This document shows positions 1 through 64,000 of a DNA stretch of 64,000 nucleotides, piece after piece. The notes below the pieces were generated by a model. The model saw only the letters and a program-made list of their open reading frames with translations, was not told the DNA's origin and searched no databases. Position 1 is the stretch's first letter, and the number at the start of each line of letters is the position of its first letter. The DNA is from Leptolyngbyaceae cyanobacterium C42_A2020_001 (lineage in GTDB: Bacteria > Cyanobacteriota > Cyanobacteriia > Leptolyngbyales > Leptolyngbyaceae), in the NCBI GenBank assembly GCA_015272515.1, contig JACYLN010000024.1:78073-142072 (forward strand), written 5' to 3'. The position numbers were made by a program, and so were the translations under genes.

Positions 1-2110
1 TACTGTTACCGTCTTTAAAGTTCCGGGGGAAACCAACACGGATGATCTCTCGCCTGCCCCCCATGCCACCACCCGCCCCGATATTCCGCTGCACGCAACG
101 GTAATGCTGGAAACGCGGATGCCGGGGGGATTGCAAACGATCCAGGAACTCAAACAAAAGGGACATCCCATTGCCTATGTGGGTGATGTTGTGGGAACGG
201 GTTCTTCTCGGAAATCGGCGATCAACTCGGTGCTATGGCACATTGGTGAGGATATTCCGTTTGTGCCCAATAAGCGATCGAGTGGATTCATTTTGGGCGG
301 CAAAATTGCACCCATCTTCTTCAACACCGCTGAAGATTCCGGTGCTCTACCGATTGAATGCGATGTCACGAACCTGAATACGGGCGATGTGATCACCATT
401 CACCCCTACAAAGGTGAGATTACCAACGAAGCAGGCGATGTGATTTCTACCTTCACCCTCAAGCCCGACACCATCTTGGATGAAGTGCGGGCAGGCGGAC
501 GCATTCCCCTCCTGATTGGACGCACCCTTACCGATAAAACGCGCGCGCTCATGGGGCTTGAACCCAGTCCAGTATTTGCCCGTCCCACCTTACCTGCCGA
601 TACCGGGAAGGGCTTTACCCTGGCGCAAAAAATGGTAGGGAAAGCTTGCGGTCTGCCTGGTGTGCGCCCTGGCACCTACTGCGAACCTGTAATGACGACG
701 GTGGGTTCTCAAGATACTACCGGACCCATGACCCGCGACGAGTTGAAAGAACTGGCGTGCCTCGGTTTTGGTGCGGATCTGGTGATGCAAAGTTTTTGCC
801 ATACCGCCGCCTATCCCAAACCGGTAGATATTAAAACCCATCACGAATTGCCCGATTTCATTAACTCCCGTGGTGGGGTTTCCCTGCGTCCGGGGGATGG
901 GATTATTCACTCCTGGCTGAACCGGATGCTGTTGCCCGATACCGTGGGTACCGGGGGCGACTCGCATACCCGCTTTCCATTGGGGATTTCTTTTCCTGCT
1001 GGCTCCGGGTTGGTGGCGTTTGCGGCGGCACTGGGGGTGATGCCGCTGGATATGCCGGAATCGGTGCTGGTGCGGTTTAAGGGCAATCTGCAACCGGGCG
1101 TAACGCTGCGGGATATTGTCAATGCCATTCCCTATGTGGCCATTCAGGAAGGCAAGTTGACCGTTCAGAAGCAAAACAAAAAGAATGTCTTCTCTGGGCG
1201 GATTATGGAAATGGAAGGACTGCCAGACCTGAAACTGGAGCAGGCATTTGAGTTGACAGATGCTACGGCAGAGCGATCGTGTGCAGGCTGCACGATTAAG
1301 TTGGGTACTGAAACGGTGGCAGAATATCTGCGATCGAACATTGCCCTGCTGAAAAACATGGCAGCACGAGGCTATGGCGATGCGCGTACGATTTTGCGCC
1401 GCGTTGCCAAGATGGAACAATGGCTGGCGAATCCCACGCTGATGTCGGCTGACCCCGATGCGGAGTACAGCGATGTGATTGAAGTGGATCTGGATCAAAT
1501 TAAGGAACCGATTGTTGCTGCTCCCAACGATCCAGATAACATCAAACTCATGTCTGAGTGTGCCGGAGATCCGATCCACGAAGTCTTTATTGGTTCCTGC
1601 ATGACCAACATTGGCCATTACCGCGCTGCCGCGAAAGTGCTGGAAGGAGCGGGTCCGGTGAAGGTGCGCCTGTGGATTTGCCCACCCACCCGTATGGATG
1701 AGAAGCAATTGCGGGAAGAAGGCTATTACGGCATCTTTGCAGCATCGGGGGCGAGGACTGAAATGCCGGGCTGTTCGCTTTGTATGGGCAACCAGGCACG
1801 AGTAGCAGACGGGGTGACGGTGTTTTCGACCTCAACCCGCAACTTCAACAACCGCATGGGCAAGGATGCGAAGGTGTATCTGGGTTCGGCGGAGTTAGCA
1901 GCGGTGTGTGCTCTGTTGGGACGGATTCCCAGCGTGGACGAGTATATGGCGATCGTCACGAAGAAGATTGATCCCTTTGCAGGTGACCTCTATCGCTATC
2001 TCAACTTCGACCAGATTGCCGGATTTGAAGATGAAGGACGGGTGATTCCGCTGGAGCAGATGCCCCGAATTGAAGACATTCTGGGGATGCCTACGGCTGC
2101 TGGACGATAA
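1..2110 (+). CDS. acnB: Aconitate hydratase B (bifunctional aconitase/2-methylisocitrate dehydratase), 5' end outside window
   Basis: Frame is open from position 2 ([20 protein letters not shown]...). It contains the AcnB motifs [39 protein letters not shown] and CSLCMGNQ (Fe-S cysteines). Confidence 0.97.
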
Positions 2111-2142
2111 CAGATAGGGTCGCGATCGCTAAATAGCTCTTG

Positions 2143-2173
2143 AACCTCCGAAGTTTCCAAAATTTCGGAGGTT
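2143..2173. terminator. Inverted repeat after acnB (terminator- or REP-like hairpin)
   Basis: AACCTCCGAA (2143-2152) pairs perfectly with TTCGGAGGTT (2164-2173). Confidence 0.5.
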
Positions 2174-2240
2174 TCACGTAAAGGTTTAATTCTTGCGATA
2201 ATGATCCCTGAATCATTAAAACGCTTTTGCATAAATCCGT

Positions 2241-3200
2241 ATGACTGCGACCGTTTCTGCTCCAACCTTCTCCTCTCGCGTCGTTAACGGCATTCTTGCC
2301 ATCAAACCGTTAGCCAACCTGGCAAAAAATCGAGCACGCCAGATGATGATCAAACGGGCAGACTCGATTGGAGTGCCCTGGCTGGCAGAAGTCGCTGCAC
2401 TGAAAGCACGAAACTGGAGCGAAGATCTGGCAGCGGTGCAAAATCCTAACCTGACCTATCCAAATTATTACGTAACCTCCTTTCACGCCTATGAAGAAGG
2501 TAATTTAGGCTGGGAACCTGCGCTAGAAGTGGAAGTGGCGGCTCATGCAGTTCATGCTCGGATCTGGCAAGAGGCGGGGGCGAATGGAGATTTGCAACTG
2601 CGGCAAAGTTATCACGCTTGCCTCAAGCCCCAACTCAAGACGGAGCCTCAAGATATTGTGGATTTGGGGTGTAGTGTGGGCATGAGCACCTTTGCCCTAC
2701 AAGCTGCTTTCCCCCATGCCAATCTGACTGGGGTGGATTTATCTCCTTACTTTTTGGCAGTGGCAAAGTACCGCACGGATATGCGGGCAGCAGGCAACGG
2801 CACGCGGCTGCAAGGAACGGATGCCACTGCTTCTATACCAACGTGGGTTCACGGGGCGGCGGAAGCGACCGGATTACCCGATGCCTCCTATGATCTGGTG
2901 TCGGCCTGCCTGCTGTTTCATGAGTTGCCCCAAACGGCAGCGATCGCGGTTTTCCAGGAAGCTCGTCGATTACTGCGTCCCGGTGGGTCCTTCGCCTTTA
3001 TGGATATGAACCCCCAGTCTGAAATCTATGCCAAAATGCCGCCCTACATTTTGACGCTGCTCAAAAGTACCGAACCCTATTTAGATCAATACTTTGCGCT
3101 GGATGTGGAACAGGCATTGATGGAGGCAGGCTTTGAGCGTCCCACCATTACGCCCAACAGTCCCCGCCATCGCACCGTAGTTGCCAGAGTCAAAGATTAG
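2241..3200 (+). CDS. Class I SAM-dependent methyltransferase
   Basis: Motif I IVDLGCSVG, LTGVDLS, and post-II motif YDLVSACLLFHE...LLRPGG. Confidence 0.9.
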   Translation: MTATVSAPTFSSRVVNGILAIKPLANLAKNRARQMMIKRADSIGVPWLAEVAALKARNWSEDLAAVQNPNLTYPNYYVTSFHAYEEGNLGWEPALEVEVAAHAVHARIWQEAGANGDLQLRQSYHACLKPQLKTEPQDIVDLGCSVGMSTFALQAAFPHANLTGVDLSPYFLAVAKYRTDMRAAGNGTRLQGTDATASIPTWVHGAAEATGLPDASYDLVSACLLFHELPQTAAIAVFQEARRLLRPGGSFAFMDMNPQSEIYAKMPPYILTLLKSTEPYLDQYFALDVEQALMEAGFERPTITPNSPRHRTVVARVKD

Positions 3201-3304
3201 AAAGGCTAAGGAATGTGAAAGGATTCGGGAGCTAGAAGCTGAGCGAGTGATGCTAGTAGGTGTTTTTGTGAATGCATTCATCGCCCCTTAGCAACCTGAA
3301 TTCT

Positions 3305-5449
3305 ATGCCATTCCTCAGAATTACCCAAACCACAAAGTTCAAAACCAGCACGGCAGATTCCTCTACATTGCCGCCTGCTCAAGCCATTGAAGTTCCGGCT
3401 GGAACCAGCTTTAACCTTAAAAGTTATGCGGATGCCGGAGCGAACCATTATCGAATACAGTTGGCTGGTAAGCTGGGCGATCGCGACACCTGGCACGTCT
3501 ATCAACTGCATGTGCAAATCACTGCCGATAGCGCGATCGATTCCAGCCAATCGGGTCCCGCGGCGGCGGTATCGTTGCGGAAATTTCTTTCGACTGTGGG
3601 CAAGCTATCGCTGAGCGATCGCCAACTGCTGGTCGAGCAAGCCCTCGTACTGATGGAGCGCATCTACGTCCATCTCCCCCTCAAGAAAGCGATGCACGGT
3701 GTTGATCCAATTCAGCGCTTAAGGCTACTCCAGGCGAGATTGGCAGAAACCCCAGAAGCCCAAATGCCCAGCGAAGTCCAGTTTCACAACGAGATGACTG
3801 CCATCTTCACCTCCGTTCGTGACCTGCACACCAACTATTTACTGCCAGATCCCTTCAACCAAGCCACTGCGTTTCTGCCCTTCCAGGTGGAAGAATACTT
3901 CGAGAACAAACAACCCAAATATCTCGTTTCCAAAATCTTTGCTGGACTCAACCACCCCACCTTCAAACCCGGTGTGGAAGTACTGTCCTGGAACGGCACG
4001 CCGATCGCCCGCGAAGTAGAACTCAACGCTGATCGTCAGGCTGGTAGCAATATGCCCGCCCGTCTTGCCCGGGGATTGGAAGCCCTCACCATTCGTCCCC
4101 TACTCATCTCCCTGCCACCTTCCGAAGAATGGGTGATTGTCGGCTATCGCACTCCCGACGGCAAAGAGCAGGAAATTCGCCTGTACTGGCAAATCTTTAC
4201 CCCCCAGGCTTCCGCTAGCACTGTTGATCCCAATTCGCTCACGCTGCAAGCAACTGCCCTGGGGATGGATATTCAGGCAGATGCCACTCAGCAAGCCCGA
4301 AAAGTTCTATTTGCGCCCAACATCGTTGCCGCCGAACAGCGCTTTGCTCAAGCAGCTCGTTTGTCTGATGTTCCTGTACAAGGCTTAGATAGCCGGATGC
4401 CCGGAATTTTCCGTGCTCAAAAAGTGGATACACCCAGCGGCAGTTTTGGCTACATCCGCATCTTCAGCTTTAACGAAAACGATGTGGATGGCTTCGTCGC
4501 AGAATTTATTCGCCTCATTGAACTGCTGCCCCAAAATGGATTGATCATCGACGTGCGCGGCAACGGTGGCGGCGTGATTCTCAACGGTGAACGCATCCTG
4601 CAAGTGCTCACGCCTCGTGTGATTGAGCCGGAACGCACCGAGTTTATCAACACGCCCCTGACGCTGGAAATGGTGCGGCTGCATTCTGGCGATTCGCGTC
4701 CCTATCCTGACTTTGACCTGACTCCCTGGTTTGCCTCGATGAGTCAAGCGGTCAAAACGGGTGCCGTGTATTCTAGCGGTTATCCGATTACGGAAGTAGA
4801 GTCTGCGAACAACGTTGGGCAAAAGTATTGTGGTCCTGTGGTGTTGATTATTGATGCCCTTTGCTACAGCACTACCGATATCTTCGCGGCGGGTTTTCAG
4901 GATCACAAAATTGGTCCGGTTCTCGGTGCCAGCGACAATACGGGTGCGGGTGGTGCCAATGTTTGGACCCATGAACTGTTCCAGGCAGTGCTGGAAACAT
5001 CTTCCAACTCGCCGCTGAAGCCGTTGCCCAATGGTGCCAATATGCGGGCATCTGTGCGTCGCACCACACGGGTTGGGGAGCGAGCAGGAACGCCCGTGGA
5101 AGATTTGGGGGTTGTGCCCGATGAGCGGCATTACATGACCAAAGATGACTTGCTGAAAGGCAACGTGGATTTGATCAATCGGGCGGCTAGTATGCTCGCG
5201 AAGCTGCCAGTTTACACAATTTCAGTCAAGGTGAATTCTAAGTCTGGCAACACGCTCAATGCCACGGTGACCACGAAGAACCTATCGCGGTTGGATGTGT
5301 ATATTAACGATCGCCCCCAGCGATCGCTGGATGTAAAAGACGGCAACACCGAATTGCAACTTCCCCTGCCAACTGGAGCGACCAACCTGGAACTAAAAGG
5401 GTTTGCCGAAAATCGCCTGGTGGCATCTCGCCAAGTCAGCCTAACCTAA
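3305..5449 (+). CDS. S41-family peptidase with an N-terminal cyanobacterial SH3-like module
   Basis: S41 motifs GYIRIFSF, LIIDVRGNGGG, LCYSTTDIF (putative catalytic Ser), GAGGAN and EDLGVVPD. PDZ-like segment GVEVLSWNG. ATG 3305 preferred over 3272. Confidence 0.8.
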   Translation: MPFLRITQTTKFKTSTADSSTLPPAQAIEVPAGTSFNLKSYADAGANHYRIQLAGKLGDRDTWHVYQLHVQITADSAIDSSQSGPAAAVSLRKFLSTVGKLSLSDRQLLVEQALVLMERIYVHLPLKKAMHGVDPIQRLRLLQARLAETPEAQMPSEVQFHNEMTAIFTSVRDLHTNYLLPDPFNQATAFLPFQVEEYFENKQPKYLVSKIFAGLNHPTFKPGVEVLSWNGTPIAREVELNADRQAGSNMPARLARGLEALTIRPLLISLPPSEEWVIVGYRTPDGKEQEIRLYWQIFTPQASASTVDPNSLTLQATALGMDIQADATQQARKVLFAPNIVAAEQRFAQAARLSDVPVQGLDSRMPGIFRAQKVDTPSGSFGYIRIFSFNENDVDGFVAEFIRLIELLPQNGLIIDVRGNGGGVILNGERILQVLTPRVIEPERTEFINTPLTLEMVRLHSGDSRPYPDFDLTPWFASMSQAVKTGAVYSSGYPITEVESANNVGQKYCGPVVLIIDALCYSTTDIFAAGFQDHKIGPVLGASDNTGAGGANVWTHELFQAVLETSSNSPLKPLPNGANMRASVRRTTRVGERAGTPVEDLGVVPDERHYMTKDDLLKGNVDLINRAASMLAKLPVYTISVKVNSKSGNTLNATVTTKNLSRLDVYINDRPQRSLDVKDGNTELQLPLPTGATNLELKGFAENRLVASRQVSLT

Positions 5450-5571
5450 ATTTGGCAGATTTCTATGGCCGTAGCCGTGTGTAACGTGGCGAAGGCGAGT
5501 CAGAACGCTTACCCAGCATTGGCTTTGCAACCTTTCCTTGTCCTCAGCGTTCTGACCAAAGCTATAAAATC

Positions 5572-5629
5572 AAACCTCGGAGGTTGATGCCGCGATCGCG
5601 CCTTGTGAATCGATCAACCTTCGAGGGTT
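5572..5629. terminator. Imperfect inverted repeat enclosing a HIP1 site, between the converging S41 gene and tRNA
   Basis: AAACCTCGGAGGTTGAT ... ATCAACCTTCGAGGGTT, about 17-nt arms. Confidence 0.45.
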
Positions 5630-5645
5630 CCTCGTTTTGTAGAAA

Positions 5646-5726
5646 TGCGGATGGCGAGACTCGAACTCGCAAGGCAAAGCCACACGCCCCTCAAACGTGC
5701 GCGTATACCAATTCCGCCACATCCGC
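5646..5726 (-). tRNA. trnL: tRNA-Leu (anticodon GAG)
   Basis: Reverse complement is GCGGATGTGGCGGAATTGGTATACGCGCACGTTTGAGGGGCGTGTGGCTTTGCCTTGCGAGTTCGAGTCTCGCCATCCGCA. It has an acceptor stem, a D-loop GG, anticodon loop TTGAGGG, a long variable arm and a GTTCGAG T-loop. CCA is not encoded. Confidence 0.96.
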
Positions 5727-5865
5727 ATCTAGGGGTTACTTGAGACCATCATCCTAGCATTAAGTCTAAGACCAGATCCAAGCCCAATCTAGGATAGCAA
5801 AAAGAAACGACCGCATTACAGTTGGTTATCAACTTTTGTGTTTAAAGCCCTGTTCATCGGTGCTA

Positions 5866-7665
5866 CTAACCACAGGTATATTTTTGGTAGCGATAGCCAT
5901 CCACCGACAACAGCTTGGTTACAGGCACACAGCCCGCCTGGCTGAGAACCGCTTGAGAAAGGGGGTTTGCCTCACTGCGAAAGTTAACGCGCCAAATATC
6001 CAGGGGACGAGGAAGAGATTGCACGGTGCGTTGCAGCGTGGCGATCGCGGGTTGCGGATCTTGCCCTGGTATGTGGGCGAGGAGAAAGGTTGTCTGATTT
6101 GCTGCCGCTGGGTTGAGGCGGTGCAGTTCCCAGGCAATGCCCATTAATCGTCCCGTGTGCCCGTGGGTTTTGTGCGGAATGGCAACCAGCGCCGGATGCT
6201 GAAAATTGGCATGAATTGCTGCCGCCACCTTTTCTGGACGATGGGTGCGCTGATAGCCTAAATCGTTCGCAACGGTTATTCCCCCCAATAGGCTGAACAA
6301 CAGCACCCCCGCGATCGCCCACCTGCCATAGACCCATGCCAGCCCTAACTCTCCTGGCTTCTGACTTCTGACTTCTGCCTCCTGCCCAGGGGTTTCGCCA
6401 AACGCTTCTCTCACTCCTCTGCCTTCCACCTTCTGCCTTCCACCTTGCGCCAACGCCCCCCCAACCACCAGCACCACGGCTGGAAAGTAGAAAAACTGAT
6501 AGCGAAATACGCTGGCAAAATTCACCCCCAATCCAAAAGTAAGGAGTAGAGAAAGGGCGATCGCAGTTATCACAAATCCCCCCAGCAGCAATAACATGGA
6601 GCGAGTTTCAGGCTGTTGGGTTTGGTTTCTCCAACCTCGTACCAGTAGCGGCACTGTCCACGCCAGCAACAACACCAGCACCACTGCCGAGGTAATGATC
6701 ACGGGCAGCGGCACTTCTTGAACGGGTAGCAGATAGAGCATGGTAATCAATCCCGCAACAAACCGCAGCAGTTGGTCAATCCAGGTGGATTTATCGAATT
6801 CGCCTGTCTGAATCCAACGGGTGAGTTCAGTGCCGCGAATGCTGAGTAAGACGGGGAACCAGACCAGAGCGGAAGCCAGGGTGCCGAGGGCGACAAACAG
6901 GAGACGGGGGAGGGCGGAGGTGAGGGAGGTGAGGGAGAGGGGGGAGGTGAGGGAGATGGGGGAGGAAAAGAGAAAAAGCCAGAGGAGGAGGGCGATCGCG
7001 GCTGCGAACAGGGTTAGCAACACGAAGTAGTGAGTGGCGATACCCAATCCATTCACGCTGATCCATAGGCAGCAGAGCCAGAGGGGAATGCGGCGATTGG
7101 TTTGGATCAACTGTGCGACGGCGACCAGGCAACTGAGGGAAGCCAGAATCCACAGGATGGCGAGGGTGTAGTGGCGGGCTTCCTGTGCCAGATAAACGCC
7201 AAAAGGAGACACTGTCATCAGTGCGGCGGCAAGGTGGGCAGCAAGACGCGATCGCCAGGCAAGCCAACTCAGCCCAAAACTGGCAGGTACCGCTAATACG
7301 CCGCAAACCGCAGACAGCGCCCTTGCTGCCCAAACCGAGACAAATCCATCAATCGGGGAAAACAGCCGCAGCCAGAGATGGGACAGGACAAAATAAAGGG
7401 GTGGATGATTACTTTCACTCAGTAAGTGATGCACAACTGAAACAGGGGTTGCCTGGGAATTGGGCTGAAGCGGTTGTAACAGTTCGTTCAACGTTAGCCC
7501 CTGATCCAGCGGTACTGAAAGGAAGCTATTGCCCAGGCTAAAGACCAGTGTGGAGAATTCGTCAGCCCAAAGGGGTTTATCGGCAATGTGGGTGAATCGC
7601 AGGAAAGCCGCGATCGCCATCCAGATCAACAGCAAAGCAAAATGCATCAGATGCGTGAGACACAT
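5866..7665 (-). CDS. Polytopic membrane glycosyltransferase (GT-C fold, GT39/PMT-like)
   Basis: LWADEFST, NHPPLYF, and EARHY (EAR-x-Y) motifs with many transmembrane segments. The start may instead be 7647. Confidence 0.8.
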   Translation of the reverse strand: MCLTHLMHFALLLIWMAIAAFLRFTHIADKPLWADEFSTLVFSLGNSFLSVPLDQGLTLNELLQPLQPNSQATPVSVVHHLLSESNHPPLYFVLSHLWLRLFSPIDGFVSVWAARALSAVCGVLAVPASFGLSWLAWRSRLAAHLAAALMTVSPFGVYLAQEARHYTLAILWILASLSCLVAVAQLIQTNRRIPLWLCCLWISVNGLGIATHYFVLLTLFAAAIALLLWLFLFSSPISLTSPLSLTSLTSALPRLLFVALGTLASALVWFPVLLSIRGTELTRWIQTGEFDKSTWIDQLLRFVAGLITMLYLLPVQEVPLPVIITSAVVLVLLLAWTVPLLVRGWRNQTQQPETRSMLLLLGGFVITAIALSLLLTFGLGVNFASVFRYQFFYFPAVVLVVGGALAQGGRQKVEGRGVREAFGETPGQEAEVRSQKPGELGLAWVYGRWAIAGVLLFSLLGGITVANDLGYQRTHRPEKVAAAIHANFQHPALVAIPHKTHGHTGRLMGIAWELHRLNPAAANQTTFLLAHIPGQDPQPAIATLQRTVQSLPRPLDIWRVNFRSEANPLSQAVLSQAGCVPVTKLLSVDGYRYQKYTCG

Positions 7666-7735
7666 GGAGTTCAGAACTCATAGTATATTGGTGCGAACAG
7701 CAACCTCCAGTGGTGCGAACAGCAACCTCCAGCGA

Positions 7736-9544
7736 ATGATTTCCCTATCTCCTCCTCCACTGAATGTGATGCTGATTGAGAGCGATCCCCAGTTTCGTCA
7801 GGGATTTGCGCTGTGTCTTGAGCCGCATCCTGATGTGCAAGTTGTGCTGCAGGCAGATTCGGATAGGATGGCATTACGTCTTCTTCAGCAATGGCTGAAT
7901 CAGCATTCGGTAGACGCTACCGATCCATTTTCGCTCGACCTGATCGTTCTGAGTTTAGATTTGCCGCCTGCTGAGTCTGTTGCGATCGCCCTTTGCCGAG
8001 ATTTGTACCGTCAGTATCCCACCCTGCCCATTCTGACCATGAGCACCGAGGCTGATCCTGCACTTCTATCAGCCGTGTTTCAATCTGGAGCAATGGGCTA
8101 TTGCCGCAAAGACACCGTCACAACTGATCTGGTGCAGATCATGCGGCAGGTGGCAGCAGGCTACCCGTTTTGGGTGCAGGGCATGGAATCAGTATCTCAG
8201 GCGTTAGCGGTTGCCAGACCATCGCCCTCCCCACCCGTTGTTTCAACCTCAAGACCACTGGCAGGCGTTCGGCACAATTTGCGGCAATCCGGTTTAGCCC
8301 AAATCGATGCGGCGATCGCCCAAATCAATGCCCAACTCGCCAACCCTAACCTCCCCCTGCTCGACCAACTCTTCCTCACAGGTCGTCGGCGTGAATTGCG
8401 AGCCTCCCGCTGGCTAGTCAATCGCTTACTGACCACCACCCAAGAACGCTCAGGCTTAGAACCTCCCCCTCCCCTCCCTTCTTCTCCACCCCCACCTCCC
8501 TCACCTCCCCCCGAACCCCTCATCCTCCAGCCCGAAAGCACTGCCCTCCGCAGTATCCAAGCCTCCTTGTTTGACACCACCATTGCTAAACTTCACCTCG
8601 GTCTGCGAAACCTGACTAATATCCCCCTGGAAATCGATATTCTGCGCGAAGACCGGAAACAGGAGTTGTTGACTCTGGTGCTGCGAAAGCTGGAAGACGT
8701 TTTAGCGGAGTTGCGCTTCTCTCAGGTAGACGTAGCCCAACTCGCCGACAAGCGATCGCTGATTCTGCAAGATTTGTGGCAGGCAACCACTACCGAGTTT
8801 TTTGGACGCTACTACACCTTACCTTTAGCTGACTCGCCAACCGCGCAACTCCAGCAAACGCCGATTGAAATGGTGGATGTGCTGTTGCAAGACGCAGCCA
8901 TTGTGCAAGCAGAAATTTTGAGCAAAATCCCAATGGTGACGGATTTTCTGGCGCACTTGCTGTTTCAGGTACCGCTGATGGTGGACGAAATAGCCTATGC
9001 CGCTGGCACCGTGGAAGCGATGACGCAAATGGAGGCATTGCTGCAAAATCTAACGATTCAGGTGGGGAACGCGGTGATCCAACCCCTGCTGAATCGCTTT
9101 GGTAATGTAGTGACTGTGAAGCAAAATTTCTACGATCGCCGCCTGCTTTCCACCCGTGAAATTGAGCGCTTCCGCAACAACCTCTCCTGGAAATACCGGG
9201 TAGAGCGTTACTTCCAAGAACCCACCGCCATTTTTGAAAGTCGCTACAATCTGTTCGTATTGAGTGAATTGGGCATCGTCAAAACCTCCATCTACTCCCC
9301 CCGCAGTCAAGAGCTAGATACCCTATCAGGCTTAGGGTTAGCCGTGACGCTGACGTTAGAAGCCCGAGACGCGATCGCCCCTCGCCTCCGGTCTGCCATC
9401 TCTTTTGTGGGAACCGGCGTAGTTTATGTTCTCACAGAAGTGATTGGGCGCGGCATTGGCTTAATTGGGCGTGGCATCATCAAAGGCGTGGGGAACGTCG
9501 TTCAAGATACAAAATTTAGCCGCAATAGCCAGCGATGGCGATAA
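7736..9544 (+). CDS. DUF3685 / Ycf55-like protein with an N-terminal receiver-like domain
   Basis: N-terminal REC-like fold (VMLIESD...DLIVLSLDLP...GAMGYCRK), a Pro-rich linker, and C-terminal FYDRRLLSTREIERFRNNLSW and GRGIGLIGRGI motifs typical of DUF3685. Start chosen at ATG 7736. Confidence 0.82.
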   Translation: MISLSPPPLNVMLIESDPQFRQGFALCLEPHPDVQVVLQADSDRMALRLLQQWLNQHSVDATDPFSLDLIVLSLDLPPAESVAIALCRDLYRQYPTLPILTMSTEADPALLSAVFQSGAMGYCRKDTVTTDLVQIMRQVAAGYPFWVQGMESVSQALAVARPSPSPPVVSTSRPLAGVRHNLRQSGLAQIDAAIAQINAQLANPNLPLLDQLFLTGRRRELRASRWLVNRLLTTTQERSGLEPPPPLPSSPPPPPSPPPEPLILQPESTALRSIQASLFDTTIAKLHLGLRNLTNIPLEIDILREDRKQELLTLVLRKLEDVLAELRFSQVDVAQLADKRSLILQDLWQATTTEFFGRYYTLPLADSPTAQLQQTPIEMVDVLLQDAAIVQAEILSKIPMVTDFLAHLLFQVPLMVDEIAYAAGTVEAMTQMEALLQNLTIQVGNAVIQPLLNRFGNVVTVKQNFYDRRLLSTREIERFRNNLSWKYRVERYFQEPTAIFESRYNLFVLSELGIVKTSIYSPRSQELDTLSGLGLAVTLTLEARDAIAPRLRSAISFVGTGVVYVLTEVIGRGIGLIGRGIIKGVGNVVQDTKFSRNSQRWR

Positions 9545-9586
9545 ACTAAATAGTTCGGAAATCGGGAATCGAATGGTGAGGCACGT

Positions 9587-10549
9587 ATGGCATTACGTTT
9601 TCGTGAACTAATTCTGACCCTCGGACTGATCAGCGAGTTGGGACTGCTCCCAGCCCAGGCGCAGGGATGGAATGGGCAGATGCGCCCCCTCCCTAATCTG
9701 GCTCAAACCCCTGCCCCCTCTACCCCGCCAGCTTCCACCAGCAAAGGCAGTACTTTTTACGATCGCTACATGCAGGCAGGCTACACCGCCACTAATCGCC
9801 GCGACCACTCGACTGCCCTTGTCTACTTCAAACGCGCCCTCGACGAACGCCCGGAAGATACCTATGCCATCCAAGCCATCCGCAACGTTGAAACTTACCT
9901 GAAAGCTCCCCCATCACCCTCCACCGCCAAACCTACGACCCCCACTAAACCTGCCACTCCCGCAAAACCTGCAACCCCCATCGCCAAACCTGCTGCCAAA
10001 CCTGCTGCCAAGTTAACTCCACCTAAAACACCTCCGACAACTGCCACCGCCACTGCCACTAAAGCTCCTGCTGCGGTTGTCGTGGTGCCGTCTGCGCCGC
10101 CCTCAGATGCGTTTAACGAACAGCAAGCCGTAGCGTTGATTAACCGTTGGCTTCAGGCAAAAGCGGAAGTATTTGCGCCTCCCTACGACCAGCAACAGGT
10201 GGTTGATCTGACCACGGGAGAACTGTTTGCCTCGCTGGTAAAACCCGATGGTGTATTGAACTGGTTAAAAATCAATCGGGCGTATTTCCGTTACGGCGTG
10301 CAAAATGTGGACTCGATTGAGCGCTTCGTGGTGGCTCGCGATCGCGCCACCATAGAAGTTAACCTGACCGAAGACCGCACCCTCTACCGCAACGGCACGA
10401 TTGACCCCAACCAAACCGATTTTTCTAGCCAGCGAGTTCGCTTCACCTTCGTTGCAGACAATGGCGTTTGGAAGATTGCCGATTACAAAACGGTAAATGG
10501 ACTGCTGTTAGAGCGATCGATTTTGGAGGCGGCAAGTTTGGCGAGGTGA
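9587..10549 (+). CDS. Secreted protein with a TPR-like helix pair, a P/A/K/T-rich linker and a C-terminal ARC6/IMS-like (DUF4101) domain
   Basis: Signal-peptide-like N-terminus, YMQAGY...ALVYFKRAL, and C-terminal WLQAKAEVFAPPYD...ATIEVNLTEDRTLY...WKIADY. Confidence 0.7.
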   Translation: MALRFRELILTLGLISELGLLPAQAQGWNGQMRPLPNLAQTPAPSTPPASTSKGSTFYDRYMQAGYTATNRRDHSTALVYFKRALDERPEDTYAIQAIRNVETYLKAPPSPSTAKPTTPTKPATPAKPATPIAKPAAKPAAKLTPPKTPPTTATATATKAPAAVVVVPSAPPSDAFNEQQAVALINRWLQAKAEVFAPPYDQQQVVDLTTGELFASLVKPDGVLNWLKINRAYFRYGVQNVDSIERFVVARDRATIEVNLTEDRTLYRNGTIDPNQTDFSSQRVRFTFVADNGVWKIADYKTVNGLLLERSILEAASLAR

Positions 10550-10573
10550 TTGACAAATCGGGAATGGGGAATT

Positions 10574-10598
10574 GTAGGGGCAGGTCTTGTGCCTGCCC
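10574..10598 (+). repeat. GTAG-type REP-like palindrome embedded in AATGGGG heptamer repeats
   Basis: GTAG followed by GGGCAGG-tcttgtg-CCTGCCC, flanked by (AATGGGG)n. Confidence 0.55.
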
Positions 10599-10653
10599 AG
10601 TAATGGGGAATGGGGAATGGGGAGAAGATTGGAGATTAATGGAGAGGAAATTA

Positions 10654-11064
10654 ATGAAGTGGGTTGAGAGAGCGATTTTTTGCATGGCGATGCTGGGGAT
10701 GGCTCCGGCAGCGATCACGGCGGAGTGGGAAAGTGTAACCCAAAATGCAGTGGGAGATCGCTTTTTGATTGATAAAAGCTCGATTCAACGCAAGGCAGAC
10801 ACGGTTTTTTACTGGGAATACCGCGAGTTTCCGCAGCCTAATAACGCCTTTCTAGAAGAACCTGTTGATCAGCCAGTGTATGGAGTGGTACTTAACTGGT
10901 CTGCCAATTGCACTAGCAAAACTCAGCGGTTGCGCCAGGTGACGGCTTATGACAAAGCACGCAAAGTGATTAAACGCTTTAGCTATGGCGAGAATGGAGC
11001 GCTGTTTCAACCCAAGTCGGGCAGCAGTGCTAGCACTGTGTTGAATAACGTATGCGATCGCTAA
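10654..11064 (+). CDS. Small secreted protein (surface-adhesin E-like family)
   Basis: Signal peptide, then ...FLIDKSSIQR...VFYWEYR...NWSANC...RLRQVTAYD...C pattern. ATG 10654 follows GGAGAGG. Confidence 0.6.
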   Translation: MKWVERAIFCMAMLGMAPAAITAEWESVTQNAVGDRFLIDKSSIQRKADTVFYWEYREFPQPNNAFLEEPVDQPVYGVVLNWSANCTSKTQRLRQVTAYDKARKVIKRFSYGENGALFQPKSGSSASTVLNNVCDR

Positions 11065-11154
11065 CTTACAATCAACCCAGATAAAGCGAAAAGGTTTGCT
11101 TCATAATTAGAAAAAACTTTCAGAATTAGATAACGCCCTGCCTGATCAATTAAC

Positions 11155-11784
11155 ATGAGCGATTTAGATCATCAGTTGCGCGAGTGGGTCACCGAAGCCT
11201 GTCGCCATCCCCCCGGCAGTCCCCTGCGTCAACGCCACCTCACCAAAGTGATCCGTGTGGTCTCCAACAAGCTTTGGCGAGAAAGCGTACCTTACTATCA
11301 AGATGCGTTGCAGCAAACCTGGGTGTACTTCTGCAAAAACATCTGCGGCGGGTACAATCCCAATTTGGGTAGCGTGGCAACCTGGCTGAATGCCTATCTC
11401 AAGCGTCGCCTGCAAGACTTCTATATCGATACGCAAAAGCGGCGCAAAAACGAGATTTCTTCCTGGCAAGACAAAGACGGTGAAGTGGTAGATATCACCG
11501 AAGGGCTTGCTGATGAACGAGGAGATGTAGAACCCGTTTGGGAAAAAGTCAAAGCTTGGGCGCAAGAAGATGCAGACGGTGAACTGCGAAAACTGCACAT
11601 TGAAGGATATCCAGAAGTTACCTGTCAGGTGTTGATTTTGCGACGGCTACTCTCAGAAACAAGCTGGAAAGCCCTGTCCGAAGAATTTGGTGCGCCTATT
11701 CCCACGCTCAGCAGTTTTTATCGCCGACAATGTATGCCGCGTTTGCGTAAATTTGGTGAGTCCGAGGGATATGTCAGTAGCTAA
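11155..11784 (+). CDS. Divergent sigma-70 family (ECF-like) sigma factor
   Basis: Region-2-like DALQQTWVYF and SVATWLNAYLKRRLQD, plus a C-terminal HTH-like TSWKALSEEFGAPIPTLSSFY. No region 3. Confidence 0.7.
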   Translation: MSDLDHQLREWVTEACRHPPGSPLRQRHLTKVIRVVSNKLWRESVPYYQDALQQTWVYFCKNICGGYNPNLGSVATWLNAYLKRRLQDFYIDTQKRRKNEISSWQDKDGEVVDITEGLADERGDVEPVWEKVKAWAQEDADGELRKLHIEGYPEVTCQVLILRRLLSETSWKALSEEFGAPIPTLSSFYRRQCMPRLRKFGESEGYVSS

Positions 11785-11799
11785 TGAGGATTCATCACT

Positions 11800-12732
11800 A
11801 TGACACACGGTACCTATGAGTTTGCTTTGACCCTCCCCATTACTCAGGGGGCACGTCGGACTGCCCAAACGTTTGCCAGCCAACAACCCACCGCTACAAA
11901 AGCTGAACAGGTGCGGCTGAACACGCTGGCGGTTCTTGTGACTCAAGACTATTTGCAACTAATGGAGATTCCTACGGATTTGCCAGCAGGTGATAGCTGG
12001 AATCCCATTATGCGAACCTGCATGGATGTTGCTGATCTGGAGTTGCCGGGTGTGGGACGGTTGGAGTGTCGTCCGGTGAAGCCCAATGAGGAACGGTGTC
12101 AGGTTCCGGCGGAAACGTGGGAAGACCGGGTTGGGTATGTGGTGGTGCAGGTGGATGAAGCCTCTCAGGAAGCGCAGATTCTTGGGTTTGTCCCGGAAGC
12201 CCAGGATGAAGAATTGCCGCTGACCGAGCTGCGATCGCCGGAGGAACTGCTGGATCATCTCTATGAGTTGCGGGTTGCTCCCGTGGAACGTACCCTCACA
12301 AATCTCAGTACCTGGTTGCAAAATGCGCTGCGGGGCGGGCAACAGGCGATCGCGGAGGGGTGGCAGGCCGTTGAGCAAGTGTTAACTCCTGCTGAACTGA
12401 GTCCTGCCTATGCCTTTCGTCGCAGTTCGGTCCGGCAGGCAAAACCGATTACGCTGGGCAGCGATCGCGTTGTGCTGGTAGTAGACGTGCAGGCTGAAAC
12501 TGATGGGCAAACGGAAATTCGACTCCAACTCCACCCAGTTGCGGCGCAACCCAATTTGCCTCCTGGCGTACAGATGGCCGTCTTGGATGAGACTGGCACT
12601 GAGGTTATCGATGCTGAAGCAACGGGCAACGAAGATTTTCTAGAATTGCAGATCGATGGAGCTTCTGGAGAAGCCTTCAATGTGCAAATTCGCCTGAGTG
12701 CCTTTCAGCATACTCAAGCGTTTGTGATCTGA
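11800..12732 (+). CDS. DUF1822 family protein
   Basis: KAEQVRLNTLAV, WNPIMR, DLELPGVGRLECRPV, EDRVGYVVVQ and LQLHP...LPPGVQMAVLDETG motifs characteristic of cyanobacterial DUF1822. Confidence 0.85.
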   Translation: MTHGTYEFALTLPITQGARRTAQTFASQQPTATKAEQVRLNTLAVLVTQDYLQLMEIPTDLPAGDSWNPIMRTCMDVADLELPGVGRLECRPVKPNEERCQVPAETWEDRVGYVVVQVDEASQEAQILGFVPEAQDEELPLTELRSPEELLDHLYELRVAPVERTLTNLSTWLQNALRGGQQAIAEGWQAVEQVLTPAELSPAYAFRRSSVRQAKPITLGSDRVVLVVDVQAETDGQTEIRLQLHPVAAQPNLPPGVQMAVLDETGTEVIDAEATGNEDFLELQIDGASGEAFNVQIRLSAFQHTQAFVI

Positions 12733-12911
12733 TCGTTCTAAACCGTGTCTAACCCGAAAACTAGAGGTTTCTCTTTGCAAGACAACGGATTTGACCAGGG
12801 ACAAAGTTTGATTCACAAGCATTAGAGCAGAATGCTGAGTATGATGCATACCATACGCTTCTCGCTCCTAGCCCCCATGCCTTATGTCTATGCGATTGGA
12901 GGGCGATCGCG

Positions 12912-15428
12912 ATGGGTAAGTTAGTCGTTCTAAAAATCATTGATGGCAGCTTTGACCACGGCTTTACGGCAATGCTGCAAATTGGGCACGAAGGCGAACG
13001 CCCGTTTGTCGAAACCACTGGAAAACTGCCGCCCCTGCCCGAAATGCCGCTGTATTACAGTCGCTGGCAGGATACGTACTGGCGGCTCGATTCGCGCTAT
13101 CGCATTTCCGCCAAAAAAGGACAAAATCCCAACGTTTCCCTCACAGAAGACTGTAACAATGCCGCGCAAATGCTAAAAGCCCGTTTTAATGCGTGGTTGC
13201 TGGCAGATGAGTTTCGTCCATTACGGGAAAAATGGCTAGAACGGCTATCTCCCGACGAAGATATTCGGGTGATTTTGCAGACGGAAGACAGCCAGTTGCG
13301 GCAAATGCCCTGGCACTTGTTGGATTTTTTAGAGCGCTATGCCAAAGCAGAATTTGCTCTGAGCGCGCTGAATACGGATGCTCCGCCTCAACCGCGATCG
13401 CCCAACAAAGCCCACGTTAATATTCTCTCGGTAATTGGCAATAGCGATGGCATCGATACTCAAGCAGATCAAGCGCTCCTTACCAGTTTGCCTAAGGCTA
13501 AAGTTTCCACCCTGTTAGAACCAGACCGCAGACATCTAACCGATGAACTGTGGCGCGAACCGTGGGACATTTTGTTTTTTGCGGGGCACAGCTCTAGTCA
13601 TGGCGATCGCCAAAGCGGCAAGATTTTTCTCAACAAAACCGACAGCCTCACCATCAGTGAATTGAAATACGCGCTGCGAAAATCTGTAGAAAACGGATTG
13701 CAACTGGCAATCTTTAATTCCTGTGATGGGTTGGGGCTAGCGCGGGAACTGGCAGATTTGCGAATTCCTCAAATCATCGTCATGCGGGAACCCGTGCCCG
13801 ATCGCGTCGCACAGGAGTTTTTGAAGTATTTTTTGGGGGAATACGCCAAAGGTACGCCGCTTTACTTGGCAGTTCGAGAAGCGCGAGAACGGTTGCAAGG
13901 CTTGGAGCATCAATTTCCCTGTGCCACCTGGTTGCCGTTAATTTGCCAGCATCCAGCGGTGATGCCTCCCACCTGGCACGACTTCATCCAGCCCGAACCG
14001 GAACCCGAACCAAAGCCCGATCCATTTTCCATCCGGCGCACATTGACAATCGCCCTGGTTTCCAGCCTGGCAGTGGCGAGTGTGGTTTGTGGTTTGCGTG
14101 CCTGGGGAGTGCTGCAACCGCTAGAATTTGCTGCCTTCGACCAGATGACACGCCTGCGTCCTGAAGAAGCCCCCGATCCTCGTTTGTTCGTCGTCACGAT
14201 TGATGATGAAGATGTGCGATCGCAGCAACAAACAGAGAATTTGCAGGGAAGTTCCATCTCAGATCGCAACCTAGCTCGGCTGTTGAACTTGATCAACGCT
14301 CACCAGCCTGCTGTGATTGGGCTAGATGTTCACCGTGACGAAAAAGCCTCATCTCAATATCCGCAACTCATTGCCCAACTGCGGGATAACCCTAACCTGA
14401 TCACGATTTGCAAAGCGGGGTACGACAAAGCCAACCCCTACGGCATTGCGCCTCCTCCAGAAATTCCACCCCAAAGCTTTCGGGTAGGGTTCAGCGATTT
14501 TGTGATGGACTCAGATGAAGTCGTGCGCCGTCACTTGCTAGCAATGTCACCGGAAAGCTTGGGAGAATCGCGTTGCCAGTTTCCAACCGCGTTCAATGTG
14601 GAACTGGCACTGCGCTATTTACAGCCGTATTTAGATATCAACCAAACTGGATTTGCTAGAGAGTGGGATGAAAATCTCAAACTCCGGCTGACTCAACAGC
14701 CGCAAAATTTGCCGACCGTGCCTCATGGTTATTGGGGCGGAGGCGCAAAACCGAAAACAGATAACTGGCAGCCTTATGAGGTGCTGTTTTCTCGCCTGCG
14801 ATCGCGCCAGGGAGTTTATCAGGGGTTAAGCGGGGATGCCTACGGCACTCAAATTTTGTTGAACTACCGGGCGACCCGCCAACCGAATCATGTGGCGGTT
14901 TCCAGACCGTTGCGCTGGTTTTTGTCCCAGGAAAAGCCCCCTGCTGCTGAGGAGTTAAAGAACTTGATTCAGGGGCGGATTGTGTTGATTGGGGTAACGG
15001 CTCGCGATCGCGATGTCTTCAAAACCCCTTATGGCACAGAGCTAGATCAGCGAGTTCCGGGGGTGTTTTTGCACGCACACAAACTTAGCCAAATCTTAAG
15101 TGCAGTCCTCGATGGCCGTCCTCTATTGTGGATGTGGTCGCCCTGGGTGGATTTAGTCTGGATTGGCGGTTGGGCGCTCACAGGAGGATGTTTAGCATGG
15201 ATGCTGTGTTCGCGCAAAACGCGTCGTTCTGTGGTGCCTCAAATGGCTCTGGCGATCGGACTTTCTACAGGAGTGGTTTACGGAATATGCGGTGGTGTGT
15301 TGGTAGTGCTGGGTGGATGGATTCCGTTTGTACCTGCCGCTCTGGCATTGGGAGCCACCAGCACAGGCGTTGCGATTTTACTGACTCGCCAGCCCGTTCA
15401 ATCGTTAGATCTTATTTATTCGCGCTAG
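12912..15428 (+). CDS. CHAT (caspase-like protease) plus CHASE2 domain membrane protein
   Basis: CHAT motifs LRQMPWH, LFFAGHS, LAIFNSCDG and IIVMREPV. A transmembrane segment leads to CHASE2 (DPRLFVVTID, AVIGLDV, DEVVRRHLL, GRIVLIG, PGVFLHA), followed by three transmembrane helices. Confidence 0.9.
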   Translation: MGKLVVLKIIDGSFDHGFTAMLQIGHEGERPFVETTGKLPPLPEMPLYYSRWQDTYWRLDSRYRISAKKGQNPNVSLTEDCNNAAQMLKARFNAWLLADEFRPLREKWLERLSPDEDIRVILQTEDSQLRQMPWHLLDFLERYAKAEFALSALNTDAPPQPRSPNKAHVNILSVIGNSDGIDTQADQALLTSLPKAKVSTLLEPDRRHLTDELWREPWDILFFAGHSSSHGDRQSGKIFLNKTDSLTISELKYALRKSVENGLQLAIFNSCDGLGLARELADLRIPQIIVMREPVPDRVAQEFLKYFLGEYAKGTPLYLAVREARERLQGLEHQFPCATWLPLICQHPAVMPPTWHDFIQPEPEPEPKPDPFSIRRTLTIALVSSLAVASVVCGLRAWGVLQPLEFAAFDQMTRLRPEEAPDPRLFVVTIDDEDVRSQQQTENLQGSSISDRNLARLLNLINAHQPAVIGLDVHRDEKASSQYPQLIAQLRDNPNLITICKAGYDKANPYGIAPPPEIPPQSFRVGFSDFVMDSDEVVRRHLLAMSPESLGESRCQFPTAFNVELALRYLQPYLDINQTGFAREWDENLKLRLTQQPQNLPTVPHGYWGGGAKPKTDNWQPYEVLFSRLRSRQGVYQGLSGDAYGTQILLNYRATRQPNHVAVSRPLRWFLSQEKPPAAEELKNLIQGRIVLIGVTARDRDVFKTPYGTELDQRVPGVFLHAHKLSQILSAVLDGRPLLWMWSPWVDLVWIGGWALTGGCLAWMLCSRKTRRSVVPQMALAIGLSTGVVYGICGGVLVVLGGWIPFVPAALALGATSTGVAILLTRQPVQSLDLIYSR

Positions 15429-15438
15429 GAGGGACTGT

Positions 15439-16281
15439 ATGACATCTATTATTCAATCGATTGTTTTAACCAGCATGGGAGCGGCGATCGTGCTGGGTAG
15501 TTTGCCGCTCGTGCCGCCCGTTGCTCAAGCTCAAACTCGCCCTGTTCAAGTTGCTCAACGTGCACCAGGGGTTGTATACATTCGGCGAGAGGTATCAGGA
15601 CCTGCCCCCAGTGGACGCTACAGAGGCGGCGGCAGTCGTAATCCTGAAGCTCAGGTAGTTTGCCCTGCAACCCCATTGCCCCTGACTGCGATCGTTCCCT
15701 TTGAAGAAATCTATGAACCTGGACGAGAAAATCGCCCTCCACTGGTAAATGTTTGGGGCTACACCACGGCTGAACGTCCTACCTTCTGGGTGTATATTCC
15801 CTACAGCAATCCAGCGATTCCAGCCAAGCTCACAATTGATGATGAAGAAGCGGGTACGACCATTTACGAAGAGTCGGTAAGGTTGCCAAAACAACCAGGT
15901 ATCACCAGCCTGCAAGTGCCTAAAACGGTTCCAGTACTAGAACCCGGCAAACGCTACCGTTGGTTCTTCACTTTAGAGTGCAAAGCCCCTACTGCTGCCA
16001 GCACTGACAACATTAACGTTACAGCAGTGGTGATTCGCGATCGCCTACCTGCCACCGCCCAACTCACAAAAACACCATCTATAGAGAATGCCAGAATCTA
16101 TGCCCAAAACGGCTTCTGGTACGATGCCTTAGATACATTGGCAACCCTGCGCCAACAGCGTCCCCAAGATCCAGAGCTGATGCAATCCTGGCAAGATTTA
16201 TTAGCAGGTATCGCCACCACTGATAAATCTAAGCAAAACTTTAAGCTTGACCAAATCTCATCGCAGCCCTTGGTCAAGTGA
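15439..16281 (+). CDS. DUF928 domain-containing secreted protein
   Basis: Signal peptide, GGGSR...C...LTAIVP, TTAERPTFWVYIPY, LEPGKRYRWFF and YAQNGFWYDAL motifs. Confidence 0.88.
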   Translation: MTSIIQSIVLTSMGAAIVLGSLPLVPPVAQAQTRPVQVAQRAPGVVYIRREVSGPAPSGRYRGGGSRNPEAQVVCPATPLPLTAIVPFEEIYEPGRENRPPLVNVWGYTTAERPTFWVYIPYSNPAIPAKLTIDDEEAGTTIYEESVRLPKQPGITSLQVPKTVPVLEPGKRYRWFFTLECKAPTAASTDNINVTAVVIRDRLPATAQLTKTPSIENARIYAQNGFWYDALDTLATLRQQRPQDPELMQSWQDLLAGIATTDKSKQNFKLDQISSQPLVK

Positions 16282-17174
16282 GTGATCGCCCTGCTCCCTG
16301 GCGACTGGGTTTGACCTTAGCAAGTGGGATTTTAGCAGTCTCCACTTCGGCTCCCCTGGTGCGCCTGGCAATGGCAGCGGCGATGACCCAAACGGTGAGC
16401 TTTAGTTTTGTGCTAGCCGCGTTGCGATTGAGTTTTGCGGCTGTGATGCTGCTACCTGCATGGCGTTCAGTGGCTCACAGTAAACCCACTCCCGTTGCCA
16501 TAGGCTATGCGATCGCCGCTGGTATCACTTTAGCGATCCATTTTGCCACCTGGATTACCTCCCTCACCTTTACCTCGATCGCCGCTTCTACGGCGTTGGT
16601 CACCACCAATCCCGTATGGGTAGCGCTTTTATCCTGGGTTTGGTTGGGTGAAAAACCTACCCGGCGAGTTCTGCTTGGCACCGGGATCGCGTTAATTGGT
16701 GGATTGCTGATTGGGTTGGGAGGAACCGACCCCAGCGCAACCGGAAGCCATCCGTTATTAGGCGATGGGCTGGCACTGGTTGGAGCGTGGATGGTGAGTT
16801 TGTATTTTTTGTTGGGGCGAGAGGCTCAGCGGAACGGGTTGAGTCTCAGTAGTTATGTGGCGATCGCCTACAGTGTGGCAGCGATCGCGCTGCTGCCGTT
16901 GCCGCTCCTGACTGGAACGAGCTACACAGGTTATTCCTCCGTTGTCTACGGCTACATTGTGCTAACAGCGCTACTGCCTCAAATTGTGGGGCACACCAGC
17001 TTTAACTGGGCGGTTCGCTGGATGTCACCTACTGTCGTAACGCTGGCTATTTTGTTTGAACCCGTTCTGGCAAGTTTGATGGGTTTCGTCCTATTTAAGG
17101 AAATTCCGGATGAATCGGTGTTAACAGGAGCACTCGTATTGTTAATCGGAGTTGCGATCGCTGCGATCGCGTAG
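16278..17174 (+). CDS. DMT/EamA family transporter
   Basis: About 10 transmembrane segments, LAIHFATWITSL and GHTSFNWA, EPV motif. The GTG start overlaps the DUF928 stop codon. Confidence 0.88.
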   Translation: MSDRPAPWRLGLTLASGILAVSTSAPLVRLAMAAAMTQTVSFSFVLAALRLSFAAVMLLPAWRSVAHSKPTPVAIGYAIAAGITLAIHFATWITSLTFTSIAASTALVTTNPVWVALLSWVWLGEKPTRRVLLGTGIALIGGLLIGLGGTDPSATGSHPLLGDGLALVGAWMVSLYFLLGREAQRNGLSLSSYVAIAYSVAAIALLPLPLLTGTSYTGYSSVVYGYIVLTALLPQIVGHTSFNWAVRWMSPTVVTLAILFEPVLASLMGFVLFKEIPDESVLTGALVLLIGVAIAAIA

Positions 17175-17442
17175 CTTGAAAAGTATATTTGCAGGATGTT
17201 GCAAGATACTCTAATTCTCAGAAGTCAGAGAACGAAGATCAATTTGCCGTGATAAAGATCACACAGATGACTGATCGTGATCGCTTCTACTTTCTCTGTC
17301 TCCAGACATACTTAAGGAGACTCAACTCTAGCCGAGTCATCAACAGGGAACACACGACTGCCGACAGGTTTCTCATGGAACCGTCGGTTTTTTATTGGTA
17401 GGGGCAGCACTTGTTCTCAACTTTCTGATTGAAGTTGCAAAC

Positions 17443-17518
17443 AAAAAAGGCGGGTAATAGAGGAGAAACGACCGTCAGGGTTGCGTATCCTGGAGTCGTC
17501 TTTCGTCTATTACCTGCC
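17443..17518 (-). terminator. Long hairpin followed by a U-tract on the minus strand, downstream of the nuclease gene
   Basis: 24-nt arms (17449-17472 and 17495-17518) with 4 non-Watson-Crick positions, an inner CAGGGT/ATCCTG stem, and an A6 run at 17443-17448. Confidence 0.6.
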
Positions 17519-17536
17519 TAGTTCAGCGAAAACTGG

Positions 17537-18331
17537 TTATGCCAAATTTAGAGCTAATTGAAGTTGGGGTTTGGCATTGGATTGAGGGACAGGGGTAGGG
17601 TTTGCCGTGACAGCGGGGCAGTAGCGGGCAAAGGTGCAGCGATGACACTGCTTTCCCTGTTTTGGCTCCCAGCCGCGATCGTGGCGTAATCGCACAGCCA
17701 GATCCCCAATAATTTCCTGCACTTCTTCTTGATGCTCTTGTGCTGCCCGAAACTGAACTTTTTCCCCTGTTCGCAAAAACAGCAAACTGAGATATTTCAA
17801 ACTTTGGCGATAGGTTTGTTCTAAAGCGAGGTAATACAGCCCAATCTGAATGTCGATTTCGGATGTTTCTGGCAGTTTCATTTCCCGTCCAGATTTGTAG
17901 TCAATCAACTCCAGCCCATCACTCAAAAAATCAATTCGGTCGTAGCGCCCAACAAGCGTAAACTCCAAATTTTCAACTTGCAAATACCCCTGAATTTTGC
18001 CCTCCACTGCAAGCGGTTGGTTTAACGCTGGCTCGTTGGCAATAAAACGCCAGTAGTAGCGCTCCAAAATCTCTCTTCCTTCGGCTATCTGCGTATGGCT
18101 CAAGCCATCGGTGTGGGTATCCCAGCAGCGATAAATCCACTGAATATCAGGAACAGGATAGCGGTAGTGCCAATCTCGATGACATTGAGCCAGTGCTTGA
18201 TGCAGGGCATTTCCCAAAGCCGCAGACCCATAGAATTCAGTGCTGGTTAACTTACGCTCATAGCGCAGGTAGTAAGCGTAGGGACAGCGATGATATGCCT
18301 GAAGTTTGGTCGCCGAAATTTGGTACGTCAT
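17537..18331 (-). CDS. Stand-alone PD-(D/E)XK nuclease (AddB/Cas4-like) with a putative Fe-S cluster
   Basis: ISATKLQAYHRCP, GNALHQAL, GRYDRID...LIDYKSG, QIGLY and C-terminal CHRCTFARYC. Confidence 0.85.
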   Translation of the reverse strand: MTYQISATKLQAYHRCPYAYYLRYERKLTSTEFYGSAALGNALHQALAQCHRDWHYRYPVPDIQWIYRCWDTHTDGLSHTQIAEGREILERYYWRFIANEPALNQPLAVEGKIQGYLQVENLEFTLVGRYDRIDFLSDGLELIDYKSGREMKLPETSEIDIQIGLYYLALEQTYRQSLKYLSLLFLRTGEKVQFRAAQEHQEEVQEIIGDLAVRLRHDRGWEPKQGKQCHRCTFARYCPAVTANPTPVPQSNAKPQLQLALNLA

Positions 18332-18413
18332 AACTCAGGGGAAGGGGATTAGGGTTTAGGGGTTGGGGGAGGAAGAAGAATCATGCCTTCTGCCTCCTGC
18401 CTTCGCCTTTGTT

Positions 18414-18644
18414 TTAGTTCTGTGCGATTGGGCGTTTGAATAATGCATCCAGATAAATGCGAGAAGCCTGACGATGATTCAGTTTTTCGGGTGCGGCTTC
18501 GGACTGGTTTTGCAACAAGAACAGGGAGAGAGCAGCGGTAATCACCCGATCTTGATCCCAGTCGGGGCGCATTTCTAAATAGCTTCTAAGAGACTCGTGC
18601 AGAATTTCGGGAACTTCTACCAAAAGGCTCACAGTGGTATCCAT
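18414..18644 (-). CDS. DUF2811 family small protein, copy 1
   Basis: VSLLVEVPEILHESLRSYLE...WDQDRVITAALSLFLLQN...YLDALF. Confidence 0.85.
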   Translation of the reverse strand: MDTTVSLLVEVPEILHESLRSYLEMRPDWDQDRVITAALSLFLLQNQSEAAPEKLNHRQASRIYLDALFKRPIAQN

Positions 18645-18802
18645 AGAATTTAGGCTCTGGAAAATAAATGAACTAGCAGGCGCGATCGCATCTCAACGGC
18701 AAAGCCACTGTGCCTCACAGCAAATTTGATTTCCCAAACGGCTCAAAGCCTTGTGGAATATCGTTTGTGGAGACTCAGCTAACGACTTATGTTGGTCGCA
18801 TC

Positions 18803-18831
18803 ATTCTCAGTCGAATTTCATCGCTTGTCAA
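18803..18831 (-). promoter_or_regulatory. Candidate sigma70 promoter of DUF2811 copy 1
   Basis: Minus strand reads TTGACA-17 nt-GAGAAT. A direct repeat TGTTGCGA (18832-18839 and 18842-18849) abuts the -35 element. Confidence 0.4.
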
Positions 18832-18974
18832 TGTTGCGAACTGTTGCGAGACGTTTTAGATCAAAAAAAGCTTTACGAGAGAATCGGCATTTGAGGGCAT
18901 TTTTGTTTACTTAACTTCACAAAAACTTGCTTTCAAGCGTTACGTAACCGGGAAAAATCGAAAGTCATCAAGGG

Positions 18975-19100
18975 TGTGGAAAAGTCCCATTCTGTCGTGG
19001 CGCTTGTGGAAAACAAGAAAAAAAGTGTGGAAAACGTGTGGAGAGGGTGTGGAAAAGGACAGATTTTACTGTGGAAAGAGTGTGGATTTTCTGGGGAAAA
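18975..19100. promoter_or_regulatory. Array of 8 co-oriented DnaA-box-like 9-mers (TGTGGAAAA = TTTTCCACA on the minus strand)
   Basis: Boxes start at 18975, 19005, 19026, 19037, 19048, 19070, 19081 and 19092; four are perfect TGTGGAAAA. Confidence 0.75.
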
Positions 19101-19137
19101 ACAAGGCAATTACTAATTTTTGTAAATTTCTAGAATT

Positions 19138-19214
<77 letters not shown>

Positions 19215-19363
19215 AGAAGGATTTTAGATTACAGACTAAGTAGACGAGTCAGGAGTGACCAATTCCCGATTACCAACTACCGATTACTATTGCTAATCAC
19301 TCATCATCAATCTCCAATCCCCAACTCTCACTTTCCTCACCTTCCCCATCTTCACCACCTTCC

Positions 19364-20806
19364 CTATTCTCCGTCGCTGCCTGCCTTCTGCCGCTGATAG
19401 TGTTCCTTAAAAAGCCGTTGCTGAATGCTGTGATCGACGATCGCGTCTGGGTAGCCGCAGCGATCGCGTTCAAAAGACGAGATCTTACCGGAAACCAACT
19501 CTTCAGTATCAACGCTGCGAAGTTCGGGTAGCCACTCGCGGATGTATTCTGCTTCTGGGTCAAATTTCTTTGCCTGGCTGGCTGGGTTGAAGATGCGGAG
19601 GGGTTTGGGGTCCATGCCACTGGATGTGCTCCATTGCCAGCCACCGTTGTTGGCAGAAAGGTCACCATCAATTAGCTTTTGCATGAAGTACTTTTCCCCC
19701 AAACGACCATCTACCAGCAAGTCTTTTGTGAGGAAACTGGCGACAATCATGCGGCAGCGGTTATGCATCCAGCCAATTTCGTTCATCTGGCGCATGGCTG
19801 CATCCACAATGGGGTAACCTGTTCGCCCTTCGCACCAGGCTTGAAACAAGTCATCCTGGTTTGACCAGGGAAAGTTTTTGAAGGGTTGGCGGTAGGGTCC
19901 GTCTGCCAGTTCTGGAAAGAAGAATAGGGCGTGTTGATAAAACTCCCGCCATGCCAGTTCTTGTTGCCAGGTGCGGATGCTGGCGCGGGCTTCGTCGCTG
20001 CGGGTCTGCTCCATTGCCTGGAGGGTGGCTGCCCAAACGGTACGAATCCCGATCGCGCCAAATTTTAGGGCTGCACTGAGTTGGGAGGTGCCGGGATGGG
20101 CGGGAAAGTTGCGTTGTTCTTGATAATCTGTGATGGCGCGATCGCAAAACTCGGCTAACTTCTCGGATGCGCCTGCTTCTCCGGGTTCAATGACCAGGGG
20201 TGTTGTCCGAACAAAGCCCAAATCTTTTGCGGTGGGTAATTCAATGGCTCCTGCTGCACGAGCTAATTCCTGTTCTTTCTCGGTAAGACCGCTTGCCTGG
20301 GTTAGCGTTGCAGCGGGTTTAGCTTTGGCTTTGCTGCTCCAGTTGCGCCAGAAGGGGGTGTAAACCGTGTAGGGTTGTCCTGCTCCGGTGGTAACTTCTT
20401 GGGGGGCATGGAGGAGTTGATCCCAGAAGGGACAGACTTCGATCCCCTGTTCCCGTAAAGCGGCGGCAACGGTGCGATCGCGCGCTCTGCCATACGGCTC
20501 CACATCCTGATTCAGAAAAACGGCTTTGGCATTTAGCGCCGTTGCCAGCTTCACAATTCCCTGGTCGGGCGTTGCCTGCAAAATTAACAGTTGACTGCCT
20601 ACCTCGGCGTATCGTGCTTGCAGCGCTTGCAAACAGCTAATCATATACGTAACTCGTGCCGGAGCCACATCATCTCGCTGCAAAATGTTGGGGTCGAGAC
20701 AAAACACACCCACCACTTTGGGGCTGCGCTGGCGGGCAGCGGCTAGCCCCACGTTGTCTGAAATGCGTAAGTCGCGTCGATGCCAAAATAGAATCAAATC
20801 AGCCAT
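19364..20806 (-). CDS. phrB: Deoxyribodipyrimidine photolyase (class I CPD photolyase)
   Basis: [55 protein letters not shown] and NNGGWQW. Start placed at ATG 20806. Confidence 0.93.
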
Positions 20807-20984
20807 GATCATGCCAAAAACCTGTGCTGTAGCCATCCTAATGCCTTTAAGGTAGAGGCGTTTGCGATTCTATGGCTCGGCTTTTGGGTGTAACTTGATG
20901 GCAGGTGTGGGCTTCGACGTGAGCGTCTCGACGGTGAGGCTCGACAGAACCGCTCAGCCGAACGGGTATGGGGTGTAGGGCGGT

Positions 20985-21539
20985 TTAATTGGGTTGGAGG
21001 AAGGGGCGCGCCAGCATGAAGCTACAAATGGATTTTGCGTCGGATAATTCACCGGAGTAGATGGCGCTTTCCACTTCTTGCGGAGTCATTAATACTACGC
21101 TGAGATCTTCATCAATATCTTGTTCAGGTGGGTTTTCTAGCAGTTCTAGATCCTGAGCAAGAAAGGCGTAAATAATTTCGTCGGAGTAACCTGGAGCAAC
21201 AAAGAACTCGCCTAATTTCTGCCAGCGATCGCTGCGGTAACCTGTCTCTTCTTCAATTTCGCGTTTAATAGTTTCTTCGGGGCTTTCATCCAGCTCAATG
21301 GTGCCAGCCGGAAATTCCAGGATGCGGCCCCGTGCCGTAAAGCGATATTGCCGAATCAACACTAGCTTCCCTTCTGGAGTAACTGGAACTGCCAGCGCTC
21401 CACCAGGATGGCGCACACATTCCCATTCACCTTCTGCTTTGTTGGGCAGGCGCAAGCGATTGGCTTCAAACGCAAATTTGCGACCCCGATAGAGAAACCG
21501 TTGTTTCAGCAGTTGGGGCGGTTCGGGACCAAAGGGCAT
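20985..21539 (-). CDS. NUDIX hydrolase (ADP-ribose pyrophosphatase-like)
   Basis: Nudix box EFPAGTIELDESPEETIKREIEEETG. Start placed at ATG 21539. Confidence 0.9.
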   Translation of the reverse strand: MPFGPEPPQLLKQRFLYRGRKFAFEANRLRLPNKAEGEWECVRHPGGALAVPVTPEGKLVLIRQYRFTARGRILEFPAGTIELDESPEETIKREIEEETGYRSDRWQKLGEFFVAPGYSDEIIYAFLAQDLELLENPPEQDIDEDLSVVLMTPQEVESAIYSGELSDAKSICSFMLARPFLQPN

Positions 21540-21670
21540 AGAGAAAGAGAGTAAGGGGTAAGGGGTGACGGGCGGTAAGGACAATGAAAAATTCAAAATG
21601 TAAAATTAAAAGTGGCAAAGCCGTACTGGGAAGCATTTTGAACTTCTAATTTTTAACTTTTCATTTTGAC

Positions 21671-22174
21671 CTAAGTGTGACTTACCTGCTGAACTTCTGA
21701 ACAGTCTACCGCTTGAAGCAGTTGGGCGATCGCTTTTCTGGAAGTTGGCTCTACCCAATCAGGGGCAATTTCTGCCAGGGGCACCAGCACAAAGGCGCGG
21801 TCTGCCATGCGGGGATGGGGGATTTGCAGGGTTGGTGTGTTGAGGATCAGGTCATCGAACAGCAACATATCCAGATCCAGGGTGCGCGGTCCCCAGCGTT
21901 CTCGCCGCACTCGTCCAAACTGTTTTTCTACCGCAAGCAGGGTTTCTAACAGCATGTGGGGAGGCAGGGTAGTTTGCACGATGATGCAGCCATTGAGATA
22001 GTCAGGCTGGGGTGGGCCTACGGCTTTGGTTTGATACCAGTGAGATCGCGCTTCTAAATGAATGGCGGGCGATCGCGCCAGGATAGCAACGGCTGCTTCC
22101 AGGGTGTGTAAAGAGTCGCCAAGATTGCTGCCCAGAGCGATCGCGCAACGGCTCACGGGGTCATCTGCACCCAT
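21671..22174 (-). CDS. folK: 2-amino-4-hydroxy-6-hydroxymethyldihydropteridine diphosphokinase
   Basis: IALGSNLGD, YLNG, RWGPRTLDLDML, PHPRMADRAFVLVPL. Confidence 0.96.
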   Translation of the reverse strand: MGADDPVSRCAIALGSNLGDSLHTLEAAVAILARSPAIHLEARSHWYQTKAVGPPQPDYLNGCIIVQTTLPPHMLLETLLAVEKQFGRVRRERWGPRTLDLDMLLFDDLILNTPTLQIPHPRMADRAFVLVPLAEIAPDWVEPTSRKAIAQLLQAVDCSEVQQVSHT

Positions 22175-22175
22175 G

Positions 22176-23516
22176 TCACACTTTGCTGGGACGCTGAATG
22201 ATCTGTTCTCCCACGCGGCGGCGATCGCTGGAGTTAATTTCTACAATTCGGACATAGCTGCGGGGATATTCTTCTAAGCAGGATTCCAACGCGTGCAGGG
22301 CGATCGCGCCGTCTCCATCGTAGGTGCCGTAACTGTTCCAGGAGCCAGTGCGGAAGCGGCGTTCATCCACGTGTTCAATGCCTAGACGATGCCCCTGCCT
22401 GAGAATCCGATTGGCTTGGGTCACAATGTCTGGAGTCAGGCGAGTACTGGCGGGTTGTCCGGGGTAGCTACTGGCGGGTGGAGGTGGAGCTGGATGAGAT
22501 TGCCCGTTGTTTTTCGCTGCTTCGGTTGGGGGAGCGCTTTTAGATCGGTAGGTGCGGAAAAAATCGCTGGAAGAGTCGTGGGTACTTTCCTGTTTGAGCG
22601 GAAGGGCAGAATCCGTTTCTCCCAGGCGGCGATTGTAGAGAAATTTGTTGTATTCCTGCGCCAAGCCGCTTTCCTGCACCCGTTTTTGTTCCTGCACCAT
22701 CTGGTTGCCCATTTCAATTAGGTGCGGCAGGCTGAAGTCAGGTTTTTTGAATTCGGGAGGCGCTTCTTTGCTGTTGACCACGCGCTGAGATACGCGCTCA
22801 AACCCAACGGCGTGAATAAAGTCGCGAATTTGCTCATCAAACAGGCGCGATCGCAGCGCTCCAAAAAAGTCGATCGCTTGAGTGGGGAAGGTATCAACCA
22901 ATTTTTCGATGTCAGAGTGGGCAATTTGATCCACCTGAAAAATCCCTGCCACAATGCCGATGCGATCGTCCCGACTGGGTTCCCAGTAAAACTTTTCCAT
23001 CCGCCCATCCCGCACCAGCGGTTGATACAGGGTTGAAAAATCGTTTCCAGTGACGATGATGGGGATGCGCTGAATTGGTTCTGAGTCGTAACTGCCGGGA
23101 AGCTGGACATTGGTGGGATTGTCGGCAATGTTCATCAAGGTGCCATTGACCAACTGCGTGTTGACGGTATATTGCGTGTATTGGTCTACGCGTCCGGCTC
23201 CCGCATCAATATCATTAATCATCAAGGCTGCCATCTTGCCACGCACTTTCACCAGTTCCGCTGCTTCTCGATAGCGTAGGCGAATCAGGCGGGCAGGGTC
23301 TCCCGCATCTGGGCTTTCCAGTTCCCCAGCAGACATATGCACCACGTTTATGCCCATGCGCTCAAACGCAAGTTCGCACTGAAAGGATTTGCCTTCGCCT
23401 TTACGCCCATGCACCCCCAAGATGAGCGGCACTTTCATGTTGGGTAAGTCCAGATAATTTTTGGTGATGTGGACCGCGATTTTGTCTAAAAAGCGGGGCG
23501 AAATGTAGAAACTCAT
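22176..23516 (-). CDS. rca: Rubisco activase-like AAA+ protein with a C-terminal RbcS-like (SSUL) domain
   Basis: VPLILGVHGRKGEGKSFQ, ELESPDAGDPARLIR, NDIDAG, DGRMEK, then a linker and the SSUL domain (IEHVDERRFRTGSW...EYPRSYVRIVEI). Confidence 0.92.
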   Translation of the reverse strand: MSFYISPRFLDKIAVHITKNYLDLPNMKVPLILGVHGRKGEGKSFQCELAFERMGINVVHMSAGELESPDAGDPARLIRLRYREAAELVKVRGKMAALMINDIDAGAGRVDQYTQYTVNTQLVNGTLMNIADNPTNVQLPGSYDSEPIQRIPIIVTGNDFSTLYQPLVRDGRMEKFYWEPSRDDRIGIVAGIFQVDQIAHSDIEKLVDTFPTQAIDFFGALRSRLFDEQIRDFIHAVGFERVSQRVVNSKEAPPEFKKPDFSLPHLIEMGNQMVQEQKRVQESGLAQEYNKFLYNRRLGETDSALPLKQESTHDSSSDFFRTYRSKSAPPTEAAKNNGQSHPAPPPPASSYPGQPASTRLTPDIVTQANRILRQGHRLGIEHVDERRFRTGSWNSYGTYDGDGAIALHALESCLEEYPRSYVRIVEINSSDRRRVGEQIIQRPSKV

Positions 23517-23561
23517 AATCTGTGTCGATTGCTCTCAGTCTGGATTGCTTTCAATCCATTA

Positions 23562-24446
23562 TCATTTGTCTTTCTGCACTATGGGATTGATCAAGTCGCT
23601 TAGCCCTTCACCCAACAGGGACAATCCTGTCACCATCAGAGTCATCGCCAGCCCCGGAAAGAGCGTCGTCCACCAAACATCGCCTGTGGAAAGCCCATCC
23701 AGCGCTTGCTTCAAATCGTGTCCCCATTCGGGGGTTTCTTCCGGCAAGCCCAAGCCCAAAAAACCCAACCCACCCAGAATCAGAATAGCATCGGCAATGT
23801 TGAGCGTGAGCAGCACGGGCACACTCTGCACCACGTTGAGAAATAGATAGCGCGTCATCACTCGCCAGGTGGAAGCTCCGATCGCCTGTGCCGCTTCAAC
23901 AAATAACTCATTTTTAACGCTCACGGTTTGGTTGCGAACCAGGCGAAAGTATTGGGGAATGTAAGCAATACTGAGGGCGATCGCCGCATTCAACACGCCA
24001 CGTCCCAACACAAACGCCAGCGTTACTGCAATCAGCAATGTGGGCAGCGTAAACACCGCATCCATCAAAAACACCAGTACCCGGTCTAATCTGCCGCCCA
24101 AATAACCACTCACCATTCCCAGCGGCACCCCTACCCCCAAGCTAAAAAAGGTCGCCAGGATGACCACTAGCCATGCCGCCTGACTACCAAACACGGTGCG
24201 AGAGAACACATCGTAGCCCAGCCGCGTGGTGCCAAACCAGTGCTGCCAGGACGGAGATTGCTGGGGCGGATGATCCAAAAACTCTGTGGGGTCTTGTAGC
24301 CAACCAAGATGCTGAAACAGTGGTGCCAGAAGGGCGATCGCAGCAAAAAACAGGGTGATGATTAACCCAATCCGCGTTAGCCACCCAGATAAATCCCGCT
24401 GGTTAGAAGAACGAAAAAATTGGGCGATCGGCAGGCGCAGCGTCAT
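23562..24446 (-). CDS. Peptide/nickel ABC transporter permease (DppC/OppC-like)
   Basis: HWFGTTRLGYDVFSRT and EAA motif FVEAAQAIGAS. Start placed at ATG 24446, just after the hemJ stop. Confidence 0.9.
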   Translation of the reverse strand: MTLRLPIAQFFRSSNQRDLSGWLTRIGLIITLFFAAIALLAPLFQHLGWLQDPTEFLDHPPQQSPSWQHWFGTTRLGYDVFSRTVFGSQAAWLVVILATFFSLGVGVPLGMVSGYLGGRLDRVLVFLMDAVFTLPTLLIAVTLAFVLGRGVLNAAIALSIAYIPQYFRLVRNQTVSVKNELFVEAAQAIGASTWRVMTRYLFLNVVQSVPVLLTLNIADAILILGGLGFLGLGLPEETPEWGHDLKQALDGLSTGDVWWTTLFPGLAMTLMVTGLSLLGEGLSDLINPIVQKDK

Positions 24447-24447
24447 C

Positions 24448-25056
24448 TTACCCCGGTTGAGCCGAGCTTTCAGAGCTGGCAGCATCAATCGCCGTACCCA
24501 ATTCAGATGCCATGCGCTCTTTATCCAAACGGCGCTTGCGGGCATAAAGCTGAATCGCTGCTGCCATGCCCACCACCATTGCCGCAATCAGCCAGGTTGC
24601 CGCATCGGTCGGGAAATTATTCTTAAACACTGCCAGCATCACAACCGCGACGAACAGCACGGTAGGAAATTCATTGAACCAGCGGAATTGCTGCCCGGTC
24701 ATGCGGCACTCATCAGCCGCCAGCTTTTTCATGATGCGTTTGCAGTAGTGATGATATCCCACTAGCAAGACAACAAATGCCAGTTTGATGTGCATCCAGG
24801 GTTGCTTCAAAACATCGGGTTCCGTGATTACTAGCCCGATCGCCATGGCGATCGTCAGCAGCATCGCCGGAGTCATGATGATGCTATAGAGCCGCTTCTC
24901 CATGACCTGGTATTGATTTTTCAATACAGTGCGGGCAGGTTCCGGTTGCTCATAGGCTTCGGCATGATAAACAAACAGCCGAGGTAGATAAAACATGCCC
25001 GCAAACCAACACACAATGCCGACGATGTGAAATGCTTTGAACCAATAATAAGCCAT
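24448..25056 (-). CDS. hemJ: Protoporphyrinogen IX oxidase HemJ
   Basis: WFKAFHIVGIVCWFAGMFYLPRLFVYH, MEKRLYSIIMTPAM, WMHIKL, RWFNEFPT. Confidence 0.95.
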   Translation of the reverse strand: MAYYWFKAFHIVGIVCWFAGMFYLPRLFVYHAEAYEQPEPARTVLKNQYQVMEKRLYSIIMTPAMLLTIAMAIGLVITEPDVLKQPWMHIKLAFVVLLVGYHHYCKRIMKKLAADECRMTGQQFRWFNEFPTVLFVAVVMLAVFKNNFPTDAATWLIAAMVVGMAAAIQLYARKRRLDKERMASELGTAIDAASSESSAQPG

Positions 25057-25251
25057 GTGAAACCCTCTTATAAATTGGAGATTTTTAGGATTTTAGATGG
25101 AATGAATCTGGAGAGACGGGGATGGGGTACGAGGTATAGGGTGGTATTAACCACAGGATTTGAACCTGTGCAAACCCGATCATGCCTTATTAGAGAACAC
25201 TTTGGCGAAATGTATTGAAATCTAAAATCTAAAATCTCTCATGCTTAAATC

Positions 25252-25452
25252 CTAAGCGGGCTGCTTGAACAGGCTATCGAGATAGACCTGGGCTGCATGG
25301 CGATCGCACCCCCCATTTTGCAGCAGAAACAGAGACACCGCCGCCGAAAATAAGCGGTCTTGGTCCCAATCCGCATGAGAGTCTAAGTAGCGCGAGACTG
25401 AGTCATAGAGTTCTTCAGGGATTTCTGCCAGGATGCTAACGGTAATGTTCAT
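25252..25452 (-). CDS. DUF2811 family small protein, copy 2
   Basis: MNITVSILAEIPEELYDSVSRYLD...WDQDRLFSAAVSLFLLQN...YLDSLF. True start is probably ATG 25452, not 25635. Confidence 0.85.
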   Translation of the reverse strand: MNITVSILAEIPEELYDSVSRYLDSHADWDQDRLFSAAVSLFLLQNGGCDRHAAQVYLDSLFKQPA

Positions 25453-25664
25453 GCGAACCTCTAGTGCTGAACAAGTGAACTGAACAAAATGGACTGAAAC
25501 GCTTTGCAATACACCCTGTTGAAAACCGCAGAGGTGGGTAACCGACAACGATAGAAGCTGGCTTGCAAATCGCTGCTGTTCTCCTGGTGCTGCCCTCATT
25601 ACCTGCACCTGCTGATGCGAAATCAGCCGATGCAAACACGAGCATTGCGGAGGTAAGTCGCCTC

Positions 25665-25694
25665 ATTTTGTCCAGCCCGAGGCTAAGTTGTCAA
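25665..25694 (-). promoter_or_regulatory. Candidate sigma70 promoter of DUF2811 copy 2
   Basis: Minus strand reads TTGACA-18 nt-CAAAAT. Confidence 0.35.
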
Positions 25695-25868
25695 CGGAGT
25701 GAAAATGCGTAGTGTGAGGCTGGGGGAAACACCTGCTTATGAAAGAATCGGGGTTTGAATGCGATCCCCGTTACATATCTCAATATTCTTGAAATGGTTT
25801 CTGCCTGGGACATTATGCTATCCCGATACTGCTCAAAACCCCCCGAACGTCCATTTCTCGTTCTCCCC

Positions 25869-25953
25869 TGTGGAAAACTCTTTAAAACCTGTGGAAAAAA
25901 TTGGGGAAATCTGTGGAAAGTTTGTGGAAACTCTGTGGAATGCGTGGGGAAAA
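25869..25953. promoter_or_regulatory. Second array of 7 co-oriented DnaA-box-like 9-mers
   Basis: Boxes start at 25869, 25890, 25902, 25912, 25923, 25934 and 25945; two are perfect TGTGGAAAA. Confidence 0.75.
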
Positions 25954-26068
25954 TTGAGGTAAAGGATAAGAATTGCAAAAATATTGAACACCACTAAATC
26001 TGGAAATCTTTTTTAGTAGAAAAGCTTTGACAACTTGCTTAAACCAGTCGCATGAAGATTTAATCTCT

Positions 26069-28048
26069 CTAAACCCTTGCCACGACTCCGCGACTTTCTT
26101 GAGCAAGACGATTCACGGCGCAAAGAGCATAGGTTCCGGGGGAAACGGCAAGGGTTTGTACCGTGGCTGGCAGGATGCGTTCTAGCAACCATTGGTTTCC
26201 GCTCTGGCGATACAACGTCCACGATCGCACTTCAGCCGTTGCCGGGTTCCAGGACAAAGTGCCGCTTGCAGATCTAACGCCCGTGGGGGGTGAGAGAACA
26301 GGCGCAGTTAGCCAGGGAATCACAGGAGCGAGGGTGGGTGTGCGATAGGTGACGGTGCGGAAGCGATCGCTCACCCCCTCTCGATTCTCCAAGATCGTAT
26401 TCATGCTGAAGAAGATATTGCCCAGCACTTCTGGAGCGGTAACCTGACGAGTAATTTCAATCTGACGCTCAATTTCCGCCAGTTCCCAGGCTTTCCCATC
26501 CAATTGAGCAATGTTGTTCCCGATGTAAAGGTGGCGTTGTTTGGGATTATTACTGGCCCACCAGTTGAGCAACACGGGGTAACTCTGGGCAGGTGGATCG
26601 ATGCGCCAATACAGTTGCGGTGCAAGATAATCGACCCAGCCCTGTTGCAGCCATTTCAGCGCATCGGCATAGAGCTGTTCATAGGCATCCAAGCCTTGAA
26701 TTTGCGGCGGTTGTCCGGGGCGATAAATCCCAAACGGGCTGATGCCAAACTTGACATGGGGCTTGGCGGCACGGATGCCATTGGCAAGTCGCTGAATCAG
26801 TTGATTCACATTTTCTCTACGCCAATCGCCAAGTGACAGAGTACCGCCGTTATTGCGATAAGCCTGATAGGTTTTGCTGTCGGGAAAACTCTGTCCGGCG
26901 ATGGGGTAGGGGTAAAAGTAATCGTCCAGATGAATGCCGTCCACGTCATAACGCCGCACCACATCCATAATCACGGTATAGGTGCGGTCTTGCACAATTT
27001 TTGCGCCGGGGTCCATCCAGAGTTGAGTGCCCCACTCGTAAACCACGTCTGGATTGGTGGCGGCAATGTGGGGACGCACGTTCACCGTATTGCGAGAGGT
27101 GCGGGCACGATACGGGTTAAACCAGGCATGAAGTTCAATGTTGCGTTTGTGGCACTCGGCGATCGCAAATGCCAGCGGGTCGTACAGTGGATTGGGTGCC
27201 TGCCCTTGCGTTCCCGTTAGCCAGTTGCTCCACGGGTCGCTGGATGATTGGTACAAGGCATCGCCTTCGGGACGCACCTGGAGAATCAACGCATTGAAAT
27301 TGCTGGCTTGCAGTTGCTCCAAAATCCTGATGAATTCTGCTTGCTGCTGCTGGGATGATAAACCCGCTTTGGAGGGCCAATCCTTATTCCAAACGGAAGT
27401 AATCCAGGCGGCGCGAAATTCTCGACGATGGCTGACTTGCACAGTTTGCACAGGCGACCATTGCACAATGTAGGGAGAGGCGATCGCAGGTGCCTGATTC
27501 AACGCCATCAAGCACTGGTAGACAAAGGCTGAAACTTCGGCGCGGGTGGTGGGCTGGGTGGGGCGCAGGCGGCGCAGGGCAGGATAATTCACCACAATTT
27601 GGTTAGCCGTAGCCGTGGCGATCGCGCTGCTTGCCCACGCTGGAATTTGGGCCGCATCTTCGTACACATTCGGCAGGGAAACGGTTTCTGAGGTGGTGAA
27701 ACCCAATCCACCTACCAATGACACCAACGTATGTGCCCGTGGAATTTGCTCATTCGGGCGGAACTGCTGTCCTGGGAAGCCACTTAAGAAACCTGTTTCG
27801 TATGCCCAGCGAATTGCACTAATCGCCCAAAAGTTGGCTGGTACATCTACAAACGGCACATAGGGGCGGCTTCCGGTTCGAGGGAAGGCAGTTTGCAGCA
27901 TTACAGAAAATTCTGCCCGCGTTACGCCCTGTTCTGGACGAAAGGTGCCATCGGGAAACCCACGAATGATATTGCGTTGGGCTAATCCTTCGATAAATGG
28001 GCGGGCCCAGTGAGTTTGCACATCCGAAAAACGGGCAGAAGCAACCAT
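26069..28048 (-). CDS. SLH-domain protein fused to a glycoside hydrolase-like family 10 (DUF187/YddW-like) domain
   Basis: Three SLH repeats (FSDVQTHWA...GFPDGTFRP...TRAE), then EFRAAWI, QVRPEGDA, HAWFNPYR, DGIHLDDYFYPY and PQLYW. Confidence 0.9.
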   Translation of the reverse strand: MVASARFSDVQTHWARPFIEGLAQRNIIRGFPDGTFRPEQGVTRAEFSVMLQTAFPRTGSRPYVPFVDVPANFWAISAIRWAYETGFLSGFPGQQFRPNEQIPRAHTLVSLVGGLGFTTSETVSLPNVYEDAAQIPAWASSAIATATANQIVVNYPALRRLRPTQPTTRAEVSAFVYQCLMALNQAPAIASPYIVQWSPVQTVQVSHRREFRAAWITSVWNKDWPSKAGLSSQQQQAEFIRILEQLQASNFNALILQVRPEGDALYQSSSDPWSNWLTGTQGQAPNPLYDPLAFAIAECHKRNIELHAWFNPYRARTSRNTVNVRPHIAATNPDVVYEWGTQLWMDPGAKIVQDRTYTVIMDVVRRYDVDGIHLDDYFYPYPIAGQSFPDSKTYQAYRNNGGTLSLGDWRRENVNQLIQRLANGIRAAKPHVKFGISPFGIYRPGQPPQIQGLDAYEQLYADALKWLQQGWVDYLAPQLYWRIDPPAQSYPVLLNWWASNNPKQRHLYIGNNIAQLDGKAWELAEIERQIEITRQVTAPEVLGNIFFSMNTILENREGVSDRFRTVTYRTPTLAPVIPWLTAPVLSPPTGVRSASGTLSWNPATAEVRSWTLYRQSGNQWLLERILPATVQTLAVSPGTYALCAVNRLAQESRGVVARV

Positions 28049-28190
28049 GAGTTTGCAGATGATTTTTTCCCTCCCATTAAATACCTGCCCAGTACAAATG
28101 GAGGAATGAATCTTGGTGCGTTACGCGATCGCTACAAAATCGGCGATCAACTATATTGCAAGAGAACCATTAACAATATGGAATAGCCAG

Positions 28191-28850
28191 ATGGGGTGGA
28201 AGTTTTGGTTGTCGTGGTTTTTGAGTAACAGCCTGATCATCAGTGTCAGTTTTGCCTTGCTTGGGATGTGGGAGCAGGAAAATTTTTCACCCCGTTACTT
28301 TGCTAGAAACTCTCCGAGTACAATCAGTTGCCTCATTGTTGCAATTATGCTGGGAGGAGTGCAATGGCTAATTTTGAGAGCGTACAGGGAAGACATTTGT
28401 GAATGGTGGGTGGTAACCTACACGATTGGATTCCCTCTTAGCGCCTGCGTGAGCTTAATTCTCCATGAGTTCGCCATCTTTTCGGTTTTCAATGAACAAA
28501 CTTCTGATGCAACATGGCTCAAGTTTTTAGCTGAAAGCGGTGCAATTGGCGGTTTTGTCGGTGGGTTTGTGATTGGATTTGTTCAAGGTGTCGGCTTAGA
28601 GTTTGCAGGTTGGATTCCTATTAATGCTGTTGCTTGGGCAGCAGCATGGGCTGCTGGCTTGGTGCTTGGGCGGTTATTTGATTATATTGCTGTTAATGAC
28701 TCCCTCATTTTGGGTCGTTTACCTATACAACTTGGTTTTTTAGGACTTGGATTAGGGGTTGTGAGCAGTTTCATCACTGGGTTTGGTTTGGTCTGGCTAT
28801 CATGGCAACGTCAGCATACCTCACGTGGCGGATATTCTCCTCATCGTTAG
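28191..28850 (+). CDS. Hypothetical membrane protein
   Basis: Several Gly-rich transmembrane segments (GGVQWLILR...W). The start is uncertain (TTG 28113 or ATG 28191). Confidence 0.65.
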   Translation: MGWKFWLSWFLSNSLIISVSFALLGMWEQENFSPRYFARNSPSTISCLIVAIMLGGVQWLILRAYREDICEWWVVTYTIGFPLSACVSLILHEFAIFSVFNEQTSDATWLKFLAESGAIGGFVGGFVIGFVQGVGLEFAGWIPINAVAWAAAWAAGLVLGRLFDYIAVNDSLILGRLPIQLGFLGLGLGVVSSFITGFGLVWLSWQRQHTSRGGYSPHR

Positions 28851-28902
28851 CGATCGCAGATCTTGGTAGTTTTTGTAGTGCGATCGCGATTCAGGTTGTG
28901 AA

Positions 28903-29529
28903 TTAATTTGGAGTTGTTGATGTTGAGCGATCGCATTTTTGAGCAATGATATACACATGATTTTCAGGATATTGATCGTATTCCAGGTGGCGACAGGTGC
29001 AGTGTTGCTCAGTTAAAATTTGCAGGAATGCATCCACTCCTAAGGTGCTGTAATCGAAGTCTTGACCTTGAAATGATCCTGAAATTTCACCGTTAATTGA
29101 GCCGCCGCCACAAGTAAATATCAGCACTCCACCCGGTTCAAGCGCGTTGCATAGTTTTTTTGTCACAGGCTCCTGCTGGTTGAGCGGCAGGTGGAAAGTA
29201 CTGTCCCAGGCAGAAATTAGACTGTAGGATTTTGGTGGAATCCAGCAACAAATGTCTTCTGTGTAAAAGGTAGTGCCTGGATGCTGCTCTTTGGCTAACT
29301 GGATCATTTCCCTGGAAATATCCAACCCTTCTGCCTCAAATCCATGCTGAAGCAAAACATTGATAAAACGTCCACTGCTGCCGCATCCCACATCAAGCGC
29401 TAAATACCGCTGGGCAGTAAATTGTATGGCGCGTTTTAATTGGGCAATGCCATAGGATGAATTTTGATGCTGGCTCTGCCACCATCGTGCGATTTGGTCA
29501 TATCGAGTAGCTGTATCACGCGGTTCCAT
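28903..29529 (-). CDS. Class I SAM-dependent methyltransferase
   Basis: ALDVGCGSSG, GLDISREM, ISAWDSTFHLP, LEPGGVL. Confidence 0.88.
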   Translation of the reverse strand: MEPRDTATRYDQIARWWQSQHQNSSYGIAQLKRAIQFTAQRYLALDVGCGSSGRFINVLLQHGFEAEGLDISREMIQLAKEQHPGTTFYTEDICCWIPPKSYSLISAWDSTFHLPLNQQEPVTKKLCNALEPGGVLIFTCGGGSINGEISGSFQGQDFDYSTLGVDAFLQILTEQHCTCRHLEYDQYPENHVYIIAQKCDRSTSTTPN

Positions 29530-29610
29530 AGAAAAATTAAGTCATTGATGAAAGTGATTAAGCTTAAGTTTTGCACTTAAAGCAGACTGATTGTAGGAAA
29601 AACGATCGCA

Positions 29611-30108
29611 TCAAACGTAGGCGATCAAACACCCACAAATAATCACACCAATCCACAGCAGCCATGAAAGAAGGGCGATCGCTTGTACGTTTCGGGGAGA
29701 TTTTACACCCCGGTTCCATTGCTGAACGGTTGGATAAAACTTCCAGTGAAAGGCGATCGCGTTCATCCCAGCCACAAGAATTAAAAGGATTTTTAGACGG
29801 AAAGCCGGATTCAGCGCGATCGTGGGTGCATCGGTTGCAAACAGCAAGCAGCCAGAGAGTAAAACAATACCGAAACTCCCATAAGCCCACGGCAATAAAT
29901 GCTGCGCCAAATCTGTAACCAGGACATGCCGAGACACCCCCAGCAGTCGCAGATCAAACAGGGCAACCGAGCCAACGAAGAGGGCAATTCCCAAAATATG
30001 CACTGCCTCAACCAGCGGATATGCCCAAAGCCATTGGCGCAGCATTTCTGCCAAAGCACTATTTTTCAACCCCAAAAGCCATTCTGTACTGACGAGCGGT
30101 TTCATCAA
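29611..30108 (-). CDS. Conserved 4-TM membrane protein (DUF6644-like)
   Basis: WAYPLVEAVHILGIALFVG...DLRLLG...SGCLLF...FRLK. Its start overlaps the upstream gene stop (ATGA). Confidence 0.65.
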   Translation of the reverse strand: MMKPLVSTEWLLGLKNSALAEMLRQWLWAYPLVEAVHILGIALFVGSVALFDLRLLGVSRHVLVTDLAQHLLPWAYGSFGIVLLSGCLLFATDAPTIALNPAFRLKILLILVAGMNAIAFHWKFYPTVQQWNRGVKSPRNVQAIALLSWLLWIGVIICGCLIAYV

Positions 30109-30494
30109 CGTAGTTCTACTGTTTTTTGACCAACGGTAATCCGTTCTGCTCGCATCTCACGCTGATCAGATTGATGTGGATACCCAACCAGCCGAACCGT
30201 TTCCCCAACCTTGAGAGCATTTTCAGGCAATCCTCGCCGCTGCATCCGCGAGGGTGGAGCCAACACAGCCGTCCACACCTTCTTGTCCGAAGCTTCTAAT
30301 TCAATCACAGTATGGGGATTGTCGTAGCGAATACTACGAATTTTTCCAGTGAGATTAAGCGTTTGCTTGTCGTTATACTCACTCCAGCCGTGATGCGCGA
30401 TCGCTGGAGGAGTGGCTGTAATTGTTGCCGTCATAGTTGACGCGGCTAAAATCGCGATCACTGTGACAAAGTGCATCAATCTTTTGTACTGCAT
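30105..30494 (-). CDS. Secreted protein (DUF6152-like)
   Basis: Signal peptide, AHHGWSEY, then RYDNPH...LAPPSRM...VGYP...MRAERI. Confidence 0.7.
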   Translation of the reverse strand: MQYKRLMHFVTVIAILAASTMTATITATPPAIAHHGWSEYNDKQTLNLTGKIRSIRYDNPHTVIELEASDKKVWTAVLAPPSRMQRRGLPENALKVGETVRLVGYPHQSDQREMRAERITVGQKTVELR

Positions 30495-30635
30495 TGGTTG
30501 AGTCTCCTATCTACCATTGACGCTAATTAACCCACTTTAGGCAGAGATGATTTGCTGCTTCAGGAAGAGGCAAGTTGTGCAACGATTTTAGACAATAAAA
30601 ACTGACGAAAACACTTGTGAAATTGGGTTGACGTT

Positions 30636-30815
30636 ATGACATTACTGCGTTTTGTATTGGGTGTTTTGGTGCCGCCAGTAGGAGTTTTTCTAACCTATGG
30701 TGTAGGCACTACTCTGTTGATTAATATTCTCTTAACAATTTTGGGTTGGATTCCTGGTAGCATTCATGCCGTCTGGGCGATCGCAAAGCATGAAGAAAGA
30801 ATGGCTCAGATTTAG
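30636..30815 (+). CDS. YqaE/Pmp3 family small membrane protein (absent from the supplied ORF track)
   Basis: Manual translation MTLLRFVLGVLVPPVGVFLTYGVGTTLLINILLTILGWIPGSIHAVWAIAKHEERMAQI* (59 aa). Confidence 0.9.
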   Translation: MTLLRFVLGVLVPPVGVFLTYGVGTTLLINILLTILGWIPGSIHAVWAIAKHEERMAQI

Positions 30816-30819
30816 CAGG

Positions 30820-31533
30820 TTAACTAATCAATCCAGAGCGCAAAGCTAAAACGGCTGCCTGGGTGCGGTCATCAGCACAGAGCTTATTCAAAATATTGCG
30901 AACGTGCGTTTTAACAGTGCCGAGCGAGATGAAAAGTTTGTCAGCGATCGCGGCATTGCTATAGCCATCCACGATTAGCTGTAAAATTTCTAACTCTCGT
31001 TCGGTAAGCGGGGCTTCGCCAATGATTTGCTCCATTTCTGGCTGAACTGAGCCAATCGCAATGGTTTTCGTTTTGTCAGACGTGGGGGGAGTCGTTTGAC
31101 GAACTTTTTGTAATACGATATTGGCAATGATAGGGTCAATCCAGGAATTGCCTTCAGAGGTCGTTCGCAGGGCTTCGGTCAGGCGTTCAATGCTGATATC
31201 TTTCATACAGTAAGAGTCTGCACCCGCCGCAAAAGCCGCCAGAACAGATTCTTCGTTTTCGTGCATCGTCAGAATCAGAATTCTTGTAGGAGTTTTTTCA
31301 GCGGTTGCCTGGAACTCGCGAATTTTTCGCGTTAGCTCAATGCCATCCATGTCTGGTAAGCCGATATCTACAATGGCAACATCAGGATGAGCCGTCTTCA
31401 CCAGCTCAAATCCCTGTGTGGCTGTAGCGGCTTCACCAGCCACCTCAATGCCATTAACTCGTTGGAGTGCTGTCCGCAATCCAATTCGGGTCAAGTCGTG
31501 ATCCTCAATTAAGATGATGCGAGTGGTTGTCAT
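30820..31533 (-). CDS. NarL/FixJ-family response regulator (REC plus LuxR HTH)
   Basis: IILIEDH, AIVDIGLP (phospho-Asp), LTERELEILQL...TVKTHVRNILNKL. Confidence 0.95.
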   Translation of the reverse strand: MTTTRIILIEDHDLTRIGLRTALQRVNGIEVAGEAATATQGFELVKTAHPDVAIVDIGLPDMDGIELTRKIREFQATAEKTPTRILILTMHENEESVLAAFAAGADSYCMKDISIERLTEALRTTSEGNSWIDPIIANIVLQKVRQTTPPTSDKTKTIAIGSVQPEMEQIIGEAPLTERELEILQLIVDGYSNAAIADKLFISLGTVKTHVRNILNKLCADDRTQAAVLALRSGLIS

Positions 31534-31677
31534 AATGTAAGGCTAGTCACCCCTCATGAGTCACGCTGATAAGTTTGCTAAAGTGATCATCTTAGATGAG
31601 AATCAACCGTTTCAGCAAAACCAGTATGACAGTAAAAATCTGTACATAGTGTTTAGGCTGTAGCATTAGGGTGATCC

Positions 31678-33504
31678 GTGAAACGACACATTACTAAACG
31701 TTCTCTGATGAAACGGGTTCAACTGGCTTGGACCAGGCTCCCAGTGCGATACCAGGGGGCAGTTGTTGTCGCGATTCCAGCCGCCTGTTTGCTGATTACG
31801 TTGGGATCATGGGTATGGTCGCGGGAGGCACTCCTGGCAATTCGTCGGAACATTGAATCTGTTCAAGAAACGATCGCTGCTAGTGAAACAATCTTAGTTC
31901 AAAACGTCAACGCTGAAACCGGGGTACGTAGTTATATCATCACCCGCAATCCTAGCTTTTTGGAGCCTTATCGATTTGCCCAAGCGCAGATAGCTTCAAG
32001 GTTGCAAACGCTGGAACAGAAATTAAGTCAACAACCCAATCCCCCCGTTGCTTTGCAGTCTATTAAGCAACTGACTCAACAAAATATGGCAGTTTCGCAG
32101 CAAGCTGTGGAGATCGCTTCTGCCCAAGCAGCGAACAGCCCAACGGCTGAGTTGAATCGAGTTGTTTACGAAAGTAAAGCCACGATGGATGCGCTACGCC
32201 AGTCGGTTGCTGAGTTTCAAGCCAAAGAACGACAAATCCTCGATCAGTACATTCAACAACGCACTCAAGTTCAGGATGCCACAGCGGCAGCTCTCTGGTT
32301 TACAGGAATTATTAGCGCTTTGGGGTCTTGGGCAGCGATTTATCTTTTTATCCAGGTAGACAAAGACCTGAGCGATCGCGAACATCGGCTGCGAGAAAGT
32401 AAATCCTTGCTACACGCGATTACCGCTAGCGTGGTAGACGGTGTAATTACAGTGGATGAACAAGGCAATATTGATATTTTCAACCCTACCGCTTCAACAA
32501 TGTTTGGCTACGCTCCCAGAGAAGTGGTTGGCAAAAACTTAGACTTATTGCTGGCAGAAACCGACTTGGAGCATATCGAAAAACATTTAGAAACGGCGAT
32601 TCAAACCAGGGGTACCTGGGAAACGGTCGGGCTGCGGAGCGATGGTTCAACATTTCCCATTTCTGTGTCGATTAGTGATGTGCGGTTGGATGATCACCGT
32701 CTCATTGCCATTGTGCGTGATATGAGCGAGGTTCAACAAACTCAGGAAAAGTTAGAGTCTCGTGCGAATGAGTTGGCTCGGTTATCTGCAATCTTGGCGC
32801 AAACCAATACCGTGTTAGAAGACCGCAACCGAGAGTTAGAACAGTTTGCCTATGTCGCTTCCCATGATTTGAAAGCACCCCTTAGAGCGATCGCCCATCT
32901 CTCGGAGTGGATTGAGGAAGATTTACAAGGAGATTTGCCGCCCGAAAACCAAAAGCAAATGCAACTGTTGCGGGGACGGGTGCATCGCATGGAAGCCTTG
33001 ATTAATGGCTTATTAGAATATTCTCGGATTGGGCGCGTCAAAACTTCTATCGAAACAATCTCGCTCACAAAATTATTAGCCGAAATTGTTGACTCGCTCG
33101 CTCCCCCTTCCACTTTTGCTATTCACATCTCTCCTGAATTGCCCACTTTTAAAGCGAAAGTGCTTCCATTGCGGCAAGTGTTCGCTAACCTAATTGGCAA
33201 TGCCATCAAGCATCACGATAAGGACGCAGGGCATATTCAAATTTCGGTGAAAGACTTAGGTACATTTTACGAATTTGCTGTTGCGGATGATGGTCCTGGC
33301 ATCCATCCCGATTTCCACCAAAAAATCTTTACTATTTTTCAAACATTACAAGCCCGTGACACAAAAGAAAGTACGGGAATTGGTCTTTCGATTGTCAAAA
33401 AGATTGTTGAAACAGAAGGCGGAACCATTCGAGTAGAATCTCAGGAAGGTCAAGGGTCCACATTTTACTTCACCTGGTTAAAAACTCCATTCGTTGACGG
33501 ATAA
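31678..33504 (+). CDS. Sensor histidine kinase (CHASE3-PAS-HisKA-HATPase)
   Basis: NAETGVRSYI (CHASE3), PAS (FNPTASTMFGY), H-box FAYVASHDLKAPL, NLIGNAIK, DDGPG, GIGL. Divergent from the response regulator. Confidence 0.93.
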   Translation: MKRHITKRSLMKRVQLAWTRLPVRYQGAVVVAIPAACLLITLGSWVWSREALLAIRRNIESVQETIAASETILVQNVNAETGVRSYIITRNPSFLEPYRFAQAQIASRLQTLEQKLSQQPNPPVALQSIKQLTQQNMAVSQQAVEIASAQAANSPTAELNRVVYESKATMDALRQSVAEFQAKERQILDQYIQQRTQVQDATAAALWFTGIISALGSWAAIYLFIQVDKDLSDREHRLRESKSLLHAITASVVDGVITVDEQGNIDIFNPTASTMFGYAPREVVGKNLDLLLAETDLEHIEKHLETAIQTRGTWETVGLRSDGSTFPISVSISDVRLDDHRLIAIVRDMSEVQQTQEKLESRANELARLSAILAQTNTVLEDRNRELEQFAYVASHDLKAPLRAIAHLSEWIEEDLQGDLPPENQKQMQLLRGRVHRMEALINGLLEYSRIGRVKTSIETISLTKLLAEIVDSLAPPSTFAIHISPELPTFKAKVLPLRQVFANLIGNAIKHHDKDAGHIQISVKDLGTFYEFAVADDGPGIHPDFHQKIFTIFQTLQARDTKESTGIGLSIVKKIVETEGGTIRVESQEGQGSTFYFTWLKTPFVDG

Positions 33505-33680
33505 TCAGAAAAATGAGGTCTAGGCTGATGCCTGACCTCGTTCTGCTCCAGTAATGATTCATCGGGACGGAACTCAAGTTTTATGCAAACAGTGTTCTGA
33601 ATTTGAGCAATGTTGGGTGAAGCCCTTTTTTAAGCGATTGGATAAGATTGCTTCAGAGTTCACAATCGGGATGGCAGACG

Positions 33681-34814
33681 ATGCAGTGGAGCACTGTTGG
33701 CAAATGGACGTTGCAATGGGTGGGTGTGGTTGTTGGTTTGAGCCTGCTGAGTGCTGGGGAAAGCGCGATCGCCCAGACTGCCCAGAACGCTCAAAACCCT
33801 GCGCCTGAATCTGCCAAATCTTTCGTTGAGTGGTGCTCTCAGCAGGCAACGCTGGAACCTGAAACTAGGCAAACGGTGGAGTTGTTGCTGGCGATCGCTG
33901 GAGCAAGCAACTGTCAGCAAGCCGAAACTACCCTCGCTAACACCACTAACCTCGTACTCTCCCACAGCAACATTGCCGATTTGCGTCCCCTCGCTACCTT
34001 CAAAAAACTGGAAGTATTATTGCTTAGCAACAACCGGATCAAAGATATTCGCCCTCTGCGTGACTTAACCAACCTCAGACTGCTAACACTAGATACCAAT
34101 CAGGTAGCTGACATTACGCCACTCTCCACACTGACCAATCTTGAAGTCTTAGCGCTCGACACCAACCAAATTAAAGACTTACAGCCGTTACAATCCCTCA
34201 CAAAACTGACCAGCCTGCTGCTGTATAGCAATCAGATCTCTGATCTTAGCCCGCTGGCAGCCCTCAAAAATCTTCAAGCACTTTCGCTCTATCAAAATCA
34301 AATTTCCGATCTCAGCCCCTTGTCTTCTCTACAAAATCTTCAGGTGCTTTCGCTCTATAGCAATCAGATTTCTGATCTTAGCCCGCTGGCAGCCCTCACT
34401 CAGCTTAGAACTCTTGCTCTGTTTGAAAATCAAATTTCTGATCTTGGCCCGCTGGCAGCCCTCAAAAACCTGGAAACACTAACGCTGTTTGAGAATAAAA
34501 TTACAGACCTGACCCCGCTCAGCCAACTCAACAACCTGAATGAATTAATCATTGGCAATAACCCGATCGCTGATTTGAAACCGCTCAGTCAACTCAAAAA
34601 ACTGCAAAAATTGGCACTCTTTAATACTCAGGTTGTTGATGTTAGCCCATTAAAAACCTCAGCCAATTTAACTAATCTCGATCTGTACAATACCCGCGTT
34701 GCTGATGTTAGCGCCTTGAAAACGATGATGAATTTGAAAGAACTCGATCTCCGCAAAACTCCACTCAAGCAAAAAGTTTGCCCGGTTCAACCTGCTTCCG
34801 TTTGCCGATTTTGA
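33681..34814 (+). CDS. Secreted leucine-rich repeat (internalin-like) protein
   Basis: Signal peptide and about eleven 22-aa LxxLxLxxNxIxDLxPL repeats. Confidence 0.92.
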   Translation: MQWSTVGKWTLQWVGVVVGLSLLSAGESAIAQTAQNAQNPAPESAKSFVEWCSQQATLEPETRQTVELLLAIAGASNCQQAETTLANTTNLVLSHSNIADLRPLATFKKLEVLLLSNNRIKDIRPLRDLTNLRLLTLDTNQVADITPLSTLTNLEVLALDTNQIKDLQPLQSLTKLTSLLLYSNQISDLSPLAALKNLQALSLYQNQISDLSPLSSLQNLQVLSLYSNQISDLSPLAALTQLRTLALFENQISDLGPLAALKNLETLTLFENKITDLTPLSQLNNLNELIIGNNPIADLKPLSQLKKLQKLALFNTQVVDVSPLKTSANLTNLDLYNTRVADVSALKTMMNLKELDLRKTPLKQKVCPVQPASVCRF

Positions 34815-34896
34815 ATAAACGGGACGCAGATGTGGTCAAATAATATCTGCAAATAATTTTTGCTTTAATAAACTCTGCACCAAAGCATTTGTGAAT

Positions 34897-36105
34897 ATGA
34901 AAACCCACCGCCGTTCTGTTTTAATGTCTGCCCTGGCGATCGCGCTTGCTGCCTGTAGTTCATCTCCCAACCCTGGTACCACTGGCACACCAAGCACAGG
35001 CACCTCAAGCAACGCGATTCCCATTGGTATTGGGGTTGCTCAAACCAGTAACGTGGCGCTGTTGGGACAAGAGCAAGTCGCTGGAGCTAAAATTGCCGAA
35101 AAGTATTTTAACGATAGGGGCGGAATTAACGGAACGCCAATCAAACTCATCTTTCAAGACACTGCTGGGGATGAAGCAGGAGCAATCAACGCGTTTCAAA
35201 CATTAATTACTCAAAACAAAGTCGTTGGGATTGTGGGACCAACGCTGTCGCAGCAGGCATTTAGCGCCAGTCCGATCGCCGATCGCGCCAAAGTTCCGGT
35301 ACTGGGACCTTCCAATACAGCCAAAGGCATTCCGCAAATTGGGGACTTTGTAGCGCGAGTATCAGCTCCGGTTTCGGTGGTTGCTCCCAACTCTGTAGAA
35401 GCCGCTTTAAAGATAAATCCCAACATCAAAACCGTTGCGGTTTTCTACGCTCAGAATGATGCATTTAGTAAATCAGAAACGGAAATCTTTCAGCAAACAG
35501 TAAAAGACAAAAAACTGAATTTAGTCACCGTCCAAAAATTTCAAACGACGGATACTGATTTTCAAACCCAGGCGACCGCTGCTCTAAACCTTAAACCGGA
35601 TTTGATCATCATTTCTGGACTGGCGGCAGATGGCGGCAATTTGATTCGCCAGTTGCGTGAACTCGGCTACAAAGGAACGCTCATTGGTGGCAACGGACTT
35701 AATACCTCCAATGTGTTTGCCGTGTGCAAACAGCTTTGTGATGGGGTGTTAATTGCCCAGGCATACAATCCGGAACAAGCAGGGGAAGTTAACAAAGCGT
35801 TCCGAGATGCTTATGTGAATCAGTACAAGAAAGAGCCGCCCCAGTTTAGTGCTCAGGCATTTACCGGGGTTCAGGTATTTGTAGAAGCGCTACAAGCGAT
35901 CGACAAAACCTCAAAAGTAGCTCAAAAACCCCTACCCGATCTCCGAGTTGCGCTCAATGAGCAACTGCTGAAAGGAAAATACAACACCCCCCTGGGTGAA
36001 ATTGCTTTTACGCCCGAAGGTGAAATTGTGCAGAACCAATTTTACGTAGCTCAAATTAAGATGAACCCGGATGGTAGTGATGGCAAGTTTACCTTTTTAA
36101 AGTGA
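34897..36105 (+). CDS. Branched-chain/neutral amino acid ABC transporter substrate-binding lipoprotein (LivJ-like)
   Basis: Lipobox LAAC, NDRGGINGTPIKLIFQD, VVGIVGPTLS. Confidence 0.9.
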   Translation: MKTHRRSVLMSALAIALAACSSSPNPGTTGTPSTGTSSNAIPIGIGVAQTSNVALLGQEQVAGAKIAEKYFNDRGGINGTPIKLIFQDTAGDEAGAINAFQTLITQNKVVGIVGPTLSQQAFSASPIADRAKVPVLGPSNTAKGIPQIGDFVARVSAPVSVVAPNSVEAALKINPNIKTVAVFYAQNDAFSKSETEIFQQTVKDKKLNLVTVQKFQTTDTDFQTQATAALNLKPDLIIISGLAADGGNLIRQLRELGYKGTLIGGNGLNTSNVFAVCKQLCDGVLIAQAYNPEQAGEVNKAFRDAYVNQYKKEPPQFSAQAFTGVQVFVEALQAIDKTSKVAQKPLPDLRVALNEQLLKGKYNTPLGEIAFTPEGEIVQNQFYVAQIKMNPDGSDGKFTFLK

Positions 36106-36156
36106 GTTCGTGTCATTCATAATTAACTAAGCATTCGCGATCGCTCCCTTATTACA

Positions 36157-37059
36157 ATGCTTCAATTTCATCCGCTGGGAATGGGGCAGCAAGTGGTAGA
36201 AACGACCCTCGGTACAATGGTGGTCTACGTACCAGTTGGAGATCCCTGGAAACTGCCACCCACTAATGCACAACCGCTCCTGTTTTTGCACAATTTTGGG
36301 GGTGGGGCATCCGCCTACGAATGGTCAAAGGTCTATCCCGCCTTCATCGACTCTTACCGGGTGCTGGCTCCCGATTTGCTTGGGTGGGGGCAATCCGATC
36401 ATCCCGTGCGCGATTATCAGGTGGATGATTATCTCACCACCCTTACAGAGTTAATTGAGAAAACGTGTACACAGCCTGTGGTCGCGATCGCTAGTTCCCT
36501 CACAGGCGCGATCGTCGTTCGGTTAGCAATTCAGCGTCCAGAGTTGTTTAAAGCCTTATTTCTCGTGTGCCCCTCTGGATTTGCTGATTTTGGCCAGGAT
36601 GCCGGACGGCGTTTACCGCTGCAAATGATTGGCACACCGTTGCTTGACCAGTTGATTTACAGTTTGGGAGCGATGAATGAGCTATCGGTTCGCAATTTTC
36701 TAGAGCGCTTTTTGTTTGCCGATCGAGATCGTGTCTCCCAGGAAATGGTGCAGGCATACCTGGAATCAGCCACTCAACCAAACGCTCAGTATGCAGCGCT
36801 GGCGTTTTTGCGAGGAGATTTGTATTTTGACCTTGCCAGTTACCTGCCGCAACTCGCTGTGCCAACCGCGATCGCTTGGGGTGAAAATGCCCAATTTGTC
36901 GATGCCGCTTTGGGGCAACGGTTAGCCCGTTTGAACCCCACGGCTATCGAGATATTTGTTCAAATCGCGGAGGCAGGCGTGTTGCCGCAGCTAGAACAAT
37001 CTGCCTTAATCGTTGCCTTATTGAGCGAGTTTCTCCGGTTTGACAGCAATACACATTAA
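36157..37059 (+). CDS. Alpha/beta fold hydrolase
   Basis: FLHNFGGG, APDLLGWGQSD, nucleophile elbow ASSLTG. Confidence 0.85.
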   Translation: MLQFHPLGMGQQVVETTLGTMVVYVPVGDPWKLPPTNAQPLLFLHNFGGGASAYEWSKVYPAFIDSYRVLAPDLLGWGQSDHPVRDYQVDDYLTTLTELIEKTCTQPVVAIASSLTGAIVVRLAIQRPELFKALFLVCPSGFADFGQDAGRRLPLQMIGTPLLDQLIYSLGAMNELSVRNFLERFLFADRDRVSQEMVQAYLESATQPNAQYAALAFLRGDLYFDLASYLPQLAVPTAIAWGENAQFVDAALGQRLARLNPTAIEIFVQIAEAGVLPQLEQSALIVALLSEFLRFDSNTH

Positions 37060-37916
37060 CGACAGCGCCGATTCTGGTGAATTGGGATTGATTCCAGACA
37101 GCAGTTGCCCAATGCGGTACCGCCAATGGGGCGGCTCACCGCGATCGCCCTCCAGTGCCTTTGCTCCAATGGCGTTGTTGTGTGGGTAAACCTTGACCGA
37201 AAAACCCAACGACTCCAACGTTTTATAAAAAAACTCCTGCGTTACGCCATGCCCCGGTTTGTGATGAACTTCCGTAGCTAACGCTTTGATTCGCTCCTCG
37301 TAAGGAACGTGCAAATTGCGAAGGAGAAACCGATAAATGACTCCCAACCGAATTTGATACAGTAACAACCCAAATCCTTTGTAATTCCAGGCGGAAAGCT
37401 GCGGATCGTGATCAATAACCAGCACTCCACCAGGTTTCACCAGGCGAGCACACTCTACCAATACTTTCTCCATATCAGTGCAATGATGTAGCGTTGCATT
37501 CACCGCAACAACATCGGCAAAATCCGACTTTAATGGCAAATTGTGGGCATCTGCTAACAAAGGAACATAACCGTTCTGCTCCGCTATTTTTAACGCCCCT
37601 TCTGCTACATCAATTCCAATTAATAACTTGGGTGTGCCCCTAAATTGGCAAATAAATTGCCTGGACCACATCCAACATCCACCACAATTTTGTCATCCCA
37701 GGTTCCTGTTGCTGCCAGCCAGCGCTCTCTAAAATGGGCACCTCGATGACAGGCTTCAAAATAGGTTTTTACCCACTCGGGATGACTAAAATAGAAACTG
37801 TTTGCTTCTATTTCAGGTGTTTTAGAAATTGGATGAACTGGAATTGCGTGACTGAAATTCACATCCTGGTTGGATGCAATCAATGGTTGCAAAATGGATC
37901 GGTAGTTGGTGTACAT
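37018..37916 (-). pseudogene. Class I SAM methyltransferase split by a single-base frameshift (pseudogene or sequencing error)
   Basis: Upstream frame VVDVGCGPGNLFANLG continues as GTPKLLIGIDVA only if one G is added to the run TTAGGGGCAC (plus-strand CCCC at 37637-37640). Confidence 0.8.
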
Positions 37917-38406
37917 TGATAGTCTTGTCGATGGCTTTTCTAACTGCAAACAATGTGTTGCTTTTGCATACGCGAAAGCGGTGCAAAAGACCCCAAGCGT
38001 TCAAATGCACGACAATTAATCAAAGCGAAACAACCAAGATCAAGATTTACAAGTTGGGTCAGAGAGTTTAGGACGGAGCAAACTGCTAAAATGCCCAGTT
38101 TTGTTAAACTTTCTGAACGACTTTACGAGTAAGGCAAGACAATTCACAGAAGATACTTGGAGATGCTTGCAGGCTTAGTGAAGTATGAAACTTAACATCA
38201 ACATGGGATGACACTAACGCGAACTCACTCTACAAGTAGTGCAGCCTACCTACTGATTTGTGTAAAAGACTTGATCGAATTGAATATAGATTACGTGTAA
38301 TTCTACTGAGTAGTTCATAAAGTTTGAATAAAGTTCTATGAATAATGAATGAAGTATAGTTTTGTAAAGACTAAAAACTAACTAAAGACCTGTTTTTAGG
38401 TGAATA

Positions 38407-39930
38407 TTATTTTGCTCGGTAAAAAAACTCGGTCATATCTTTCAAGCGATCGCAAATTTCATCAGTCAGAGCATTTTCTTCGTAACGCCATTCCCAGTTG
38501 CCCTGCTGTTTACCGGGTGTGTTCATTCGAGCATCACTATCCAATCCTAAGATGTCTTGCAGCGGCACAATCGCAAGATTCGCAATGGAACTAAAAATCA
38601 GCCGAATTAAATCCCAATGAATACCGTCAGAACTGGTACAGCCCAAATATTTCAACACGTTTTGTTGTTCTTCTTTGCCCAACGAGTTAAACCATCCTAC
38701 CGTTGTGTCGTTGTCGTGAGTTCCCGTGTAAACTACACAATTTGGCTGATATTTGAAGGGTAAATAAGGACTGGCGGGATCAGCAAAGGCAAAATGCAAA
38801 ATTTTCATTCCGGGAAACTGATATTTGTCTCGTAGCGCCTCCACATCGGGTGTAATAATCCCCAAATCTTCCGCCAAGATGGGTAATGTGTCGAGTTTTT
38901 GTTCAAGCGTTTGAAAAAATTGTTCGCCCGGTGCTGAAATCCATTTTCCTTTTCTGGCATCGGTTTCGTTTTCAGGAATTGCCCAAAAGTGAGCAAAGCC
39001 TGGGAAGTGATCAATGCGAATTACATCTACGTAATCCAGCATTGCCTGAAAGCGCTGCACCCACCATTGAAAATCAGACTGTTGTAAGTAGTTCCAATCA
39101 TAAACAGGGTTACCCCAGAGTTGCCCGGTTTGGCTAAAAAAATCGGGTGGGGTACCAGCTAATAAAGCGGGTTGATGGGTGTCTGGGTTGAGGCAGAAAT
39201 TTTTGGGATTGGCCCACACATCAGCGCTGTCGTGCGCTACGTAGATGGGAATATCGCCAATGATCTGTACGCCATAGGTATTCGCGTATTTTTTGACTTC
39301 TGACCACTGGCGAAAAAATTCAAACTGTAAAAATTTTTCAAACTGAATTTGCGCTGATAGTGTTTCTCGGCAGGCTGCGATCGCGGTTGCCTCCCGTTCT
39401 GCCAATTCAGGTTCCCAACTGCTCCAGCTTATCCCCTGTTTATAACGCTTGATTGCCATAAATAGGGCAAAGTCTTCTAACCATTCTGCTTTCTCATGGC
39501 AAAACTGTTCAAAAGCGTGCCTTTGGTTGCTGGTTGCGTTGATCTGAAAACGTTCATAGGCTTTGTGAAACAGTGGATACTTTACACGTGTAACTTGATT
39601 GAAATGGATGCGATCGCTGGTGAAGGTAGGTAAATTATCAAAATCATTCGCCTCTAAAAATCCATCTTTATACAATTGCTCCGGACTAATCAGCAAAGGG
39701 TTTCCTGCCATTGCGGAGAAACACATATAGGGCGAGTTTTCTAACCCAGTAGGACCTAATGGAAGAACTTGCCAAAGTCGTTGCTGACTATGGGCTAAAA
39801 AATCAATAAATTGAAATGCATGATGTCCCAGATCTCCAATCCCATACCTCCCAGGAAAAGATGTTGGATGGAGGAGTACGCCACTACAGCGGGTAAACAG
39901 AATTGATGGTTTAGGATCAGTCATAATCAA
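38407..39930 (-). CDS. malQ: 4-alpha-glucanotransferase (amylomaltase, GH77)
   Basis: GVLLHPTSFPG, WQVLPL, GDIPIYV, GQLWGNPVY, RIDHF, AEDLG, YTGTHDNDT. Confidence 0.96.
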   Translation of the reverse strand: MIMTDPKPSILFTRCSGVLLHPTSFPGRYGIGDLGHHAFQFIDFLAHSQQRLWQVLPLGPTGLENSPYMCFSAMAGNPLLISPEQLYKDGFLEANDFDNLPTFTSDRIHFNQVTRVKYPLFHKAYERFQINATSNQRHAFEQFCHEKAEWLEDFALFMAIKRYKQGISWSSWEPELAEREATAIAACRETLSAQIQFEKFLQFEFFRQWSEVKKYANTYGVQIIGDIPIYVAHDSADVWANPKNFCLNPDTHQPALLAGTPPDFFSQTGQLWGNPVYDWNYLQQSDFQWWVQRFQAMLDYVDVIRIDHFPGFAHFWAIPENETDARKGKWISAPGEQFFQTLEQKLDTLPILAEDLGIITPDVEALRDKYQFPGMKILHFAFADPASPYLPFKYQPNCVVYTGTHDNDTTVGWFNSLGKEEQQNVLKYLGCTSSDGIHWDLIRLIFSSIANLAIVPLQDILGLDSDARMNTPGKQQGNWEWRYEENALTDEICDRLKDMTEFFYRAK

Positions 39931-39998
39931 TCAACTCTGTATGTGAGGAGTATTTAGCTATTGATGATTCGCTGATGGTTTCAATCTAGCAAAGTTAA

Positions 39999-42794
39999 TT
40001 AAGGTTGGCTAAGCAATAACGCGACTGGAAACTGAGCTAAAGCATTGCCAACTAAAAGGCGATCGCTAGATTGCAACGGTTGTTCAGTGAAAGCATGTTT
40101 CCAGTGAATGGGCGCATCGGCAGGTAAATGGAGATGGGTATCTTGCCAAACAGCTTCTCCCAGGGGATTCTCGTTAACCTGAATAAGTTTGGTTAGGAAC
40201 CGAGGCGCGATCGCGATCGCCCACTGATCTTGATAGCGTCGAGCGAAAGCAATGATGTGATTCGCAAAGCTACCCTGCACTTCTAAAGGTAAGTAGTCGC
40301 CGTTTAAGAACAGATCTCGATGCTGCGATCGCGTTTTTAGTCCTTGAGTAGTTAGAAATAGTTTAATTCTGCCATCCGTTTTGATATGCAGTAGTTCCTC
40401 AATTAAGCCTAATATATCAGTCTTGGCCTGCTCCTGAATTGAGTCTAAATAAGATCGTCGCTGCTCAAAATCAATTGGACGACGGTTGTCTGGGTCAACC
40501 ATGCTCAGTTCCCATAATTCAGTTCCTTGATAGAAATCTGGAACACCGGGAGACGCTAGTTTCAACAAAGTTTGAGAAAGCGAATTAAACATTCCGTAAT
40601 AAGCAATTCGCTGCTGAAACGGGAAAAAGGCTTCTAGAAACTGCTTAGAAACGCCTGGATCTAGCACGTTTTCCACAAAAGTGGTACATGCCTCCTCGTA
40701 TTCGCTATCGGGACGCAACCAGGCTGTATGAGCTTTCGCTTCCCGAATGGCTTTGGTCATGTAATCTTTCACCCGCTGTACAAAAAACTCGTGCTCATGC
40801 TGAGCAAAGGGAAAAGACCCGACTAGCGTTTGATACAGGAAGTATTCATCGTTACGAGCAGGCATCGCTAATCCGTTGCGATCGCGCCGTAACCCTCGGT
40901 TGATAGCACTCCAGGTATTGATTTGCTGATCCCACTCATCCGGCAGTTCAGACAACACATTCAGTCGCGCCCGTGCGTCTTCACCCCGCTTCGTATCGTG
41001 GGTAGCGGTGCCAATCATGGTGTATTGCCAATGTTTCCGTTGTCGCTGGTTGTAGGCATGAAACTCATTCGGGGTAATTCCAAAATGATCCGGATTCCCT
41101 CCAACTTCATTCAGCGACAGGAGGCGGTTAAATACATACAGGGTCGTATCTTCCACACCTTTCGCCATCAAGGGCCCACTATACTGCTGCATCCGCATCA
41201 CAAAGTAGAGCCACTGTTCCCGTTCAGCTTGTGTCAGGGAGTCCTCAAACTCCAGCAGCATTAGTTTCTCAATGAAAGTCAATTCGTGCTGCAAGAGCGG
41301 CACCTGCTCACGGGCATCGCGAATCACCGCCTGAATTCGCGCCTTATCTTCTGGTTGGATGCCGTCTGGCGTAATGTAAGTGCGATACACCGGAAACAGA
41401 ACGAGTACTTCTGCGATCGCCCGCTTTAACCCATTAATCGTAAAGTCATTGCCATAGCGGTAACGATTAGAGATAGTTTTTAGTAAAGTAGCTAAATTAT
41501 CTAAATCTCCTGCTAAATTACGCTCTAAAATCAAGTGTTTGTTTTGCTTCACCAGATCTGGATACGACATCCGAATTCCAGTAAACGCAAAGTAAAGTTG
41601 ATCAAACTGATCTTTGTGCTCTGGTTGACAAAATAGTCCATTCACATAATTCATGTAGTCATAGCCAGAGGTTCCCTGAATCGACCAGTAGTGAGGCAAA
41701 TCTTCTGATAGTTCTAGAATTTTTTCAACTGTAATATAGGTATCGCCAACCTTTTCTCGGAGGCGTTCTAGATACTGCGTGGGATTGTACAATCCGTCAA
41801 TGTGATCAATTCTTAAACCTGTGAATTTTCCTTCTTCAACAAGCTTTTGGATAAATGCATGAGTGTTATTAAAAACACGTAACTCCTCAACCTTAACCGA
41901 AATCAATTCGTTGACTGTGAAGAATCGACGATAGTTCATTTCTTCTGCACCCACTTTCCAATAGGCGAGTCGATAGAACTGTTCGTTCAATACGCTATCG
42001 AGCAAATTAAAGCTTTCTGGATTGCCAACTTCACCGTTGAAAATCTCAATGCTTTCATCAATAAAATCTTTGATCTGAGAGTTGGTGGTATACAACTCCC
42101 AAATTAAACCTTTAATGAATGAAGTTTGGTCTTGACGTTGTTTCCCAATGACTTCGGAAGGAACGTTTTTGAGGATATAAAGAATGCCCAATACCTTAAT
42201 GAAATCGGGATGATTACGACCCAGTGTTCGAGTCAGCTTCCCTAAGTTATGGGATAGAACTTTTGTATAGGATTCTAGACGGAGAGGCAGTTCTAGTGCG
42301 TAGTATTGAATGCTGAGACCGTTTTCACTGTACTTGAGTTGAATTTCGCCCTTCTCTAAGGATGTACCATAAAAATCTCCCAGTAGAGGAGCTAAGATGC
42401 GTTCATCACTTTTAGTAAACGGCGAGTTCCAGCAAACATCAAAATAGTCTCCATAGTCAGAATCAGGACCGTGTTCTAACAAATCCATGAGATAACGGTT
42501 TTCGCTGGAATATGCCATGTGGTTTGGCACAATATCCTGCACCCACCCCATTTGCTTCATTTGAAGGTCTTGAATTAACGCATCAAAGTCTTCTGGGGTG
42601 CCTAATTCAGGGTTAAGTTGTGATGCATCAACGACATCATATCCGTGGGCACTTCCCGATCGCGCCTTGAAGATAGGCGAGGCATAGATATCAGAGATTC
42701 CCAGTTGAGCAATGTAATCTGCGATCGCTTGGGCATCTTTAAAGCCAAACTCAGGCGTGAATTGTAATCGGTATGTAGCAGTTGGGATTCTCAT
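39999..42794 (-). CDS. treY: Malto-oligosyltrehalose synthase
   Basis: MRIPTATYRLQF, HGYDVVD, DIVPNHM, NYRRFF, GLRIDHIDGL, ATHDTKRGED, DPDNRRP. Confidence 0.96.
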   Translation of the reverse strand: MRIPTATYRLQFTPEFGFKDAQAIADYIAQLGISDIYASPIFKARSGSAHGYDVVDASQLNPELGTPEDFDALIQDLQMKQMGWVQDIVPNHMAYSSENRYLMDLLEHGPDSDYGDYFDVCWNSPFTKSDERILAPLLGDFYGTSLEKGEIQLKYSENGLSIQYYALELPLRLESYTKVLSHNLGKLTRTLGRNHPDFIKVLGILYILKNVPSEVIGKQRQDQTSFIKGLIWELYTTNSQIKDFIDESIEIFNGEVGNPESFNLLDSVLNEQFYRLAYWKVGAEEMNYRRFFTVNELISVKVEELRVFNNTHAFIQKLVEEGKFTGLRIDHIDGLYNPTQYLERLREKVGDTYITVEKILELSEDLPHYWSIQGTSGYDYMNYVNGLFCQPEHKDQFDQLYFAFTGIRMSYPDLVKQNKHLILERNLAGDLDNLATLLKTISNRYRYGNDFTINGLKRAIAEVLVLFPVYRTYITPDGIQPEDKARIQAVIRDAREQVPLLQHELTFIEKLMLLEFEDSLTQAEREQWLYFVMRMQQYSGPLMAKGVEDTTLYVFNRLLSLNEVGGNPDHFGITPNEFHAYNQRQRKHWQYTMIGTATHDTKRGEDARARLNVLSELPDEWDQQINTWSAINRGLRRDRNGLAMPARNDEYFLYQTLVGSFPFAQHEHEFFVQRVKDYMTKAIREAKAHTAWLRPDSEYEEACTTFVENVLDPGVSKQFLEAFFPFQQRIAYYGMFNSLSQTLLKLASPGVPDFYQGTELWELSMVDPDNRRPIDFEQRRSYLDSIQEQAKTDILGLIEELLHIKTDGRIKLFLTTQGLKTRSQHRDLFLNGDYLPLEVQGSFANHIIAFARRYQDQWAIAIAPRFLTKLIQVNENPLGEAVWQDTHLHLPADAPIHWKHAFTEQPLQSSDRLLVGNALAQFPVALLLSQP

Positions 42795-42813
42795 GGGGAT
42801 TGTTGATCAATGG

Positions 42814-44664
42814 CTAGACGGGCTTACGTTCATACACCACAAGGCTAGTTGCCTGGATGTTTAATGCTTGCTCAGGAGAAAGGGTTGTGGGAGATTTAGA
42901 ACCTGGTCCAGTCCACGCTTGATCACTAGAGTCGAGGATTTTTTGAATATCCTCTTGCATCGGTAACGTGAGCGAAACAGAAATTGAGTTGAAGTTCATG
43001 ACACAAACTAACTCACTGGTTTCACACCAGCGGTGTAAAACCAGCACGCGCTTTTCTTCATCACTCCACGCCCGGATAAAATCGCGATCGCGTTGTAAAA
43101 GAGCTGGATGGGTTTGCCGAAGTTGAATCAGGGTGCGATACCAGTTCAGCAATGTCTGATGCTGTCCCTGTTGGCGGAGTTGCCAATTGAGTTTGCACTT
43201 CAAAAATGTTTCAACGGCTTCTGGATCGGGTGGTTCACCCTCGTAGTGAAATGCCTCAAATTCCTTACGTCGCCCTTGTCGCACTGCCTGGATTAACTCT
43301 GGATCTGAATGACTCACGAAATAGGTGAACGGTGCGGTTTCTCCATACTCCTCACCCATAAATAAGAGAGGAATGTTAGGAGACAGAAGTACAGCCCCGG
43401 CTGCCAGTTTTACGTGCTCAAACGAAGTGCGTGGTAGTAGGCGTTCGCCCAACATCTGGTTACCAATCTGGTCATGATTTTGAATGCAGACAACAAATTG
43501 AGTGGGGGAGCGATCGCGACAGCTAGCACCATGAAAACGATGACGGTGAGGCGCATATTTCCAGTCATACACAAAGGTGTCTTCGTAAGCTTTTGCCAGG
43601 TCTGCACAGCGTCCAAAGTCCTGGTAATAGCCCTGCTGGTCACCTGTGATCAAAACGTGTAGCGCATGGTGAAAATCATCACTCCATTGAGCATCTAATC
43701 CGTAGCCATAAGCTTCAATTGGACGAATTAGGATGGGATTGTTTAAATCACTTTCTGCAATCAAATAATGTTTCTTTCCAGTTGCTTGAGATAATGAATC
43801 AACCGCTTCGGTTAACTCTTGCAAAAAGTGCTTAGCTCCCAGATCGTAAATAGCTTGAACGGCATCCAACCGGAGGGCATCAATGTGAAAGTCTCTTAAC
43901 CAATACAGAGCATTGTTGATGAAATAACTCCGCACTTCCTGAGAATAGGCATCGTCAAAGTTCATCGCACTGCCCCACGGAGTTTGGTAAGTCTCCGTGA
44001 AATACGGTGCGAAGTGGTTCATGTAATTTCCCTCAGAACCAAAGTGGTTATAAACTACATCCAGCACAACGGAAATACCATGTTGATGGCAAGCATCTAC
44101 CAATTGCATCAGGTCTTGAGGGGTACCGTAGGAATTTTGTACAGCGAAGGGGTAAACGCCATCATAGCCCCAGTTGCGATAAGCGACCTCAGACGCAGCG
44201 TTTTGATCTCCTGGAAACTGTGCGATCGGCATGATCTCGATCGCGTTGATTCCAGTTTCCTTTAGCTCCTTGAGTCGCGGAATGATGGCGGCAAATGTGC
44301 CTTCGGCAGTAAATGTGCCAACGTGTAATTCATATAAAATCAGCGATTCTAAAGGTTGTCCTTTCCACGCCTGATCAGTCCATTGAAACTGGAGATCAAT
44401 AACCTGAGAGGCACCATGTACGCCATCCGGTTGAAAGCGTGAGGCGGGATCAGGATGGGTTTCTTCTTCATTTAATCGATAGCGATAGCAAGCATTAGGA
44501 TACACATCTTGCGCGATCGCGTGCCAATACCCATTTTCTTGCGGCTTCAACGCGATTGTTTGCGGTTCTGGGGATACAATTTGTATCGCCATTGTTTGGG
44601 GCTTTGGTGCCCATACTATAAACTCGCACTCCCCATTACCCAGGTAATGAGCGCCAATTTTCAC
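42814..44664 (-). CDS. treZ: Malto-oligosyltrehalose trehalohydrolase
   Basis: PDPASRFQPDGVHG, YELHVGTF, WGYDGV, DVVYNH, LRLDAVQA, QNHDQIGN. GTG start at 44664 follows GGAGG. Confidence 0.95.
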   Translation of the reverse strand: MKIGAHYLGNGECEFIVWAPKPQTMAIQIVSPEPQTIALKPQENGYWHAIAQDVYPNACYRYRLNEEETHPDPASRFQPDGVHGASQVIDLQFQWTDQAWKGQPLESLILYELHVGTFTAEGTFAAIIPRLKELKETGINAIEIMPIAQFPGDQNAASEVAYRNWGYDGVYPFAVQNSYGTPQDLMQLVDACHQHGISVVLDVVYNHFGSEGNYMNHFAPYFTETYQTPWGSAMNFDDAYSQEVRSYFINNALYWLRDFHIDALRLDAVQAIYDLGAKHFLQELTEAVDSLSQATGKKHYLIAESDLNNPILIRPIEAYGYGLDAQWSDDFHHALHVLITGDQQGYYQDFGRCADLAKAYEDTFVYDWKYAPHRHRFHGASCRDRSPTQFVVCIQNHDQIGNQMLGERLLPRTSFEHVKLAAGAVLLSPNIPLLFMGEEYGETAPFTYFVSHSDPELIQAVRQGRRKEFEAFHYEGEPPDPEAVETFLKCKLNWQLRQQGQHQTLLNWYRTLIQLRQTHPALLQRDRDFIRAWSDEEKRVLVLHRWCETSELVCVMNFNSISVSLTLPMQEDIQKILDSSDQAWTGPGSKSPTTLSPEQALNIQATSLVVYERKPV

Positions 44665-44926
44665 GTTCAACCCCTCCTGCATAAAGTGTTTAATTTCATG
44701 GATGGCAATCTCAGCGATCGGGCAGCTATCGTTTAGACCAAGTCGCAAAACGAGTTGACAAAATTTTTACTGCAAGGAGTATGACTGAATCAATCCCCTA
44801 TAGAACAGCATCAAAAGATAGATTTCTTCTATGCACACTTTGCTTCTAGCGTCTGATGCTTTGCCCTTCTACAATCATCGTGGGATAGGTTTTATCTTCT
44901 GAACCAATAAACTAATTTAATTAGCC

Positions 44927-45721
44927 ATGCAATCTACTCAACCTTCTGTCGCTTCAATTCGCCTGCGCCAATTTCTCACTGTTGCTGCCATTTTGGGATC
45001 GTTTGCAGTCAATGCCTGGTCCAATATTTCCCCTCCGAATGGAGCTTCGATTGGTGAAATTTCAAATACTCAATTTGCCGATGTGCTGATCACACCCGCC
45101 AACTATGCCTTTGCTATCTGGGGAGTTATCTATTTGGGCTTAATTGGATTTGGTGTTTACCAGTTTTTACAACCCCAAAATCAACATCCTAAACTCCAAA
45201 CAATCAGTTACCTACTAGTAGCTGCGTGTATCGCTCAGGCAGTTTGGGTATTCTTATTTCTGTCAAATTTGTTTGGCTGGTCTGTGCTGGCAATGCTCAC
45301 AATTTTGGTATGCCTGATTTGGGTGTATTTGCAACTGGGTACCTGCGATCGCTCCCCTACCTGGCAAGAGCAATGGCTGTTGCGAATTCCCTTTAGTGTT
45401 TACCTGGGGTGGATTTCGGTAGCAACGGTGGTGAATGTAGCGCTGGCTCTGTATGATGCTGGTTGGAATGGCTGGGGAATTGCGCCTGAAGTGTGGACTG
45501 TTGTAATGCTAGTTATTAGCAGTGCCTTGGCGATCGCGTTACTGATTCAGCGGCGTGATACTGCGTTTTCCCTGGTGATTATTTGGGCATTGATTGCGAT
45601 CTCGGTCAAACGCTCCAGTATTCCTCTCATTGCAATAAGTGCGATCGCTTTAGCAATTGGTTTAGGACTGGGGAATATCAGGCAACGTAGTTGGAGTCTA
45701 CGTAGGAGGGGCGATCGTTAA
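44927..45721 (+). CDS. TspO/MBR-related tryptophan-rich membrane protein
   Basis: ITPANYAFAIWGVIY, W-rich transmembrane helices, PFSVYLGWISVAT. Confidence 0.75.
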   Translation: MQSTQPSVASIRLRQFLTVAAILGSFAVNAWSNISPPNGASIGEISNTQFADVLITPANYAFAIWGVIYLGLIGFGVYQFLQPQNQHPKLQTISYLLVAACIAQAVWVFLFLSNLFGWSVLAMLTILVCLIWVYLQLGTCDRSPTWQEQWLLRIPFSVYLGWISVATVVNVALALYDAGWNGWGIAPEVWTVVMLVISSALAIALLIQRRDTAFSLVIIWALIAISVKRSSIPLIAISAIALAIGLGLGNIRQRSWSLRRRGDR

Positions 45722-45787
45722 ACCAATTTTTTGCAACATCTGTACGCTGTTAAATTGGAGAGACAAGAGTATCCCCAATTAAATTTT

Positions 45788-46726
45788 TCAAGCAAGTTTA
45801 AGTTTTCGTTGAAACGTCTTTATAAAATGCTTAGCCAACTGAAAGTTCAAACTTGGCTCAATATCCTTTAATAGGATGTAAATCCGACGATTTCGGTCAA
45901 ATGAAATTCCTTCAGCAGCAATGGATCTTATCCACCAACCTATTAGCGGCTCAAAAACTTTTTTGGAGAAATATTTTGGAGGTGGCGCATTGTGAGAGAG
46001 AAAATGGATAACTTTGATGCTTTCTTCCACAAAAACATCTTTCTCAGAAGTATTTCTTAAACCTTTCTCGTCAGTTCTGCGATAATTTAAATGCTCTGAG
46101 ACAAAAGCAACATCTGAAATTGCTAAAACTTTAGCATAGAGCATCCAATCTGATGCAAATGGCATTGTCTCATCAAACTTTCCTGCTTCGATAAACGTAC
46201 TGCGACGGAACAATACTGCACTTGATGTTGGAATTGTACATTTGAAAAATAAATACTGGCATTCATTTTTACCATTATTAATATAATCTTTATTCCAGTG
46301 ATCTGGATCTACGTCACCTGTCCATTCTTTAAGTGAATACAGATGACTCCCTTCATCATCAATTTCCCAAGACTGAGAATAAGCTAGCCCAACAAATGGG
46401 TTCTGATCTAATTTTTCAACCAACTTTTCTAAAAATTCCGGATGGCAACTATCATCTGAGCAGGCAAATAGAATATATTCTCCCTGTGCCTTATCTGCAA
46501 TATCATTCCATCGCTTATAGATCCATTCATTTTCGCGGTAAAAGAGTGGTTTGATTCTAGGATCTTGCAAATAAGAGCCTATGATTTCCGTGCTCTCATC
46601 CGTTGAGCCGTTATCAATAATGATTAATTCAAAATCTTCAAAAGTTTGATTCAACAAACTCTGAATACGTTCATTCAAATATCTAGCGTAGTTGTAATTT
46701 ATCAGTAAAATGCTGACTTTTGGCAT
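45788..46726 (-). CDS. Glycosyltransferase family 2
   Basis: VSILLINYN, IIIDNGSTD, DD motif in CSDD, DW motif. Confidence 0.9.
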   Translation of the reverse strand: MPKVSILLINYNYARYLNERIQSLLNQTFEDFELIIIDNGSTDESTEIIGSYLQDPRIKPLFYRENEWIYKRWNDIADKAQGEYILFACSDDSCHPEFLEKLVEKLDQNPFVGLAYSQSWEIDDEGSHLYSLKEWTGDVDPDHWNKDYINNGKNECQYLFFKCTIPTSSAVLFRRSTFIEAGKFDETMPFASDWMLYAKVLAISDVAFVSEHLNYRRTDEKGLRNTSEKDVFVEESIKVIHFLSHNAPPPKYFSKKVFEPLIGWWIRSIAAEGISFDRNRRIYILLKDIEPSLNFQLAKHFIKTFQRKLKLA

Positions 46727-46767
46727 AATCTACCACCCTTTCAACTGAGTATGTCTGGTAATGGTAT

Positions 46768-47427
46768 TTAGCAAAATATTGCTTTTCGGCAGTAAAAAGC
46801 TTCTGCATATTTGTTGGGCGCATTTGACTCAACTCCACGTAATCGAAGAAGCGAGAAAAATGTTTCCTCAGTAAACCAATGCTTATTGGATTGAGTCGCA
46901 AAGTGCTCCATCAAATAAGTAATTTTTCTTTGACATATCGATTCATCAAGATGAACAAACATGTTAGGAATTCCGAGATCTCCATCATATTTCATGATTT
47001 CATACTCCCAGATTAAATGATTACGAAAAGTATTCCAAGTTAAATCAGAGATAAGTTTATGATCTTGATGTAGATCCTGTCGATAGTGGGTCAGAATTAA
47101 ATCTGGAGATACATCTTGCCTCAACTGATCAAAAAATTCTTTGATCTCAGCTCCCATATAGGGGAAGAATCGATCTCTAAAGCTCTTGACCACGATAGTT
47201 TTTTGGGTTGCTCCTTTTAAGAAAGTGTTTGCGCTAGCGATCGCTTCTTCCTTGCGTTGCTCATCTGCTCCAAAAACTACCCAATAAAAGCTTAAATCTG
47301 GAAACATTTCAACAAGTTTTAGAATGGTACCGCCACAACCAATTTCAATGTCATCACTGTGAGCGCCGAGGCATAAAACTTGGCGAAGAGAGCCTTTCTG
47401 TGGATGATTGAAAGTGAGGCTGAGCAT
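46768..47427 (-). CDS. PIG-L family deacetylase
   Basis: GAHSDDIEIGCGG and DLHQDH metal-binding motifs. Confidence 0.9.
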   Translation of the reverse strand: MLSLTFNHPQKGSLRQVLCLGAHSDDIEIGCGGTILKLVEMFPDLSFYWVVFGADEQRKEEAIASANTFLKGATQKTIVVKSFRDRFFPYMGAEIKEFFDQLRQDVSPDLILTHYRQDLHQDHKLISDLTWNTFRNHLIWEYEIMKYDGDLGIPNMFVHLDESICQRKITYLMEHFATQSNKHWFTEETFFSLLRLRGVESNAPNKYAEAFYCRKAIFC

Positions 47428-47514
47428 AATTTAAGTTTGAAGATGTGTTTGTTGGCTGCAAACAAAGAGAAAGTAGGACATTGTTGACGTAACGAGATTT
47501 AAGCTTTTGCTCAA

Positions 47515-48375
47515 TTAGGCAGTCTCTTTAGCAAGAATGTGCTTTTCAGGTACCGAGGGTGATTTAAGCTTTTTCGCATAATTCATCAGGGAGTTTTGAG
47601 AGGTTTCCCACACAGCCCAAGGAGTATTTCCTTGAGCATACATTTCATCAAACATCATTTTTTCTTTCAGTGTATCCATACATGCCCAGAAATTTGGGTT
47701 TCTATAAGCAATTAATTCTTTTCTTTGAATCAAACGTTGAAATGGCTCAAGAACAAGCTCTTCTCCATCTTGAATATAATCAAAAATTTCTTGTTTCAAA
47801 GCAAAGAATCCACCATTAATCCATAAGTCTGAATCACCAACAGACTGAATATTTTCCACTAGCGCATCGCCTTTGAGAGAAACGACATGAAAAGACTGAG
47901 ATGGTTGGACTGCTAAAAAACTAGCAATTTTATCCTGTTGATGGAAGTGATCAAGATACAAATCAAGGTCAAGGTCACTAAGTCCATCCGCATAATTTGC
48001 AAGAAAAGCCTCCTCCCCTTCCAAATAAGGTTTTACAGCGACAAGCCTTTGTCCAATATTGGAACTTAGACCAGTATCAGCAAAGGTAATTGTCCAGTCC
48101 TCAATGTCACTGCTTTGCAGATGAACACTTTTCCCCCCTTTAGACAGAGTAAAGTTATTCGATAAACACTCGTTGTAGTTGAGGAAGTAGTTCTTGATGT
48201 AGTCCCCTTTATAACCGAGACATAAGATGAAATCCTTATGACCAAAATGGGCGTAATACCGCATCAAATGCCAAATGATAGGGCGATAGCCAATTTCCAC
48301 CATTGGCTTGGGGATTGTATCAGAATATTCTCTTAAACGTGTTCCTAAACCACCGCAAAATAAAACAACTTTCAT
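47515..48375 (-). CDS. rfbF: Glucose-1-phosphate cytidylyltransferase-like protein
   Basis: MKVVLFCGGLGTRL, PKPMVEIG, LCLGYKG, ANYADG, WINGGFF, WACMDT. Start at ATG 48375. Confidence 0.85.
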   Translation of the reverse strand: MKVVLFCGGLGTRLREYSDTIPKPMVEIGYRPIIWHLMRYYAHFGHKDFILCLGYKGDYIKNYFLNYNECLSNNFTLSKGGKSVHLQSSDIEDWTITFADTGLSSNIGQRLVAVKPYLEGEEAFLANYADGLSDLDLDLYLDHFHQQDKIASFLAVQPSQSFHVVSLKGDALVENIQSVGDSDLWINGGFFALKQEIFDYIQDGEELVLEPFQRLIQRKELIAYRNPNFWACMDTLKEKMMFDEMYAQGNTPWAVWETSQNSLMNYAKKLKSPSVPEKHILAKETA

Positions 48376-48440
48376 TTGAACCTTCCTTTCAAGTAATGGA
48401 AAATACAGCCAGAAAATGTACTCAATCCTCAATGCTATTT

Positions 48441-49403
48441 TTAAGCTGAAGGCGATATAGTACTTTGATCTTTCAATGCGATTTCTAGATTTTCTCTATA
48501 CCAATCTGTTGTAAGTTTGAGTCCCTGATTCAGAGAAACTTTAGGTTTCCAGTTAAGCTTGGCGAACGAGGTAATAGAATTAGCAGATCTCACTTGCTCA
48601 CTTGAGCGATCTGTAATGGCACCAAACGAAGGAGCAATTTGAGGATTAACAATATCGACGAGTCGTTGAACTATTTCACGAATAGTCACGAATGTTCCTG
48701 ATCCCAAATCAATGGTTTGACCCTCTATATCGGATACGTATGCCATCGCAAGAAGACCCGAAACAACATCATCAACATAAATCCAGTCAACTAGTCTTTT
48801 TCCACTAGTTAACTGAGGAGATATTCCTTTCAACAATGAAGCTACAACGTAAGGGATCAGAAAACGTGGATTTTGTCTAGGTACATAAACCATGAAAATT
48901 TTTGCTACGACAACGGGTGTTTTGTATAAATCATGAAACATCTGAGCGTATACGCTGCTAGCCCATTTTGCAGCGGCATAGGGGGATGATGGAAGAACAG
49001 TAATATCATCTGCTTCCGGTTCTTCAAGCGAGCCAGCTAAGATAATACGTGAACATCCAATTTCAGTAGCTACTTTGAGTAGATTCACTGTACTTATTAA
49101 ATTATTGGAAAGGGTAGGGAGTACATGCTCCATAGAACGAGAGCCAGTTACGTGACTAGCCAAGTGATAGATAATGTCGGGTTTTATGGTGTTAAGGACA
49201 GTTTGCGTACTAGAGGGATCTTGTAGATCAACCTTCCACCAATGAACAGAATTTAACTTTTCATTTTTTTGAGACCGATAGATAGCATGAACTTCTACTT
49301 CTTTTTCGCAGAGAGCATCACACAGATGAGAACCGATAAATCCACTGGCACCTGTAACTAATATTTTTTTGCCTGAAAAATAATTTGGAAAATTCATAAT
49401 CAA
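48441..49403 (-). CDS. NAD-dependent epimerase/dehydratase (extended SDR; possible NDP-sugar 4-reductase)
   Basis: GASGFIG and YAAAK catalytic motif, DWIYVDDV. Confidence 0.88.
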   Translation of the reverse strand: MIMNFPNYFSGKKILVTGASGFIGSHLCDALCEKEVEVHAIYRSQKNEKLNSVHWWKVDLQDPSSTQTVLNTIKPDIIYHLASHVTGSRSMEHVLPTLSNNLISTVNLLKVATEIGCSRIILAGSLEEPEADDITVLPSSPYAAAKWASSVYAQMFHDLYKTPVVVAKIFMVYVPRQNPRFLIPYVVASLLKGISPQLTSGKRLVDWIYVDDVVSGLLAMAYVSDIEGQTIDLGSGTFVTIREIVQRLVDIVNPQIAPSFGAITDRSSEQVRSANSITSFAKLNWKPKVSLNQGLKLTTDWYRENLEIALKDQSTISPSA

Positions 49404-49496
49404 ATTAACTTTCTAGTAAACAAGAGTTGAGCAATACGACTAATAAAAATTGGTCTATGTCTGCTATTGAACTAGAAGCTGAAAGGGTTTTATTCT

Positions 49497-50816
49497 TCAT
49501 TCATCGTCTGTTCCTAATGGCTCTATTAAATTAGCACTTTTCAACTTTTCGACAATTTGGTGAATCAGATGGAATCTTATACTTGCCTGATCTGCGATGT
49601 CTAATAGTGAATGCTTACCATCAGAATAATTAAGTATCCACAACATCGCCATTTCATTGATCTTTTTATCCTGCTCGCCACCAAGTTTGCCGTACAGTCC
49701 ACGCTTACCTAATTGAGGTTCACATTTTGGGTTGGTGCTTTTGTATCTTTTATTTTTTTCTAAAATTTCTAGAACTCCGAGATATTTAGTCATTGAATCT
49801 ATTAAAGAACCAGGTTTAATGAATTCTAGATTGTCGGCGGATGTGTGATATTCAGCGTACTGTCCAAAAGGAGTTCTGCCCAAACGACCAATGGGTAGAT
49901 TGAAACCAGGTGAACAATACTGACGTTCGTCATAACCGTAGGGAGAAAACTCTTCGATCGCGTATTCTTCACCAGAGTGCTTGAGAACATGGGTCACGGC
50001 TTGATCAATTTCTGCACTACCACGACGACTTTTCTTGTAAGTCATTCTTCCAGCATCTCCGACCCCTGATATTACCAGCCCGTGCTTAATGCGCTCAGTT
50101 TTGCTTTCGTTTAAGCAGAGCCACGTAATTGAACCAATAGTTCCAGGAATGAAGAGAAATCGATAAGAGTAGCGTCTAGGGATGGAGCTAAGATGTTTGG
50201 CTAAGAACGTAGCCAGAGCTATTCCTGAAAGGTTGTCATTGCATAGGGATGGATGACAAACGTGGCAAGAAAACAATACTTCGTCTTCGATTTCTCCAGG
50301 GAGGTAATACTCTCCGTAAGTTAAGTAACCAGCTTCAAGTGAGGTATCTATAAAGACTTCATATTCGCCATCTTCCAGACTCTGAAGTGTATTATGAGTC
50401 AGGCAAAAACCCCAATTCTCGTTGTAGTAAGAAGTTCGATATGGAATCCAATCAGGATACTCTGGAAGTGTGAATAAATGCTTTTTTAACTCAACCAGAG
50501 ACATCGTTTGATGAATGGGAATGCTGTAGTTGAGAAGATGCAGATTAGATGCCTGAAAATCAATTACCTTCTTGCCTGATGCATTTTTTACGTAAGCATC
50601 ACGAACATTCCATTCTTTAGGCACTGTCCAATCAAACACCTGGGTGCCTGTAGGAACCTGATAAATTTCAAGAGGGATATATTGCTGTAAAATATGCAGC
50701 GTTTGGCGTACTCCATTGCCAGTAATGCTTCGACAGATGGGGTAAAGTTCAGAGATGAGATGGTACATCTTTGAACCAAGTTGCTCAGACTCACAAGCGT
50801 TTAGACCAATGTTCAT
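49497..50816 (-). CDS. DUF4910 domain protein (peptidase-M28-like core with C-terminal winged helix)
   Basis: LYPICRSITGNGVRQTL, FDWTVPKEW, CHVCHPSLCNDNLSG, GYDERQYCSPG, YHTSADNL. Confidence 0.88.
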   Translation of the reverse strand: MNIGLNACESEQLGSKMYHLISELYPICRSITGNGVRQTLHILQQYIPLEIYQVPTGTQVFDWTVPKEWNVRDAYVKNASGKKVIDFQASNLHLLNYSIPIHQTMSLVELKKHLFTLPEYPDWIPYRTSYYNENWGFCLTHNTLQSLEDGEYEVFIDTSLEAGYLTYGEYYLPGEIEDEVLFSCHVCHPSLCNDNLSGIALATFLAKHLSSIPRRYSYRFLFIPGTIGSITWLCLNESKTERIKHGLVISGVGDAGRMTYKKSRRGSAEIDQAVTHVLKHSGEEYAIEEFSPYGYDERQYCSPGFNLPIGRLGRTPFGQYAEYHTSADNLEFIKPGSLIDSMTKYLGVLEILEKNKRYKSTNPKCEPQLGKRGLYGKLGGEQDKKINEMAMLWILNYSDGKHSLLDIADQASIRFHLIHQIVEKLKSANLIEPLGTDDE

Positions 50817-50890
50817 CCCGATTCGTTTAAGCGACGTATTTTTAGTTAAAGTGCCTAATTCCTACCTATTAGGTAAGAATTAGGTAAGTT

Positions 50891-52177
50891 CTAGGAATAT
50901 ACAGTTACTTCGGGAATTGGTACTACAAATTGTCCGTTCCATTCACGAATAAAACTCATTTGCTTCATGATTTCTTCCTTAAAGTTCCAGGGAAGAATCA
51001 ATACATAGTCGGGCTTGGTTTCTTGAATTTTGTCGGGATGGTAGATGGGGATGTGGGTTCCTGGTAAAAACTTCCCTTGCTTATAAGGATTGCGATCAAC
51101 GGTGTAATCTAAAAAGTCTGTGCGAATCCCGCAATAATTTAACAATGTGTTGCCTTTTCCAGGTGCTCCATATCCAACAATTGTTTTGCCTTCCTGCTTC
51201 TTCCTGATTAGAAAATCAAGCAGTTTCCGTTTAGTTTCTCGAACTTGATTCTCAAAGTTCGTATAACGTTCAAGTTTGGTAAAGCCTTCTGCGGCTTCAC
51301 GCTTTTTCAGGTCGATCGCGCGATCGCTAATCGGCTTTGTGGCATCGTCTTGATGGCGTGCATAGATTCGCAGTGAGCCTCCATGAGTGGGCAATTCTTC
51401 GACATCAAAGAGGGTTAAACCGTGAGCAGCAAAGATTTTTTCAAGAGTGGTAAAAGTGTGGTAACAGAAGTGTTCATGATAAATGGTGTCGAATTGGTTA
51501 GACTCCATCAATCGCACCAAGTGTTGAATTTCTCCAGTTGCAATGCCTTGAGGCTTCAGTAAAATTTTGATTCCAGCAACAAAATCATTCAAATCCGGAA
51601 CGTGAGCCAGTACATTATTGGCGGCGATGAGATCGGCTTGCTTACCTTGTTGTACTAATTTCCGAGCACACTCCTGCCCAAAGAATTCATTAACCGTTGG
51701 AATTCCTTTCTCGATCGCAACTTTAGCAATGTTGGTTGCAGGCTCAACTCCCAATACCGGAATGCCTTTTTCCACAAAGTACTGCAATAGATAACCGTCG
51801 TTGCTGGCGAGTTCTACAACTTGACTTTGACTGTTAAGTTGAAACCGCTCAACCACTAAATCTGTATAAGCTTTGCAATGTTGAAGCCAAGTATCTGCGT
51901 AGGACGAGAAGTAAGCGTATTCAGTAAAAATATGCTCTGGACTTACATAAGCTTCTAGCTGGACTAGAAAACAGCGATCGCACACCCGCACATGCAATGG
52001 GTAAAACGCTTCCATCTGGTTGAGTTGTTCAACACTTACATAGCTTTCACATAAGGGCGACATGCCCAAATCAACTAGAGTATGTTGCAGGGGATTTTTG
52101 CAAAACTGGCAACGCGGAAGCTTTGCTGAAAATTGATCTGACAGCTTCACAGCATCAGTTTTTTGAATCGCTACCAT
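50891..52177 (-). CDS. NDP-hexose C-methyltransferase family (zinc-binding N-domain, class I MTase, C-terminal domain)
   Basis: CQFC...CDRCFLVQ, VELASNDGYLL, YHEHFCY, THGGSLRI, GYGAPGKGNTLL, PGTHIPI. Confidence 0.9.
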   Translation of the reverse strand: MVAIQKTDAVKLSDQFSAKLPRCQFCKNPLQHTLVDLGMSPLCESYVSVEQLNQMEAFYPLHVRVCDRCFLVQLEAYVSPEHIFTEYAYFSSYADTWLQHCKAYTDLVVERFQLNSQSQVVELASNDGYLLQYFVEKGIPVLGVEPATNIAKVAIEKGIPTVNEFFGQECARKLVQQGKQADLIAANNVLAHVPDLNDFVAGIKILLKPQGIATGEIQHLVRLMESNQFDTIYHEHFCYHTFTTLEKIFAAHGLTLFDVEELPTHGGSLRIYARHQDDATKPISDRAIDLKKREAAEGFTKLERYTNFENQVRETKRKLLDFLIRKKQEGKTIVGYGAPGKGNTLLNYCGIRTDFLDYTVDRNPYKQGKFLPGTHIPIYHPDKIQETKPDYVLILPWNFKEEIMKQMSFIREWNGQFVVPIPEVTVYS

Positions 52178-52214
52178 AATTTACCTCTAAGAACTGAATT
52201 GCAAGCTTTGCGAT

Positions 52215-53288
52215 TTAAGAATCCATTTCCATGAATTGTCGAATAGTTGCCTTAGTGAGCTGATTCATGTCTTCCCCTGCCTGATAAGCTTTAGACCATG
52301 AGACGATTTGCTCTAATGCTGCCTCTAGCGACAATTTGGGACACCATCCAAGTTTGAGTCGCGCCTTTGAACTGTCTAGGCTCAAGGCAATTTGCTCATG
52401 GAAATGACTGGCTTGATCCAATTCCCATGCGGCTCCCTCACCCCATAAAGACATCATGTGTTCTACAATCCAACCAACTGGCTTGACAGATGATTCGTAA
52501 GGACCAAAATTCCAGGCTTCAGTGAAAGCCGTTCCTTTGTTGTACAAATTTTCTGCCAGCATTAAGTAGCCGTTGAGCGCATCTAGTACGTGCTGCCAGG
52601 GGCGAGTTGCATAAGGGTTGCGGATTTGAACAGCCTGATTTTGCAACAGCGATCGCACAATATCAGCAATCAAACCGTTGGCTGTCCAATCGCCTCCAGC
52701 AATCACGTTTCCGGCGCGAGCAGTTGCGATCGCCACACCATGCTCTGAGTAATCATTTGGGTTGAAAAATGAGTTGCGGTAGGCTGCCGTAACTATCTCA
52801 GCACAGGCTTTGCTGCTGCTATAAGGATCATAACCACCTAAACTATCTGTTTCTCGATAGCCCCAAACCCATTCTCGATTCTCGTAACATTTATCTGATG
52901 TAATAACAACAACTGAGCGAACACTGTTTACCTGACGAATCGCTTCGAGAACATGAACAGTTCCCATCACATTTGTTTTGTAGTTCGCGACAGGATCAAG
53001 GTACGAGGTGCTCACTACCGTTTGCGCTGCCATGTGAATCACAATTTCTGGCTGAAATTCAACAACAACTTGCCGTAAATGCTCGTAGTCAGAAACGTCT
53101 CCAATGACAGAGGTTATACCTTCAGACACACGGGCGACTTCAAATAGGCTGGGAGTTGTGGGAGGATTGAGCGCATAGCCTAAAAGCTCTACTCCAACGG
53201 ACTGAAGCCAAAGCGATAGCCAACTTCCCTTAAAGCCTGTATGACCCGTTAGCAATACCCGCTTGCCCCGCCAAAAACCACGATCCAT
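52215..53288 (-). CDS. rfbG: CDP-glucose 4,6-dehydratase
   Basis: FWRGKRVLLTGHTGFKGSWL, ITSDKCYEN, DPYSSSKAC, RPWQHVLD. Confidence 0.95.
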   Translation of the reverse strand: MDRGFWRGKRVLLTGHTGFKGSWLSLWLQSVGVELLGYALNPPTTPSLFEVARVSEGITSVIGDVSDYEHLRQVVVEFQPEIVIHMAAQTVVSTSYLDPVANYKTNVMGTVHVLEAIRQVNSVRSVVVITSDKCYENREWVWGYRETDSLGGYDPYSSSKACAEIVTAAYRNSFFNPNDYSEHGVAIATARAGNVIAGGDWTANGLIADIVRSLLQNQAVQIRNPYATRPWQHVLDALNGYLMLAENLYNKGTAFTEAWNFGPYESSVKPVGWIVEHMMSLWGEGAAWELDQASHFHEQIALSLDSSKARLKLGWCPKLSLEAALEQIVSWSKAYQAGEDMNQLTKATIRQFMEMDS

Positions 53289-53997
53289 AAATCAATCTCC
53301 GCGTCAACAATTTCAAACCAAAGACTTCGTCCTCACCACTGCCAAATCGACAGTTGTCAAGTATTAATACATGCAAACAAGAGACCCTCAACGGCAATCT
53401 TCAAGGGCGAAAGTAATACTCAAAAATTAATTAAGAGACTGTTCAAGGGCGATCAAGCAAAATGCTTTCTCATAAAGCTCAGTAAAAACTCGGTCATTGA
53501 CAACGACTTCTAATATCTTTTGAGAATGATTAAAAATTTATCGGTTGTGGAGATGTGGTTCAAGATTTCATAGGTTATTTTACAGATTTTTCATATAAAA
53601 CCTTTTCACCTGAAATAGGAAAAAAGCCTGGTAAATACGGTTGATAAATTGTTGGTTTTACAGTACCTGCATCATACAGCCACAGCGAAAGCTTTATTGC
53701 TAAAAGTTAAGCTTTTCGCTGGTTTAAGTTAAAAATTGTTGCTTGTTCTTTATCTTGCAAACTGTTTGCTAACAGATCATAGAGCTTGTCCATCTAGAGA
53801 AAACAATGACTATAGTAAGAAACTCATTGAGTTAATGACTCAACGAGTTTCATAGCTTTCAGCTATCTACCAACGTTATAGTTTTGGTCAGAAACTTTAC
53901 GACAAAGCAAATTGGTTGAATGCCAAATCTGGGTTAGCCTTTCTGAATTGTCTCTTCCGCGTTCACAGACCAAGCGGCATACGCCTCTAGGGCATGA

Positions 53998-54399
53998 TTA
54001 TTGGTCAGTGGTAAGTGTTGAAGTAGGGCTTTTGGGTGCGATCGCTTTGCCAAATCCTTTTTCTGCAAAGTACTTGTTCAAGAACGTGGTTGCAAAAGAA
54101 AGCACCACTGGAGCCAAAATCATTGCCAGCAAGCCATGCACGGCAAAGCCCGGAACCAATAGAGTTGCTAACCAGAAACATATACCGTTAACAACTAATG
54201 AAAATGCACCCAACGTGAGAAAGTTAATTGGCAACGACAACACTGACAAAACAGGTCTGACGGAACCATTCACAGCCCCGATCGCAATTGCTGCCAATAG
54301 GGCAGACGGAAAGGTTGCGATTGTAACTCCGGGAATCACTAAATCCACCACTAGGAGACCTAATGCGCTAATCAAGGTAGTTAGAAAAAATCCAAACAT
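53998..54399 (-). CDS. Phage-holin-like (YvlD-type) 4-TM membrane protein
   Basis: VNGSVRPVLSVLSLPINFLTLGAFSLVVNG motif. Confidence 0.85.
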   Translation of the reverse strand: MFGFFLTTLISALGLLVVDLVIPGVTIATFPSALLAAIAIGAVNGSVRPVLSVLSLPINFLTLGAFSLVVNGICFWLATLLVPGFAVHGLLAMILAPVVLSFATTFLNKYFAEKGFGKAIAPKSPTSTLTTDQ

Positions 54400-54435
54400 G
54401 ACGTTTCTCCTCGTTCAAATACTCACAACGTTGAC

Positions 54436-54627
54436 TTAAACTGCACCGGGTTGTTGATGGTTCTTCTCTGCGTGTTTTGCGATCGCCCACACAGCATGGA
54501 TTACCCCAGGAACCCAACCCAGAAGTGTTAGCAGAATGTTGATCAGCAACGTTGTGCTAAAGCCGTAGGTGAAGAACACGCCAACAGGAGGCAAAAGTAA
54601 ACCTAAAACAAGCCGAATCAATGACAT
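54436..54627 (-). CDS. YqaE/Pmp3 family small membrane protein
   Basis: LLLPPVGVF...INILLTLLGWVPGVIHAVW. Confidence 0.92.
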   Translation of the reverse strand: MSLIRLVLGLLLPPVGVFFTYGFSTTLLINILLTLLGWVPGVIHAVWAIAKHAEKNHQQPGAV

Positions 54628-54902
54628 AAATTACCTCACTTCAGATAACGAGAGAATTGAACTAAAACTCGAACTGGAAGGAGAGTAAACCTGCGCGATC
54701 GCTGTTTAGGAATTCCGTTTGACTTACTCTCGACTCACAAGAACATCTTCGCAAAATTCCCTTTAATCTTCTGGTGTGGAAAACCCGCCGTTTTGGCGTA
54801 AGAGTTCTACCGACAAACGTTTGAGTGGAATTGAAGTGTAGAAAACCCACCCTATAAGGAAGACAACCGCCCTCTCGATTACTCTTTTACTTGAATCAAT
54901 TT

Positions 54903-55565
54903 TTATCCTGCTTTGCGAAATACGACTGAGAGGTTATTGGCAGGCATGGTAATTGTTTCTACTAACGCAAGACAATGTGATTCAGCGACTGCCACAACTT
55001 CTTCTAAATCTCGCACACCCCACTCGGCGTTTTGCCACCGCAAGCTTTGATCAAATGCTTCATTGCTGGGTGCTGTGTGTTGACCGTGTTGCTTGTAAGG
55101 ACCGTAAAGATACAAAATGCCGTTTGGTGGAAGAATTCGTTCGGTACCCGCCATCAATCCCAGGCAAGCAGCCCAGGGAGCAATATGAATCATGTTGATG
55201 TTGACGATCGCAGTAATCGAGTTAAGCGCAAAGTTTGTATTTGCCAGTGGTGCGGGAATATCTTGTTCGATTGTCCAGATTGGATCGCAAGCATCTAGCG
55301 CGATCGCGGGGTACAAATTGTCAGACGGAGCAACAGCGTGCCATGCATCGATACTCGCACGGGCGATCGGGTTTGGATCAGAAGGAAGCCATTGACGCGG
55401 AGAGAGTTTGGGTGCAAAAAAGACCGCATGTTCACCCGTTCCGCTCGATACTTCTAACACGGTTCCCGTTGCAGGTAACAGCCGTAGAAGTACTTCCAGG
55501 ATTGGTTCACGATTGCGTTGGGTTGCGGGGGCAAATTGTCTTGCGTCTGTGGGCGAATTAGCCAT
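54903..55565 (-). CDS. DUF938 family SAM-methyltransferase-like protein
   Basis: APATQRNREPIL, LEVSSGTGEHA, NMIHIAPW, YGPY, WGVRD, MPANN. Confidence 0.9.
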   Translation of the reverse strand: MANSPTDARQFAPATQRNREPILEVLLRLLPATGTVLEVSSGTGEHAVFFAPKLSPRQWLPSDPNPIARASIDAWHAVAPSDNLYPAIALDACDPIWTIEQDIPAPLANTNFALNSITAIVNINMIHIAPWAACLGLMAGTERILPPNGILYLYGPYKQHGQHTAPSNEAFDQSLRWQNAEWGVRDLEEVVAVAESHCLALVETITMPANNLSVVFRKAG

Positions 55566-55634
55566 TGGAGTAGCCTTTTATAACTGCCTCAATTCTCTCC
55601 TCTAAAGCAGACTTTACTCCTTGAAACCAAATAT

Positions 55635-56426
55635 TTACCGTAAGACATCTGGAACTTTGAAGTGATTTAAAGCTCGCGCGATCGCGGCGGAACGACGTTG
55701 CTGATCTGCTTCTAATGCTCCTGGCTTTCTAAAAATAGAGGCTACTTCAAATTTTCCGGTAGCTGGATTGATGTAGTTTTTGACGCGGGCACACAAAATT
55801 GCGTCTTCTCCAAATTCTCCCCGACTTTCGCATTGCTTCAAGTTCAAGGCAAAATCGACTGCTGCTCTGGGTGCTTGAATCCAAATGTCACAACTTTCTA
55901 CTAGCAAGCGTGAAGTGAGAGTCAATCCCTGTGCTTCAAAAGATTGAATCGTGTAAGGGATGCACTGCGTTTTGATGCGATGTATGGCTTTTTGATCAGC
56001 TTCTTTAACTGTTTTTACCGGAGATGCTTGCCAGCTTGCAAAACCTTTATTCGTCACTTGGTTGGCTGGATCAAGATGCCCATAATATGCCCAGGTTGGT
56101 TTTCCTGTACGGGTCAATGTCCCTTCGGCGTTACCAATGGCGATCGCGCCTGGTCCCAGTTTTTCAGCTTCTCCAAACAATTGATGCATAGAGCGAGGAA
56201 CGGCATGAGTTTCGTAGAAACTACCAGGTTCTTGAAGAAAACTCTGCACTTGTTTGAAGCGTTTTCCAATCCCGTCTGAAATTAAAGAGAGTTTGACCGT
56301 TCCTTGCAACGCGGTTTGAACAAACTCTGGACAAAAAACCAGTAAAAAAGCAGTGCCGTACAAAAGACTACAAATGAAGGTGTAGCCATTGAGCGGCGAT
56401 CGCGGCACTCTATTGCTTTGTGTCAT
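55635..56426 (-). CDS. Hypothetical protein with an N-terminal transmembrane anchor
   Basis: 263-aa ORF with one hydrophobic helix followed by a soluble domain (AIGNAEGT...YYGHLDPAN...NKGFASWQ). Confidence 0.65.
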   Translation of the reverse strand: MTQSNRVPRSPLNGYTFICSLLYGTAFLLVFCPEFVQTALQGTVKLSLISDGIGKRFKQVQSFLQEPGSFYETHAVPRSMHQLFGEAEKLGPGAIAIGNAEGTLTRTGKPTWAYYGHLDPANQVTNKGFASWQASPVKTVKEADQKAIHRIKTQCIPYTIQSFEAQGLTLTSRLLVESCDIWIQAPRAAVDFALNLKQCESRGEFGEDAILCARVKNYINPATGKFEVASIFRKPGALEADQQRRSAAIARALNHFKVPDVLR

Positions 56427-56591
56427 TCGTTAACCCTGACTCTGTCATGCAATTTGGCGAAAGATGGCTGCTGCATCTCATTTTTCAAATAAAAAGATGC
56501 GGTTCACCATCTTTTCTCCTTCCACACACCGCAAATACCAATCTTTTAAACCAAACCTTTATTAGACTAGCAAACTTCTTCGTGTGCTCTA

Positions 56592-57917
56592 TTACAAACT
56601 TTCTGGATCTACCATTCCTGATTCAGACGTGAATAATTGACGAAGAACATTTAAGGCAGTTTCGGTTGTTTCGTCTAATAATTTTGGATTAACTACTTTA
56701 TCACTGGGTTTGTGATAATTCGGGTCTAATCCGCGATGGAAGAAAAGAACGGGCACTCCTGCGGTGGCAAAAGAAGCGTGGTCGCTGCCACCGTTGTTAC
56801 TGCTGCCTGACATCGCTACATCTGAATCTGCCACTTTTGCAAGTTTGGTTAATTCCGGTGAACCGCTTGCCCGCAGTTGTTCGTTGATGCCAACCATGTC
56901 AAAGTTCATCATGCCTTTGAGTCCCTTGAGAAAATTGGGACTTGCGGATTTTACAAAGGCGCGGGACCCGTGTAAGCCATCTTCTTCGCCATCAAATGCC
57001 ACAAACCAGGCTTGACGGGCTAAATCTGTTTTTGCAAGGTTACGAGCGATCGCCAATACTACCGCCGTTCCAGAGGCGTTATCGTTCGCGCCCGGTGAGC
57101 CAGCAACCGAGTCGTAATGACCACCGAGCAACACTTTCGGCTGAGTCACATTGGCTAAATGTGCCACTACATTGCGACCGATAACGTCTTGGCGACGGGC
57201 ATTGACAGCGAGGGTGGCGTTGAATGTTCCTTGCCGCGATCGCGCCAGCAATGGTTCACCCTGTTCTTTTGACATCGCTAAAACCGGAATGGTGACTTCA
57301 CGGTTCAGCGTTCCGGCAAAATTGCCAGATTGATTATTCACAATCACAAGTCCAACTGCGCCTGCTTGCGCTGCATTTTGGGCTTTTTCACCAAATGGAA
57401 TTTCACCACGTACCACGATCGCGATCGCGCCTTTAACATCAACACCAGCGAAATCACTCGGTCGTCCCACATTGGGAACGGCAACTAATCGGGCTGTGAG
57501 ATTTTGGGGAATTGTTCCTTGCAAAGCCCGCCCTGAAATCGGCGCACCATCAACGGTGAGAGTCGATCCCTGATCGACAAATTTGCTATAGGTAAAGGTT
57601 TGAATCGTGGCGACGTACCCTGCTTTGCGAAATTCGTCTTGCAGATAGGTGCTTGCCTGCTCCATTACAGGCGTACCCGCCACTCGCGGACCCATGTTAA
57701 TCAAGGCTTCTACGTCTGAATTTTTGGCTGGGGCGGTGGGCGATTGTTGCGCGATCGCAGTGGGTGAAACACCTGCAAATTGCCGTTCTTCCGCCTTTAA
57801 AGCTTGAGGCGGTTGACATCCTGCCAACCCAAGCATTGCTAGCCCAATCCCAGCAACTAAGAACTGGCAAGGCTTACCATTCGCAATCAATTTGTATGTT
57901 TTGGAAGTTAGCTGCAC
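56592..57917 (-). CDS. M28 family aminopeptidase lipoprotein with PA domain
   Basis: Lipobox LAGC, PA domain (GAIAIVVRGEIPF...KA), GGHYDS, GANDNASG, DGEE, NFDM, SDH, YHKPSD. Confidence 0.92.
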   Translation of the reverse strand: MQLTSKTYKLIANGKPCQFLVAGIGLAMLGLAGCQPPQALKAEERQFAGVSPTAIAQQSPTAPAKNSDVEALINMGPRVAGTPVMEQASTYLQDEFRKAGYVATIQTFTYSKFVDQGSTLTVDGAPISGRALQGTIPQNLTARLVAVPNVGRPSDFAGVDVKGAIAIVVRGEIPFGEKAQNAAQAGAVGLVIVNNQSGNFAGTLNREVTIPVLAMSKEQGEPLLARSRQGTFNATLAVNARRQDVIGRNVVAHLANVTQPKVLLGGHYDSVAGSPGANDNASGTAVVLAIARNLAKTDLARQAWFVAFDGEEDGLHGSRAFVKSASPNFLKGLKGMMNFDMVGINEQLRASGSPELTKLAKVADSDVAMSGSSNNGGSDHASFATAGVPVLFFHRGLDPNYHKPSDKVVNPKLLDETTETALNVLRQLFTSESGMVDPESL

Positions 57918-58026
57918 GTCTTTAAAACTTCAACCATCAACTTCCTATCTTAATTTTTTGTTGGCTTAACACATAACGGCGGGATGTCAAAGGGATGAAT
58001 CCTCCATGACAATGCTTAGTATGCCG

Positions 58027-59043
58027 CTACTCTTCTCCATAGCTGCGCCCCGTAACCTTACCGCGAAACACAATGTATTGATAAAGGTTGTAGAACAGCA
58101 TCACTGGAATCAGAAATCCAATAAAGATAATCATGATGACTAAGGAACTGGGGTCTGCGGATGCCTCATAAATGGTAATTTCGGTGGGAATGATGTAAGG
58201 AAACACAATTAAGCCCAAGCCCAGAAAGGTGAGCACAAACAACAGAATTGTCCAGACAAATGGTGCTCGTTCTTGCCGCCGATCCAGGCTGGTGACCAGT
58301 CGAGAAATCAGCAGAATCCCAAGAATGGGGATGACCGAAAAGATAAATACCAACGGGCGCTGAAATAAGCGATCGCGGGCGCTCTCATAGAAAATCGGCG
58401 TTGAAATCGTGATAAAGATAGCGCCCAAAAGTGTTGTCCAGGCGGCTGTTTTCGCAGTTTTGTAGTGAGTCAGTTGTAACTCTCCCTCAGTTTTCCAAAC
58501 TAAGTATGTAGAACCAATTAAGACATAGGCTTGAATCAGTGTTAATGCCACTAAAACAGATTGCCAGCTCAACCAATCCCAGGTTGTGCCAATAAAGTGA
58601 CCACTTTTATCGACATTGATACCCTTAAGTACTGCACCCAACGCAAACCCCTGTCCTAGCGCCGCTAAAAAACTTCCTGCCCCAAACGCAACATTCCAAA
58701 AGAATTTGCGGTTTGCTTGCTCTCGAAACTCAAACGCCACCGCTCGAAAAATAAACCCAAACACCATCGTCAAAATGGGAATATACAAAGCGCTCAAGAT
58801 AGTTCCATAAGCCAGAGGAAATGCGCCAAATAATCCTCCACCCATTAAAACCAACCACGTTTCATTGGCATCCCAGATATTGCTCAAGCTGGTCATCAAA
58901 ATTCCACGTCGCTCCTCATCACCAGAGGTCAGCGAGAGAATGCCCACTCCCAGATCAAACCCATCCAGCATGACGTAGAGAAACAAAAACAACGCCAGGA
59001 TGACAAACCAAACTTGCGGTAGAAAATAGGTGAGAGTTTCCAT
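58027..59043 (-). CDS. cydB: Cytochrome bd ubiquinol oxidase subunit II
   Basis: YVMLDGFDLGVG, WDANETWLV, FIFRAVAFEFR. Confidence 0.95.
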   Translation of the reverse strand: METLTYFLPQVWFVILALFLFLYVMLDGFDLGVGILSLTSGDEERRGILMTSLSNIWDANETWLVLMGGGLFGAFPLAYGTILSALYIPILTMVFGFIFRAVAFEFREQANRKFFWNVAFGAGSFLAALGQGFALGAVLKGINVDKSGHFIGTTWDWLSWQSVLVALTLIQAYVLIGSTYLVWKTEGELQLTHYKTAKTAAWTTLLGAIFITISTPIFYESARDRLFQRPLVFIFSVIPILGILLISRLVTSLDRRQERAPFVWTILLFVLTFLGLGLIVFPYIIPTEITIYEASADPSSLVIMIIFIGFLIPVMLFYNLYQYIVFRGKVTGRSYGEE

Positions 59044-59065
59044 ATCGCTCGACTTAAGTGCTGTT

Positions 59066-60511
59066 CTACTGTTGGGCTTCGGCGGGGCGTTCGTTGGGAA
59101 TGAATTCTCCCGGTGTTGTATCCACGGCCGGTTTAGCTATTTCCATTCCGGGAATCGGCATTTCTAGATTGGGTCCTTTACGAATGATGCGACTGCCGAA
59201 ATACAGCACTGCAACAAAGAGAAGACTATAGACTGTGACAAAGCCAATCAGTGAAGTCAGAACATTGGTTGCCGGGATGTGAGAGACTGAATCGACAGTG
59301 CGAATTTGACCATACAACGTCCAGGGTTGCCGTCCCACACAGCGAACAATCCATCCAGATTCCACGGCGATATAGCCTAAGGGAGCCGCCAACACCCAGC
59401 CAACCATGAGCCACTTCTGCTGAGCAATATTGGATGGGCTGAGTTTACCTGCAATCCAAAGCAAGGTTGTAATTGCCATTAACCCCGCCAGAAAAAAGCC
59501 GATCGCAATCATGATGCGAAAGGAGTAGTAAATTAATCCGACAAGATGGGGACGGTCTTCCGGTGCCCATTCTTTCAATCCCAAGACCGGATTGGTTAAA
59601 TTCTGTTTGAATTCCAGAATGTATCCCAACCCGTTAGGAACTGAAATCTCCCAGGCATTTTTCTCAGTAGTTTCGTCGGGTAAGGCTACTAAACTCCAGT
59701 TGGCAGGTTTGCCCGCAGGCGACGTTTCCCACTGGGCTTCCATTGCCGCCAGTTTAGCGGGTTGCAGTTTATAAACTTGCTCGGCGCTCAGGTGGCCGAC
59801 ATAAATTTGTAAAGGTGCAACCGCGATCGCAGTTGCTAACGCAATCTTGAATGCCTTAGAAAAAAAATCGGGATGACGACCTTTTAGAATATACCAGGCA
59901 CTAATCCCACCGACCACATAAAGCGACGTTTCCAGCGTTGCCAGAAACATGTGAGAAACACTCACCGCCATAAACGGATTGAACATTGCCTGAAAATAAT
60001 CGTGAACGATGAATTTACCGTTCACTAGTTCGCCACCCGCAGGCGTTTGCATCCAGGAGTTCGCCGTCAAAATCCAAAGCGTAGAAAGGTTAGCACCGAC
60101 AGCTACCAGAATGGTGGAAAGATAGTGAATTGCTGGGTTCACCCGCTCCCAGCCAAACAACATGATGCCCAAAAAAGCCGCTTCCAACATAAACGCCCAA
60201 GAAGCCTCAAAGCCAATGACGCTCCCAAAAAAATTGCCGACGGCTTCAGAAAACGGTGCCCAGTTTGTCCCAAATTGGAACTCCATCGGAATACCCGTAG
60301 CTACTCCAATGCCAAAATTCAACACATAAAACTTCGACCAAAACCGGGCATGACGGTAGTAGTCGGGGTTACGAGTCTTCAACCATAGCCCCTCAACCAG
60401 CACCAGATAAATTCCTAATCCTGTTGTTAGAATGGGAAAGAGCATGTGAAAAATTGCTGTCACTGCAAATTGCAAGCGTGAAAGCGCTACGGTATTTGAG
60501 AGCAAATCCAT
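59066..60511 (-). CDS. cydA: Cytochrome bd ubiquinol oxidase subunit I
   Basis: SRLQFAVTAIFH, GIPMEFQFGTNW, NSWMQTP, QPAKLAAMEA, GRQPW. Confidence 0.96.
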   Translation of the reverse strand: MDLLSNTVALSRLQFAVTAIFHMLFPILTTGLGIYLVLVEGLWLKTRNPDYYRHARFWSKFYVLNFGIGVATGIPMEFQFGTNWAPFSEAVGNFFGSVIGFEASWAFMLEAAFLGIMLFGWERVNPAIHYLSTILVAVGANLSTLWILTANSWMQTPAGGELVNGKFIVHDYFQAMFNPFMAVSVSHMFLATLETSLYVVGGISAWYILKGRHPDFFSKAFKIALATAIAVAPLQIYVGHLSAEQVYKLQPAKLAAMEAQWETSPAGKPANWSLVALPDETTEKNAWEISVPNGLGYILEFKQNLTNPVLGLKEWAPEDRPHLVGLIYYSFRIMIAIGFFLAGLMAITTLLWIAGKLSPSNIAQQKWLMVGWVLAAPLGYIAVESGWIVRCVGRQPWTLYGQIRTVDSVSHIPATNVLTSLIGFVTVYSLLFVAVLYFGSRIIRKGPNLEMPIPGMEIAKPAVDTTPGEFIPNERPAEAQQ

Positions 60512-60836
60512 GCATTTCTCTCCTAGCTGAATCTTCTACTGAAAAAATCTTTTGCCAGCCCATTCGTTAGTTAAGCTTGATTCAGATGGTAAACGAGAAA
60601 TAAGTTCAAAACAGTTCTTCAAGTTTTTTCTTAAGATTACGCGTTGTTAATTCTCTGCTCAGTCCTGGTTTAGGAAACCGTTTGCTGCTAAGACTACAAC
60701 GCATCTATCTATAGACTGAAACAGGAGGCGGATTATGCGAGAGCGATTCTCAATTCAGTTGGTATTCAAGGAAAACGTTACGACAAGGCGATCGCTCTAC
60801 CGATAATAAAAAAGATGCTGCAAGATTTGAGTTGCG

Positions 60837-61385
60837 ATGAGTTTGCGAATTTACGGAAATCGATCGCTCAAAACCCTACCCGGTCGGGATACTCGCCCAA
60901 CCTTAGCGCGGGTTCGAGAAGCTGTATTTAACATTTGGCAAGGAGAAATTGAGGATTGTCGTTGGCTCGATCTGTGTGCGGGTACTGGTTCAATGGGGGC
61001 AGAAGCTCTATGTCGGGGAGCCGCGATCGCTGTCGGCATTGAAAAATCCAGTCGTGCCTGTGCTGTGATTCAGCAAAACTGGCAGCAAGTTGCCCAACCG
61101 GAGCAATCCTTTCAGGTGTTACGGGGCGATGTGGTGAAGTGGTTACCCACGCTGGCAGGGCAACCCTTTGACCGCATTTACTTTGACCCACCTTACGCAG
61201 AAGACCTGTATCAGCCTGTGCTAGACGCGATCGCGGAACATCAACTCTTAGCGTTAGATGGAGAATTAGCCGTTGAACACAGCCCCGATCGCTCAGACAT
61301 GCTTACTCCTACAACCTTAGAAATTTGTCGGCACAAAGTTTATGGCAATACTGCACTCACATTTTTTAAAGTCAAATCCATCTAA
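60837..61385 (+). CDS. rsmD: 16S rRNA (guanine966-N2)-methyltransferase
   Basis: RPTLARVREAVFN, LDLCAGTGSMGAEAL, FDPPY. Confidence 0.93.
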   Translation: MSLRIYGNRSLKTLPGRDTRPTLARVREAVFNIWQGEIEDCRWLDLCAGTGSMGAEALCRGAAIAVGIEKSSRACAVIQQNWQQVAQPEQSFQVLRGDVVKWLPTLAGQPFDRIYFDPPYAEDLYQPVLDAIAEHQLLALDGELAVEHSPDRSDMLTPTTLEICRHKVYGNTALTFFKVKSI

Positions 61386-61531
61386 AACGTGTAAACGTAT
61401 TACCGATCTTCTGTACTAAAGATCGACTGTACTGCTAATCTGGGAATTGAACTTTTTAAGAATCGTCTTTTTAGAACCTCACTTTTCAGCCTTTTCAAAA
61501 AGTTCTTAGGGTACGTTCGCACTGTTACGGA

Positions 61532-64000
61532 ATGATTCCTCTACGGTTGATTCTGAAAAACTTTTTGAGTTATCGAGAGGCAACACTAGACTTTCGAGGA
61601 CTGCATACTGCCTGCATCTGTGGAGCCAACGGTGCGGGGAAATCGTCATTATTGGAAGCGATTTCTTGGGCAATTTGGGGTGAGAGTCGTGCTACATCTG
61701 AAGATGATGTCATTTACCTGGGTGCTCAAGAAGCTCAGATTGATTTCATCTTCATTCACAATCACCATACTTATCGCATTCTTCGTAGTCGCCATCGTGG
61801 ACAAGCGACTTCATTAGAGTTTCAGATCGCAAAAGAAAAAGTCCAAAATAACTCATCTGCTTCTGATTCTGAGACTCACCTTCAAACTCCAGGCTCTATC
61901 AATTTTCGTTCTTTAACTGCCAAAGGGGTTCGTGCTACTCAACAGATAGTGCTTGAGCACTTGCGGCTTGACTACGAAACCTTTGTCAACTCCGCCTATT
62001 TGCGGCAGGGGCACGCTGATGAGTTTATGCTTAAGCGCCCTAGTGAGCGGAAGCAAATTTTAGCGGATTTGCTCAAACTGACTCAGTATGATGAGTTGGC
62101 AGAACGAGCGAAGGATCAAGCCCGACAGTCTAAAGGGCAAGTTGAACTGTTAGAGCGTCAGTTAGACTCCATTGAGAACCAACTTCAACAGCAGGATGCG
62201 ATCGCTCAGGAACGCACCATTTTAGAAACGGCGCTGGCTCACACCCAACAACAGCAAGGTCGGGATGCAGAACAGTTGCAAACCCTGCAAGCTACCCAAC
62301 AGCAGCGACACACCTGGCAGCAGCAGCTTTCCTGGCAACAGCAACAGCAACGAGTACTTGAGCAAGACTGTCATCGCCTCCAGCAAGAACTGATAACCGC
62401 ACAGCATCAACAGCAGGAATTGACCACGTTGCTCCAGCAGGAAGCGGCGATCGTAGCGGGATATACCCATTTTCAAGCCCTGCAAACCCAGGAAGCACAA
62501 CTTTCTACCCGCTTCAAAACCCATCAACTGGCACAGGTGCAGCGGCAACAGTATATCCAACAGCACAATGAGCAGGTTGCCCTGCTGCAAACCCAACTCC
62601 AGCAGATTCAAGCCCAACTCGCCTCGCTGCACGAGCAAGAACAAGAAATTCAACATACCCTGCGAAAAGCGGCGACTGTTGAAGGCGCTTTAAAGTCACT
62701 ACACCAGGCGCGATCGCATCTGAACCAACTGGATCAACTTCAGCTTCAGGCAATGCCCTTATTGCAACGTCGCCAACAGCTTCAATCTCAATTGGAACGC
62801 AGTCAGACACGGCTTTCTGCTCGGCTAGATGAACTCAGCGCCTCTGCCCGGCAACTGCAACTGCAACAAGAGCAGCAATCACAGTTGCAAGTGGCAGTAT
62901 TGGAAGTCAGCGATCGCATCGAAACGTTAGAACAGCGTCGCACCTATCAACATCAGGTGCGGGAGAAAGGCTTAGAGCGGCGCAGTTTCATGGAGCGTTT
63001 GCAAGCCGACCAACGTAATTACGAAGCTCAGCTAGCCGATGTGGAACAAAAAATTCAATTGTTGCAGCAAGGGAAACCTACCACCGAGGAAATAGACAGT
63101 ACCGTTGCACCCACCGCAACTCAGCACCCAACAAACAGTACCGTTACTCAAAAATCCAAAATCCAAAGTCTCAAATCCAAAATTCCCTATCCTCCGTGCC
63201 CTTTATGCGATCGCGCCCTGGATGAACATCACTGGAATGTGGTGTTGCAGAAACACCAGGAGAAACAACAAGATATCCTGAACCAAATTTGGGTAATTCG
63301 GGAGCAACTCTCCACATCAGAGCGCGAAATTCAGATTTTGCGGCAGGAATATCGCACCATCGAGCGGGACTTGCATCAGTATCCAACCGTACTGGAGCGG
63401 CGCGGGCAACTTCAGCAACAATTACAAGCAACACTGGAGGCTCAGCAAACGCTGACTCAATTACGAGTAGAGATGGATGAGATTGAGCGATCGCTGCAAA
63501 CAGGTGCCTATGCTACGGATTTACGGGATGAACTTAAGTTGTTGGATCAAAGCTTGCAAGCCTTGAATTATGACGAAAAAGACCACGCACTAGCACGGGG
63601 AGAGGTTGACCGTTGGCGCTGGGCAGAAGTTAAGCAAGCAGAAATTAAACAAGCCCAACGCCGCCAGAACCAAATTGCTCAACGCCAACCCGAACTGCAA
63701 ACTCAATTGGCTGAACTGCAAATACAGCTAGAAAATTTGAACCGAGAAGGCTCAATTCAATTACAAAAATTAGATCAGCACGTCAAAGAAATTGGTTATG
63801 ACCTGGATCAACACAATGAACTACAGATAAAAATTCGGCAAGAGCAAACCTGGCAACTGCGTTATCAAGAACTCATTCGCGCTCAACAACAATATCCTCA
63901 ACTGCAACATCGAGTTCAAGAACTGCATCAAAGCCTAAAAGAACGACAAACCTGTTTACAAATTAACCAGGGACAAACACAAACGCTGCTACAGCAGCTT
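61532..64000 (+). CDS. sbcC: SbcC/Rad50-like SMC-family ATPase, 3' end outside window (absent from the ORF track)
   Basis: Manual translation MIPLRLILKNFLSY...CGANGAGKSSLLEAI (Walker A), YLRQG (Q-loop), long Gln/Leu coiled coil, CPLC zinc hook at about 63197-63208. Frame stays open to 64000. Confidence 0.93.
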   Translation, partial: MIPLRLILKNFLSYREATLDFRGLHTACICGANGAGKSSLLEAISWAIWGESRATSEDDVIYLGAQEAQIDFIFIHNHHTYRILRSRHRGQATSLEFQIAKEKVQNNSSASDSETHLQTPGSINFRSLTAKGVRATQQIVLEHLRLDYETFVNSAYLRQGHADEFMLKRPSERKQILADLLKLTQYDELAERAKDQARQSKGQVELLERQLDSIENQLQQQDAIAQERTILETALAHTQQQQGRDAEQLQTLQATQQQRHTWQQQLSWQQQQQRVLEQDCHRLQQELITAQHQQQELTTLLQQEAAIVAGYTHFQALQTQEAQLSTRFKTHQLAQVQRQQYIQQHNEQVALLQTQLQQIQAQLASLHEQEQEIQHTLRKAATVEGALKSLHQARSHLNQLDQLQLQAMPLLQRRQQLQSQLERSQTRLSARLDELSASARQLQLQQEQQSQLQVAVLEVSDRIETLEQRRTYQHQVREKGLERRSFMERLQADQRNYEAQLADVEQKIQLLQQGKPTTEEIDSTVAPTATQHPTNSTVTQKSKIQSLKSKIPYPPCPLCDRALDEHHWNVVLQKHQEKQQDILNQIWVIREQLSTSEREIQILRQEYRTIERDLHQYPTVLERRGQLQQQLQATLEAQQTLTQLRVEMDEIERSLQTGAYATDLRDELKLLDQSLQALNYDEKDHALARGEVDRWRWAEVKQAEIKQAQRRQNQIAQRQPELQTQLAELQIQLENLNREGSIQLQKLDQHVKEIGYDLDQHNELQIKIRQEQTWQLRYQELIRAQQQYPQLQHRVQELHQSLKERQTCLQINQGQTQTLLQQL

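What the first reader, a model, noticed from the sequence alone, without database searches (positions are those of the whole stretch)
18975..19135. DnaA-box-like array 1: eight boxes in helical phase followed by an AT-rich segment
Seen in sequence: start-to-start spacings are 30, 21, 11, 11, 22, 11 and 11 bp, so most boxes fall on one face of the helix. AT-rich AATTACTAATTTTTGTAAATTTCTAGAATT follows, and a perfect palindrome GTTACGTAAC lies at 18939-18948. Inference: this is the geometry expected for cooperative filament assembly next to an unwinding element, as in oriC.
Basis: partly seen in the sequence, partly recalled or inferred. Interest (0 to 1): 0.65.

Follow-up and report, generated by a model that had tools for sequence, protein, structure and literature searches.

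The report
Conserved DnaA-box array upstream of DUF2811
The eight phased DnaA-binding motifs are real, but they are most likely not the replication origin: they belong to an ancient control region in front of a small unknown cyanobacterial gene (DUF2811), and the boxes or the whole cassette are gone in the genomes sampled that lack DnaA.

Summary
Eight co-oriented boxes of the cyanobacterial DnaA-box type (TGTGGAAAA, the complement of TTTTCCACA) lie at 18975-19100 with the stated spacings, followed by an AT-rich block. This is the strongest of only five such clusters in the 5.55-Mb genome.

The oriC reading is not supported:
- A textbook origin unwinding module (box pair, GC spacer, CTA x3, AT-rich) sits directly upstream of dnaN on another contig (C49).
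- In array 1 the AT-rich block is on the wrong side of the boxes for that module.
- The array occurs twice here, each time upstream of one of the genome's two DUF2811 genes.

In 45 of 51 DUF2811 loci from diverse cyanobacteria, at least 2 sense-oriented boxes (21-22 bp apart) precede the gene. The last box usually ends 173-175 bp, or 143 bp, before a highly conserved -35.

Across 78 genomes, all 73 with dnaA have DUF2811. Four of the five without dnaA lack the whole cassette. The fifth keeps the gene, promoter and AT motif but has lost every box.

Best reading: a non-origin DnaA-sensing control element for the DUF2811 promoter. DnaA binding is inferred, not shown.

This scan found the same cassette earlier on other DNA (four follow-ups).

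The parts
18975..19100 (-). Array 1: eight DnaA-box-like 9-mers. They read TTTTCCACA in the sense of the DUF2811 gene (TGTGGAAAA on the + strand) and start at 18975, 19005, 19026, 19037, 19048, 19070, 19081 and 19092. Four are perfect, two have 1 mismatch and two are weak.
   Evidence: Box positions are 99% identical to the congener against 65% outside them.
19103..19137 (-). Distal AT-rich block. It holds a degenerate copy (AAGGCAATTACTAATTTTT on the + strand) of the conserved module motif TTTTTGYAATTCTTAT.
   Evidence: The motif is kept in the dnaA-less genome G074.
18832..18974 (-). 143-bp spacer between the promoter-proximal box and the -35. It contains the conserved block AAGTTAAGTAAACAAAAATGCCCTCAAATGCCGATTCTCTCGTAAAG (gene sense) and the non-conserved palindrome GTTACGTAAC at 18939-18948.
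   Evidence: No consensus RNA structure was found in the equivalent spacer of the 173-175-bp-class loci on either strand.
18803..18831 (-). Predicted sigma-70-type promoter of DUF2811 copy 1: -35 TTGACA at 18831-18826, 17-bp spacer, -10 GAGAAT at 18808-18803.
   Evidence: It is the homologue of the highly conserved AACATTTCGCAGCATTGACAA...CACAAT block in other cyanobacteria. No transcription start data were available.
18414..18644 (-). DUF2811 gene, copy 1 (76 aa).
   Evidence: Pfam PF10929, E = 2.3e-24, 85.9 bits against a cut-off of 26.6.
25869..25953 (-). Array 2: seven boxes starting at 25869, 25890, 25902, 25912, 25923, 25934 and 25945, with spacings of 21, 12, 10, 11, 11 and 11 bp.
   Evidence: Box positions are 90% identical to the congener against 69% outside.
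25966..25982 (-). Conserved distal AT motif of module 2 (GATAAGAATTGCAAAAA on the + strand, the complement of TTTTTGCAATTCTTATC).
25689..25694 (-). The -35 TTGACA of module 2. It lies 174 bp from the end of the proximal box, which is the modal distance in other cyanobacteria.
25252..25452 (-). DUF2811 gene, copy 2 (66 aa).
   Evidence: Pfam PF10929, E = 6e-27. It is 94% identical to the protein of Leptolyngbyaceae cyanobacterium JSC-12.

Best explanation
Array 1 is the DnaA-binding part of an ancient, self-contained control cassette for a small gene of unknown function, DUF2811. It is not a replication origin.

Read in the sense of the gene, the cassette has these parts in order:
1. A conserved AT-rich motif (TTTTTGYAATTCTTAT).
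2. A run of co-oriented TTTTCCACA boxes on a 21-22-bp (here partly 11-bp) lattice, so that all boxes face one side of the helix.
3. A spacer of fixed length with several conserved blocks.
4. A very conserved promoter (TTGACA, 17 bp, CACAAT-like).
5. A leader of variable length, then the gene.

Proposed mechanism (inferred): DnaA, probably as a cooperative oligomer that first fills the strong boxes and then the weak ones, assembles on the array. From a fixed helical phase it sets the activity of the DUF2811 promoter, so that DUF2811 output reports the level or nucleotide state of DnaA. Because DUF2811 is absent in four of the five dnaA-less genomes sampled, its product probably acts in a DnaA-linked process such as control of replication initiation or chromosome copy number.

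Shown here: the sequence architecture, its conservation, its fixed geometry, and its covariation with dnaA.
Not shown: DnaA binding, the sign of regulation, and what DUF2811 does.
For: 1. The motif is the experimentally supported cyanobacterial DnaA box (PMC4674748).
2. Both arrays in the window lie upstream of the only two DUF2811 genes in the genome. The two modules align block by block.
3. Over 51 DUF2811 loci from many families there are 153 sense and 18 antisense boxes in the 600 bp upstream, against 4 and 5 in a downstream control. 45 of 51 loci have at least 2 sense boxes, and the spacing is 21-22 bp in 82 of 102 pairs.
4. The last box ends 173-175 bp before the -35 in most loci (174 in module 2). 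A minority, including module 1, have 143 bp, about three helical turns fewer. The -35-to-ATG distance varies from 90 to 644 bp. The array is therefore tied to the promoter.
5. Flanking genes are not conserved, and the paralogs in picocyanobacteria each carry boxes.
6. Natural experiment: the dnaA-less genome G074 keeps the AT motif, promoter and gene but has lost every TCCACA core. Two congeners that have dnaA keep 3-4 boxes.
7. Across 78 Cyanophyceae the counts are: dnaA+/DUF2811+ 73, dnaA+/DUF2811- 0, dnaA-/DUF2811+ 1, dnaA-/DUF2811- 4.
8. Box positions are 99% and 90% identical between congeners, against 65% and 69% outside the boxes.
9. There is no Rfam match and no consensus RNA structure in the spacer, which fits constraint at the DNA level.
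Against: - No binding, expression or transcription-start data exist for this locus.
- The boxes lie 143-174 bp upstream of the -35, which is far for a simple activator or repressor. It requires looping, wrapping or an architectural partner.
- The dnaA-loss evidence rests on about three independent lineages: the f14 clade, G071 and G074.
- In one genus (g10; L043, L055) all boxes are the weaker TTTCCCCA variant.
- The DUF2811 structure model was unusable (pLDDT 57.6), so the protein's role is open.
- A titration or inactivation role for the array is not excluded and could coexist with regulation.
Confidence: 0.62

Rival explanations
1. The array is a DnaA reservoir or DnaA-inactivating (or reactivating) locus, comparable to E. 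coli datA or DARS or to the B. subtilis DnaA-box clusters. It would titrate DnaA or change its nucleotide state, perhaps with an architectural protein on the adjacent AT motif. Its position next to DUF2811 would be secondary, or DUF2811 would be the partner protein. This could coexist with promoter control.
For: It is one of very few box clusters outside the origin, and the strongest in the genome. The boxes are phased with alternating strong and weak sites. A conserved AT-rich motif directly flanks the boxes. The boxes are lost when dnaA is lost.
Against: A pure titration site would not need a fixed 174/143-bp, phase-preserving distance to one promoter, nor a fixed orientation relative to one gene across the class. 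Arrays in many species have only 2-4 boxes, which gives a small titration capacity. The AT motif persists without dnaA, so it does not serve DnaA alone.
Confidence: 0.2
2. The array is a chromosomal replication origin (oriC or a secondary origin). The AT-rich block would be the unwinding element.
For: There is a dense, phased DnaA-box array next to AT-rich DNA. Some cyanobacteria replicate from multiple or unusual sites (PMC7198777).
Against: The origin unwinding module is found upstream of dnaN on C49 and in other genomes, but not here in the right polarity. There are two copies in this genome. In the complete congener they lie 1.7 and 1.9 Mb from dnaN, and in other complete genomes 0.1-0.9 Mb from dnaN, with up to three copies. 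There is no GC-skew extremum. Genes on both sides of array 1 point the same way. The geometry is fixed relative to a promoter.
Confidence: 0.04
3. The repeats are bound by a different protein, for example DUF2811 itself or another regulator, and resemble DnaA boxes only by coincidence.
For: No binding data exist. The weak sites TCCCCA, TGTGGAGAG and TGTGGATTT are conserved, which could reflect another protein's preference.
Against: The consensus equals the validated DnaA box and the boxes of the dnaN-linked origins in the same genomes. The boxes vanish in the one genome that lost dnaA but kept DUF2811 and its promoter, which argues against DUF2811 as the binder. In one lineage (L045) the array uses TTATCCACA, another DnaA-box form.
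Confidence: 0.07

Closest known systems
Non-origin DnaA-box clusters and DnaA-regulated promoters of Bacillus subtilis. Eight intergenic regions were found by ChIP-chip (Ishikawa et al. 2007, as cited in PMC7198777). The promoter of sda, which encodes a small checkpoint protein, is the closest analogue; that comparison rests on my own knowledge.
   Same: Several consensus DnaA boxes lie in an intergenic region far from oriC, upstream of a small gene. This gives DnaA a role as transcription factor and sensor of replication status.
   Different: Here the cassette is conserved across nearly a whole class, with a fixed 174/143-bp distance to the -35, one orientation and a 22-bp lattice. The target is an uncharacterised family. 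DnaA binding is untested. The target gene was absent from four of the five dnaA-less genomes sampled.
E. coli datA and DARS1/DARS2 (from my own knowledge).
   Same: These are clusters of DnaA boxes outside oriC, flanked by a site for an architectural protein, and they act on the DnaA pool.
   Different: Neither has a fixed relation to a neighbouring promoter. Their box orientations are mixed, whereas all boxes here are co-oriented. No partner protein or effect on DnaA-ATP is known here.
The oriC basal unwinding system: DnaA-box pair, spacer, DnaA-trios and AT-rich DNA (PMC8287927, PMC6669920).
   Same: DnaA boxes of the same consensus, phased, with AT-rich DNA nearby.
   Different: There are no trios in the required polarity, the AT-rich block is on the opposite side, the site is not next to dnaN or dnaA, and it is multi-copy. 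The genome has a proper unwinding module at dnaN on C49.
Caulobacter DnaA-activated hdaA promoter, a feedback loop in which the initiator induces its own inactivator (from my own knowledge).
   Same: It is a possible logic for the cassette: DnaA controls a gene whose product acts back on DnaA.
   Different: This is purely an analogy. DUF2811 is unrelated to Hda in sequence, and no interaction with DnaA is known.

Membership tests
Chromosomal origin (oriC) with basal unwinding system | Cluster of DnaA boxes matching the species consensus | tested here: met
   Four perfect boxes, two with one mismatch and two weak ones at 18975-19100.
Chromosomal origin (oriC) with basal unwinding system | A box (or tandem pair), a spacer of 16 nt or less, at least 3 DnaA-trios 3' of the TTATCCACA-oriented box, then AT-rich DNA (rule in PMC8287927) | tested here: not met
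   The own dnaN-linked region (C49), L031 and L032 each give a box pair, CTA x3 and a tail that is 67-93% AT. Array 2 gives nothing. Array 1 gives only loose matches inside T-runs between boxes, with a 47-50% AT tail. The AT-rich block lies on the 5' side of the boxes.
Chromosomal origin (oriC) with basal unwinding system | Next to dnaN or dnaA, as in most cyanobacteria (55 of 68 species next to dnaN, PMC4674748) | tested here: not met
   dnaN is on C49 and dnaA on C97, while the array is on C70. In the complete congener the modules lie 1.68 and 1.88 Mb from dnaN.
Chromosomal origin (oriC) with basal unwinding system | Compositional skew turning point or divergent gene orientation at the site | tested here: not met
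   No extremum of cumulative GC skew at C70 positions 97 or 104 kb. Genes on both sides of array 1 are on the minus strand. Skew is weak in many cyanobacteria, so this is soft evidence.
Chromosomal origin (oriC) with basal unwinding system | DnaA-dependent unwinding or autonomous replication | not testable with these tools
   This needs P1/KMnO4 footprinting or a minichromosome test.
Non-origin DnaA-box cluster / DnaA-regulated promoter | Several consensus boxes in an intergenic region away from the origin | tested here: met
Non-origin DnaA-box cluster / DnaA-regulated promoter | Fixed position and orientation relative to a promoter or gene across species | tested here: met
   45 of 51 loci have at least 2 sense boxes. 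The last box ends 173-175 bp (mode) or 143 bp before the -35.
Non-origin DnaA-box cluster / DnaA-regulated promoter | Dependence on DnaA (tested here only through phyletic covariation) | tested here: met
   The boxes are lost in dnaA-less G074, while the gene and promoter are kept. The whole cassette is absent from the four other dnaA-less genomes and from none of the 73 that have dnaA.
Non-origin DnaA-box cluster / DnaA-regulated promoter | DnaA occupancy in vivo and an effect on transcription | not testable with these tools
   No ChIP or expression data were found.
datA-like DnaA-inactivating locus | An architectural-protein site adjacent to essential boxes | tested here: inconclusive
   A conserved AT-rich motif lies 22 bp before the first strong box. 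Its binding factor is unknown.
datA-like DnaA-inactivating locus | Stimulates DnaA-ATP hydrolysis or alters initiation timing | not testable with these tools
   This needs biochemistry or genetics.
DUF2811 (PF10929), the gene served by the array | Profile match above the curated cut-off | tested here: met
   85.9 and 94.2 bits against a cut-off of 26.6.

The most novel reading that the evidence does not exclude
The cassette is a feedback circuit on the replication initiator that spans nearly all photosynthetic cyanobacteria. DnaA oligomerises on the phased boxes at a fixed helical phase from a highly conserved promoter and controls a small protein, DUF2811. That protein in turn acts on DnaA or on replication initiation or chromosome copy number. 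It would be a functional counterpart of Sda, Hda or YabA, for which I know of no recognised cyanobacterial counterpart. This would explain two things: why dnaA is kept in species that replicate without it, and why DUF2811 or its boxes are missing wherever dnaA is missing in the genomes sampled.
Probability: 0.3. Interest if true: 0.8.

Novelty: new variant of a known kind. Interest (0 to 1): 0.6.

Why it matters
What DnaA does in cyanobacteria that replicate without it (Synechocystis 6803, Nostoc 7120, Synechococcus 7002) is stated as an open question (PMC7198777). This cassette offers one concrete, near-universal candidate target outside oriC. It comes with a testable geometry and with a partner gene whose presence tracks dnaA.

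It also has a practical consequence. Origin predictors that rely on DnaA-box density can pick this array instead of the true origin. Here it outscores the dnaN-linked cluster.

No paper in the searched library mentions DUF2811.

Tried and rejected
- Rfam scans of both modules found nothing at E of 1 or less.
- RNAalifold on 25 diverse spacers, both strands, gave no consensus structure, with energy 0. I therefore dropped a structured RNA as the reason for conservation.
- AlphaFold2 on a 39-sequence DUF2811 alignment gave pLDDT 57.6 and pTM 0.35. That is too poor for a fold search, so none was run. My impression of a ribbon-helix-helix-like strand-helix-helix pattern is untested.
- A profile search against PDB sequences gave only insignificant Cas2 hits, with E = 0.3 and 1.5.
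- I looked for cassette remnants in the four genomes that lack both dnaA and DUF2811. There were none. One hit with 3 mismatches lies inside an unrelated coding region, and the reversed-pattern control hit equally often.
- Conserved neighbour genes were rejected. The nuclease, photolyase and GHL10 neighbours appear in none of the 50 other loci, and HemJ appears in 4.
- A divergent promoter in the AT motif was considered from the sequence alone and set aside. There is no convincing -35 and no conserved product beyond it.
- The palindrome GTTACGTAAC is not conserved in other loci.
- Literature searches for DnaA ChIP-seq in cyanobacteria found nothing on this locus. A 2026 network-inference preprint lists DnaA as a hub, but none of the passages shown by a search for 'DnaA' in it names this gene.

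Full report
**What is in the sequence**

The window comes from a cyanobacterium. Its DUF2811 proteins are 94% identical to those of Leptolyngbyaceae cyanobacterium JSC-12.

On the + strand, 9-mers with a TGTGGA or TGGGGA core start at 18975, 19005, 19026, 19037, 19048, 19070, 19081 and 19092. Four are perfect TGTGGAAAA and two have one mismatch. TGTGGAAAA is the complement of TTTTCCACA, the published species-specific DnaA box of cyanobacteria, for which DnaA domain IV binding has been shown in vitro (PMC4674748).

**Is it more than chance?**

The 5.55-Mb genome holds 90 perfect boxes on both strands. Only five clusters of at least 3 boxes with 1 mismatch or fewer exist, plus one low-scoring mixed-strand group:
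- The two in this window, which rank first and second.
- One directly upstream of dnaN (C49).
- One downstream of guaA (C82).
- One between ppk and a sigma-factor gene (C89).

In a congener at about 78% DNA identity, box positions of array 1 are 71/72 identical against 77/119 outside the boxes. For array 2 the figures are 57/63 against 54/78. The boxes, including the weak ones, are under purifying selection.

**Why it is most likely not oriC**

- dnaN lies on contig C49 and dnaA on C97.
- Upstream of dnaN the genome has boxes on both strands, ending in TTTTCCACA-gt-TTCCACA, cgct, CTA CTA CTA, then TTTTAAATAAGTTTTTCTTAAG. The same arrangement is found upstream of dnaN in two other cyanobacterial genomes (L031, L032). 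It matches the basal unwinding system rule: a box, a spacer of 16 nt or less, at least three trios, then AT-rich DNA (PMC8287927).
- Applying that rule to the two arrays gives nothing for array 2. For array 1 it gives only trivial matches in T-runs between boxes, with a tail that is not AT-rich.
- Cumulative GC skew on C70 wanders, with no extremum at the arrays.
- Genes on both sides of array 1 are on the same strand.

**What the array belongs to**

Array 1 lies about 330 bp upstream of a minus-strand 76-aa gene (18414-18644). A second array (25869-25953) lies about 420 bp upstream of a 66-aa paralog (25252-25452). Both genes are DUF2811 (PF10929) and are the only two in the genome. The two upstream regions align block by block.

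DUF2811 was found in 74 of 78 photosynthetic cyanobacterial genomes sampled. It was found above the family's score cut-off in none of the other lineages of the phylum.

I examined 51 loci: 30 fetched automatically, 19 of 20 picked across other families, and the two here.
- The 600 bp upstream of the gene hold 153 sense-oriented boxes (1 mismatch or fewer) and 18 antisense. A 600-bp downstream control holds 4 and 5.
- 45 of 51 loci have at least two sense boxes.
- Neighbouring boxes are 21-22 bp apart in 82 of 102 cases and 11 bp apart in 7.

**The cassette and its geometry**

A consensus from 29 loci reads, in gene sense:
1. TTTTTGyAATTCTTAT.
2. TTTTCCnCA..ATTCCACAg.gTTTCCACAgg, then about 13 variable bases, then gTTTTCCACAg.
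3. ACGA.
4. CTGGGGATT.
5. actgagttttTaT.AAGttatGTAACaAAAA.
6. AAccCt.ATTaTttCGT.
7. TAAcATTTCGCAgCATTGACAAaCCcaCCCC...cgcACAATGaTgCGaC.

The last block is a sigma-70-type promoter. In module 1 it was also picked up by the promoter scan, as TTGACA, 17 bp, GAGAAT at 18831-18803.

The end of the last box lies 173-175 bp from the -35 in most loci, and 174 bp in module 2. A minority have 143 bp, among them module 1. The difference of 31 bp is about three helical turns, so the rotational phase is kept. The distance from the -35 to the start codon ranges from 90 to 644 bp. The array is therefore coupled to the promoter, not to the coding sequence or to neighbouring genes, which are not conserved.

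The spacer has no Rfam match and no consensus RNA fold on either strand. This points to constraint at the DNA level.

**Link to DnaA**

dnaA was found in 398 of 401 high-quality genomes of the class. Further checks on individual genomes complete the table for the 78 genomes also scored for DUF2811:

| | DUF2811 present | DUF2811 absent |
|---|---|---|
| dnaA present | 73 | 0 |
| dnaA absent | 1 (G074) | 4 (G071, G077, G178, G198) |

The four genomes that lack both show no remnant of the conserved promoter. They represent about two independent losses: a Nostocaceae-family genome, and a clade consistent with the dnaA-negative Cyanobacterium/Geminocystis group described in PMC7198777. The counts therefore overstate the statistics.

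The fifth dnaA-less genome, G074, is the most telling. It keeps the AT motif, the ACTGAGTTT...AAGT block, the promoter (1 mismatch) and the gene. The segment between them is 68 bp shorter and contains no TCCACA core at all. Two congeners that have dnaA keep three or four boxes. This is what is expected if the boxes exist for DnaA and the rest of the cassette does not.

**Position in complete genomes**

- In the single-contig congener the two modules lie at 1.17 and 4.73 Mb, and dnaN at 3.05 Mb.
- In five other genomes assembled in one to seven contigs the DUF2811 loci lie 0.1-0.9 Mb from dnaN.
- One small genome has three copies.

**Mechanism, with status of each step**

- Shown: the architecture, conservation, geometry and covariation with dnaA.
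- Inferred: DnaA binds the array cooperatively on one face of the helix and, from a fixed phase 143 or 174 bp upstream, modulates the DUF2811 promoter, possibly with a protein on the AT motif. DUF2811 works in a DnaA-linked process.
- Unknown: whether regulation is positive or negative, and what the protein does. The structure model was too poor to use and PDB sequence matches were insignificant.
- Not excluded: a datA-like titration or inactivation role, which may coexist with promoter control.

**Relation to what is known**

DnaA acting at box clusters outside oriC is established in other bacteria and is proposed, without targets, for cyanobacteria (PMC7198777). No paper in the library mentions DUF2811, and searches for cyanobacterial DnaA ChIP-seq or regulon work found nothing on this locus.

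This scan reached the same general reading four times before on other DNA (e1-4465326, e1-3080260, e1-2920245, e1-3132972). I re-derived it independently before seeing those notes. Their short texts do not mention the unwinding-module polarity test against the genome's own dnaN origin, the 174/143-bp phase rule, the congener box-versus-spacer comparison, the dnaA/DUF2811 co-occurrence table or the box loss in a dnaA-less genome.

**Limits**

- Genome handles are anonymous, so organism names for the sampled genomes are guesses, except where proteins carried source names.

Noticed in passing
window 19138-19213 (also 18343-18369 and 18384-18402); L002, L006, L007, L025 and L054 just distal of the AT motif: Heptamer tandem repeats lie directly beyond the AT-rich end of the cassette. 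Here the unit is AGGAGTC, with 10.9 copies. Tandem repeats with different short units sit at the same relative place in at least five other cyanobacterial loci. This may only reflect how common such repeats are in intergenic DNA of filamentous cyanobacteria.
   Followed up: no
G000 contigs C82:19998-20058 and C89:93249-93289: There are two further DnaA-box clusters outside the origin. One has three perfect boxes (21 and 31 bp apart) just downstream of guaA. The other has three boxes between ppk and a sigma-70-family gene, 115-155 bp upstream of the sigma gene and antisense to it. Whether they are conserved was not checked.
   Followed up: no
G000 C97, about 450 bp upstream of the dnaA open frame: A single perfect TGTGGAAAA box and one TCCACA core lie upstream of dnaA. 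They are possible autoregulation sites.
   Followed up: no
window 18414-25953 versus G381:C1 at 1.17 Mb and 4.73 Mb (L057, L056): The two DUF2811 cassettes are 6.9 kb apart here but 3.56 Mb apart in the complete congener. A rearrangement has therefore joined or separated them. Past array 2 the neighbour differs: GHL10/SLH here and a different gene in the congener.
   Followed up: partly
L019 (G164:C1, about 1.80 Mb): An insertion of about 450 bp sits between the conserved promoter and the DUF2811 start codon, giving 644 bp from the -35 to the ATG. Its nature (mobile element or RNA) is unknown.
   Followed up: no
L045 (G134), L043 and L055 (genus g10): There are lineage-specific box dialects. 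One array uses TTATCCACA/TTATCCCCA at 10-11-bp spacing with seven or more boxes. In another genus every box is the weaker TTTCCCCA form.
   Followed up: no
Literature: PMC4674748: That paper reports an Ori-Finder 'oriC' of Thermosynechococcus elongatus BP-1 with 12 DnaA boxes, bordered on both sides by genes of unknown function rather than by dnaN. It may be a DUF2811 cassette mistaken for the origin.
   Followed up: no
window 17537-18331: A PD-(D/E)XK (Cas4/RecB-like) nuclease gene lies 82 bp downstream of DUF2811 copy 1 on the same strand, and a photolyase gene lies upstream of the array. This pairing is shared with the congener but with none of the 50 other loci.
   Followed up: partly

What the first reader, a model, noticed from the sequence alone, without database searches (positions are those of the whole stretch)
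25869..26030. DnaA-box-like array 2: seven boxes at ~11-bp period followed by an AT-rich segment
Seen in sequence: spacings are 21, 12, 10, 11, 11 and 11 bp. The variants TGTGGAAAG and TGGGGAAAA also occur in array 1, and both arrays end with TGGGGAAAA. AT-rich DNA follows up to the glycoside hydrolase stop. Independent recurrence of the same grammar argues against chance.
Basis: seen in the sequence. Interest (0 to 1): 0.65.

Follow-up and report, generated by a model that had tools for sequence, protein, structure and literature searches.

The report
Conserved non-origin DnaA-box array beside DUF2811
The seven phased DnaA boxes are real, but they are most likely not the replication origin: they are this genome's copy of a fixed DnaA-binding array found upstream of a small unknown gene (DUF2811) in most cyanobacteria, which makes it a testable candidate for what DnaA does besides starting replication.

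Summary
There are seven co-oriented TGTGGAAAA-like boxes at 25869-25953 with spacings of 21, 12, 10, 11, 11 and 11 bp, followed by DNA that is 69% A+T. Arrays 1 and 2 are the only two true clusters of this kind in the 5.55-Mb genome, and a simulated genome never gave more than two boxes together.

The origin reading is not supported. A textbook origin lies upstream of dnaN on another contig. It has opposed DnaA boxes, a tandem box pair, CTACTACTA DnaA-trios and an AT-rich tract. Array 2 has no trios, and its box polarity puts any unwinding site on the side away from the AT-rich segment.

Each array lies about 175 bp upstream of the promoter of a DUF2811 gene. The same module occurs in 71 of 74 named cyanobacterial loci, none of them next to dnaA or dnaN. 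It has two consensus boxes, then weaker boxes at 11-bp spacing ending in TGGGGAAAA, then ATAAGAATTGCAAA. In a genome the size of that of Synechococcus elongatus, the GC-skew minimum is at dnaN and not at the module.

Most likely this is a DnaA assembly or sensing site coupled to DUF2811. DnaA binding and any output are untested. Earlier follow-ups in this scan reached the same reading on four other genomes. The literature searched holds no paper that mentions DUF2811.

The parts
25869..25877 (+). Box 1, TGTGGAAAA. It matches the cyanobacterial DnaA-box consensus exactly (reverse complement of TTTTCCACA).
   Evidence: In the consensus of 66 loci this position is TGTGGAAAAC.
25890..25898 (+). 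Box 2, TGTGGAAAA, 21 bp after box 1 (two helical turns).
   Evidence: The first spacing is 21 bp (occasionally 22) in most of the loci listed.
25902..25910 (+). Extra degenerate box TGGGGAAAT inside the spacer between boxes 2 and 3. It is specific to this lineage.
   Evidence: It is absent from the orthologous array of G004 and from the consensus.
25912..25920 (+). Box 3, TGTGGAAAG. It is the first of the closely packed boxes.
   Evidence: The box 22 bp before the last box is TGTGGAAAG or TGTGGAAAC in 39 of 85 arrays.
25923..25931 (+). Box 4, TGTGGAAAC, 11 bp after box 3.
25934..25942 (+). Box 5, TGTGGAATG. The TGTGGAAT variant is conserved at this position.
   Evidence: The second-to-last box is TGTGGAATN in most arrays.
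25945..25953 (+). Last box, TGGGGAAAA. This weak variant is conserved at the end of the array.
   Evidence: The last box is TGGGGAAAA in 64 of 85 arrays. Array 1 ends the same way.
25966..25979 (+). Conserved flanking element ATAAGAATTGCAAA, 12 nt after the last box. Its function is unknown. It could be a weak -10-like site or a protein-binding site.
   Evidence: It is conserved at a fixed distance in most pan-cyanobacterial-type arrays. The family-specific paralog modules carry TTTTGTAAA-type variants instead.
25954..26068 (.). AT-rich segment (68.7% A+T) between the array and the stop codon of the GHL10 glycoside hydrolase gene.
   Evidence: Beyond about 40 nt it is not conserved among orthologous loci.
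25739..25788 (.). Conserved block between the promoter and the array (consensus ACGAaaGAAT..G.GTTT....TTTT.GTTACAT..CTT.ACAAAA). Its function is unknown.
   Evidence: Consensus of 66 loci. It is present in both modules of the window.
25665..25694 (-). Predicted sigma-70-type promoter of the DUF2811 gene: -35 TTGACA, an 18-nt spacer, and -10 CAAAAT. The -35 hexamer lies 175 bp from box 1.
   Evidence: The paralogous site in module 1 is at 18831-18803. TTGTCAA and the -10 block are conserved in 66 loci, and the distance from -35 to box 1 is 170-199 bp in 49 of 66.
25252..25452 (-). DUF2811 gene (66 aa), the pan-cyanobacterial ortholog type. The array lies 416 bp upstream of its start codon.
   Evidence: Pfam PF10929, E = 6e-27. 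The tree places it with the general cyanobacterial type.
18975..19100 (+). Array 1, the paralogous array (7-8 boxes), which also ends in TGGGGAAAA.
18414..18644 (-). Second DUF2811 gene (76 aa), the family-specific paralog, 50% identical to the first.
   Evidence: It falls in a clade with 99/95 support made up only of members of the window's own family.

Best explanation
Array 2 is this genome's copy of a pan-cyanobacterial module: a DnaA-box array at a fixed distance upstream of the promoter of a small DUF2811 gene. It is a DnaA assembly site that is not a replication origin.

Proposed mechanism:
- DnaA first occupies the two consensus boxes, which are two helical turns apart.
- ATP-bound DnaA then spreads cooperatively over the three or four weaker boxes. 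These are spaced 11 bp apart on the same face of the helix and end at the conserved TGGGGAAAA next to ATAAGAATTGCAAA.
- Occupancy of the array therefore reports the level of active DnaA.
- The output is changed transcription from the DUF2811 promoter about 175 bp away, and possibly from a promoter-like site on the right flank. A side effect is that the array holds several DnaA molecules away from the origin.

Shown here: the boxes, their geometry, their conservation and linkage to DUF2811, the presence of a separate canonical origin, and the absence of origin hallmarks at the array.

Inferred: DnaA binding itself, its cooperativity, and the transcriptional output.
For: 1. The boxes match the DnaA box TTTTCCACA. 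That motif is bound by DnaA in S. elongatus, Anabaena and Cyanothece (PMC4674748), and it also builds this genome's dnaN-linked origin.
2. Only two such arrays exist in the genome, one upstream of each of the only two DUF2811 genes.
3. Of 74 named cyanobacterial loci with at least 900 bp of upstream sequence, 71 have 3 or more co-oriented boxes 230-680 bp upstream of DUF2811. The spacings are 21, 22, 11, 11. Most of the loci from 30 unnamed relatives show the same.
4. The boxes are conserved while the spacers are free to vary, and specific box variants are conserved by position: consensus, consensus, AAAG/C, AATN, TGGGGAAAA. This pattern of graded affinity resembles the low-affinity, ATP-DnaA-specific sites of E. 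coli oriC. That comparison is from established knowledge and was not tested here.
5. The array keeps a fixed distance of 170-199 bp from a conserved -35/-10 promoter of DUF2811 in 49 of 66 loci.
6. After an old duplication in the window's family, both paralogs kept an array.
7. A complete origin with DnaA-trios exists elsewhere in the genome. The same origin architecture is seen upstream of dnaN in five other genomes.
8. The pair TGTGGAAA-N13-TGTGGAAA occurs in 145 of 201 cyanobacterial genomes, usually at 2-4 loci. The same pattern read backwards occurs in none. Several DnaA-box loci per genome is therefore the norm.
Against:
- The array lies about 210-295 bp upstream of the predicted transcription start, which is far for a simple activator or repressor.
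- One plasmid copy of the gene (pREB3 of Acaryochloris marina) has no boxes upstream, and marine picocyanobacteria keep only 2-3 boxes. The gene can therefore exist with a reduced array or none.
- The function of DUF2811 is unknown. The structure model had low confidence, and no significant sequence or fold match was found.
- In the genome the size of that of Thermosynechococcus elongatus BP-1, dnaN has no boxes upstream, so the module could serve as an origin in some lineages.
Confidence: 0.6

Rival explanations
1. The array is a locus that controls DnaA itself rather than a gene, in the manner of datA, DARS or a titration site. It sequesters DnaA or changes its nucleotide state, and so tunes initiation at the dnaN-linked origin. 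On this reading the link to DUF2811 is incidental, or DUF2811 is a cofactor.
For: - The array has 6-7 phased boxes with two strong anchor boxes.
- The flanking elements are conserved and could bind an accessory protein.
- In complete genomes the module lies far from dnaN, 17-41% of the genome length away.
- Other box clusters in this genome lie outside promoters, for example between the convergent ends of guaA and a neighbouring gene.
Against: - The tight and ancient linkage to one gene and its promoter, at a fixed distance, is not expected for a pure titration site.
- The distance to the origin is not kept. The two modules are 6.9 kb apart here but 1.9 Mb apart in the sister genome.
- No IHF-type site was identified.
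Confidence: 0.2
2. The array is a functional chromosomal replication origin, either secondary or alternative, and the neighbouring AT-rich DNA is its unwinding element.
For: - A box cluster lies next to AT-rich DNA.
- The layout resembles the left half of E. coli oriC: a strong box, a gap, then co-oriented low-affinity boxes with 2-bp spacers (from established knowledge).
- Ori-Finder authors reported TTTTCCACA clusters next to neither dnaA nor dnaN in four cyanobacteria, including T. elongatus BP-1, and treated them as candidate origins (PMC4009838).
- The BP-1-sized genome has no boxes at dnaN.
- The sister genome G004 has no usable GC skew to argue either way.
Against: - There are no DnaA-trios on either side of the array.
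- The box polarity puts the expected unwinding site on the non-AT-rich side.
- The same genome has a complete dnaN-linked origin with trios.
- In the S. elongatus-sized genome, the cumulative GC-skew minimum is at dnaN (1.62 Mb). The module at 0.77 Mb sits in the middle of a replichore with no inflection.
- In the BP-1-sized genome, the weak skew switch is near 210 kb, while the module is at 371 kb.
- Two copies lie 6.9 kb apart here.
- Plasmid copies are not next to rep or par genes.
Confidence: 0.12
3. The repeats are bound not by DnaA but by another factor, for example the adjacent DUF2811 protein itself acting as an autoregulator on an iteron-like operator.
For: - Gene and array are strictly linked.
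- The DUF2811 sequence has a strand-helix-helix pattern reminiscent of ribbon-helix-helix repressors. This is my own reading of the sequence. The AlphaFold2 monomer model gives a disordered N-terminus followed by three helices.
Against: - The motif is identical to the DnaA box used at the dnaN origin of the same genome.
- The two DUF2811 paralogs are only 50% identical, yet their arrays use the same box sequences.
- No DNA-binding fold was confirmed.
Confidence: 0.05

Closest known systems
Non-origin DnaA-box clusters and DnaA-regulated promoters of Bacillus subtilis (the DnaA-box clusters, and the promoters of sda, ywlC and yydA). This comes from established knowledge; the topic is cited in PMC7198777.
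   Same: Both have several consensus DnaA boxes outside the origin, in an intergenic or promoter region. The sda case is the nearest analogy: a DnaA-box cluster upstream of a very small gene whose product reports replication status.
   Different: This array has a fixed geometry (spacings of 21, 22, 11, 11, 11 bp, all boxes co-oriented), box variants conserved by position, conserved flanking elements, and one partner gene (DUF2811) kept across a whole phylum. DUF2811 is unrelated to Sda. DnaA binding and regulation are not shown here.
Cyanobacterial oriC upstream of dnaN. It was mapped experimentally in S. elongatus PCC 7942 and Anabaena PCC 7120, as cited in PMC4009838 and PMC7198777.
   Same: Both use the same TTTTCCACA box, and both have runs of co-oriented boxes at 21-22 bp spacing with AT-rich DNA nearby.
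   Different: The dnaN origin has boxes in both orientations, an abutting tandem pair of boxes, a GC spacer, CTACTACTA trios and an AT-rich tract. Array 2 has only co-oriented boxes and no trios, and it is not next to dnaN or dnaA.
The left DnaA-oligomerisation region of E. coli oriC (R1, then R5M-tau2-I1-I2), and the datA and DARS loci (PMC10325909, PMC10380432).
   Same: Both have high-affinity anchor boxes followed by co-oriented low-affinity boxes separated by 2 bp. This layout drives cooperative assembly of ATP-DnaA.
   Different: No adjacent unwinding element lies on the side that the box polarity predicts. No IHF site was identified. No effect on the DnaA nucleotide state is known.
oriCII of Pseudomonas aeruginosa upstream of gidA (PMC13438810, from its abstract as listed).
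   Same: Both are origin-like DnaA-box clusters that, on this reading, act in transcription control of a neighbouring operon rather than as the active origin.
   Different: The organism, the partner genes and the box layout all differ, and oriCII lies next to the classical origin region.

Membership tests
Bacterial chromosomal origin with the basal unwinding system (boxes, DnaA-trios, AT-rich region) | A cluster of DnaA boxes that match the species consensus | tested here: met
   There are seven boxes, of which two are perfect and five have one or two mismatches.
Bacterial chromosomal origin with the basal unwinding system (boxes, DnaA-trios, AT-rich region) | At least three DnaA-trios (3'-NAN-5', consensus GAT) within 16 bp of a box, on the 3' side of the TTATCCACA strand (rule taken from PMC8287927) | tested here: not met
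   The sequence to the left of box 1 is ...CATTTCTCGTTCTCCCC, which holds no run of trios. The right flank lies on the wrong side for the box polarity. The dnaN-linked site in the same genome meets the rule, with CGCT followed by CTACTACTA.
Bacterial chromosomal origin with the basal unwinding system (boxes, DnaA-trios, AT-rich region) | An AT-rich unwinding element next to the trios | tested here: inconclusive
   The right flank is 68.7% A+T, but it is on the side not predicted by the box polarity, and only its first 30-40 nt are conserved.
Bacterial chromosomal origin with the basal unwinding system (boxes, DnaA-trios, AT-rich region) | A position at the GC-skew switch and/or next to dnaA or dnaN | tested here: not met
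   dnaA and dnaN are on other contigs. None of 80 related loci has dnaA or dnaN within 4 kb. In the S. elongatus-sized genome the skew minimum is at dnaN and not at the module. The sister genome G004 gave no usable skew.
Bacterial chromosomal origin with the basal unwinding system (boxes, DnaA-trios, AT-rich region) | Replication starts there (copy-number peak, autonomous replication) | not testable with these tools
Non-origin DnaA-box cluster or DnaA-regulated promoter | Several consensus boxes at a locus that is not the origin | tested here: met
Non-origin DnaA-box cluster or DnaA-regulated promoter | The boxes lie in the control region of a gene | tested here: met
   The array lies 175 bp upstream of a conserved -35/-10 promoter of DUF2811, and this distance is conserved. 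The distance is long for direct control.
Non-origin DnaA-box cluster or DnaA-regulated promoter | DnaA occupies the site in vivo, and expression of the neighbouring gene depends on DnaA | not testable with these tools
   This needs ChIP, and RNA measurements after perturbing dnaA.
datA/DARS-type DnaA-cycle elements | An essential IHF (or Fis) site among the boxes, and an effect on the DnaA-ATP/ADP ratio | not tested
   No IHF-consensus search was run. On reading the conserved flanking element I saw no match to the IHF consensus. The biochemical effect cannot be tested here.
Plasmid iteron origin | Repeats next to a rep initiator gene on a plasmid | tested here: not met
   Both modules are chromosomal in the complete sister genome. 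The three plasmid copies examined have no annotated rep or par gene within the 6-7 kb of flanking sequence fetched.

The most novel reading that the evidence does not exclude
The array and DUF2811 together form a conserved checkpoint in cyanobacteria that senses DnaA. A filament of ATP-DnaA on the graded boxes sets the expression of the small DUF2811 protein. That protein then couples replication status to another process such as cell division, chromosome copy number or growth. This would explain why dnaA is kept even in cyanobacteria where it is dispensable for replication.
Probability: 0.3. Interest if true: 0.8.

Novelty: new variant of a known kind. Interest (0 to 1): 0.58.

Why it matters
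In several cyanobacteria (Synechocystis 6803, Anabaena 7120, Synechococcus 7002), DnaA is not needed for replication but is retained and still binds DnaA boxes. What it does there is an open question. PMC7198777 suggests transcription control but names no targets.

A box array of fixed geometry, tied to one small gene across the phylum, gives that question a concrete locus to test.

The result also warns that box-counting origin predictors can call this module an origin. PMC4009838 lists such box clusters, next to neither dnaA nor dnaN, in four cyanobacteria.

Tried and rejected
- **GC skew in the sister genome:** I sampled the complete sister genome G004 with 55 windows of 20 kb. There was no polarity, so the result is uninformative.
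- **Finer skew sampling in the BP-1-sized genome:** a weak switch appears near 210 kb, 160 kb from the module. This is inconclusive.
- **Natural experiment with dnaA-less cyanobacteria:** all 201 sampled genomes carry dnaA.
- **Rfam scan of 17000-29000:** no match.
- **DUF2811 structure:** the AlphaFold2 model had a mean pLDDT of 61. There was no significant PDB sequence match (best E = 0.36), no fold match (best E = 6.9) and no NCBIfam model. The ribbon-helix-helix idea remains unsupported.
- **Promoters on the right flank:** a leftward promoter from TTGCAA has no conserved -10. A rightward one (-10 AAGAAT, with the last box in the -35 position) is only a weak consensus match. The scan tool reported neither.
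- **Plasmid-origin idea:** three of the 21 plasmid copies were examined. None has an annotated rep or par gene in the flank fetched, and one has lost the boxes.
- **Other apparent clusters of 5 boxes (contigs C138 and C114):** these are TGGGGAA simple repeats, not DnaA boxes.

Full report
**The observation.** The region 25869-25953 holds seven co-oriented boxes: TGTGGAAAA, TGTGGAAAA, TGGGGAAAT, TGTGGAAAG, TGTGGAAAC, TGTGGAATG and TGGGGAAAA. The start-to-start spacings are 21, 12, 10, 11, 11 and 11 bp, and Tandem Repeats Finder detects the 11/22-bp period. The DNA from 25954 to the stop codon of the GHL10 glycoside hydrolase gene (26069-28048, minus strand) is 68.7% A+T, against 51.9% for the window. 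Array 1 at 18975-19100 shares the variants and the last box, TGGGGAAAA.

**Chance is excluded.** The window lies on contig C70 of a 5.55-Mb cyanobacterial assembly. Across the genome, co-oriented clusters of the loose motif reach sizes 7 and 6 only at arrays 2 and 1. The two clusters of 5 are TGGGGAA simple repeats. In 12 Mb of first-order Markov sequence, no cluster held more than 2 boxes.

**What surrounds the arrays.** Each array lies upstream of a small minus-strand gene of family DUF2811 (PF10929): 25252-25452 (66 aa) and 18414-18644 (76 aa). The two proteins are 50% identical, and these are the only two DUF2811 genes in the genome. A sigma-70-type promoter is predicted for each gene: TTGACA-18-CAAAAT at 25694-25665 and TTGACA-17-GAGAAT at 18831-18803. 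Box 1 of array 2 lies 175 bp beyond the -35 hexamer. dnaA and dnaN are on other contigs.

**The real origin is elsewhere.** A scan for pairs of boxes found a further cluster on contig C49, directly upstream of dnaN. Its sequence reads as follows:
- two rightward boxes;
- the leftward pair TTTTCCACA-CG-TTATCCACA;
- the abutting leftward pair TTTTCCACA/GTTTCCACA;
- the spacer CGCT;
- CTACTACTA;
- an AT-rich tract (TTTTAAATAAGTTTTTCTTAAG).

This matches the basal unwinding system defined in Bacillus subtilis: tandem boxes, a short GC-rich spacer, at least three DnaA-trios with consensus 3'-GAT-5', and AT-rich DNA (PMC8287927).

The same architecture lies upstream of dnaN in several other genomes:
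- the sister genome G004;
- G027, G021 and G023;
- G049. Its length of 2,696,255 bp equals, from my memory, that of Synechococcus elongatus PCC 6301. Its eleven boxes fit the eleven repeats reported for the dnaN-linked origin of S. elongatus PCC 7942 (cited in PMC4674748).

**Array 2 lacks origin hallmarks.** It has no trios on either side. In the dnaN origins the unwound DNA lies 3' of the TTTTCCACA strand.

**The module is conserved.**
- In 30 relatives, most DUF2811 genes show co-oriented boxes at the same upstream position.
- A scan of named genomes returned 80 loci from Leptolyngbya-like, Stenomitos, Acaryochloris, Thermosynechococcus, Pseudanabaena, Elainella, Microcoleus, Chroococcidiopsis and other lineages. 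None has dnaA or dnaN within 4 kb.
- Of the 74 loci with at least 900 bp of upstream sequence, 71 have 3 or more co-oriented boxes and 63 have 4 or more. The boxes lie 230-680 bp upstream of the start codon, with spacings of 21, 22, 11, 11 (and sometimes a further 11).
- The consensus of 66 loci shows conserved boxes and free spacers. The order of elements is: the -10 block, TTGTCAA (the -35 hexamer read on the opposite strand), a conserved block of unknown role, a degenerate inverted box, TGTGGAAAAC, N12, CTGTGGAAAA, N13, and then boxes separated by 2 bp.
- Anchoring 85 arrays on the last box shows variants conserved by position: TGTGGAAAG/C, then TGTGGAATN, then TGGGGAAAA (64 of 85). About 11 nt further on comes ATAAGAATTGCAAA.
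- The third box of array 2 (TGGGGAAAT) is not part of this conserved plan.
- A protein tree puts the array-1 gene in a well-supported clade (99/95) confined to the window's own family, and the array-2 gene with the general cyanobacterial type. Array 2 is therefore the ancestral ortholog, and after an old duplication both copies kept an array.

**Does the module behave as an origin elsewhere?**
- In G049, cumulative GC skew has its minimum at 1.49-1.62 Mb, where dnaN lies. The DUF2811 module at 0.77 Mb sits in the middle of a replichore with no inflection. This agrees with the experimentally mapped dnaN origin of S. elongatus (cited in PMC7198777 and PMC4009838).
- The sister genome G004 has no usable skew.
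- G058 has a length of 2,593,857 bp, which from memory is that of Thermosynechococcus elongatus BP-1. It has no boxes at dnaN, and its weak skew switch is near 210 kb while the module is at 371 kb. This is inconclusive.
- PMC4009838 reports that BP-1 and three other cyanobacteria have TTTTCCACA clusters next to neither dnaA nor dnaN and treats them as candidate origins. These may be the DUF2811 module. I could not verify this.
- 21 cyanobacterial megaplasmids carry DUF2811. Three were examined. None has an annotated rep or par gene in the flank fetched. The copy on pCC7120alpha has three boxes, the copy on pREB4 has a degenerate array, and the copy on pREB3 has none.

**Several DnaA-box loci per genome are normal.** The pair TGTGGAAA-N13-TGTGGAAA occurs in 145 of 201 sampled cyanobacterial genomes, typically at 2-4 loci. 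The same pattern read backwards occurs in none. In this genome there are also three-box clusters upstream of a group-2 sigma factor gene and between the convergent ends of guaA and a neighbouring gene.

**Interpretation.** The best-supported reading is a non-origin DnaA assembly array coupled to the DUF2811 promoter. Two consensus anchor boxes, followed by weaker boxes on the same helix face with 2-bp gaps, is the layout that drives cooperative loading of ATP-DnaA in E. coli oriC (established knowledge; PMC10325909). The fixed distance to the promoter, and the retention of an array by both paralogs, argue that the array and the gene work together.

Whether the output is transcription of DUF2811, a right-flank transcript, or control of DnaA itself cannot be decided here. 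The array is far from the predicted transcription start (about -210 to -295), which weakens a simple activator or repressor model. I give 0.6 to the non-origin DnaA array coupled to DUF2811, 0.2 to a pure DnaA-titration or DnaA-cycle element, 0.12 to a functional origin, and 0.05 to binding by another protein.

**Novelty.** No paper in the searched library mentions DUF2811, and searches for non-origin DnaA targets in cyanobacteria found none. PMC7198777 states that DnaA in replication-independent species probably regulates transcription but names no targets. Earlier follow-ups in this scan reached the same reading on four other genomes; my analysis up to one search was done before I saw them.

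- the canonical origin with trios in the same genome;
- the argument from box polarity;
- the grading of box variants by position;
- the history of the two paralogs;
- the skew check in the S. elongatus-sized genome.

Noticed in passing
G000 contig C49:15611-15830 (outside the window): This is the canonical dnaN-linked origin. It has two rightward and four leftward DnaA boxes, an abutting tandem box pair, a CGCT spacer, CTACTACTA DnaA-trios and an AT-rich tract, about 120 bp upstream of the dnaN start codon. The same layout is seen in five other cyanobacterial genomes.
   Followed up: yes
window 19131-19219: Directly after array 1 lies a tandem repeat of the heptamer AGGAGTC (10.9 copies; also scored as a 21-bp unit). 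A related AAGTCAGG word recurs about 25 nt after ATAAGAATTGCAAA in many orthologous arrays of other genomes. Its meaning is unknown.
   Followed up: partly
G000 contig C89:93250-93281 and contig C82:19998-20050 (outside the window): There are two further three-box DnaA clusters. One lies about 125-155 bp upstream of a group-2 sigma factor gene. The other lies in the 138-bp gap between the convergent ends of guaA and a 521-aa gene.
   Followed up: partly
window 21671-23516, versus G004 (L176, L177): In the complete sister genome the two DUF2811 modules are about 1.9 Mb apart, and each is about 1.7-1.9 Mb from dnaN, so the three DnaA-box loci roughly trisect the chromosome. In this genome a rearrangement at the junction between HPPK and the Rubisco-activase-like gene brings the two modules within 6.9 kb of each other.
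   Followed up: partly
window 22176-23516 (minus strand): This gene encodes a Rubisco-activase-like AAA+ protein with a C-terminal domain like the Rubisco small subunit. This is the cyanobacterial activase-like architecture.
   Followed up: no
L181 (G058:C1:2446360-2449713): This genome is the size of that of Thermosynechococcus elongatus BP-1. The region upstream of its dnaN has no DnaA boxes at all, unlike the dnaN regions of the other six genomes examined.
   Followed up: partly
L248 and L250 (Acaryochloris marina plasmids pREB3 and pREB4): The plasmid copies of DUF2811 sit near plasmid paralogs of sepF and near genes for double-stranded-RNA-binding proteins. The pREB3 copy has lost the box array.
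   Followed up: partly
window 25739-25788 and 18875-18925: A conserved block of about 50 bp (ACGAaaGAAT..GTTT..TTTT.GTTACAT..CTT.ACAAAA) lies between the DUF2811 promoter and the array in both modules and in 66 other loci. It is a candidate binding site for an unknown factor.
   Followed up: partly
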